Position numbers and translations under genes: made by a program
IMG/VR virus record: IMGVR_UViG_2541047798_000008
Source of the DNA: a virus
Taxonomy: Duplodnaviria > Heunggongvirae > Uroviricota > Caudoviricetes
Reading direction: 5' to 3' (one strand)
Length of the DNA: 31,449 nt
The notes under the pieces: model-generated
The model's database searches: none
What the model was told of the DNA's origin: nothing
The model's input: only the letters and a program-made list of their open reading frames with translations
Shown here: piece by piece, positions 1-31,449 of the stretch
How positions within the stretch are numbered: the first letter of the stretch is position 1
How the letters are laid out: every line of letters starts with the position of its first letter

Positions 1-8167: not shown

Positions 8168-8701
8168 TTATCTGTCGATACCCCAGCACGCCAGCGCGCT
8201 CTCCTGGTCACGACGGGATACCTGACCGTAACAGTTATTTGAGCGAATACGGCAGTCTCTGCCACCGTCCTTAATCCACCAGCGAATCGCTTCGCAGGCA
8301 CCTTTTCGATCACCTGCATTAATTCGTCTGTAAAACGTCGACGGGAAACACTTACCGGGACCAATGTTGTACGGACAGAATGACGCGATCCCCGCTTTCT
8401 GGGGTTCGGTCAGCGGCACTCTGATGTTTTTCTCCACCCACGCCAGCGCTTTATCACGCTCAATGGCGTTAACCTGGTCGCATTTTTCCTTCGACAACTT
8501 CATGCCCGGAACGACAGGTTTGCCATCCACCAGGATGGCACCGCGGCAGATAGTCCAGATACCCGCACCATCACGGTATGCCGTGGTGTGGTTGCCTTCC
8601 TTTTCATCCAGAAACTGGTCGAGAATGTCAGGCGCAGGCGCACCTGCGGCAATCAGCGCCAGAACGGCAGCCGACAGGCCGTATCTGATTTTTGCGTTCA
8701 T
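8168..8701 (-). CDS. Endolysin, phage lysozyme (T4-lysozyme / GH24 family), probably SAR-type
   Basis: Gly/Ala-rich weakly hydrophobic N-terminus (GLSAAVLALIAAGAPAP) followed by a lysozyme core (EGNHTTAYRDGAGIWTICRG). Partnered with a pinholin-type holin. Resembles RrrQ/R21-type enzymes from memory. Confidence 0.85.
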   Translation of the reverse strand: MNAKIRYGLSAAVLALIAAGAPAPDILDQFLDEKEGNHTTAYRDGAGIWTICRGAILVDGKPVVPGMKLSKEKCDQVNAIERDKALAWVEKNIRVPLTEPQKAGIASFCPYNIGPGKCFPSTFYRRINAGDRKGACEAIRWWIKDGGRDCRIRSNNCYGQVSRRDQESALACWGIDR

Positions 8702-8751
8702 GGATATTTATCAGGATTTATCGGTTCCGAATACCTGGATATGTTAAGTCT

Positions 8752-9096
8752 TCAGCCCAGCGGTGGAGTCTTCAGAGAACCAGTAATTCTTCCCGGTAGC
8801 TTTCCTTTGTAGGTTATCAACACATCCTGCGCCTCTAAAATTACGGGGCGCTTTTCCGGCAACGGTTCGTTCCATTCACATAACCCGGCAGCAACATCCA
8901 TGAAAAACTGCTTCACCTGCTTTTTCGCCTCAGCTTCGTAAAACTCCAGCGTGGCACCTTCAGTACGGTCAAGACTAATCGCCACATCTGGCAACAACAG
9001 CGACGGATACCCACCAATTTCCAGTACCACAGTAACAGTAACCTTATCCCCGTAATTATTTATCCCCTTAACAACCAGTTCATATTTTTTATTCAT
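8752..9096 (-). CDS. Hypothetical protein (114 aa) between holin and endolysin (position of ydfR in Qin)
   Basis: ATG 9094-9096 directly after the holin stop, with GGAGAG upstream; no recognised motif. Confidence 0.55.
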   Translation of the reverse strand: MNKKYELVVKGINNYGDKVTVTVVLEIGGYPSLLLPDVAISLDRTEGATLEFYEAEAKKQVKQFFMDVAAGLCEWNEPLPEKRPVILEAQDVLITYKGKLPGRITGSLKTPPLG

Positions 9097-9100
9097 CACT

Positions 9101-9316
9101 TTACTCTCCCCGCGCCGCCTTACGCCGGTCCTCTTTGATTTTGAAATACAGGTTAGTCAGGTACGTCAGCAGCCCAAACAGCAGACTCCCCAGCACGCCT
9201 ATTGCCGCCCACTGAGACGGGGAAACCCTGTCCAGCAACTGCAGGAACCAGTAGCCCGTTCCCACCGCTGACGTGGTGTATGACACACCTGTTGTGATTT
9301 TTTCCATCTGGTACAT
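9101..9316 (-). CDS. S: Holin, phage-21 S-type pinholin, with dual start (MYQ-MEK...)
   Basis: [68 protein letters not shown] is close to S21 pinholin. Two in-frame ATGs at 9314-9316 and 9305-9307; GGGAGA upstream. Confidence 0.9.
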
Positions 9317-9392
9317 ACCCCGTCTCCCGTTATCCGGAAGCTCACAACAATATAAAGACCACCGGCACACACCGATGGTCCCTTGCGCAGGC

Positions 9393-9638
9393 TTACATCA
9401 TCATGTCGCTGTCAGGTGTGGGTTCACCGCCATCTGAAGCACTCCCGTCACCCGCGATACCTTCCGGCTCCGGAACCGCTGGTACGCCCAGCAGCTCATC
9501 CAGAATGGCATCCACTTCTGCATCAAGACGCGACTCAAGGTTCTGGCGGAGTTTCTGTTTCAGTGCGCTCAGGACTTCTTCAGAGCGCAGGACTTCCTTC
9601 ACTGCCTCAGCAGTGACCAGGGATGTGATTTCTGACAT
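9393..9638 (-). CDS. Hypothetical acidic protein (81 aa)
   Basis: ATG 9636-9638 inside ORF 9393..9812(-); sequence [17 protein letters not shown]...; no family recognised. Confidence 0.45.
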
Positions 9639-9675
9639 GGGATTTTCTCGTTGAAAGGTGTTGTCAAGAAAGTGA

Positions 9676-9858
9676 CTACGGAATGAGCGGATCTTCGGGT
9701 TTGCTTCCGGCTGACTGACTGGCGCTGATTCTCTCAGCGGCCCTTTTATCAATCTGCCTGCGCCAGAAATCGCGCACTGCCCTGTACCCACCCGAAAGAA
9801 GATACATAACACAGACTGCCATACAGAAGTACAGCATTACCTGATGAATAAATGTCAT
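9676..9858 (-). CDS. Hypothetical small membrane protein (60 aa)
   Basis: ATG 9856-9858; hydrophobic N-terminus MTFIHQVMLYFCMAVCVMYLL. Confidence 0.4.
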   Translation of the reverse strand: MTFIHQVMLYFCMAVCVMYLLSGGYRAVRDFWRRQIDKRAAERISASQSAGSKPEDPLIP

Positions 9859-9994
9859 AATTTCTTACCGTTATGGTTGACAATGAGAACTGTTTTCATT
9901 TAGAAATGATTGATGTCGAAAGCATCTTTTCTTTACATTCTCCATTGGGATTACCTCCGCCAGCTTCCATTCCTGCCGCTGGCGGCTTTTTTTA

Positions 9995-11956
9995 TCATGC
10001 CGCGATGTCCGCGTTGTTCACTTCCACCTTCACACTGTCAATCAGCAGCGTATATGTCGCCGCCTTTGATATGCCTGTCAGTTGCAGTTTGTCCGCCGCC
10101 CCTGATGCCGGAGATTTCACCAGTGTGAACGGCGTCCCCCGTTTCTCATCCAGTACCGGCGTCACCTGAATGCTGTTGTTTCCGGCAAACTCAAAAGCCA
10201 GTGTGTGCCATCCGTTATCAAAGACCCCGAACGTTTCCAGCTTCGCATTCGGCTTCTTGTGGTGCATCGCGTTCAGGTTCGTCGCATCCGTCTGCAGAAA
10301 GAAGGACATCAGCATGTCGTTGCCTTCCTCTGCCAGCGTCACTCCCTCCGGCAGGGACGACAACTGCCAGTAAATGCCCAGGGCAAACTGATTCGGCACC
10401 AGTGAACCCGGCAACTTAAACCGTACGCTCACACGTCCCCCCTTCTTCAGTAACTCCACTCCCTGTCCGGCTGCATCATGCTCCAGAAACCAGATGTGGT
10501 TTTCCGGTTTATTCAGTTGCAGGGCCTTACCTCCCGTAGCCCCCGCATCACTGACCACCGCTTCAGCAATGTTTTTGTTAACATTGTCTCCGCTCGCCGG
10601 TTTGTGATAATAGCGCCAGCCCTGTGATGCCAGGTCTTCGCCGGACGCCAGCAGACTCATCAGGGTTCGGTTACTGACCGGGGCTTCCGGCTCTCTCTCC
10701 GTACCTTCACCGGAAGGTCCGGTGGGCTTCACCGTATCAGGCTGTTTTCCGGTAATGAATTCAGCGTTTCTCCCGGCATGCACAAGAATCGCCGTTGCCA
10801 GACGGTCGGAAATAATCCCACGACGTGCCCATGATCCAAAATGCGTTTTACGGTCGGCCGTCGTCCAGGTTTTGGCGTCCGTTCGACCACCGGCTCCGTA
10901 ATACCCAATATCCGCAACATCCGGATCTTCTGACGGCTCGTTGGTACCCACATTTCGCCCGTTTTCATCCGTCATAAACGGCACAAAGAAGATTTTTTTT
11001 GCGGATTTCGTCTTGTATGCACCATACACCGCATCGTATTGCGAAGAATAAGTCTGCTTCCAGTAGTAGGTCGTGTCGCCACAAATCCAGGGAACCGATG
11101 ACGGAGAGCCCCCGAGACACTGACCTCCGAATTCCGACAGGTCAGAACGATATTTTTCCACCATGGAATCAAACAGCCCCGGCTGAGTGGCGTATGCACC
11201 CTGTTTCAAATCAAACTCGCCCTGCATCCAGACCACTGCAAGCAGAATATTTTTAGGGTTGGCCTTCAGTGCGGCCTGAGTACGGGTAAGCAGGTCCTTG
11301 TACAGTGGCTTATCTACACCCCAGCGTGCCGAGGTCTCGCTTGCGCCGGTGGATTCGCTGAAGGTACCTTCATCGCCCGCCAAAAATGCAGAACCACCAC
11401 GGCAGCACGGAACCAGAAGAATACCGGCATTCGCCGGAATAAACGGCAACAATTTCTTCGCGATATGTAATCCCTGCCCCACGCATCCATACTGAGCTGC
11501 GCTGGCTTTCGGGTGTGAAAACTTACTCAAATCCTGAACATCATGCAGGCAGTGGTCCGCAGGAATAATGTCATTGTAGTTACAGGACGCACCACCCGGC
11601 GTGACAGTGCTGCGACGCGCCAGCTGTTTAATACGCGGGTCCGGACGGTCATATGTCTCCGGCAGCGGAAGCCCTTCACCATACGCCATACCGTTTGACT
11701 GCCCGGCCAGGGCAACAACAAAGTAATACTCCGGGTTGCTGGTGGTGCTGATAACTGCGCCTTCTCCATCCGACGGCTTCACCACCACAGGTGTGGTGAC
11801 ATCACCTTCCGCCGCAATGGCCTGCATCAGGGTATAAGGCGTGATGGCCACCGGACTGCCAAATGGCTGCCACCCCTCCTTCAGTTTTTGTGTCAGTCGT
11901 TTCGCAAGGTCTGACGGCGATGCCGCCCTGACCACGTCATAGTGTTTAAATGCCAT
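9995..11956 (-). CDS. nanS-p: Prophage sialate O-acetylesterase (NanS-p type; DUF1737 N-terminus plus SGNH/SASA esterase domain), 653 aa
   Basis: ATG 11954-11956 with GGGAGGA upstream. N-terminus MAFKHYDVVRAASPSDLAKRL is DUF1737-like; GQSNM-type esterase motif (ALAGQSNG). Sits where Stx phages carry nanS-p, downstream of the tRNAs. Confidence 0.8.
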   Translation of the reverse strand: MAFKHYDVVRAASPSDLAKRLTQKLKEGWQPFGSPVAITPYTLMQAIAAEGDVTTPVVVKPSDGEGAVISTTSNPEYYFVVALAGQSNGMAYGEGLPLPETYDRPDPRIKQLARRSTVTPGGASCNYNDIIPADHCLHDVQDLSKFSHPKASAAQYGCVGQGLHIAKKLLPFIPANAGILLVPCCRGGSAFLAGDEGTFSESTGASETSARWGVDKPLYKDLLTRTQAALKANPKNILLAVVWMQGEFDLKQGAYATQPGLFDSMVEKYRSDLSEFGGQCLGGSPSSVPWICGDTTYYWKQTYSSQYDAVYGAYKTKSAKKIFFVPFMTDENGRNVGTNEPSEDPDVADIGYYGAGGRTDAKTWTTADRKTHFGSWARRGIISDRLATAILVHAGRNAEFITGKQPDTVKPTGPSGEGTEREPEAPVSNRTLMSLLASGEDLASQGWRYYHKPASGDNVNKNIAEAVVSDAGATGGKALQLNKPENHIWFLEHDAAGQGVELLKKGGRVSVRFKLPGSLVPNQFALGIYWQLSSLPEGVTLAEEGNDMLMSFFLQTDATNLNAMHHKKPNAKLETFGVFDNGWHTLAFEFAGNNSIQVTPVLDEKRGTPFTLVKSPASGAADKLQLTGISKAATYTLLIDSVKVEVNNADIAA

Positions 11957-12449
11957 GAATCCTCCCGGCCGGGATAATATTGTGAGTAAAATAAGGAGCG
12001 GGCTGAAGTCCGGAAGTTACAGGACAATGGCAGAAGAGAGACGACAGCCCGCAATTCGAAAAAGACCGCGCAGTTGCGCAGCCTTATGAATTCTGGTTAA
12101 AATCCATTCGATTATAAAAATGTATATCTCATGCTGTTGCCCGAACCCACTCGGGCTTTTTTTTGCCCACAAGAAAGCCCCTCCGGAGAGGGGCTAAAGC
12201 CGCGTATCTGTATCATCATGCACATGATGCCGGGTGCCTCCCGGTGAGTTCAGTATCAGCACCTGAACCCGCACAGAAAGGATAAGGGTCGGTGACAAAA
12301 CACCAGTTGCTGATTGCCCCTCCGCACAGGGGGATTCACCATGCCAGTTTCTTTTAACAAACTCCCCGCAAAACAGACAACTGTCAACCGTCTGAATTGT
12401 GAGACATTTAAAAAAAAGGCCCGCAAAAGCGAGCCGGGAAAAATAAGTC

Positions 12450-12526
12450 TGGCGCGTTGTACTGGATTCGAACCAGTGACCGATTGCTTAGAAGGCAATT
12501 GCTCTGTCCGGCTGAGCTAACAACGC
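12450..12526 (-). tRNA. argO: tRNA-Arg (anticodon UCU)
   Basis: Reverse complement folds as a tRNA (GCGTTGT acceptor arm, anticodon loop CUUCUAA, TTCGAATCC T-loop, CCA end). Confidence 0.85.
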
Positions 12527-12539
12527 ATGATGCAGATAA

Positions 12540-12616
12540 TGGACCGCCATCGGGGACTTGAACCCCGCGCAGCCAGCTTCGAAGGCTGGCGCTCTTTCCT
12601 GATGAGCTAATGGCGG
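12540..12616 (-). tRNA. argN: tRNA-Arg (anticodon UCG)
   Basis: Reverse complement gives a cloverleaf with anticodon loop CUUCGAA and T-arm GGGGTTCAAGTCCCC. The exact 5' end is uncertain by 1 nt. Confidence 0.75.
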
Positions 12617-12623
12617 TATGTGA

Positions 12624-12699
12624 TGGTGGCCCTTGCTGGATTTGAACCAGCGACCTGGCGATTATGAGTCGCTCGCTCTCACCACTGAGCTAAAAGGCC
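12624..12699 (-). tRNA. ileZ: tRNA with CAU anticodon, ileX/ileZ-like (tRNA-Ile2; Met not excluded)
   Basis: Reverse complement GGCCTTTTAGCTCAGTGGTGAGAGCGAGCGACTCATAATCGC...GGGCCACCA closely resembles E. coli ileX. Confidence 0.8.
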
Positions 12700-12725
12700 G
12701 GGCCGAAAATAATAATCAGATGAAA

Positions 12726-13439
12726 TCAAAAATCAAGCCCTTGCATAGATACATATCTGTCTGGCGGGAAGCCATAATAGCGGTGAAATACAGAGATAAA
12801 GTAGGATCTACTTGAATAACCGCATTTTGCTGCTACAGCCTGTCCATATCCATGCCGGGAACATAACATATTTACAGCAACCCGCATCCGTTCCTCAAGT
12901 AACAAATTACTGAACCTGAGACCTTCATCCTTGAGTTTTTTCTTTAACAAGCTCTCACTCATATGCAACTGTAGAGCAATCGCACCAAGCGTCCAGCTTG
13001 CTGATATATCTGTTTGAATTATCGCTCTGACTTTGGCACTTATACTGGATACACATCCACTTAAAAATAATGACATCCGTTCATCTGATTCAAACAGCGA
13101 CAGGCAGGCCATCATAAGAAACATATCCGTGGTCTCTCCGGAAAGTCTCTGACTGGTAATTAAAGCCACAGTCAACGCAGGATTGTTGGGTTCCAGCAAC
13201 AAGTAAAGCGGAATGTCAGTCAGAGGACCTCTCGTCAGCTTATGCTGGCTTTCCAGATATTGACTTACTATAGAATGGCTTATATCGACAATTTTAACTT
13301 TGCCATAATGCATAAGGAAAAGCTCCCTGATGCATTTGGTGGCCAGAACGACTGAGCCGGGCTTAAGTGACAATGTATCCTTTTCAAGAAAAATATTAAT
13401 TGGGGAACAAACCATGATAACTGAACAGATAGCAGTCAT
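12726..13439 (-). CDS. AraC-family transcriptional regulator (237 aa), AT-rich moron
   Basis: C-terminal AraC-type double HTH (WTLGAIALQLHMSESLLKKKLKDEGLRFSNLLLEERMRVAVNML...CGYSSRSYFISVFHRYYGFPP). ATG 13437-13439 without a strong SD. Confidence 0.75.
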   Translation of the reverse strand: MTAICSVIMVCSPINIFLEKDTLSLKPGSVVLATKCIRELFLMHYGKVKIVDISHSIVSQYLESQHKLTRGPLTDIPLYLLLEPNNPALTVALITSQRLSGETTDMFLMMACLSLFESDERMSLFLSGCVSSISAKVRAIIQTDISASWTLGAIALQLHMSESLLKKKLKDEGLRFSNLLLEERMRVAVNMLCSRHGYGQAVAAKCGYSSRSYFISVFHRYYGFPPDRYVSMQGLDF

Positions 13440-13575
13440 TATAATTTTACTTTAATTAGCAATCGGTTAGCTTAATTATAGCCCCAAAAAGTAAATTCTC
13501 ATCAACACATAAGCAAATGACTGACAGGTGCCGCTAACACCCACCAGCCGCCCATTTACCACAAATAAAAAACCT

Positions 13576-13773
13576 TCAGGACTGAAGGACTCTGTAACAA
13601 CCAAACTGATAGTCTGCCAGACCCGCCATAACCAGCTGGGTCAGTATTAACTGGCAGCGTTCGCGTGAAAGGTAAGTATTCTGCGCAATCTCCCCGACTG
13701 TCGCCGGGTCGGTGACGCTTAATTCATTAAACACCACTCTGGCGGTTTCTGTCATATCCTGCTGTTTTAGCAT
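13576..13773 (-). CDS. Small winged-helix regulator, PapI/FaeA-like (about 65 aa)
   Basis: Start placed at ATG 13771-13773 (alternative ATG 13753-13755). VVFNELSVTDPATVGEIAQNTYLSRERCQLILTQLVMAGL resembles PapI-family regulators. Confidence 0.5.
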   Translation of the reverse strand: MLKQQDMTETARVVFNELSVTDPATVGEIAQNTYLSRERCQLILTQLVMAGLADYQFGCYRVLQS

Positions 13774-13895
13774 GTCTTTTTCCCTTTTCCGGTTAACGTG
13801 ACACACCAATAACTCTTGTCGAAAAAGCCAGCAAGCTGAAAGACAGGTATTCACCGCCACCAGCGCGTTTACTGTACTGACGCGATTTCAGTCAT

Positions 13896-13919
13896 AAAAA
13901 ACCCGCCAGGCGGCGGGGT
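13896..13919 (-). terminator. Intrinsic terminator downstream of Q (tR'-like)
   Basis: Minus-strand RNA CCCGCC-GCCU-GGCGGG followed by UUUUUU. Confidence 0.55.
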
Positions 13920-13959
13920 GTAAAAAATCTTCTAACGTCAGGCATAAAACGCCCATCGT

Positions 13960-13995
13960 TAGGGCAAATTTACCACAGATTCGGGAAAAATCAAC
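13960..13995 (-). promoter_or_regulatory. Candidate late promoter pR' (-35 TTGATT, 16-nt spacer, -10 TAAATT) immediately after Q
   Basis: Minus strand TTGATTTTTCCCGAATCTGTGGTAAATT; position as for lambda pR', with the terminator about 50 nt downstream. Confidence 0.35.
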
Positions 13996-13999
13996 AAAG

Positions 14000-14821
14000 C
14001 TATCTGGTCACCTTTTTCAGTTGTTGTTCTGCCCATGCTTCTTCAATATCAAACTGCACCACCAGCGTATCGTAAAAACGTTTAACTGTTTTTTTCCATG
14101 TATCAAGAGATATGGCATCGGTTACATTACATATGGCATTAAATGCCTCCGTTGAAGGTAATCTTTCATAGCCACGCCCACCACAACGCTGACAGTTTCT
14201 GAAAACCGGCACACCCTGTTTTTCAGACTCTTCACGATGAATGGCAACACCGCGCCCACGACAATCTTTACAGGCAGTGGATACCTCTCCCTTCCCTCCA
14301 CAGTCCGGACAGGCAACTTTGACCACCTCCCTGACTTTTTTCCATTCCTCCCAGTAAGACGGATACACGCCTTTCGTACACTTTGCCCATACCGGCGGCT
14401 TACCATCCGGATACTGGACCTTGTTTGTAAAAACTATGCTTTCAATAAATTTTTCCCCATAGCAACAAGGGCACTGCTTTTTACTCGCTGCGCTGCGGGC
14501 ATAATCCTCAAAAGCGTACGAAGCCATAATGCGCATCACTACCGGTTTTATTTCTGCCGGAAGTTTTCTCAACGCCGCCACACGATCGCACCGACTGAGT
14601 GCATAATCTGCCAGTAATTCTGTTGCCCGCGCCCTGTCATTCATACTGATGCCCATTTTCCCCAGGAACGCAGAAAAACCCATCTCAGCCCGATTCTGTG
14701 TCATGCCCTGCGCGGCCATCACATCAGTGATACTCAGCGCATCTTTTGACGTTGAGGCCGATGCATCGGTCAGACCAGGGGATTTTGGGGAGTAGTATTT
14801 CGGTAAATCTTCCAGTTTCAT
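14000..14821 (-). CDS. Q: Late-gene antiterminator Q (QuuQ-type, zinc-ribbon), 273 aa
   Basis: LPKYYSPKSP, ITDVMAAQGM, RSAASK and CxxC...CxxC blocks match Qin QuuQ as recalled. ATG 14819-14821 overlaps the rusA stop (ATGA). Confidence 0.8.
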   Translation of the reverse strand: MKLEDLPKYYSPKSPGLTDASASTSKDALSITDVMAAQGMTQNRAEMGFSAFLGKMGISMNDRARATELLADYALSRCDRVAALRKLPAEIKPVVMRIMASYAFEDYARSAASKKQCPCCYGEKFIESIVFTNKVQYPDGKPPVWAKCTKGVYPSYWEEWKKVREVVKVACPDCGGKGEVSTACKDCRGRGVAIHREESEKQGVPVFRNCQRCGGRGYERLPSTEAFNAICNVTDAISLDTWKKTVKRFYDTLVVQFDIEEAWAEQQLKKVTR

Positions 14822-15192
14822 TTTTTGACCTGCTCTTCATGCATTATGGGGTAAATCTTCACCCCCAGACGTCCACCAGATACTGGCTGACCACGAACGA
14901 TATTGATTTCATCAAACTGCTCATCGTCCATTAACACTCCCGCATGCGTCAGCGCATCCAGCGGTGCTTTCAGGATATTGTCCAGGTCGCGACGACGCTT
15001 ATCCGGTGGCTCTGCAATCACCTTTATCGCCAGCCTTCCGGACAGGCTTAATTTCAGCCGCTGCTGGCGAACAATAAGCGCCACATCACGGCGATAACGC
15101 TCACCGACTTTTGATACAAAATATGTGCTGCCACGGCGTCGCCAGTAAGTGTTCACCGTCGGCGGGTAAGGTAAAACCAAATCTATGAGCAT
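14818..15192 (-). CDS. rusA: Holliday junction resolvase RusA
   Basis: PPTVNTYWRRRG...RRRDLDN...AL...G...DD RusA motifs; 124 aa. Confidence 0.85.
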   Translation of the reverse strand: MLIDLVLPYPPTVNTYWRRRGSTYFVSKVGERYRRDVALIVRQQRLKLSLSGRLAIKVIAEPPDKRRRDLDNILKAPLDALTHAGVLMDDEQFDEINIVRGQPVSGGRLGVKIYPIMHEEQVKK

Positions 15193-15204
15193 CAGTCACC
15201 TCTT

Positions 15205-16254
15205 TTACCCAAGCACGCCAGTTGCAAAGGCGTGATCAAGAAAACGAAAAATTAAATCAACCTGAGAACCATGCTTTTCTTCGAACGCCAGCGGATCCGC
15301 ATGAAGATCGTTGTGATGCTCCCGACACAGCGGTAGCGTGAAAATATCGTGAGATTTTGTCCCCATTCCGCCCTGACCATGACCAATCAGGTGATGGGGA
15401 TCGTCGGCTGGCTTACCACAACACGCACACGGCTGTGTCTTCACCCAGCGAGTGTATTTCTCGTTAACCCAGCGGCGACGTTTAGGTCGTTTCATGAAAG
15501 ATTCCGGAGACTCAGGATCAACGGCAATGCTGACCACCGTCTTTTCCTGTGGTGGGTTCTGTTGCTGGTGGGCGTGAGGCAGCGGCGCAATATTTTTTGT
15601 GCGCTGTTTCAGTATGCTGGTGGCGGTCTGCTCTCCCGGTACGATGTCGCTTTCACGGTACATTGAGCGGATTTTTTCCGCACGCAACCCCAGCGAACGA
15701 CGTAATACCACTTCCGGTAGCGCGTCCGCCACCTGATTGCGGACCGCCCACCAGGATAATTCAGCCAGCGATAATTCCCGTTCCTGCGAGCCATTCATTG
15801 CATGGCGTATGACGTCAATCATCCATGCAGACAGGTTTTGGTGAGCAAGTTGCCCGAGTGATTCGGAGGTCTGGTCGCGCAGCTGGTTATCGCAGTGCCA
15901 GCACAACACCATTGCGCCGGTACCATAACGGTGAATGACGGTTTCACTGTGGTGATAATCGCCGTGTGGCCACTGGCAGGATTTAACATGGCGCAGTAAC
16001 CAGTCAGACAATGCGCCAGCACCACCAGCAGCACGAATCACTCGTTCGTCGCTGAAAAATGGCAGTAATGATTTATCCTCCGCCAGCGGCTGGCGAACGG
16101 CAGGAACGACCCCGGACGGCAGATTACGCATGCTTTTCGGTTCCGGCTCCACCAGTACCCGGGTATTGTGGAATACCGGCATGGATTCACGGCCCGGCTT
16201 AACGATCACCAGCCCGAGTTCCGGTACCAGAACAGGTCGAAGTAATACCCGCAC
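15205..16254 (-). CDS. ydfU: DUF968 nin-region protein (YdfU-like), 349 aa, GTG start
   Basis: Length and position (between a small upstream gene and rusA) match Qin ydfU. Zinc-finger/HNH-like CACCGKPADDPHHL...CREHH near the C-terminus. GTG at 16252-16254. Confidence 0.6.
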   Translation of the reverse strand: MRVLLRPVLVPELGLVIVKPGRESMPVFHNTRVLVEPEPKSMRNLPSGVVPAVRQPLAEDKSLLPFFSDERVIRAAGGAGALSDWLLRHVKSCQWPHGDYHHSETVIHRYGTGAMVLCWHCDNQLRDQTSESLGQLAHQNLSAWMIDVIRHAMNGSQERELSLAELSWWAVRNQVADALPEVVLRRSLGLRAEKIRSMYRESDIVPGEQTATSILKQRTKNIAPLPHAHQQQNPPQEKTVVSIAVDPESPESFMKRPKRRRWVNEKYTRWVKTQPCACCGKPADDPHHLIGHGQGGMGTKSHDIFTLPLCREHHNDLHADPLAFEEKHGSQVDLIFRFLDHAFATGVLG

Positions 16255-16255
16255 G

Positions 16256-16534
16256 TTACCTCCAGATGCGTTGCTGGAATGTGCGGGACGGACGCGGTGG
16301 GCGCTCGGAGTACGGCAGCCTGACGTAGATTATCCAGTGACGATAATCGAGGCTGAGGGCTTTCTTAACCTCGTATCCACGCCTGCGGTAACACTGAATT
16401 ATCCATTCAGCCTGCTCTTCAGTGCATGGAGGATGCTGGAACCAGTCTGATTTGAATGCGTGAAAACGCCGTCCGCACCTGCTAGCAAAGACGGCAGAAT
16501 CATTAGAATTGTGTAATTTGGTATCGTGCGCCAT
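16256..16534 (-). CDS. Hypothetical protein (92 aa), position of rem in Qin
   Basis: ATG 16532-16534 inside ORF 16256..16663(-); its stop is adjacent to the ydfU-like start. Confidence 0.45.
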   Translation of the reverse strand: MAHDTKLHNSNDSAVFASRCGRRFHAFKSDWFQHPPCTEEQAEWIIQCYRRRGYEVKKALSLDYRHWIIYVRLPYSERPPRPSRTFQQRIWR

Positions 16535-16701
16535 CGGTTGTCTCTGCTGGCGCAGCAGGTGCCAGTTGTTCAAGCTGGCGTGCGAATTGTAAACCAGAAT
16601 GCCAGGAAAAAACAAAACCCGCCGAAGCGGGTTAAGTGCGGGTGCGTTGAGGATGCCTGACACATCAGAGGTGGCGAGGGATTTCTCCCCCGCCTGGTCT
16701 C

Positions 16702-16857
16702 TTACTCCTCAGGTTCGTAAGCTGTGAAGACAGCGACCTCCGTCTGGCCGGTTCGGATTCGTACCTCGCAGAGGTCTTTCCTCGTTACCAGTGCCGTCAC
16801 TATGACGGTTAAACAGATGACGATCAGGGCGATTAGCATCGCCTTTTGCTGCTTCAT
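16702..16857 (-). CDS. hokD: Hok-family type I toxin (HokD/RelF-like), 51 aa
   Basis: MKQQKAMLIALIVICLTVIVTALVTRKDLCEVRIRTGQTEVAVFTAYEPEE is a Hok-family sequence. ATG 16855-16857. No relBE genes are present upstream. Confidence 0.85.
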   Translation of the reverse strand: MKQQKAMLIALIVICLTVIVTALVTRKDLCEVRIRTGQTEVAVFTAYEPEE

Positions 16858-17399
16858 AGCCTGCTTCTCCTTGCCTTTCGGCACGTAAGAGGCTAACCTA
16901 CGTTTGTGAAGCATAGATTGGGCCTCAGATTAATGTTAAACGTCTTGCAGGACGCGTAATGTTAACTGGGGCTTTTCTCTATCTGCCGTTGGTGTTCATG
17001 CCCGAGGCAGATAGCCTCAAGCACCCGCAGCAATTCTACTTAACTCACGTCACCTCGCCAATATAAAATCAATCAGAGAGGTGATTCATAAGAACGATAA
17101 CAAGACAATAAATTGCCATTACTGCCGCAATAGCCAGCGCACATTTCAGAACCAGCACGATGACCTCCCATATTTGACGTACACGCGCATGGTTCAATAT
17201 GTAGCAACCTATTTCTTGCTTCAATATAAAATCAGGTATTGTTGTATAACTATTTAACTAATTCCCTATCCCCACATCTCAGGCGCTCAACGTCTGTGTT
17301 CGGGGCGTTTTTTAATACCTTACCCCCAGCGGCAAATCGAATACACCACCAGCGCCACCGCCATCGCAATTCCTACCGTTGTTAATGCTTCAGGCCTGG

Positions 17400-17633
17400 T
17401 CATCGTAAAATATCCTCCACGCTTATCAGTCCGTTCCGCTCCAGATAACTCATCGCCTTATCCGGTAATTTGCAGTCTGGCTTCGCTTTCCTCAGTTGCC
17501 AGGTTAACTGCTTTACCAGCATGGTTAACTCATCGACCAGACGCTGATATCCCACTGGTTTGTATTCATGCAATTTACCGGCTGGCTCTGCTGCCAGCGA
17601 TACCAGTGCGATTTCCAGAACAGCAATATCCAT
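17400..17633 (-). CDS. Hypothetical protein (77 aa from ATG); paralog of the upstream 61-aa gene with an apparent lost start codon
   Basis: An in-frame upstream extension (37 codons, no ATG/GTG/TTG) aligns with the N-terminus of the 17741..17926 product; both share IAL.SL.AEP. See findings. Confidence 0.45.
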
Positions 17634-17740
17634 CTTATATGTGCGGATGATGTCATGGTCGATTGTGCCCGGTATGCACAGTCTCTGTGCTTCAATAGTC
17701 TCCTCTGCGTGAGCTATTAACTGCTCTCTGGTAAAAGTCG

Positions 17741-17926
17741 TTATGCCGTAGCCCCTTCTTGATATTTTTCAAACCAGAACACAACCGGCTCTGCTTCCAG
17801 CGATGCCAGCGCAATCCGCGCCAGTTCTTCCGCTTCTTCTGCTGGCAGTACCACGTTGCTATCAGGTCCGTATGTTTCGCGCCACTGCTTGATTGTCAGT
17901 AGTCGCTCTTTGGTAATAGTGATCAT
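17741..17926 (-). CDS. Hypothetical small protein (61 aa)
   Basis: ATG 17924-17926 overlaps the upstream stop (ATGA); AAGGA upstream. Confidence 0.5.
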
Positions 17927-18438
17927 GCCGCGTTTCCTTCTTTCTTATTAACAATTACACCGTCATATATTTCATTAAGGTGCCCTCTCAACTCCATGCG
18001 CCTTAATGCAGATAACATGTAATCGCATTCAACCTGCTTATTTCCAGTAAATGGCTTATCGTCAGGATTACCCCAACAGCAATTACCCTTGGGCCACCCA
18101 TGCACTTTCCGTACTCTTCCGTTAACAACGTGAAGTAATCCCCAGCCAGGTGGTAAATCCTCAATTGAAATAATTCCCGGCTCACTAATAAAGAATCGCC
18201 AGTCGCCCATTCCAAGAGACGGATTTTTACGAAAACGCTTTTTTCTATCTGCCAACAAGTCAGCACGAGAACACTTCGCCTCTATCAGGCATGATGCTGA
18301 ATTTCTGAATCCCATAGCATCTGGCTGTTCTCCGGTACTGGTTACAGCTATAAAGCGGTCATGAAAACAAACCTTGAACCCGTTGCGCTTAAGGAACTTG
18401 TACGCAATCTGACAGAGTTCGCGGTGTGTTAACGCCAT
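17923..18438 (-). CDS. Putative PD-(D/E)xK-fold nuclease-like protein (171 aa)
   Basis: ATG 18436-18438 with AAGGAG 7 nt upstream (track start is TTG). EQPDAMGF...(14 aa)...LIEAKCS resembles the PD...(D/E)xK motif; NCCWGNPDD cysteine cluster. Confidence 0.45.
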   Translation of the reverse strand: MALTHRELCQIAYKFLKRNGFKVCFHDRFIAVTSTGEQPDAMGFRNSASCLIEAKCSRADLLADRKKRFRKNPSLGMGDWRFFISEPGIISIEDLPPGWGLLHVVNGRVRKVHGWPKGNCCWGNPDDKPFTGNKQVECDYMLSALRRMELRGHLNEIYDGVIVNKKEGNAA

Positions 18439-18439
18439 A

Positions 18440-18799
18440 TCACTCTCCTTTGATGCCAATGTTTACAGCCTGGCAAGCCTCTTTGAGCACCCAGTCAACA
18501 GCGTCTTTCCATGCTCCGGTTTCGACTGGCGGGTTCTCACGTTTTACCTGTTCATAAAAGCGCACGGCTTTAACCAGTCCTTCTGATGTCACCGGAACTG
18601 GCGGGGCCGTGAATAACGCCTGAATTTCATAGTTTGGTCTGTCGTTACAATCCTCTTTTGTCGGGACATATTTCCAGTCACCAACCCACTGCTTCCCCTG
18701 AAAGTCTGTAACGCCTTTTTTCACGTAGCGATATCGCCATGCCACTGGTTTTGCCTGCCCTACCTTTTCATGCCCTTCCTGATAATTAATCTCGCTCAT
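18440..18799 (-). CDS. Hypothetical nin-region protein (119 aa)
   Basis: ATG 18797-18799, overlapping the upstream stop. Confidence 0.5.
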   Translation of the reverse strand: MSEINYQEGHEKVGQAKPVAWRYRYVKKGVTDFQGKQWVGDWKYVPTKEDCNDRPNYEIQALFTAPPVPVTSEGLVKAVRFYEQVKRENPPVETGAWKDAVDWVLKEACQAVNIGIKGE

Positions 18800-18972
18800 T
18801 CATCGCCCCACTCATCACAATATGCTTCGACCGGTGTTTTCCCTGCTTCATAATCATCACGCCATGCTTCAGCATCAGCGGCACTTCCACCGCGTAACTC
18901 TGCATAATCCATTAACAGTTCATGCCATTCTTCAAAACTGGCGTTATATTTAGTTGAACCAAAATCAGCCAT
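18796..18972 (-). CDS. Hypothetical small protein (58 aa; MADFGSTKYNASFEEWHELLMDYAELRGG...)
   Basis: ATG 18970-18972, 3 nt after the preceding stop; its TGA overlaps the next ATG. Below the track cut-off. Confidence 0.4.
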   Translation of the reverse strand: MADFGSTKYNASFEEWHELLMDYAELRGGSAADAEAWRDDYEAGKTPVEAYCDEWGDE

Positions 18973-19147
18973 TTTGCTCTTCCTCTTCGTCTTTTATTTC
19001 GTGATATGAGTAATTGCAGTAGTTAAAGAAAATATCTTTTGCTTCGTCATGTATTTCATCAGGCGTCGCATCATCATCCACTTCGAATTCATCCTCGAAA
19101 TCTCCACCGGCTATTCCCGTTTCAATAATTATTTTAAACTTTCGCAT
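18965..19147 (-). CDS. Highly acidic small protein (60 aa, about one third Asp/Glu)
   Basis: ATG 19145-19147. Sequence MRKFKIIIETGIAGGDFEDEFEVDDDATPDEIHDEAKDIFFNYCNYSYHEIKDEEEEQNG. Confidence 0.5.
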   Translation of the reverse strand: MRKFKIIIETGIAGGDFEDEFEVDDDATPDEIHDEAKDIFFNYCNYSYHEIKDEEEEQNG

Positions 19148-19240
19148 TTAACTACCGCCCTTTCGGGCGGCCTCCTGATGTTCTGAGGGTGCAGAAATCC
19201 CTCCGGTTAAGGATTAAATTTTTAACAGAGCTAAATTTAA

Positions 19241-19597
19241 TTATTCAGTTCTGGATTTTGTCGCCCTGCGTATCCGCGCTTTCGCGTTACGCTCAATCTG
19301 AATTAGCTTTTCTATATTTTTTCGCCTTTCCCGCTCCTCCTGACGCAAGAGCCTTACATCATCTGCCAGTCTGGTTTCTCTTTTCGCCACAGAGAGCATC
19401 CAGTCAAATGGATCCACAACTGCACCGCAGATTTTACAGCGGACCTGACGCTCTTTTTCGTCAACCCGGACAGAGGCGTGATGACAATATGGTCTTTCCG
19501 ATGGCTCATAAAGAAAATTAACCTGATTACGAGGGTCATCCTCTTTTACCGGAAATAAAACGATATTGCTTAACTCATCCTCTGGTTTTATTTCCAT
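19241..19597 (-). CDS. Hypothetical protein with a zinc-ribbon-like motif (118 aa)
   Basis: ATG 19595-19597 with AAGGAGAGGAG upstream; C-H-H...CKIC motif. Confidence 0.5.
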   Translation of the reverse strand: MEIKPEDELSNIVLFPVKEDDPRNQVNFLYEPSERPYCHHASVRVDEKERQVRCKICGAVVDPFDWMLSVAKRETRLADDVRLLRQEERERRKNIEKLIQIERNAKARIRRATKSRTE

Positions 19598-20036
19598 GCT
19601 CCTCTCCTTTGATGCGAATGCCAGCGACGCGTAATGCGTGTTCTAAGTCAATCAGGTAAAGCCAACTGCCATTTTCTTTAGGTATCATGACATGTCGCTC
19701 ATCTGCATTTATCGGGTGTCCATATCGAAGGTCGTAGCGAGTCGGTAATTGAACTTCCCGCGCTTCCAGTTCAGCAATACGCTTGCTCCCATCAGAGATA
19801 ACGCCTTCGTAATACTCACGCTGCTCGTTGAGTTGTGATTTTGCTTCTTCCAGTCCATCCAGCAAATCAGCGATAATATCCGCTTCCCGATGACGGATGT
19901 GACGCTTAAACGCAGCAAGAGCCGCATCACAATCCCGTTCAGCATTTGGGCTGTCCGGGATAGCCTGATACCACGCCAGCGTCGACTGATAGTTTTGTGC
20001 TGCCTCACGAAGCGCCTCATAGTTAACCTCTCTCAT
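19575..20036 (-). CDS. Hypothetical phage protein (153 aa)
   Basis: ATG 20034-20036 with AGGAGGTG upstream; overlaps the upstream stop (ATGA). Confidence 0.55.
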   Translation of the reverse strand: MREVNYEALREAAQNYQSTLAWYQAIPDSPNAERDCDAALAAFKRHIRHREADIIADLLDGLEEAKSQLNEQREYYEGVISDGSKRIAELEAREVQLPTRYDLRYGHPINADERHVMIPKENGSWLYLIDLEHALRVAGIRIKGEEHGNKTRG

Positions 20037-20329
20037 TGAGCCACCTCCTGATAAATCACCGCATGCCCCAGTTTCTCCGCCAGTGCCAGCTCTGCCTTAG
20101 CGCCCGCTGACCGCTGCCAGCCATTCAGCATGTAAATCGCATCCACACAACGAATCATTGCCATGCAAATATCCATGTAGTGCGGCTGTGTCAGCCCGTC
20201 CGGAAGTACTGCCGGGTTTAAGACGGTATGCCCTTCCCGTTTCAGTTCCTCTTCCACCTTGTGAAATGCCTCACGGTTGAAATTTTCATATCCCGTCATT
20301 GGACCGGCGATATAAATCCTCACCCTCAC
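20033..20329 (-). CDS. DUF4406-like protein (nucleoside 2-deoxyribosyltransferase-like fold), 98 aa, GTG start
   Basis: N-terminal IYIAGPMTG motif typical of this family; GTG 20327-20329 with AGGAGGG upstream (alternative ATG at 20299). Confidence 0.5.
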   Translation of the reverse strand: MRVRIYIAGPMTGYENFNREAFHKVEEELKREGHTVLNPAVLPDGLTQPHYMDICMAMIRCVDAIYMLNGWQRSAGAKAELALAEKLGHAVIYQEVAQ

Positions 20330-20580
20330 TCCTGAACCCTCCTGTCGAAATAAACGTAGTTATTCACTGCGCCCAACTTCATCCCAAACTTTTCGGCAAT
20401 TTCCCGTCGGGGTACGCCACGCTGATGCAGTTGCCGCGCCAGCTCAATATCACGCTGTGAATATTTTGCCGACGGGTGAAAATCACCCCGTAAAATCATG
20501 CTGATACCCAGTTCCCGCGCTTTCGTCCTGACGGCTGACTCACTACGACCAATCAGATAACCGATGCTTTCGACTCTCAT
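20326..20580 (-). CDS. Small HTH DNA-binding protein (84 aa)
   Basis: ATG 20578-20580; two HTH-like segments (IGRSESAVRTKARELG and RREIAEKFGMKLGAVNNYV). Confidence 0.45.
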   Translation of the reverse strand: MRVESIGYLIGRSESAVRTKARELGISMILRGDFHPSAKYSQRDIELARQLHQRGVPRREIAEKFGMKLGAVNNYVYFDRRVQE

Positions 20581-20639
20581 CGTTCCCGCACACTGCCGGA
20601 GTATCAGGATTTCAGCCCAGCACCACTTCTTCCAGCCAC

Positions 20640-21356
20640 TCACCGCTGCTGCTCTCTGGTGGCGGTAATATCCCGGAGAATATCCCTGTGTTTGTTCAGT
20701 TCCCGCAGCGCAGCACAGACTCGCTCCCACTTCTGGACATCACTTTTCGCCCGGCGCAGCTCGCGGTTAGCCACATGCAGCGATGGTAGAATCAGGTCAT
20801 CTGCTTTCATTTCGGTGATCGATGGCTGTAACCTCACAATGTCTTCCACGATTTCTGTTTTCATTTCTTCCTGTGCCATCATTTCCTGTACTGGTAACGC
20901 AACACCTGCTGGCTGAGGAAAGGCTTTACCATCGGTTTCCGCTACGGATGCAGCTTCCGGCTCTGCCGGTAAATCAGCGCCCGGTATGCAGTAACGAAAT
21001 TTACCACCCTGATTCACGCGAATCAGACGCCCTTTGCTGATTGCCATGGCCAGCGATGAATTCGCCCGGCGGGAGGTAATCCCGAACATCAGTGCCAGCT
21101 CATCCGCCGTTTGTGGGCCATGTTGTTCAATCGCCTCAGTCAGCATTTGCGCTGTCACTTTCGGTACCGGTGACACTGATTCACTTTCACCAGCCTGAAT
21201 CAGCCACCACATCGAACCCTTGTTATCCGCTTCACCGCGGCGCTTCAGTTTCCACAGTTCGTCGACCGCATCTTCACGGCTGATTCCAAGGCGGGCCGCC
21301 ACTACCTGTGAAGAGGCTCTTTTCAGTGCTTTCAGTGCGTCAAATACGGTTTCCAT
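20640..21356 (-). CDS. Hypothetical protein with tandem winged-helix-like domains (238 aa)
   Basis: ATG 21354-21356 with GGAGGAA upstream (track start is TTG). Confidence 0.5.
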
Positions 21357-21389
21357 TAATATTTCCTCCGACAAAATCGTTTCTCAGAT

Positions 21390-22052
21390 TCAAATAAAAC
21401 CAGCTGCCTTCCGGCGTTCGTATTCCTGTTTCAGCCGTTCAATTGGCGTTGGCCCTTGCGGGTGTTTCGCCCCTTCCAGTTGTCGTCGCACTGGCGGAAC
21501 ACTCATCCCGTTACCAACATGCTTTGCCCATTTCGTCAGTTGCCGTTCCGCAAGTCGTTTTAACTCACCCTGCGTCATCTGGCGCTCAATCCCTCTGGTA
21601 CGCATTTCGAGGCAGATGTGGTACAGCACAGGCTGTGGCCACGGGTATTTATCACTCCCGTCGTATCGCCAGGATTCATTGCGCCAGCGCCGGTACTCTT
21701 CCATCACTGCATCCACCGTAAGACCAAATGGATTTGCCCCACTCTCCGAAATCAGTGCAACAAACTCAGCCAGGTCCGGGGGCCACGTTTCACCCGCCCG
21801 GCAGCGGTCCATGCACTGACGGCAGACCAGCCGGATTTGCTGTTCAGTCATCGCGCCAATCTGGGCAATCCAGAGCTTCGAAGGTGCGGCCCCGTTCTTC
21901 TGTGTCCAGCGGTTCGAATACGCCTCCCCCATAAGCTCCCACAGCTTCCAGGCCGTTTCCGTTGCTGATAAATCCGTTGTCACGTTCCCACTGTTCGCGT
22001 GCTGCCCGGATTTCCTGAACTGCCCGTGATGCCGTGCCACCTGATGCTGCAT
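21390..22052 (-). CDS. P: Replication protein P-like (helicase loader), 220 aa; start uncertain
   Basis: C-terminal region resembles lambda P as recalled (YPW...LTD/GELKR..AE...). ATG 22050-22052 has AAGGGGG upstream but overlaps the O-like gene by 208 nt; alternative starts at 21932 and 21851. Confidence 0.55.
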   Translation of the reverse strand: MQHQVARHHGQFRKSGQHANSGNVTTDLSATETAWKLWELMGEAYSNRWTQKNGAAPSKLWIAQIGAMTEQQIRLVCRQCMDRCRAGETWPPDLAEFVALISESGANPFGLTVDAVMEEYRRWRNESWRYDGSDKYPWPQPVLYHICLEMRTRGIERQMTQGELKRLAERQLTKWAKHVGNGMSVPPVRRQLEGAKHPQGPTPIERLKQEYERRKAAGFI

Positions 22053-22881
22053 GGCTTACCCCCTTGCTGACTGGTTTTACCTGTGCCCTGACGTGCTGCA
22101 CGTGGCGGGCAAATTTCTGCTCCCACTGAACCTGCGTGAAAACCTTCCCCTCCGCCATCCAGTAATCCCGGAATGCGGCAAGCTCTGCAGGTGTAAATTC
22201 CGGCTCAGGCAGAGCCATACCCCACACTGCTGCCCGTTGTCGAAAATCCGACGACGGCTGCCAGACAGTAGTCATCGAAAATTTCCCGATCGGTTCGCTC
22301 AGGCCGTCCAGGTATTCAGGTTCGGCTGTCTGCAACGGCGCACCATGCGACTCACCGGTTGGAGCACTCTCGCGCATACGCGCGTTATGTGTGGGGTTTA
22401 ATTCTGTATCTGTATCTTTATCTGTCGTGACTTGTCGTGACAGATGCGTGACACGTCGTGACTCATCGTGACAATCAGCATCATATTTCCGCAGCTTTTC
22501 GCGCTCCCGCTGCGCTCTCTTGCGCTCTGCCGGGGATTTTGCCGTTTGCGAAACGTTACCATTGTCCTCTTTCAGCACCTGACGTTTTTCCCATCCGGAA
22601 ATAAGGTCACCATCCAGAACCCGCCCCTGCATTGCATGCAAAATTGAATCAATTACGTCTTCCGTCACATCAAGCGCACTTGCTAAATCTTCCGTCGTGA
22701 CATCAATGTGACCACGTAGTGACACGCCGTGACATGTCGTGACATTTCGTGACGCGCTCACCAGAAGGTGGATATACACTGCCATCACTGTTGCGATTGG
22801 CTGTCCTGATACCCTGGCAATTGTTCGCCACTTAGGGTCATTTGGCATGTCATGCCATAATCTGAGCCAGGCGTTAGCCAT
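21844..22881 (-). CDS. O: Replication initiator / replisome organiser (lambda O-like), 345 aa, with internal iterons
   Basis: N-terminus MANAWLRLWHDMPNDPKWRTIA is typical of phage replisome-organiser N-domains. ATG 22879-22881 with AGAGGTGA upstream. Two GTGAC-repeat arrays lie inside the gene. Confidence 0.7.
   Translation of the reverse strand: MANAWLRLWHDMPNDPKWRTIARVSGQPIATVMAVYIHLLVSASRNVTTCHGVSLRGHIDVTTEDLASALDVTEDVIDSILHAMQGRVLDGDLISGWEKRQVLKEDNGNVSQTAKSPAERKRAQREREKLRKYDADCHDESRRVTHLSRQVTTDKDTDTELNPTHNARMRESAPTGESHGAPLQTAEPEYLDGLSEPIGKFSMTTVWQPSSDFRQRAAVWGMALPEPEFTPAELAAFRDYWMAEGKVFTQVQWEQKFARHVQHVRAQVKPVSKGVSHAASGGTASRAVQEIRAAREQWERDNGFISNGNGLEAVGAYGGGVFEPLDTEERGRTFEALDCPDWRDD
22424..22474. 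repeat. ori: Iteron array 1 (5 copies of CGTGAC at 10-11 bp spacing) with an adjacent AT-rich tract; candidate origin
   Basis: CGTGAC at 22426, 22436, 22447, 22457, 22467; AT-rich ggtttaattctgtatctgtatctttatc immediately beside it. Confidence 0.65.
22694..22755. repeat. Iteron array 2 (6 copies of GTGAC at 10-11 bp spacing) in the 5' part of the O-like gene
   Basis: GTGAC at 22697, 22708, 22719, 22729, 22739, 22749. Confidence 0.6.
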
Positions 22882-22952
22882 ACTCACCTCTTCTGATACC
22901 GAATCTTTTTACTCACGAGTTGCCGGAAGCGATTCGATATGGCTATTGTCAG

Positions 22953-23378
22953 TCAATGTACTGCCACAGCATTTCCTGCCGGGCCACCACGGTTCATCTG
23001 ATTGAAACCGGCGATTGCCACTGCGACAAAATCATCAGCGTCTCTCACCAGTCGCTCCCGCGTCTCCACCAGCTCCCGAAAATAAGCGGAACTGTGGCTG
23101 CGCATTCTGGCCACCAGCAAAGGTGGCATTGCCTTTTCGATCGCTGGTAACAACGCCTGAATTTTTTCAACTGCATCAGGGGTGTCTTTCTCTACCCAGC
23201 GGAAAATTTTCTGGGTATTGCGAGCCAGGGCTTCCGGATGGCTGTCGTCATACAGTTCCGGGAACGTCATTCCCAGCTCGAAATAAGTCCGGGCTATTTC
23301 AGCTGCTGGAACTTTCTCACCGTCTGGATACGCCCAGGCATTCATTGCCATGCGGATGTGTTCATGCTTGATTTTCAT
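22953..23378 (-). CDS. YdaT-like protein (141 aa), CII-position gene
   Basis: Follows the Cro-like gene with a 17-nt overlap; size and position as ydaT in Rac. Confidence 0.5.
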   Translation of the reverse strand: MKIKHEHIRMAMNAWAYPDGEKVPAAEIARTYFELGMTFPELYDDSHPEALARNTQKIFRWVEKDTPDAVEKIQALLPAIEKAMPPLLVARMRSHSSAYFRELVETRERLVRDADDFVAVAIAGFNQMNRGGPAGNAVAVH

Positions 23379-23634
23379 GAATCAGCTCCGGTGCATTTGA
23401 TGTGTTAACCTTGAATCCAACAGGTAAACCGTCGGTTGGGTTAGGATAAATATCAGGGCGAATTTCATGCGGGGTAACTTCCCACTTCATTAGCTGACAT
23501 AACGGAATTACCTGCTTTGGGGGAACGTCAAAGCTAAACCATTGCCAAACAGTCTGTTGAGCGACCCCCATATAACGACCTATTTCAGCTTGAGTGTATT
23601 TCTGCCTAATTTTTTCGCGAGTGCTATCTAGCAT
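23362..23634 (-). CDS. Cro/YdaS-like HTH regulator (90 aa)
   Basis: HTH AEIGRYMGVAQQTVWQW; ATG 23632-23634 with GAGGAG upstream; divergent from the repressor gene. Confidence 0.65.
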   Translation of the reverse strand: MLDSTREKIRQKYTQAEIGRYMGVAQQTVWQWFSFDVPPKQVIPLCQLMKWEVTPHEIRPDIYPNPTDGLPVGFKVNTSNAPELIHENQA

Positions 23635-23669
23635 TTTGCTCTCCTCTAAAAAACTATAAGCAAAGCCTA

Positions 23670-23706
23670 CAATAAAAAACTGTACACAATCAACAGTTTT
23701 TTATTG
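23670..23706. promoter_or_regulatory. Operator O1: perfect 14-bp inverted repeat CAATAAAAAACTGT-N9-ACAGTTTTTTATTG between the divergent repressor and cro-like genes
   Basis: Arms at 23670-23683 and 23693-23706. Confidence 0.7.
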
Positions 23707-23743
23707 TGATGCTTTTAACAGTATTTACCTGTAAAATTGAATA

Positions 23744-24145
23744 ATGATGAACGCCCTAGAAGTATCTATGTACAGAATCAGCAAGCTTCTTCAGGAAACT
23801 GGATGGAGCCAGGCTGAGCTTGCCCGTAGAATTGGTGTGACACAACAAACTGTTCAACAATGGGTCAGCGGTAAGGCTACACCTAAAGCCTCAAGTTTGG
23901 ATAAACTGGTTGAGGTTACAGGGCATCCATTGCATTGGTTTTTATTGCCTCCTGAAGAGGGGGAGCAAATTTTCACCCCTGACACGATGAAAATTGGTCC
24001 TCGTCAACGCGAACTGCTCCAGGCTTTTAGTGCGTTTCCAGAGGAAGACCAAGAAAAAATGCTTCAAGAAATCAAAGACAAGAAAAAATCAATGGAAGAA
24101 ACCATTGCCCGGTGGTTGGCGGCACAAAAAAGCCGCCGGGCGTGA
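23744..24145 (+). CDS. HTH (XRE-family) repressor, DicA/RacR/PaaR-like (133 aa)
   Basis: HTH LLQETGWSQAELARRIGVTQQTVQQWVSG; divergent from the cro-like gene; followed 27 nt later by the antitoxin-toxin pair. Confidence 0.75.
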   Translation: MMNALEVSMYRISKLLQETGWSQAELARRIGVTQQTVQQWVSGKATPKASSLDKLVEVTGHPLHWFLLPPEEGEQIFTPDTMKIGPRQRELLQAFSAFPEEDQEKMLQEIKDKKKSMEETIARWLAAQKSRRA

Positions 24146-24172
24146 CCACAGTACAAGAAGAGGAGTTATGCC

Positions 24173-24364
24173 ATGAGTACAGCCCTTTCTCCGATAGTTT
24201 CAGAATTCGAAACTACCGAACAAGAAAACAGTTACAACGAATGGTTACGCGCTAAAGTGGCGTCAAGCCTTGCAGACCCTCGTCCCTCAATTCCACATGA
24301 TGAGGTAATGGCTGAAATGGAGAATCTTATTGCTCAAATTGCTGTAACTAACAGGAGCGAGTAA
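24173..24364 (+). CDS. Antitoxin of a ParE-type TA pair (PaaA-like), 63 aa
   Basis: ATG 24173 with GAGGAG upstream; stop overlaps the toxin start (TAATG). Size and context fit PaaA-type antitoxins. Confidence 0.65.
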   Translation: MSTALSPIVSEFETTEQENSYNEWLRAKVASSLADPRPSIPHDEVMAEMENLIAQIAVTNRSE

Positions 24365-24651
24365 TGTTACCCATTTTGTGGCTACCATCTGCTCGCGATG
24401 ATTTGCGTCAGATCGTAGCCTATATTGCTAAGGAAAATATTCCTGCAGCACGCAGACTAAAAATACGGATTGAAACGTCTGTTTTAGCCCTCTCTGAGCA
24501 TCCATATCTATATCCGCCAAGTGATCGAGTATCCGGTTTGCGGGAAATTGTGGTTCACCCTAATTATATCGTTTTGTACCGAGTAGCAACTTCAAGCATT
24601 GAAATTGCAAATATTGTGCATGCCCGCCGACAATTTCCCTTCCCTATCTGA
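24364..24651 (+). CDS. parE: ParE/RelE-family toxin (95 aa)
   Basis: LWLPSARDDLRQIVAYIAKENIPAARRL...GLREIVVHPNYIVLYRV...IEIANIVHARRQFP are typical ParE motifs. Confidence 0.8.
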   Translation: MLPILWLPSARDDLRQIVAYIAKENIPAARRLKIRIETSVLALSEHPYLYPPSDRVSGLREIVVHPNYIVLYRVATSSIEIANIVHARRQFPFPI

Positions 24652-24667
24652 ACTGAACAATTTTCAC

Positions 24668-24693
24668 ACTCCCTCATTCGAGGGAGTTTTTTT
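24668..24693 (+). terminator. Intrinsic terminator after the repressor-antitoxin-toxin operon
   Basis: ACTCCCTC-ATTC-GAGGGAGT followed by TTTTTTT. Confidence 0.7.
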
Positions 24694-24704
24694 GCCCAAC
24701 ACAA

Positions 24705-31449: not shown

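Follow-up and report, generated by a model that had tools for sequence, protein, structure and literature searches.

The window, a stretch of 31,449 nucleotides, most probably holds the late (moron) region, dependent on Q, of a lambdoid prophage that lacks stx and is inserted at serU, a reading to which, taken as a whole model, we give a probability of roughly 90%. The stx slot is here a single point, between the terminator of the tRNA unit and the 5' edge of a block of small RNA genes. On the minus strand the proposed order would run from Q through PR'/tR', a moron with TrmB-like and AraC/YdeO-like genes, and the tRNA unit to the unoccupied slot, and from there through a convergent sRNA pair and a structured leader to nanS-p and the lysis genes.

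The chromosome of E. coli AR_0017 matches the window at 100%, and in it the lambdoid prophage lies at serU, with tRNA-Ser and mtfA as its ends. Its head and tail genes are of lambda type, unlike those of Stx2 phages of the 933W, Sp5 and phi24B type, and the head has its own decoration protein. Since the integrase gene is frameshifted, the prophage may have lost the ability to be induced; if it has, whatever the model ascribes to Q would be vestigial. With the same Stx2 phages the late region shares the tRNA trio and its terminator, the convergent sRNA pair with the nanS-p leader (77-79% identity) and the gene order as far as holin and lysozyme; it differs in lacking the 1,332-bp stx2 cassette and in the type of Q (273 aa, PF03589). 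In alignments the flanks are collinear with Stx2a, Stx2d, Stx2k and Stx1 phages, and Q, the tRNA trio, the stx slot, the sRNA pair, nanS-p and holin/endolysin follow each other in the Stx-phage-type late order on one strand. Covariance and profile scores establish the tRNAs, both sRNA genes and the esterase as genuine members of their families, and with the collinear flanks these scores bear out the initial annotation, which had seen tRNAs and a NanS-p esterase in Stx-phage order. The region is a typical late-gene region of a common stx-free E. coli prophage and offers little novelty: architecture, tRNAs, sRNA pair and esterase are all in the literature already, and only the anti-sRNA allele described below is mildly new.

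The tRNA unit comprises the following features.

12709 to 12736, minus strand: promoter-like site upstream of the tRNA cluster (TTGATT, 16-nt spacer, TATTAT; 9/12 in a consensus scan), a candidate only
12624 to 12699, minus strand: tRNA with anticodon CAU (CAT), ileZ type (ARAGORN; Rfam 70.3 bits)
12540 to 12616, minus strand: tRNA-Arg (UCG), in the argN position (ARAGORN; Rfam 58.0 bits)
12450 to 12526, minus strand: tRNA-Arg (UCU), in the argO position (ARAGORN; Rfam 70.1 bits)
12410 to 12435, minus strand: intrinsic terminator closing the cluster (GGCTCGC-TTTT-GCGGGCC followed by T8)

ARAGORN places the three genes at 12699..12450, all on the minus strand, which had previously been left unstated. 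Covariance-model scoring, named beforehand as the test that could overturn the tRNA predictions, gave 58.0-70.3 bits against a gathering threshold of 29 bits for the Rfam tRNA model (RF00005), and the trio is 92-94% identical at the nucleotide level to the tRNA cluster of Stx2 phages, in which the Stx2a homologue of the UCU tRNA is named argO. ARAGORN, going by the anticodon alone, calls the CAT tRNA Met; because PGAP and the record of phage Nil3 annotate it as tRNA-Ile, it fits, by annotation, the tRNA-Ile2 (ileZ, lysidine) type. The trio would supply decoding of AUA, AGA/AGG and CGA, codons whose frequency in Q, the regulator moron and several late genes is 3-5 times that in nanS-p. The terminator (fold dG -14.0, z = -4.09) is kept in Stx2a, Stx2d and Stx2k phages, where it stands immediately upstream of the stx2 cassette.

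At this terminator the homology with Stx2 phages is interrupted.

12406 to 12409, no strand: unoccupied stx slot, at which the match to Stx2 phages breaks off at 12409 and begins again at 12406

In Stx2a, Stx2d and Stx2k phages the slot is filled by the stx2 cassette of 1,332 bp, made up of a 50-bp stx2 upstream region, stx2A, stx2B and a 41-bp tail; in the Stx1 phage the right boundary of the slot is identical in position. The window has the two stx flanks, which meet within 2 bp of each other. Searches of the whole window with the stx1 and stx2 cassettes (blastn) and with Stx1A/B and Stx2A/B (tblastn) returned chance-level matches only, and the stxA and stxB genes that an Stx-converting phage carries are absent. 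The absence of toxin genes noted at the outset is therefore borne out, for DNA and protein similarity alike, and the view of the backbone as an stx-negative relative of Stx phages is supported by the presence of both flanks without stx DNA. What has to be amended is the extent of the empty site: the toxin position is indeed empty, but the initial annotation had equated it with the full 490-bp interval between tRNAs and nanS-p, most of which is not part of the slot and lies downstream of stxB in Stx phages as well.

The contiguous empty junction is found in 1,027 of 5,426 complete E. coli genomes (~19%) and in phages Nil3 (AM051322, from an stx-negative O157:H7), PhiR49_2 and vB_EcoS-611R1, in which tRNA-Arg, terminator and STnc100 block are contiguous and the junctions 97-99.5% identical; stx-negative Sakai prophages share the junction, and like these lambdoid phages they differ from the window in their Q and nin regions. 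T8-AAATGTCTCACAATTCAG, the sequence at the junction, is common to the window, Nil3 and PhiR12, a phage without any tRNAs, and the motif TTTTTAAAT..CTCACAATTCAG in PhiR12 is part of the sRNA block. Terminal repeats at the ends of the stx2 cassette, which would have indicated transposition or site-specific insertion, were considered and rejected: there is one shared 6-mer per orientation, and the direct repeat is equalled by 71% of shuffles.

These data bear on the question, raised in the initial annotation, of whether the interval is a scar or a naive site. A deletion scar would mean that a Stx2 phage, for instance a Stx2k-type relative with the same left flank, had lost its toxin cassette. Published work considers that STEC may lose stx phages or genes, a Pas-sRNA preprint offers repeated stx loss as an option, and a suitable left flank exists: in phiSTEC1575-Stx2k (OQ243220.1), which carries stx2k, 1.5 kb from position 13920 onwards match the window at 94% identity; this segment comprises tR', the TrmB-like and AraC-like genes, the tRNAs and the terminator, and it ends exactly at the start of the stx2k cassette. 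Downstream, the STnc100 of that phage is truncated (64.9 bits), and iraM stands where the window has an AsxR-type RNA and nanS-p. Simple loss of the cassette predicts a right flank far closer to Stx2 phages than the 77-79% identity seen, and not one nucleotide of the cassette is left, its 50-bp upstream part and 41-bp tail included. The recurrence of the junction in Nil3, in tRNA-less PhiR12 and in the 1,027 genomes also speaks against a scar, which we consider very unlikely. Homologous recombination in the flanks might have replaced the segment as a whole, which would leave no scar and would amount to allele exchange. With neither stx remnant nor end repeats and with so widespread a junction, we therefore conclude that the junction is an unoccupied allele of the moron slot and not a fresh deletion scar. 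The locus neatly illustrates a modular design that is already known: the stx cassette, a discrete 1.3-kb module with fixed ends, drops in behind the tRNA terminator and ahead of the sRNA gene, and about one fifth of complete E. coli genomes carry the empty allele.

For the interval 11957..12449 the initial annotation had given no ORF and nothing but hairpins and terminator-like elements. The first half of this description stands, as we found no credible protein gene; the second does not, as Rfam identifies two sRNA genes, the first of which is transcribed towards nanS-p.

About 12165 to 12406, minus strand: STnc100/EcOnc27-type sRNA gene (Rfam core 12373..12165, 131.7 bits; terminator hairpin 12195..12176)

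The match covers the Rfam STnc100 model (RF02076, threshold 47 bits) in full, positions 1-206 of 206. STnc100 is the RNA also known as EcOnc27/sRNA103 (PMC12711010), and a discrete, Hfq-bound EcOnc27 RNA is known from its Sakai and EDL933 homologues. We mapped the EcOnc27 Hfq peak and the RNA size of ~235/247 nt (Tree 2014 supplement) onto comparison phage L002 and the window, which puts the probable 5' end near 12403-12415, as judged by the Northern-blot size published for another strain. The gene lies directly upstream of nanS-p and is convergent with the anti-sRNA, as in comparison phages L001, L002 and L003; in an Stx2a phage the pair, STnc100 (minus) and AsxR (plus), sits between stx2B and nanS-p. 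Convergent EcOnc27 and EcOnc02 (AsxR) have been reported 3' of stx2B, and the same organisation in the stx-negative Sakai prophages Sp3, Sp4, Sp9, Sp10, Sp11 and Sp17 (Tree et al. 2014).

Upstream of the STnc100-type RNA, TTAAAT/TGTAAT, which resembles a -10 and lies where the sRNA block begins, is kept in all contexts, and we saw no convincing conserved -35. Since such a -35 is lacking, processing of a longer transcript might be the source of the RNA instead. A conserved TTGACA at 12387..12382 was not adopted as the -35: it lies 8-9 nt upstream of the Rfam start, downstream of the size-derived 5' end, and has no usable -10 at 16-19 nt.

The interval might alternatively, as in the initial annotation, contain cis-acting signals only, namely terminators and the nanS-p leader, with the Rfam matches reflecting conserved phage non-coding DNA and not RNAs that act in trans. 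It does hold at least three terminator-type hairpins, the fold of the whole STnc100-type unit is not unusually stable (z = -1.44), and recent papers term STnc100 function unclear or hypothetical. Against this, the homologous RNAs of O157 Sakai were recovered bound to Hfq, with transcription starts or sizes measured; AsxR and AgvB proved to be antagonists of FnrS and GcvB; overexpression of EcOnc27/sRNA103 changed fimZ and espA transcript levels (PMC12711010); and the promoter and terminator of the anti-sRNA are nearly unaltered in the window. We regard a purely cis-acting interval as extremely improbable and retain the two sRNA genes. A function of STnc100/EcOnc27 tied to the regulation of stxB, as recently hypothesized, is argued against by its conservation at more than 1,000 stx-free sites. 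In practice, gaps in prophage late regions with 'only hairpins' should be scanned for sRNAs before they are called empty.

The second sRNA gene runs in the opposite direction.

12109 to 12164 (Rfam match 12109..12161), plus strand: AsxR/AgvB-family anti-sRNA, convergent with the STnc100-type RNA; terminator 12139..12156 followed by T8
12074 to 12103, plus strand: putative anti-sRNA promoter (TTGCGC, 18-nt spacer, TAAAAT, 5 nt to the start), presumed active from its likeness to that of AsxR

Against the Rfam models of this family (RF02703 and RF02702; Tree et al. 2014) the RNA scored 63.0 bits with AsxR, exactly at the threshold of 63 and thus borderline, and 43.4 bits with AgvB, below the threshold of 56. 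It has what marks the family, that is, a conserved 3' body of ~42 nt, a Rho-independent terminator, a variable 5' end of 14-18 nt and a place in the moron region convergent with the late transcript, and it agrees with AsxR, AgvB and EcOnc03 in position, orientation, length (about 53-56 nt), promoter and terminator. The promoter region is nearly identical to that of AsxR, whose transcription start has been mapped in O157 Sakai (PMC4104026). The 3' body is identical to that of EcOnc03, and within the family the 5' region is nearest to AsxR; 47 of 53 nt are those of the Stx2a-phage AsxR, the six substitutions falling at nt 8, 13, 15, 16, 27 and 28.

The allele is unlike all three published Sakai alleles. 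It occurs at 95% identity or more in 181 genomes, S88 among them, and was not found in O157, where the best match is ~88% identical. By analogy with its family, the RNA would bind Hfq and sponge a core-genome sRNA via its variable 5' end. The 5' end of AsxR pairs with the loop of the FnrS terminator (Tree et al. 2014), in agreement with the duplex we predict, and substitution U8A falls within the predicted 11 bp between AsxR nt 1-11 and that terminator. The predicted FnrS pairing drops from -7.3 kcal/mol for AsxR to -4.6 kcal/mol for the window allele, the level of family members that do not target FnrS, although even AsxR does not clearly outdo shuffled seeds (fraction 0.106), so that the calculation discriminates poorly. 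We tentatively suggest, as a possibility on the doubtful side, that this is a fourth functional 5'-seed variant, common in ExPEC-type strains, that has lost FnrS sponging and targets a different core sRNA; if so, stx-negative prophages of extraintestinal E. coli would rewire the host sRNA network in their own way.

Beyond the sRNA pair lie nanS-p and its leader.

11957 to 12108, minus strand: nanS-p structured leader (10-bp hairpin plus U-run at 12085..12062, a long hairpin, and a GGGAGGA Shine-Dalgarno before the ATG)
9995 to 11956, minus strand: nanS-p, 653 aa, with DUF1737 (residues 3-50), NanS-like SASA core (73-391) and lectin-like C-terminal domain (464-648)

The leader folds with z = -3.29 and is 76-84% conserved in Stx and non-Stx phages. 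Pfam recovers the three-domain architecture of the protein, DUF1737, SASA and DUF6645, at 57.9, 36.3 and 147.4 bits, all over the cutoffs; no NanS-p equivalog was found in NCBIfam. In SGNH/SASA esterases the serine of GQSN (block I) and a C-terminal histidine are catalytic. GQSN at 85-88 (Ser87) and His372 in THFGS match identical residues of NanS. The core aligns end to end with E. coli NanS (YjhS, PDB 3PT5; E=1.4e-118), and the C-terminal domain matches that of phi24B NanS-p (PDB 6YP6; E=1.9e-60). The initial annotation had staked its reading on an SGNH/SASA-like esterase domain, and domain, structural matches and motif all agree with it. Chromosomal E. coli NanS, in contrast, lacks the DUF1737 and C-terminal domains. 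Compared with Stx-phage alleles, the window protein is ~60% identical overall (Stx2 phages) and 36-57% identical in the C-terminal domain, and its DUF1737 loop is different.

By homology (PMC10462455), NanS-p would strip 9-O-acetyl groups from sialic acids. The earlier description of the gene as a host-adaptation moron may hold, but purely so is too narrow, since a homologue, phi24B gp84, decorates the capsid: it is abundant in the virion and anchored through DUF1737, which sits on the central hexons of the T=9 capsid (2026 preprint). Retention of DUF1737 in the window protein would suit a mainly structural, capsid-decorating gene rather than a moron for lysogen fitness. The lambda-type head, however, has its own decoration protein and differs from the phi24B capsid, and the DUF1737 anchor loop is unlike the phi24B/933W type and 3 residues shorter. 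A mainly structural role is accordingly unlikely here, and decoration and lysogen fitness are in any case compatible.

The signals from which this whole region would be transcribed lie next to Q.

13967 to 13994, minus strand: putative late promoter PR' (TTGATT, 16-nt spacer, TAAATT), directly after the Q stop codon, read from the sequence
13902 to 13966, minus strand: tR'-type terminator hairpins, 13966..13950 and 13917..13902, with a T-run after each (terminator scan)

With 8/12 consensus matches the candidate PR' falls under the threshold of the consensus scan; its placement after Q is that of lambdoid phages. The tR' region (13975..13895) folds with z = -3.42. By analogy, in the lysogen the tRNAs, the STnc100-type sRNA and the anti-sRNA would each be transcribed alone and end at their own terminators, and upon induction Q-modified RNA polymerase starting at PR' would pass every one of these terminators and go on to transcribe nanS-p and the lysis genes.

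Between tR' and the tRNAs lies the AT-rich moron.

13576 to 13860, minus strand: TrmB-like small ORF (weak Pfam TrmB match, E=0.008; PGAP calls a shorter ORF, 13773..13576)
12726 to 13439, minus strand: AraC-family (YdeO/GadX-like) regulator gene (Pfam HTH_AraC and HTH_18; GC 0.42)

The TrmB-like ORF belongs to this moron, and in phiSTEC1575-Stx2k, as in related genomes, it bears the label 'TrmB family'; in the Stx2d phage (L001) the corresponding place between Q and the tRNAs is taken by a DNA methylase gene. The AraC-like gene is preceded by its own promoter-like site, 13502..13475 (consensus scan). Its product reaches 102 bits with the NCBIfam YdeO model, under the cutoff, has a likewise sub-threshold match to GadX, and is 95% identical in amino acid sequence to the product of the phiSTEC1575-Stx2k gene.

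The window matches the E. coli AR_0017 chromosome (NZ_CP024886.1) with 100% identity, at a locus where PGAP annotates a lambdoid prophage whose head and tail genes are lambda-type. The late genes are all encoded on the minus strand, and features are therefore read from high to low coordinates. The initial annotation described a tRNA cluster and a NanS-p esterase in the order of Stx phages, without toxin genes, around an interval (11957..12449) without an ORF and holding only hairpins and terminator-like elements. The tRNAs, the esterase and the stx-negative state are real, and the arrangement is common and already described; the empty interval, on the other hand, was a misreading, since scanning it with Rfam at gathering thresholds returned two matches, both to known sRNA genes. 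The features are:

30469..30558, tRNA-Ser (CGA; serU) at the prophage end, adjoining mtfA
directly after the Q stop codon, minus strand, PR'-like site (TTGATT-16-TAAATT)
13966..13902, minus strand, tR'-type hairpins downstream of the PR'-like site
12736..12709, minus strand, promoter-like site before the tRNAs
12699..12624, minus strand, tRNA, anticodon CAT (ARAGORN; Rfam 70.3 bits)
12616..12540, minus strand, tRNA, anticodon TCG (ARAGORN; Rfam 58.0 bits)
12526..12450, minus strand, tRNA, anticodon TCT (ARAGORN; Rfam 70.1 bits)
12435..12418 plus T8, minus strand, tRNA-cluster terminator (z = -4.09)
12373..12165, minus (late) strand, STnc100 (Rfam 131.7 bits, threshold 47, full length)
12195..12176, minus strand, STnc100 terminator
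12109..12161, plus strand, AsxR, 'anti-stx2 sRNA' (Rfam 63.0 bits, exactly the threshold)
12139..12156, plus strand, anti-sRNA terminator
12085..12062, minus strand, hairpin and U-run in the nanS-p leader (leader z = -3.29)
11956..9995, minus strand, nanS-p ORF, 653 aa (Pfam DUF1737 57.9, SASA 36.3, DUF6645 147.4 bits)

All three tRNAs pass covariance-model scoring (Rfam threshold, 29 bits). The CAT tRNA is a tRNA-Ile both in the PGAP annotation and in the Nil3 record, which fits the ileZ type. Codons ATA, AGA, AGG and CGA together make up 3.7-5.3 per 100 codons in the Q, TrmB-like, AraC-like, RusA and lysozyme genes and 1.2 per 100 in nanS-p, counts that agree with a tRNA-supply role.

Pairwise alignment showed that window 12715..12409 corresponds to the tRNAs plus 41 bp of the Stx2d and Stx2a phages (92.6-93.9% identity), and that 12406..11900 matches the sequence of the same phages starting 41 bp past the stx2B stop (76.6-78.7%); at the 12409/12406 point these phages are longer by 1,332 bp. 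The phage phiSTEC1575-Stx2k, located via its AraC-like gene (95% identical), shares 94% nucleotide identity with the window from tR' through the tRNAs, and its homology also ends at 12409, where the stx2k cassette starts. The conserved block-edge motif (TAAAT..CTCAATTCAG) comes ~65 bp past stx1B in YYZ-2008, an Stx1 phage. The boundaries in Stx2d, Stx2a, Stx2k and Stx1 phages thus place the toxin slot at the point between the tRNA-cluster terminator and the edge of the sRNA block. Downstream of stx2k, phiSTEC1575-Stx2k (OQ243220.1; 9306..9835 of the sequence compared) carries only a truncated STnc100 (64.9 bits), and in place of the AsxR-type RNA and nanS-p its opposite strand encodes an iraM-like anti-adapter; the slot is thus modular on its right side too.

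The toxin slot of the window is empty, with tRNA and sRNA flanks that are matched in Stx phages, in line with the stx-negative reading first proposed. Both flanks align and no scar was found: neither cassette DNA nor a Stx-like coding remnant was detectable, and repeats at the cassette ends did not exceed chance. The junction is 97-99.5% identical in Nil3 (a phage of stx-negative O157:H7 origin), PhiR49_2 and vB_EcoS-611R1, and a contiguous tRNA-to-sRNA junction occurs in 1,027 of 5,426 complete E. coli genomes, with several copies in O157:H7 strains. The block-edge motif is present even in PhiR12 phages, which have no tRNAs altogether. Replacement of the whole segment by recombination in the flanks is a conceivable alternative whose outcome would look identical. 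We read the junction as a moron-slot allele that is unoccupied, not as a recent deletion.

The content of the interval is known, as the Rfam matches and published accounts of the convergent pair indicate. An Stx2a phage has the same convergent pair between stx2B and nanS-p (STnc100 206.9 bits, AsxR 88.1 bits). Tree et al. 2014 (PMC4104026) described convergent sRNA genes in the moron region downstream of PR', with EcOnc27 and EcOnc02 (AsxR) 3' of stx2B in Sp5 and a matching organisation in Sp3, Sp4, Sp9, Sp10, Sp11, Sp15 and Sp17. STnc100 is EcOnc27/sRNA103, an Hfq-binding sRNA directly downstream of stx2B (PMC12711010), and STnc100, AsxR and AgvB often neighbour the esterase gene (2026 Storz-lab preprint). 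The EcOnc27 Hfq peak and Northern sizes (~235/247 nt) given in the literature were transferred to the phage sequence and from there to the window. The 3' end of the RNA coincides with the end of the STnc100 model, and the 5' end, extrapolated from the published sizes, falls at ~12403-12415. Because this is ~3-10 nt from the junction, the toxin cassette of Stx phages would sit directly upstream of the STnc100-type sRNA start. A 2025 paper proposed that STnc100 regulates stxB via 11-nt complementarity; that the STnc100 block (12165..12406) is found at over 1,000 junctions lacking stx points to a main role of this sRNA independent of stx. At the position convergent to STnc100, on the plus strand, an Stx2d phage and the PhiR12 phages (4610..4740 in both sequences compared) hold another terminator-ended sequence (…CCTTGCCGCCCGCGTCTCCCAGCGCGGGCTTTTTTTT), to which the AsxR and AgvB models gave no match at threshold; a further anti-sRNA-like family may use this slot.

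At the window anti-sRNA, the score of the related AgvB model is 43.4 bits, under its threshold. Compared with published AsxR-family sequences, this RNA has a 3' body of EcOnc03 type and an AsxR-like 5' end, and differs from AsxR at nt 8, 13, 15, 16, 27 and 28. The computed duplex of AsxR nt 1-11 with the terminator loop and 3' stem of FnrS was recovered; in the window allele, U8A replaces a G-U pair in its middle. For pairing of the seed with the FnrS terminator, the predicted energies were -7.3 kcal/mol for AsxR, -4.6 for the window allele, -4.6 for AgvB and -3.5 for EcOnc03, values that cannot settle the target because even AsxR is not clearly better than shuffled seeds. In 181 genomes (e.g. 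S88) the allele occurs with at least 95% identity; O157 strains have the canonical form alone, ~88% identical to it.

The listed promoter-like sites, terminators and hairpins come from sequence and fold analysis. Lambdoid biology and the cited papers lead us to expect that in the lysogen the short units (tRNAs, STnc100-type sRNA and anti-sRNA) would be transcribed independently, and that after induction Q-modified polymerase would pass every terminator and transcribe nanS-p and the lysis genes. An AT-rich moron (12726..13860, minus strand, GC 0.42) separates Q/tR' from the tRNAs. It is 94% identical to that of phiSTEC1575-Stx2k and contains a small TrmB-like ORF and a regulator of the AraC family, which is nearest to YdeO and GadX (sub-threshold) and has its own promoter-like site (13502..13475). 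Prophage-borne AraC-like regulators include PsrA, PsrB and PatE, which in EHEC affect acid resistance and the LEE.

The esterase is SASA/NanS-like, as first proposed: residues 73-391 match E. coli NanS (3PT5, E=1.4e-118), with the GQSN motif (Ser87) and His372 conserved, and residues 464-648 match the NanS-p C-terminal domain of known structure (6YP6, E=1.9e-60), described as lectin-like (PMC10462455). The same study found nanS-p downstream of stx2a in every Stx2a phage analysed, as well as in non-Stx prophages. According to a 2026 preprint, gp84, the homologue in phi24B, is processed and decorates the T=9 capsid, its DUF1737 anchoring via Tyr42 on central hexons. DUF1737 (residues 1-55, window 11792..11956) has at least two loop variants; that of the window (..SPVAITPYTLMQ..) is shorter, unlike the 933W/phi24B type, and is common to the YYZ-2008 and PhiR12 alleles. 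The lambda-type head genes of the prophage include their own decoration protein, and the loop variant may co-vary with head type.

The integrase (about 29391..30441), adjacent to serU, is frameshifted in the PGAP annotation, so the prophage may have lost excision. Rfam also matched a sok antitoxin RNA beside hokD (16852..17026, minus strand, 113.1 bits) and DicF upstream of dicB (25954..26005, plus strand, 76.9 bits), and a relBE pair is annotated in the immunity region.

Follow-up and report, generated by a model that had tools for sequence, protein, structure and literature searches.

Positions 12,726 to 13,773 of a lambdoid prophage very probably hold two unrelated elements that happen to be adjacent in the leader of the late genes: a cargo cassette with a psr regulatory gene, and a conserved gene of the phage backbone that encodes a 65-aa protein. 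The prophage was analyzed as a stretch of 31,449 nucleotides (the window), of which 1291 tested bases are 100% identical to E. coli AR_0017 (NZ_CP024886.1). An initial annotation of the same region had described an AT-rich insert directly downstream of Q, a promoter and a terminator, encoding a PapI/FaeA-like protein of about 65 aa and a 237-aa AraC-family regulator, and had suggested that the two work as a pair on host loci. The coordinates and sizes of both ORFs proved correct, and Q, a PR'-like stretch and a terminator do precede them. The two genes are neighbors by position and not a dedicated regulator pair.

Organization of the locus

The rightward genes of the phage are on the minus strand of the window. 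In the phage direction, Q is followed by the PR'-like stretch, the terminator tR', the 65-aa ORF (hereafter the small ORF), a weak hairpin, a promoter match, the 237-aa ORF and a group of tRNAs; beyond these come the sRNA STnc100 and then the gene for a NanS-p esterase. The features are as follows.

14000-14821, minus strand: gene for antiterminator Q (273 aa; Pfam PF03589, Antiterm, E 5.4e-54), which bounds the locus on its upstream side
about 13970-13999, minus strand: stretch resembling the lambda PR' promoter, read by eye and below the scan threshold
13896-13917, minus strand: strong tR'-type intrinsic terminator, with a stem from 13917 to 13902 and a T run (scan; hairpin -12.6 kcal/mol, z -2.5)
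13857-13864, minus strand: Chi site GCTGGTGG, upstream of the small ORF and conserved in 4/5 aligned phages
13576-13773, minus strand: small ORF, predicted 65-aa winged-helix protein (PHROG 331), the first ORF past tR'
13573-13588, minus strand: weak intrinsic terminator hairpin overlapping the small-ORF stop codon (scan and folding)
13541-13548, minus strand: second Chi site, within a conserved stretch of ~65 nt (13504-13572)
12715-13503, minus strand: psr cargo cassette, ~790 bp, 40.4% GC (delimited by cross-phage alignment and GC)
13475-13502, minus strand: predicted sigma-70-like psr promoter, ATGAGA-16 nt-TATAAT (10/12 consensus matches)
12726-13439, minus strand: AraC/XylS regulator of the psr family, 237 aa, full length (Pfam; identity to Psr proteins)
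12450-12699, minus strand: tRNA cluster ileZ (CAT anticodon)-argN-argO (ARAGORN, RefSeq annotation, Rfam tRNA); downstream boundary of the slot

The Q gene is annotated as "antitermination protein" in the identical RefSeq record. The hairpin at the end of the small ORF (-6.4 to -7 kcal/mol, followed by UUUUUU) retains its stem in phiP27 and SfV despite an altered loop. In strain A34, a deletion has its left end at the Chi site of 13857-13864. Rfam gave no RNA family match inside 12700-13900.

The 237-aa protein and the Psr family

Judged by its sequence, the 237-aa protein is a full-length member of the published Psr family. Its C-terminal double helix-turn-helix (residues 155-229) passes the Pfam gathering scores of both HTH_AraC (46.5 bits, cut-off 26.6) and HTH_18 (41.9 bits, cut-off 33.6) and so belongs with AraC/XylS regulators, as the initial annotation had it. 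We assign it to Psr based on its 88–90% full-length identity to known members and its occupation of the same slot as in Sakai Sp4. It is 88% identical to Sakai ECs_1087 (171/195 over the annotated protein), an ORF that can be extended to the same 237-aa start; in one alignment over 237 aa, it is 88% identical to the Sakai Sp4 copy, 90% to the second copy of strain 86-24 and 36% to PatE. As alignment with both PatE (ECs_0287, 36–37% identical) and K-12 YdeO (30% identical) begins at residue 1, the 237-aa start is supported. The protein also matches phrog_1450 (E 1.4e-92). The best NCBIfam models were YdeO (E 3.9e-29, positions 1-230 of 253) and GadX (8.6e-26); neither equivalog assignment was accepted, with scores of 102 bits against a cut-off of 348 for YdeO (NF007407) and 90.7 bits against a cut-off of 500 for GadX.

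The order Q, small ORF, AraC gene and tRNAs is shared by Sakai Sp4, 86-24, O104:H4, O111:H8 and O39:NM. A second psr copy was sought in Sakai Sp10 and was absent there. Across complete E. coli genomes, psr was found in 726/5426, at 1324 places, and all 727 matching records cover at least 80% of the query; of the findings that would have counted against the initial annotation, neither a truncated AraC gene nor an unconserved small ORF was seen. The window's allele is uncommon: 12/727 records match it at 99% nucleotide identity or more, and 659 match at 90–95%. Among its differences from PsrA are residues within or adjoining both predicted recognition helices, such as K168 and R213, so that target specificity could differ from that of PsrA.

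PsrA and PsrB are prophage-borne AraC/XylS regulators, mutually 90% identical, that induce GadE and YhiF and in this way lower type III secretion. For PsrB, binding to the promoters of gadE and hdeA (-132 to -45) and an increase in acid resistance are reported, and more Psr homologs occur in EHEC, EPEC and NMEC (PMC10877973; the work of Tree et al, 2011 and Yang et al, 2015 as relayed in that review). PatE, also carried by a prophage, is a YdeO-like AraC regulator that activates acid-resistance genes (PMC10877973). ECs1087 is the gene named psrA in a paper on the sRNA HnrS, according to which HnrS raises psrA only indirectly; the text searched showed no connection to the window's locus (PMC13502914). 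Among the papers covered, a search for literature on ECs1086, Z1788 and Z2103 returned nothing relevant. The AraC part of the locus belongs to a known family at an already described location, and the earlier suggestion of a prophage AraC-like regulator of the kind that rewires acid resistance and secretion is supported by its 88–90% identity to the O157:H7 Psr proteins in the same slot.

The psr cassette and the cargo slot

We aligned the window with Sakai Sp4, phiP27, SfV and Stx2a_1447. Homology runs from tR' through the small ORF, its terminator and a further ~65 nt, is lost after about 13504 and returns ~15 nt ahead of the first tRNA. Between these limits, the window and Sakai carry psr, and phiP27, SfV and Stx2a_1447 carry an N6/N4 DNA methyltransferase cassette; the psr cassette replaces the methyltransferase cassette of phiP27, SfV, mEp460 and Stx2a phages. 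The variable slot starts ~35–40 nt past the second Chi site. The AT-rich insert of the initial annotation holds for the AraC cassette (40.4% GC), whereas the small ORF, at 50.0% GC against 48.9% for the whole window, lies outside it in conserved backbone.

The cassette appears to bring its own promoter. The -10 element TATAAT is invariant among the window, Sakai Sp4, A34 and ETEC1748, and the conserved promoter region is shared with PsrA/PsrB of O157:H7. The psr promoter is only a consensus match of predicted activity, and the sigma-70 scan gave about as many such matches as shuffled sequence (3 against 2.6). The stretch just upstream of the slot, 13504-13572, is conserved with either cargo and forms an imperfect palindrome with a possible hairpin of -18 kcal/mol. 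The locus illustrates psr as a self-contained cassette that displaces the methyltransferase in a defined slot, limited by a Chi-containing conserved stretch on one side and the tRNA cluster on the other.

The small ORF is a conserved phage gene

The small ORF encodes 65 aa from its ATG, or 94 aa from an upstream GTG. We found 336 homologs, mostly 63–65 aa long and 80–98% identical, in E. coli, Shigella, Salmonella, Klebsiella, Citrobacter and Buttiauxella. Codon comparisons indicate that it is a real gene under strong purifying selection: dN/dS is 0.04–0.11 between the E. coli, Salmonella and SfV copies, where the ratio is computable, and 0.15–0.2 among close E. coli phage copies, and dS for the window, SfV, Salmonella and Klebsiella copies ranges from 0.6 to beyond the correction limit. 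The gene belongs to PHROG 331 (E 3.5e-36, residues 1-64 on profile positions 35-98 of 111), a catalogued and uncharacterized family. That family is narrow, with 101 representative clusters in 1.84 billion proteins, nearly all of them stand-alone and 60–110 aa long; the same search yielded no informative domain fusions or distant relatives.

These data bear on whether the ORF is a gene at all. It could be non-functional and kept only as a recombination linker between the two Chi sites, where cargo is exchanged. Chi sites do stand on both sides of it, the cargo junction is just beyond the second, and conservation of the noncoding flanks is similar to that of the ORF (76–87% identity, with some pairs more alike there than in the coding sequence). 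Disrupted copies also occur, in 5/47 psr-linked and 2/58 methyltransferase-linked loci. Low dN/dS with synonymous sites near saturation among the E. coli, Salmonella and SfV copies nevertheless argues for selection on the protein, as do conservation down to ~50% identity with its motif retained, a compact fold predicted with confidence and the intactness of more than 89% of copies in unbiased samples. We consider the linker explanation highly unlikely.

AlphaFold2 confidently predicts a winged helix (helices at 4-16, 26-33 and 37-49 plus a beta hairpin; mean pLDDT 90). The top Foldseek matches in the PDB were winged helices of IclR, MarR and O-methyltransferase dimerization type (E ~2e-3, query-normalized TM-score at most 0.81). 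Two segments hardly vary even in members that are ~50% identical, the N-terminal motif MLKQQDMT and the third helix, RCQLILTQLV.AGL; the conserved third helix suggests that the protein may bind DNA. Among 25 family members, Pfam gave sub-threshold matches only, all to generic winged-helix families (TrmB, DprA_WH, MarR_2). The PGAP label "TrmB family" was not adopted, as the match of the window's small protein scores 17.8 bits against a gathering threshold of 25.6 (best E among the 25 members, 3.3e-4). A comparison with SafA was also dropped, as the 65-aa product of safA, the gene ahead of ydeO in K-12, has no similarity to the small protein.

The earlier reading of this protein as PapI/FaeA-like holds only for size and generic fold class. 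PapI, whose sequence we verified against 2HTJ, is likewise a stand-alone winged helix, and the two proteins span ~65–77 aa. On that reading, a PapI/FaeA-type co-regulator would act with the AraC protein on a fimbrial or adhesin phase switch of the Lrp/GATC type at host loci. The relationship to PapI itself has no counterpart in the sequence: the 25 family members gave no FaeA/PapI Pfam match at E<=10, a PDB profile search returned no PapI chain at E<=10, hhalign against PapI (2HTJ) gave a probability of 1.9%, and BLASTP gave E 0.10 over 20 residues. PapI was also absent from the Foldseek top 50, in which the IclR, MarR and O-methyltransferase winged helices ranked best. The targets described for Psr are gadE and hdeA and do not include fimbrial operons (PMC10877973). 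Together with the distribution described below, this makes the phase-switch explanation extremely unlikely.

Distribution of the small ORF and its cargo

At every inspected locus, the small ORF lies between phage Q and tR' on one side and late-region cargo on the other, and it follows Q proteins from three different Pfam families. The hosts of the lambdoid phages with this arrangement include E. coli, Shigella, Salmonella, Klebsiella and Citrobacter. A methyltransferase stands downstream of it in Salmonella, Klebsiella, phiP27, SfV, mEp460, Stx2a_1447 and a divergent metagenomic member; the phage gene pairs are L23-L24 in phiP27, orf47-48 in SfV and gp52-53 in mEp460 (52% identity). The small ORF also lies between Q and stx in Stx2-converting phages such as phiP27. 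Using the small ORF as the query, we found 80 loci in IMG/VR, 4 of which end at a contig edge. In the remaining 76, the next gene is the methyltransferase in 60 and psr in 4, with neither within 400 nt in 12; of these 12, 11 run straight into STnc100/NanS-p and lack both a cargo gene and tRNAs, and the other has a partial methyltransferase match that is displaced.

When the 5426 complete E. coli genomes were searched, tR', the small ORF and psr as one joint query gave 5192 matching places and the methyltransferase 3507, compared with the 1324 for psr given above. These counts agree with the IMG/VR loci; they are per query, and adjacency in E. coli was read from sampled loci. The small ORF may be present in up to 2454/5426 of these genomes, a figure obtained with the joint query, which includes tR' and psr as well.

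The small ORF is present in 725/726 psr-positive genomes, and 42/47 distinct psr-linked IMG/VR loci have an intact copy. Nearly all psr loci thus retain it, so the distribution is compatible with a functional interaction, and the phase-switch explanation could draw on the same figure. Against that explanation, however, the small ORF is a backbone gene that usually sits beside a methyltransferase or no cargo gene, an identical 65-aa protein occurs upstream of both cargos, and loci in which the small ORF carries a frameshift (Sakai Sp4, ETEC1748) or has been lost by deletion (strain A34) still have an intact psr. We rejected the idea that small-ORF alleles have co-adapted with psr, given the identical protein found with both cargos; the allele differences cluster in the last ~8 residues, by the junction, which fits linkage. 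We also considered whether the small ORF decays once the methyltransferase has been replaced, which the counts of disrupted copies (5/47 against 2/58) do not support (Fisher p = 0.24).

Another possibility is that the small protein controls the cargo slot by binding the ~65-nt stretch just past its own terminator (13504-13572) and governs transcription into the next gene, by analogy with a controller protein of an orphan methyltransferase. The small ORF, a gap of ~150 nt and the methyltransferase have been kept together in mEp460, at 52% identity, and in metagenomic locus L023; the nearly invariant third helix is what would be expected of a recognition surface, and the downstream stretch, with its hairpin or palindrome, is conserved in both cargo contexts. 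Yet the small ORF remains intact without any methyltransferase, a terminator separates it from the cargo, and its predicted fold is a winged helix, whereas classical controller proteins are Xre-type. The conservation of the flank could also simply reflect recombination among phages. We regard this explanation as unlikely, with a small but appreciable chance of being correct; if it holds, it would bear on the expression of prophage toxin and regulator genes.

Proposed roles of the two genes

Our preferred reading remains that of two unrelated elements. The psr cassette behaves as a classic moron, AT-rich and with its own predicted promoter, from which the regulator would be made by the resident prophage, by analogy with the relatives that are 88–90% identical. 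Its product would bind the host gadE and hdeA promoters and turn on the GAD acid-resistance regulon; in strains carrying the LEE, GadE may then lower type III secretion. Gene identities, gene order, the exchange of cassettes, purifying selection and the predicted fold are direct results of the analysis, whereas we infer these targets in the present host, as well as the activity of the promoter, from the Psr relatives and the consensus match, respectively. The AraC regulator is likely to act on host loci, the half of the earlier proposal that survives for the supposed pair. For the AraC gene, little follows beyond the addition to the Psr family of a less common allele from a host that is not O157.

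The scan found no sigma-70 match between tR' and the small-ORF start codon. With no recognizable promoter of its own and a position between terminators, the small ORF is most likely expressed only on Q-mediated read-through of tR', which would make it the first late gene. Our best guess for its product is a small late protein that binds DNA for the benefit of the phage and is not a partner of Psr. A bolder version, to which we give only an outside chance, is that the 65-aa protein, whose gene is the first past tR' in thousands of lambdoid prophage copies, is a late regulator, dependent on Q, and gates transcription into the cargo slot, whether this holds the methyltransferase, psr, tRNAs or Shiga toxin. 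If true, this would add an uncharacterized layer of control over prophage virulence cargo.

Comparison with known systems

Among regulators, the closest systems are PsrA and PsrB, which share with the window protein the AraC/XylS C-terminal domain, a length of 237 aa, 88–90% full-length identity and a location between Q with the small ORF and ileZ-argN-argO. They differ in allele, with ~10–12% of residues changed, some of these in or near the predicted recognition helices, and in host, being from O157:H7, whereas the window matches the non-O157 strain AR_0017. PatE (Z0321/ECs_0287, from CP-933H/Sp1) can be aligned from residue 1 but is only 36–37% identical, and its gene is near the end of Sp1 with neither Q nor the small ORF upstream. 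YdeO, GadX and GadW are chromosomal AraC regulators of acid resistance, in contrast to the window protein, which is carried by a phage with its own predicted promoter.

For the small protein, the likeness to PapI/FaeA is that of small stand-alone winged helices of similar size, a generic feature; there is no detectable sequence relationship, and the window's gene is in a phage late leader with no fimbrial operon. Classical controller (C) proteins of restriction-modification systems are small, have an Xre-type helix-turn-helix and are co-transcribed with the genes they control. The small ORF was not assigned to this class, as it encodes a predicted winged helix, is separated from the methyltransferase by a terminator and persists without it. 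Its closest counterparts are phiP27 L23, SfV orf47 and mEp460 gp52, which belong to the same PHROG 331, are 52–97% identical and occupy the same position after Q and tR'. The label "TrmB family transcriptional regulator" that PGAP applies to this family derives from a Pfam match below the cut-off. These three phages differ from the window in what comes next, as each carries an N6/N4 DNA methyltransferase at the place where the window carries psr.

Chi sites at the cargo junction

Chi (GCTGGTGG) occurs 13 times in the 31.4 kb window, where shuffling predicts 1.08 copies, and none of 100 shuffles of the whole window (0/100) contained as many as 13. Most of these sites (10/13) are oriented with late transcription, on the minus strand.

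7638, 8276, 13541, 13857, 14059, 16022, 17346, 23066, 23111, 28561 (-): Chi sites
11738, 15564, 15616 (+): Chi sites

Two of the minus-strand copies (13541-13548 and 13857-13864), in the same (direct) orientation, flank the small ORF, which encodes the 65-aa winged-helix protein. The second in the direction of transcription, at 13541-13548, falls in the conserved stretch beyond the small ORF's terminator, where it is contained in a predicted hairpin, or imperfect palindrome, of ~14 pairs (13510-13556 (-), -18.1 kcal/mol, z -2.3); the hairpin stretch is common to the loci linked to psr, the gene for the AraC/XylS regulator, and to those linked to a DNA methyltransferase. Approximately 35-40 nt beyond this second Chi is the junction at which cargos alternate (psr, methyltransferase or no cargo gene). 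In strain A34 (L021 1746-1990), the small ORF has been deleted, and the deletion endpoints are these same two Chi-containing repeats. Considering the Chi pair, the position of the cargo junction and the ends of the A34 deletion, our analysis suggests a role for the conserved block as a recombination linker through which cargo is exchanged.

The IMG/VR loci also included "empty slot" variants (L024, L049, L050, L056, L066, L067, L070, L091, L096, L100 and L102), in which the small ORF is intact and the STnc100/NanS-p region comes immediately after it, with neither a cargo gene nor tRNAs.

A chromosomal paralogue was considered as well. In K-12 MG1655 (L016 3927-4960), ydeO is preceded by safA, a two-component connector gene of 65 aa. 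As no sequence similarity was found between safA and the phage small ORF, their equal size looks like coincidence, and safA was rejected as a counterpart.

Other prophage features

The AR_0017 prophage is identical to that in the window, and its RefSeq annotation gives the following window positions:

~24300-25500 and 30400-31449: RelE/RelB toxin-antitoxin pair, hokD, dicB and integrase
30469-30558: tRNA-Ser

The integrase is annotated there as frameshifted, so the prophage may be unable to excise properly.

RNA genes downstream of the cargo

In the interval that separates the tRNAs from the NanS-p gene, the Rfam scan identified an sRNA and, on the opposite strand, an anti-sRNA scoring exactly at the gathering score; the AsxR-related AgvB model stayed below threshold in this interval.

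12165-12373 (-): sRNA STnc100 (131.7 bits, gathering score 47)
12109-12161 (+): anti-sRNA AsxR (63 bits)

The tRNAs 3' of psr differ among prophages, being Ile-Arg-Arg in the window type and as follows in two others.

L017 (ETEC1748) 2741-3050: Ile-Thr-Gly, downstream of psr
L021 (A34) 2730-2960: Ile-Arg-Gly, downstream of psr

The tRNA at 12624-12699 (-) was called tRNA-Met (CAT anticodon) by ARAGORN. In RefSeq it is tRNA-Ile (ileZ), with which the ileZ-argN-argO cluster of Stx phages usually begins.

Follow-up and report, generated by a model that had tools for sequence, protein, structure and literature searches.

A small acidic DUF7167 protein encoded between the replication genes and the Q antiterminator gene of an Escherichia coli lambdoid prophage: a candidate electrostatic decoy

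The o60 locus

The window, by which we mean the whole stretch of 31,449 nucleotides that was analysed, is an E. coli lambdoid prophage. Table 1 gives the position of the gene under study, called o60 here, together with the features of its leader, the notable segments of its protein and the surrounding prophage genes. The gene lies on the minus strand between the replication genes O/P and the antiterminator gene Q, and its earlier placement in the early/nin region is thus borne out. It starts with ATG, an in-frame TAA stands directly 5' of this codon, and the encoded protein is MRKFKIIIETGIAGGDFEDEFEVDDDATPDEIHDEAKDIFFNYCNYSYHEIKDEEEEQNG.

Table 1. Positions of o60, its sub-features and the other prophage genes mentioned in the text
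Feature	Position	Strand	Remarks
o60, 60-aa DUF7167 CDS	18965-19147	minus	from ORF list, Pfam, phrog_1997 and pN/pS; stop codon 18965-18967
Conserved acidic patch, codons 22-38 (EVDDDATPDEIHDEAKD)	19034-19084	minus	putatively strand 2 end, loop and exposed helix face
Acidic C-terminal tail, codons 52-60 (KDEEEEQNG)	18968-18994	minus	length variable, predicted flexible
o60 leader	19148-19176	minus	travels with the gene
AGGAGG in o60 leader	19171-19176	minus
7-bp GAAA-loop hairpin in o60 leader	19154-19171	minus	followed by AGUUAA, then AUG
o58, second acidic ORF	18796-18972	minus	downstream of o60
o118, Zn-ribbon and basic coiled coil (pI 8.9)	19241-19597	minus	just upstream of o60
Ea22-like	19575-20036	minus
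DUF4406	20033-20329	minus
DUF1627	20640-21374	minus
P	21390-22052	minus
DnaT-like O	21844-22887	minus
YdaT-like	22953-23378	minus
cro/YdaS	23362-23634	minus
cI-like repressor	23744-24145	plus
Integrase	29391-30416	plus
tRNA-Ser(cga)	30469-30558
Further small ORFs	down to 17400	minus
Hok	16702-16914	minus
DUF968	15205-16254	minus
RusA	14818-15192	minus
Q antiterminator	14000-14821	minus

A preliminary description of this DNA had reported a strongly acidic 60-aa protein here, about one third Asp and Glu, with the clusters DFEDEFEVDDD and DEEEEQ. The protein is present, on a strand which that description had not given; 20 of its 60 residues are Asp or Glu (33%), and both clusters were found. With 5 Lys and Arg its net charge is -15, and the pI, whose computation had been proposed at that time, is 4.05 for a mass of 7.1 kDa. 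Among the 177 ORFs of at least 50 aa in the window, o60 ranks as the most acidic; the binomial probability of at least 20 acidic residues among 60 is about 7e-6 at a background of 11.5%. The GC content of the gene is 37% compared with 49% for the window, as expected of a mobile accessory gene.

The leader of o60 is identical in three upstream contexts, namely the window, the Stx phage ArgO145 and E. coli GB089, and the identity among them starts exactly at TCAGGAGG. Its hairpin was seen in both the MFE and the centroid folds, and the leader may represent a hairpin-bridged ribosome-binding site. The idea that this upstream hairpin was left behind when a DUF7446 gene was deleted was discarded, since the three-context alignment assigns the hairpin to the o60 cassette.

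A search of the minus strand for promoter-like and terminator-like sites gave none belonging to o60. In the PR operon the gene comes after cro, O and P, and from this position it is presumably read within the delayed-early PR transcript. In the Stx-converting phage ArgO145, an identical gene (gp15) occupies the int-to-exo 'ea' region of the PL operon; judged by position, the Stx-phage copies, which are several kb into the PL operon, are likewise delayed-early. When the PADLOC defence-system models were applied to o60 and nine neighbours, none of these genes gave a match.

Family membership and distribution

A comparison of o60 with a 93%-identical allele from E. coli GB089 gave 10 synonymous and 3 non-synonymous changes, or a pN/pS of 0.06. 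The gene is genuine and under strong purifying selection. Its product matches Pfam DUF7167 (PF23768) with 55.1 bits against a cut-off of 24.4 (E=7.9e-15), with residues 2-53 on profile positions 1-60 of 60, and phrog_1997 with E=9e-31, with residues 1-57 on profile positions 1-57 of 57; the category of the latter is 'unknown function'. By these profile matches, o60 is an ordinary member of DUF7167/phrog_1997, an uncharacterised family that is already catalogued. The two agree in length and acidity, and the motif common to o60 and DUF7167 is M-R-K-F-K-V-x-I-E-T ... F-E-V-[ED]-D-D-A-T-x-E-E-I ... N-x-C-N-Y-G-Y-x-E. Besides DUF7167, the Pfam-A scan of o60 (E<=0.1) gave only a sub-threshold match to AnkX_ins, and the NCBIfam scan returned nothing. 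No mention was found in the literature searched for DUF7167, phrog_1997 and the peptide motifs, and DUF7167 does not appear in the supplements of a machine-learning anti-defence prediction study.

The distribution of the family is wide. In E. coli, 1871 of the 5426 complete genomes (about 34%) carry o60, under the RefSeq name 'DUF7167 family protein'; a few copies in decayed prophages have internal stops. When 1.84 billion representative proteins were searched exhaustively with a profile, 236 relatives were obtained at E<=1e-3. Nearly all of them stand alone, with lengths of 50-60 aa, and are encoded in phages or prophages. The carriers are temperate as well as virulent phages of Enterobacteria, Pseudomonas, Enterococcus, Lactococcus and Streptomyces, so that the hosts span Proteobacteria, Firmicutes and Actinobacteria. 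Plasmids rarely carry the family (15 records, from E. coli and Klebsiella only), and a scan of genome contigs gave just 3 loci. Natural tandem duplications (P0130 and P0144) occur, and there are occasional fusions to YopX, to a Cys-rich domain and to a Zn-ribbon with a long acidic tail.

One might read an ORF of this size as a chance ORF or as a decaying remnant, and the internal stops in some degraded-prophage copies would agree with such a reading. It is refuted for practical purposes, however, by the pN/pS of 0.06, the 236 family representatives, the confident predicted fold described below and the conserved leader.

Predicted structure and conserved acidic positions

A structure prediction had also been proposed in the preliminary description, and the AF2 model of o60, built from a 46-sequence alignment, is a confident one of a compact folded domain (pLDDT 88, pTM 0.62). 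It contains a strand at residues 2-8, a second strand at 17-23, a helix at 29-43 (pLDDT above 90), an extended segment at about 44-51 and a low-confidence acidic tail, with a mean pLDDT of 64 for the last 10 residues. According to this model, the domain of o60 would be compact, with about 50 residues that make up a beta-hairpin, an amphipathic helix and a third strand, and would be followed by a floppy acidic tail. The single-sequence AF2 model of the tandem duplicate P0144 is moderate (pLDDT 71, pTM 0.65) and adds little.

When the model was searched against the PDB with Foldseek, the best E value was 0.35, and nothing solved resembles the fold. No match at a meaningful score was found to Ocr, ArdA, Arn, Ugi, p56, AcrIIA4, Gam, gp5.9 or DinI. 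The matches in BFVD were uncharacterised members of DUF7167 only, from Escherichia phage phAPEC8 (E=7.7e-4, TM 0.76), Streptomyces phage Paedore and Lactococcus phage 949. The PDB matches obtained with the sequence or the 46-sequence profile were dismissed as noise: formyltransferases had E values above 0.1, and uL23, at about 0.05, was reached through a shared strand-helix motif. This motif, FEVEDDAT, is also seen in unrelated proteins of about 720 aa, and it resembles a segment of uL23.

The acidity is a trait of the DUF7167 family and no quirk of the o60 copy. For 103 short representatives, the median net charge is -11, the median pI is 4.1 and 27% of the residues are Asp or Glu; the sole representative above pI 6 is a frameshift fragment. 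Column conservation was evaluated from an alignment of 111 sequences of the family, which are too divergent for pattern scanning. In o60 numbering, the fraction of sequences with an acidic residue is 93% at E22, 75% at D24, 94% at D25 and 78% at D26, then 69-86% at positions 29-31, about 72% at 33-34 and 86% at 38. Conserved basic residues are found at positions 2, 3, 5 and 37 only. The hydrophobic core positions 4, 6, 8, 21, 23, 32, 36, 40, 44, 46 and 48 are each hydrophobic in 92-100% of the sequences, and among them I32, A36 and F40 mark the buried face of the helix. Based on the secondary structure and this periodicity, the conserved acidic positions would fall at the end of strand 2, in the loop that follows and on the solvent face of the helix, and would together make one dense patch. 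The tail varies in length across the family, and its columns are 40-60% acidic.

High acidity by itself is weak evidence for mimicry by o60. The acidity could instead serve a non-mimic role, such as divalent-cation binding, the solubility of an adaptor or something that we are not able to guess, with the patch being mainly structural. For example, DDAT resembles a helix N-cap, the conserved K3 and K5 could pair with E22 and E20 across the hairpin, and the recurrence of FEVEDDAT in the unrelated proteins of about 720 aa and in the uL23 segment suggests that the signature is partly a structural motif. On the other hand, some ten conserved acidic positions exceed the needs of capping and two salt bridges, the tail is acidic too, and even very divergent members retain a net charge of about -11. 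We consider this explanation unlikely.

Gene neighbourhoods

Within 80 IMG/VR loci, o58 follows o60 in 79 and o118 usually precedes it. These loci are 100%-identical E. coli prophage copies only, and o58 and o118 were for that reason rejected as conserved partners. No relatives of either were found when the neighbours of distant homologues were searched with BLAST, and the o58 family itself occurs in 198 phage records, mostly phages of Salmonella and Klebsiella of about 157 kb that have no DUF7167 match. A Pfam census of 99 co-directional neighbours in 31 distinct contexts gave no recurrent family. The conserved adjacent gene to be expected if o60 were the antitoxin or immunity protein of a two-gene module was likewise not seen, o58 and o118 being linked to o60 in the E. 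coli copies only.

What the 31 contexts have in common is a theme of replication, recombination and nucleotide metabolism. The neighbours include DUF551, Ea22-like proteins, SNF2 helicases, DUF2800/PDDEXK nucleases, AAA_24 and DUF669, as well as DNA polymerase A, primase, thymidylate kinase and RNA ligase. In Klebsiella Guernseyvirinae, the DUF7167 gene and the start of the gene for a 454-aa exonuclease overlap, and a gene for a Gp2.5-like SSB/annealase comes next; in Enterococcus Kochikohdavirus, the overlap is with the end of an exonuclease gene. Adjacency to a nuclease gene of this kind is found in about 3 of the 31 contexts. In one E. coli context, o60 is directly downstream of an orphan SAM-dependent methyltransferase gene.

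The consistent location of DUF7167 inside replication and recombination modules is in line with an accessory subunit, chaperone or regulator that would bind a basic DNA-binding protein of the phage. The partner could be o118, a protein of replication or recombination, or a nuclease in need of being kept inactive; o118 is basic and upstream in most E. coli copies, and the fusions to YopX, the Cys-rich domain and the Zn-ribbon would also suit such a role. Yet conservation of the neighbours ends with the E. coli lineage, three different upstream genes precede one and the same cassette and its leader, and the replication systems of the carriers are unrelated (lambda O/P, primase-helicase with PolA, SNF2), which leaves no common phage target. 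A phage-encoded partner is not likely in our estimation. The lack of a conserved neighbour argues for a target that is encoded elsewhere; taken together with the unrelated replication systems, it would favour a host-encoded and broadly conserved target, and the occurrence of the family in phages of distant hosts also points to a broadly conserved one.

Comparison with known mimics and inhibitors

A general feature of DNA mimics, dense Asp and Glu conserved across the family, is present in o60, and read against the model these residues would lie at the surface. Several phage proteins can be set beside it. The phi29 protein p56 is an acidic early protein of about 56 aa, a dimeric DNA mimic with a small beta-sheet and a helix. 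Like PBS2 Ugi it inhibits uracil-DNA glycosylase, and it resembles o60 in size, acidity, early timing and the combination of sheet and helix. T7 Gp2 has about 60 aa and inhibits E. coli RNA polymerase through a negatively charged strip that occupies the DNA-binding channel. Its order of strands and helix is similar to that of o60, with a superficial local resemblance (KKF...FEV...). A relation to Gp2 was rejected when hhalign of the family profile against the Gp2 sequence gave a probability of 0.08%.

Lambda Gam and T7 gp5.9 are helical coiled-coil dimers that inhibit RecBCD; gam adjoins bet-exo in lambda, and 5.9 adjoins gene 6 in T7. The protein o60 is comparable to them in being small, acidic and delayed-early, and some DUF7167 genes adjoin exonuclease or annealase genes; it differs in having neither sequence nor fold similarity to them and in that nuclease adjacency is seen in a minority of contexts. 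As one form of the decoy reading developed below, o60 could inhibit RecBCD in Proteobacteria and AddAB in Firmicutes, so that linear replication and recombination intermediates would be protected and the phage's own recombinase would be free to work. The exonuclease overlaps in Klebsiella Guernseyvirinae and Enterococcus Kochikohdavirus, which recall the positions of gam and 5.9, argue for this role, as do the DUF2800/PDDEXK nuclease, AAA_24 and DUF669 recombination genes near the family elsewhere. The delayed-early timing fits, no Pfam Gam was found in the PL operon of the window prophage, and such a target would be a conserved one in Gram-negative as well as Gram-positive hosts. It is countered by the small number of contexts with nuclease adjacency (about 3 of 31), by the lack of sequence or fold similarity to Gam, gp5.9 and Abc2, and by the Stx-phage copies, which are kilobases away from the exo and recT genes. 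A RecBCD/AddAB inhibitor is a quite improbable identity for o60.

The preliminary description had proposed a DNA mimic with an anti-restriction function. The footprint of Ocr is about 24 bp (PMC3439906). For a footprint of that length, a protein of 60 aa would be far too small unless it were multimeric. Ocr has 34 acidic residues out of 116 (PMC3439906), and the charge densities are comparable, with 33% for o60 and 29% for Ocr, which shows only that o60 is in the right range. Like Ocr and ArdA, o60 is small, phage-encoded and possibly a dimer. Ocr, however, is an all-helical elongated dimer of 116-aa chains that copies a bent DNA duplex, whereas o60 is modelled as an alpha/beta knob of 50 residues; and Ocr is immediate-early, the first gene expressed, whereas o60 is delayed-early by its position.

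The widespread occurrence of Type I restriction-modification, which matches the broad host range of DUF7167, and the E. coli copy directly downstream of the orphan methyltransferase gene could also be cited in favour of an Ocr/ArdA-like mimic of the DNA groove of these enzymes, again a sub-case of the decoy reading. In Pfam (E<=0.1), however, o60 has no membership in Ocr, ArdA, ArdB/KlcA or Ral, and no fold match to them was seen either. DUF7167 is likewise missing from supplementary files of two papers from one accessory-gene screening platform that recovered Ocr, Ral and ArdA, which is weak evidence. Furthermore, o60 follows the replication genes or, in Stx phages, lies far inside the PL operon, and a delayed-early product would probably come late for shielding incoming DNA from a Type I enzyme. 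In short, the acidic-decoy part of the earlier proposal is plausible and can be retained, but its anti-restriction part was a guess that the delayed-early position disfavours, and we regard it as very improbable.

Proposed function

Our preferred reading, to which we give a probability of roughly 40%, is that o60 is a stand-alone electrostatic decoy of a conserved host nucleic-acid-binding protein. As a stand-alone delayed-early accessory protein of the phage, it would display about ten Asp and Glu residues (E22, D24-D26, 29-31, 33-34 and 38) at one end of its domain. With this end, and possibly as a dimer, it would bind and block the basic nucleic-acid-binding surface of the host protein, which may be, among others, a nuclease (RecBCD/AddAB for example), an enzyme of restriction or of another defence system, RNA polymerase or a nucleoid protein. 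Such a block would help the replication and recombination of phage DNA once early transcription is under way. The binding of a host protein, the acidic patch as the interface and the choice of target are the parts of this scheme that we infer; the conserved patch is the obvious candidate for the interface, and the natural tandem duplications (P0130 and P0144) hint at a dimeric function.

A bolder form of the decoy reading would make DUF7167 a new minimal class of nucleic-acid mimic, about 55 aa in length, that switches off one conserved host enzyme of DNA processing or defence, such as RecBCD/AddAB or a nuclease that acts in restriction or abortive infection. It would do so with a single beta-beta-alpha-beta knob and its ten-residue acidic patch, in temperate and virulent phages and in Gram-negative and Gram-positive hosts alike. 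We hold this form to be doubtful.

Significance

The verifiable facts about o60 are already in the databases, where it is a catalogued domain of unknown function, and a small acidic early ORF of this sort is no surprise to a specialist. As a candidate for testing, though, the family is abundant and unusually clean. Since DUF7167 is abundant, constrained and confidently folded, has a dense acidic patch as its most conserved putative surface feature and no partner gene, and occurs in phages of distant hosts, it is a cheap and well-defined candidate for anti-defence and host-takeover screens, and the value of the present analysis is one of triage. Stx-converting phages are among its carriers in E. 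coli. If the family turned out to be an accessory factor internal to the phage, the result would be of specialist interest only. If, on the other hand, it inhibits a conserved host nuclease or defence enzyme, it would provide a new minimal DNA-mimic fold and a widely distributed counter-defence gene, and, should it form a new class of mimics, prophage-borne inhibitors of this type would be present in about one third of E. coli genomes.

Leader and translation start of o60

The leader of o60, the gene of the 60-aa acidic DUF7167 protein, carries a strong Shine-Dalgarno-like AGGAGG located 23 nt 5' of the ATG, and between the two lies a 7-bp hairpin with a GAAA loop (GCCGCCC-GAAA-GGGCGGU). Hairpin-bridged ("split") ribosome-binding sites are described for T4 genes 38 and 25, and the o60 leader resembles a site of this kind. 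Alternatively, it looks as if the hairpin hides a weak GGGCGG site. When the leader was compared in the window, the Stx phage ArgO145 and E. coli GB089, it was found to be fully identical downstream of three different genes, and therefore the leader, whether read as a split site or as a masking hairpin, moves together with the o60 cassette. In some o60 alleles, GAA takes the place of the in-frame TAA preceding the ATG, and we account for the N-extended database versions of 87-146 aa by these alleles. Table coordinates of the leader and of the other features discussed here are collected below.

Features of the window discussed in this part
Feature	Position	Strand	Remarks
First terminase module, Nu1	5108-5617	-	
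First terminase module, gpA	3652-5193	-	513 aa, truncated within nuclease domain
Second terminase module, Nu1	1901-2512	-	
Second terminase module, gpA	1-1986	-	runs off window
Direct repeat pair	486-785 / 3693-3992		
Direct repeat pair	3533-3698 / 7094-7259		
Direct repeat pair	2595-2665 / 5772-5842		
nanS-p-like esterase	9995-11956	-	DUF1737+SASA+DUF6645
tRNA-Met, tRNA-Arg(tcg), tRNA-Arg(tct)	12450-12699		after AraC-family regulator
AraC-family regulator	12726-13439	-	downstream of Q
Basic 178-aa protein	17923-18459	-	pI 9.1; two genes downstream of o60
o58	18796-18972	-	58 aa, MADFGSTKYNASFEEWHELL...
o60 leader	19148-19176	-	AGGAGG + hairpin before ATG
o118	19241-19597	-	usual gene upstream of o60 in E. 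coli copies; phrog_1621, unknown function
PaaA2-ParE type II toxin-antitoxin pair	24173-24651	+	directly downstream of cI-like repressor
DicB	26186-26374	+	PL operon, beyond PaaA2-ParE
DUF1482	26371-26559	+	PL operon, beyond PaaA2-ParE
RecE-position protein	26655-29129	+	824 aa

Neighbours of o60

The o60 stop overlaps the ATG of o58, the gene directly downstream, by 8 nt. The o58 product ranks second in acidity among the window ORFs (pI 4.05, net -12) and matches the C-terminal part of the phrog_519 profile (unknown function), while Pfam and PDB searches returned no match. Its family occurs in 198 phage records, mostly from Salmonella and Klebsiella phages of about 157 kb that are without DUF7167, and the linkage of o58 with o60 is confined to the E. 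coli lambdoid lineage. The o58 family is independent of o60.

On the upstream side, o118 contains a CxxC...CxxC zinc-ribbon with a weak match to the TFIIB Zn_Ribbon, followed by a very basic C-terminal helix rich in Arg, Lys and Glu; in other strains, its place is taken by a class I SAM methyltransferase or by a DUF7446 protein. The basic 178-aa protein has strong PHROG matches of unknown function and a weak match to a "DNA repair protein" phrog. Judged from its sequence, the D...EAK motif that it contains could be the mark of a candidate PD-(D/E)xK nuclease.

The FEVEDDAT motif outside DUF7167

The exact FEVEDDAT peptide also occurs near the C-terminus of unrelated viral proteins of about 720 aa, at L103, L104 (7927-10101), L107 and about 20 more IMG/VR loci. 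In these proteins the peptide is followed by a basic helix (…EFEVEDDATKAQIKKAF…), not an acidic one, and the weak uL23 match stems from a similar strand-helix segment. FEVEDDAT is thus a recurring strand and helix-cap element, not a DUF7167 marker.

Surrounding prophage regions

A tandem pair of terminase modules occupies window 1-5617 on the minus strand, and direct repeats of 90-96% identity lie about 3.2-3.6 kb apart. This arrangement suggests that a duplication took place or that two prophage late regions meet here. Downstream of the antiterminator Q, at the position of stx in Stx phages, the window has the AraC-family regulator, the tRNAs and the nanS-p-like esterase; no toxin genes were seen in this region (window 9995-13439).

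Pfam Gam was not detected in the PL operon. The C-terminal domain of the RecE-position protein matches the Rv2179c-like 3'-5' exoribonuclease family. The stretch from the gene of this protein to the integrase contains no gene for a RecT-like annealase.

Copies of o60 in decayed prophages

Two o60 copies, L094 3001-3183 and L085 5001-5183, share an internal stop at K37. One comes from E. coli SOI121, where it lies in a degraded Qin-like prophage, and the other from Shigella flexneri; they are annotated as pseudogenes or are pseudogene-like. Since the stop is found in copies of decayed prophages, o60 is lost upon prophage decay, as expected if it is the phage, not the lysogen, that benefits from the gene.

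Follow-up and report, generated by a model that had tools for sequence, protein, structure and literature searches.

Two iteron arrays within the initiator gene of a lambdoid prophage: a probable origin core and a probable accessory array

Replication origins located inside the gene of their initiator (lambda, SPP1), accessory clusters of iterons (RK2, P1, F) and origins made of two parts are all already known. The iterons of lambda are about 19 bp long, have an internal dyad symmetry and are bound by dimers of the O protein. Accessory iteron clusters are found in plasmids, such as the 5+3+1 arrangement of RK2 oriV, incC and incA of P1 and incB and incC of F; they are usually inhibitory, acting through handcuffing or titration. 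Bipartite origins include that of P4, formed by ori and crr, and the oriC of B. subtilis, whose two parts flank dnaA. In lambda, the origin lies in the linker-coding part of the initiator gene, and efficient replication of Stx phages depends on extra iterons, the six-iteron variants having 13 additional amino acids in the protein (PMC7466680). The G38P protein of SPP1 has a DnaD-like fold and binds two discrete regions, oriL being inside gene 38 (PMC5737612). The oriC of H. pylori is bipartite as well (PMC3479198).

We analysed a window of 31,449 nucleotides, which is the whole stretch of DNA of the IMG/VR virus record IMGVR_UViG_2541047798_000008, and in which a replication initiator gene contains two arrays of short repeats, called here array A and array B (Table 1). 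The surrounding genes are arranged as in a lambdoid early-right operon, with a cI-like repressor encoded on the opposite strand, a cro-like YdaS, a cII-like YdaT, the initiator and a P-like protein. The mechanical ORF of the initiator starts with a GTG at 22887 (21844-22887), whereas RefSeq, for an identical copy of the gene, places the start at the ATG at 22881 (MANAWLRLW...). The encoded protein, named 'phage replisome organizer' by the sequence sources, begins with a putative winged-helix N-domain, which is followed by a basic helix, a linker and a DnaT-like C-domain. Searching Pfam with the full protein returned the DnaT DNA-binding domain only (aa 203-269), and the N-terminal 134 aa matched no Pfam family even at E<=10, while PHROG gave 'replication initiation protein' together with a weak DnaD-like match. 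No homologue of solved structure was found for the N-domain by sequence. In a structure model of moderate confidence (pLDDT 67), this domain appears to fold like the N-domain of DnaD, and a long helix is predicted at aa 119-147. The sequence-only reading had called the gene O-like. Its position and architecture agree with this name, but homology to lambda O had to be rejected: no Phage_rep_O match exists, Pfam sees only DnaT, and the N-terminal part belongs to no Pfam family. The N-domain family occurs in prophages of gamma- and beta-proteobacteria, and we found no well-studied or classic phage that carries it. The gene itself is widespread: of 5426 complete E. coli genomes, 658 contain at least 80% of its length and 2556 some part of it. 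Strain AR_0017, for example, has a copy that is 100% identical.

Table 1. Position of the initiator gene, of its neighbours and of the features discussed in the text (coordinates of the window)
Feature	Position	Strand	Remarks
Replication initiator ('replisome organizer') gene	21844..22881	-	ORF list, Pfam, PHROG, RefSeq
Lambda P-like helicase-loader gene	21390..21851	-	Pfam Phage_lambda_P; RefSeq 'replication protein P'; 8-nt overlap with the initiator stop
YdaT/cII-like gene	22953-23378		Upstream of the initiator gene, which it adjoins
Array A (array 2 of the sequence-only reading)	22697..22753	-	Six GTCAC(G) cores, spacing 10, 10, 10, 11, 11 nt; gene nt 135-191
Single inverted core copy	22664..22668	+	33 nt downstream of array A (gene direction); codes V-T of 'DVT'
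Basic-segment coding region	22483..22590	-	aa ~100-135 (AERKRAQREREKLRK), between the wing and array B
Array B (array 1 of the sequence-only reading)	22427..22472	-	Five GTCACG cores, spacing 10, 10, 11, 10 nt; gene nt 416-461
A-rich, purine-skewed A/T tract	22398..22426	-	Directly downstream of array B; GATAAAGATACAGATACAGAATTAAA, codes DKDTDTELN
Short G+C palindrome CGCGCATACGCGCG	22371..22384	.	Just past the A/T tract; present too in ydaU of Rac-SA53

A motif search on the + strand located CGTGAC at 22426, 22436, 22447, 22457 and 22467 in array B and at 22696, 22728, 22738 and 22748 in array A. The shorter word GTGAC is found at 22427/37/48/58/68 in array B (spacings 10, 11, 10, 10) and at 22697/708/719/729/739/749 in array A (spacings 11, 11, 10, 10, 10). 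On the coding (minus) strand, the core reads GTCAC and the next base is G in 9 of the 11 copies; all 11 are direct repeats, and a gap of 229 nt separates the two arrays in the prophage. The + strand of the window contains 35 GTGAC, 11 of them inside the 330 bp of the arrays. The longest chain of GTGAC at a spacing of 10 or 11 bp has six members, against a maximum of two in 600 scans of dinucleotide-shuffled strands (three when any 5-mer was allowed), which rules out that the arrays arose by chance. The positions and counts given in the sequence-only reading, namely five CGTGAC and six GTGAC repeats phased at 10-11 bp, were thus reproduced, and Tandem Repeats Finder also called both arrays, with a period of 10. 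Further arrays, such as an oriR-like site, were sought across the 31-kb window and none was detected, the remaining CGTGAC being all singletons. A search for an internal promoter at the arrays gave one weak consensus match across array B, no more than in shuffled sequences.

The period of 10-11 nt shifts the codon phase from one core to the next (2,0,1,2,1,0 in array A and 1,2,0,2,0 in array B), and the one core word is read as V-T, x-H-x or S-R. We analysed synonymous positions in 24 non-redundant, diverged genes of the GTCAC class, taking four-fold-degenerate codons with a conserved amino acid. The seven columns that lie inside cores, drawn from the two arrays, have a third-position entropy of 0.11 bit, and the 40 others one of 1.53 bit (Mann-Whitney, core versus other four-fold columns, p=5.6e-5). 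In array A, the synonymous positions are near-invariant (GTC in 24/24 genes, GGT in 24/24 and TCA in 23/24), while the other four-fold sites are near saturation. The few columns that are frozen outside the cores correspond to the G that follows the core and to the GTG of the single inverted copy. This copy occupies the same position in Evi and in Pseudomonas and Aeromonas phages; its Val codon is GTG in 21 of 21 relatives, and in L027, a locus with GTAAC iterons, it reads GTTAC. The two arrays have a logo in common, GTCAC followed by G in 86-87% of the sites, in which the information is confined to the asymmetric 6-bp core GTCACG, spacers and flanks holding about 0.2 bit. Furthermore, the loop peptide encoded by array A varies with the class of the core (SRNVTRGH..VT versus SNATERGRTQ); the DNA signal therefore dictates the protein sequence there. 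The sequence-only reading had considered that the repeats might merely encode a peptide motif. Such a repeated peptide is ruled out by the three codon phases, by the frozen synonymous third positions and by a peptide that follows the DNA class; coding constraint alone is ruled out by the synonymous-site test, and gene conversion between the arrays by spacers that are not homogenised. On the evidence of the aligned genes, the frozen synonymous sites and the common logo indicate that purifying selection acts at the DNA level on A and B alike, and both are very probably functional protein-binding sites.

To collect relatives, one genome per species was scanned; the resulting 52 loci, from gamma- and beta-proteobacteria, were joined by 80 close viral contigs. 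Of 55 relatives belonging to these two classes, 44 carry both arrays and 46 carry array B, the latter with 3-6 copies. About 25 genera carry both GTCAC arrays, among them Escherichia, Pseudomonas, Aeromonas, Bordetella and Chromobacterium. In each of the 80 close E. coli viral contigs, array A has six copies and array B 4-6; in Pseudomonas and Aeromonas phages (~67% nucleotide identity), both arrays are found at the same positions, A with four copies (spacing 10, 10, 11) and B with 3-5. Three classes of core exist among the relatives: GTCACG, GTAACG and CGAACG(C). We scored the class independently for region A and region B, with a classifier made of these three cores. Both regions are GTCAC in 28 loci, GTAAC in 5 and CGAAC in 11; array B stands alone in 2 loci (L045 and L050) and array A in none, and 9 loci have neither array, although sites outside the three-core classifier may exist there. 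Since array A is missing in L045 and L050, it is not universally essential. Discordant classes were found in 0 loci, so that the class is concordant between the arrays in 44 of the 44 two-array loci. Hence the alternative that only one of the arrays would be conserved in relatives, raised in the sequence-only reading, does not hold: both arrays are kept across genera and their cores switch together. This concordance is partly inherited phylogenetically. On a neighbour-joining tree, which is rough (105 columns, array-A-encoded residues masked), GTAAC arose at least three times: L024/L027 (GTAAC) adjoin L026 (GTCAC) with 75-78% identity, L040 (GTAAC) adjoins L017 (GTCAC) with 77% identity, and L035/L036 (GTAAC) sit inside the CGAAC clade. 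The nearest-neighbour identities, as far as sequence comparison goes, support several independent and concerted switches of the core.

Direct repeats in helical register, a trait of iteron origins, are present in both arrays; another trait, an adjoining A/T-rich element, is present for array B and not for array A. A third trait, co-evolution of the sites with their initiator, is seen in the three core classes with their concerted switches and in the inheritance of the arrays with the N-domain only. The AT-rich tract that had been reported to flank array B was recovered as 3.8 copies of TCTGTA at 22403-22425 (Tandem Repeats Finder), with a GC content of 0.33 over 22390-22429. In 24 relatives whose gene GC ranges from 39 to 64%, the deviation from the gene mean is -0.27 directly after array B and -0.09 after array A. 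Together, array B and the A/T tract occupy nt 416-490 of the gene, in the part that encodes the inter-domain linker, between the basic region and the DnaT domain. The gene is a mosaic. Over nt 1-485, which take in the N-domain, the A/T tract and both arrays, it matches coliphages Evi, Tritos and others with ~85% identity; over nt 464-1044 the match, with ~87% identity, is to ydaU of Rac-SA53, a gene with a different N-domain and no GTCAC array. The joint between the Evi-like and the Rac-SA53 ydaU-like parts is the shared tract GATAAAGATACAGATAC, within the A/T tract. The N-domain travels together with both arrays as a single mosaic module. The boundary of this module falls in the A/T tract, which is presumed to be the DNA-unwinding element. 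Several points indicate that array B is likely to be the core of the origin and array A an accessory array without an unwinding element of its own: the conserved GC dip after B, the existence of loci with B only and of none with A only, a layout like that of lambda and SPP1, and the movement of the N-domain and arrays as one module.

Array A codes for aa ~45-64, where a helix ends and an inter-helix loop of the winged-helix domain follows; aa 50-57 form the sole low-confidence stretch of this domain in the structure model (pLDDT<50). The length of the loop and an '(E/T)RG' motif are conserved even in relatives without the repeats. Compared with phage Evi and other relatives, the prophage has two extra array-A cores, corresponding to 21 bp or 7 aa (TCHGVSL). 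Growth of array A took place independently in several lineages, by 7 aa in the E. coli clade, by about 7 aa in the clade of L024, L026 and L027, by 13 aa in L035 and by 22 aa, with inverted copies, in L030. In most loci, 229 or 227 nt separate the last core of A from the first of B, the full range being 195-319 nt, and no preferred helical phase was found among the distinct A-to-B distances (resultant length 0.24), which counts against a rigid loop. As a second cluster with the same logo outside the minimal origin, and one that is dispensable in two lineages, array A fits the description of an accessory cluster.

We propose the following scheme. The N-part of the initiator, with its predicted DnaD-like winged helix and basic helix, would bind the iterons of both arrays and coat one face of the DNA, with one 6-bp GTCACG core per helical turn. 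Loading of the initiator onto array B would melt the A/T tract beside it, and the host helicase would then be recruited by the DnaT-like C-domain together with the P-like protein. Array A would be a platform on which the initiator is gathered and oligomerised beside the origin, raising its local occupancy and favouring its cooperative loading there, and the initiator may bridge to array B through its N-domain, whose predicted DnaD-like fold is of a self-associating type, making a two-part origin or an enhancer. In this scheme, we infer the identity of the reader (the initiator), the firing of B and a helping, not a hindering, role of A. If B is the origin core and A an accessory array, a positive action of A is a tentative choice to which we give slightly less than an even chance. 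The whole account, in which the iterons are read by the initiator, B is the origin and A a positive helper, is more tentative than that. The positive sign is favoured because array A expanded repeatedly, because the extra iterons of Stx phages offer a precedent and because of the type of fold. We also count for it the growth of array A despite the cost of 7-22 aa inserted in the protein, and the six-copy form in all of the 80 close contigs; the usually inhibitory effect of plasmid accessory clusters counts against it.

Array A may instead be a negative-control or autoregulatory site, either a transcriptional roadblock in the 5' part of the gene or a sink that titrates or handcuffs the initiator. 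It has the cores of B, lacks an unwinding element and lies upstream of the origin in a transcribed gene; accessory iteron clusters lower copy number in RK2, P1 (incA) and F (incC); and a temperate prophage benefits from curbing its replication in situ. The absence of strict helical phasing also fits a stand-alone site. However, fast replication is favoured in lytic growth, and the repeated, independent growth of array A, with fixation of the six-copy form in the E. coli clade, is easier to understand if more binding is beneficial. In addition, the extra iterons of Stx phages are stimulatory, and no promoter-like site overlaps the array. On these grounds we consider negative control the main rival, less probable than a positive action although far from negligible. 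A comparable degree of doubt applies to the idea that array A is the obligatory half of a two-part phage origin, the reader and its iterons forming a cassette of <500 bp that recombination could not split. It is also unlikely that the loop encoded by array A itself touches the DNA, so that a change of sites would alter the reader as well, since this loop tolerates insertions of 7-22 aa.

The reader could also be another protein than the initiator, either a host factor or a phage regulator such as the cII-like YdaT, whose gene lies just upstream. The sites of lambda cII, TTGC-N6-TTGC, are likewise direct repeats with a 10-bp period located within genes. Nevertheless, among 27 GTCAC-class loci, a YdaT/cII-like gene is found nearby in 3 and a cro-like gene in 3, just as a P-like gene and a DnaT-like C-terminus each accompany 4 of the 27. 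The class of the core varies within a host genus (in Pseudomonas, L012 and L029 are GTCAC and L037 is CGAAC), which makes a host factor unlikely; and 4-6 copies beside an A/T tract resemble an origin and not a promoter, no promoter signal being found. With their genes missing near most of the array loci and core classes that differ within genera, cII-like, cro-like or host-factor readers were rejected, and we hold a reader other than the initiator to be very unlikely. The arrays are inherited together with the N-terminal part of the initiator alone. Since they are co-inherited with this part only and the core class varies within a genus, we infer that the N-part of the encoded initiator is the simplest reader. 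Within it, the basic segment is, more speculatively, a candidate for the element of specificity: its sequence type tends to differ between the iteron classes, though not strictly. A single residue of this region (Q/Y/W) was rejected as the determinant because it is inconsistent, L026 having Y with GTCAC.

Two further readings concern array A. The two arrays might be two independent origins, a small-scale duplication of the oriL/oriR type, as could be imagined from SPP1, where G38P binds two separate regions, one of them in its own gene (PMC5737612), and from an array A that has as many cores as B or more. This is highly improbable in view of the 24 relatives, where array A is followed by no A/T tract comparable to that of B, of the lack of any lineage with A but without B, and of the position of A in the coding region of a structured domain, which leaves no room for such a tract. 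Finally, we give almost no credence to a functionless array A, by-product of coding constraint or gene-converted copy of array B: the loop length and '(E/T)RG' motif persist in relatives without repeats and two lineages do without the array, but its core synonymous positions are invariant amid near-saturated four-fold sites, its spacers (~0.2 bit) are unlike the outcome of gene conversion and its loop peptide changes with the DNA core class.

Three aspects of the probable origin core with an accessory, probably initiator-read array appear to be undescribed so far: a second iteron array placed in the codons for the DNA-binding domain of the initiator itself, the conservation of this array over two proteobacterial classes, and the concerted switching of its cores and those of the origin array. 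We found no published account of the initiator family or of the double array in the literature searched, which covers older phage work thinly, so that an earlier description is possible. The replication module is common in E. coli, yet its N-domain has neither a Pfam family nor a solved structure. The relatives provide a comparative specificity code, made of three 6-bp cores with matched initiators, and the family is a natural test bed for joint changes of specificity in an initiator and its full set of sites. Should array A be an obligatory half of the origin, the repeated switches (GTCACG, GTAACG, CGAACG), concerted over all sites, would be changes in the specificity of the entire cassette. 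The arrays are also an example of a coding sequence shaped by a DNA-binding signal. Origin and accessory array bear on the induction and replication of prophages, including Stx- and Rac-type mosaics with a common C-terminal module, as well as on incompatibility or exclusion between co-resident prophages and on the building of phage-derived replicons.

Compared with lambda, the probable array-B origin is likewise placed in the linker-coding middle of the initiator gene, and an A/T-rich, strand-asymmetric tract likewise comes after the iterons when the gene is read as transcribed. As in lambda, the N-part and the iterons would form a specificity module, the C-part matching the helicase loader and the P-like gene coming next; and as in Stx phages, where 13 aa are added, extra iterons add residues to the protein, 7 aa in this prophage. 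In contrast to these likenesses, the initiator has no sequence relationship with lambda O, the sites are 6-bp direct cores, one per helical turn, instead of 19-bp iterons with dyad symmetry, and the second array, ~230 bp upstream in the region coding for the DNA-binding domain, has no counterpart in lambda. With SPP1 G38P, the prophage protein has in common the name 'replisome organizer' and perhaps a DnaD-like fold, here predicted by a model, and like oriL, the putative origin lies in its own initiator gene, with repeated boxes beside an A/T-rich unwinding element. The differences are that the second site of SPP1 is tens of kilobases away and non-coding, whereas the prophage arrays lie within 330 bp of one gene, and that the prophage protein has a DnaT-like C-domain, a P-like partner and an N-domain without a Pfam match.

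The plasmids RK2, P1 and F resemble the prophage in having a minimal origin, made of iterons and an A/T-rich element, plus another group of these iterons, which is a few hundred bp distant and near or flanking the initiator gene. Their clusters, however, are non-coding, consist of iterons of 17-22 bp and act negatively, whereas array A is in coding sequence. Like the origins of P4, B. subtilis and H. pylori, the prophage has two clusters of the same site, only one of them beside the presumed unwinding element; in those origins, the clusters cooperate by bridging through the initiator. Those clusters are non-coding and bound by DnaA or the P4 alpha protein, whereas the prophage arrays lie in coding sequence, at a variable spacing that argues against a fixed loop.

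The A/T tract GATAAAGATACAGATAC is common to the minus-strand initiator gene of the window, to its coliphage relative Evi and to ydaU of Rac-SA53 (locus L004), and is thus shared across initiators with unrelated N-domains. The point at which homology switches coincides exactly with this tract. From these two features, the tract looks like a recombination joint at which modules consisting of the N-domain plus the iterons would be swapped against modules consisting of the C-domain plus the helicase loader.

Coordinates of the features discussed
Feature	Locus	Position	Strand	Remark
Basic segment	window	22483-22590		after the wing, aa ~100-135; also in homologues
A/T tract	window	22398-22426		encodes DKDTD
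A/T tract	L004 (Rac-SA53 ydaU)	2500-2530
A/T tract	L001 (relative locus)	2960-2990
12-mer pair	L004	2439-2473		23 nt apart
G+C palindrome	window	22371-22384		directly beyond the A/T tract
P-like gene, mechanical ORF	window	21390-22052	-	start inside the initiator gene, 201 nt upstream of RefSeq start 21851
RelB/RelE-type pair	window	24173-24651	+	immunity region

Across the window gene and its homologues, the basic segment varies between iteron classes. Genes with GTCAC iterons carry a segment with about nine extra residues (GNPETGAKS) and RKRxQRER, and the AACGC-type genes carry RAKxWRE or RVxxYRE. The relative L040 pairs a winged helix resembling that of the GTCAC clade with GTAACGC iterons and a basic segment of the AACGC type. 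This combination and the difference between classes hint that specificity may be set by the basic segment; L026 (Erwinia phyllosphaerae) is an exception to the match between segment type and iteron class.

The arrays themselves take a different form in several relatives. In L030 (Pseudomonas sp. JAI111), array A is enlarged to a block of mixed orientation (gene nt ~135-215), in which three to four direct GTCACG cores are followed by three inverted CGTGAC cores at 9-nt spacing and then by one direct core; this expansion lengthens the loop by about 22 residues. L026 has, in array A and array B alike, an overlapping run of an unusual kind, GTCACGTCACGTCACG, spaced at 5 nt; a rearrangement specific to this lineage and mirrored in the two arrays may lie behind it. 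In the homologous genes of Serratia (L046) and Pantoea (L054), array B is replaced by a segment of about 90 residues or more inserted in the linker and reading YYVYFV...VGISSNPWARVNDLK...GWY. By eye only, we take this insert to resemble a GIY-YIG / T5orf172-type domain; it is surrounded by different repeats, CTACG/CGTAG.

A large share of the protein database matches to the initiator (P0001-P0034) are labelled 'partial' and come from very short contigs, and some of these partial entries stand for anywhere from hundreds of member sequences to over 1000. In an E. coli genome, as many as six places match the gene. Assemblies from short reads seem to be interrupted at the initiator gene, probably because co-resident prophages have halves of this mosaic gene in common.

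The RelB/RelE-type toxin-antitoxin pair adjoining the cI-like repressor gene, together with dicB a little beyond it, shows that the prophage backbone is Rac/Qin-like. For the lambda P-like helicase-loader gene, the short annotated form (RefSeq 21390-21851), overlapping the initiator gene by 8 nt, is likelier than the long form, since the Pfam match of the protein starts only at residue 56 of the latter.

Just upstream of the shared tract, ydaU of Rac-SA53 contains the 12-mer pair GGTGTTCAAACA / GGTGTTTGAACA, candidate sites that may belong to ydaU's own, different type of initiator. The palindrome CGCGCATACGCGCG of the window also occurs in this ydaU, and is reminiscent of the palindrome lying to the right of the A/T-rich region in lambda.
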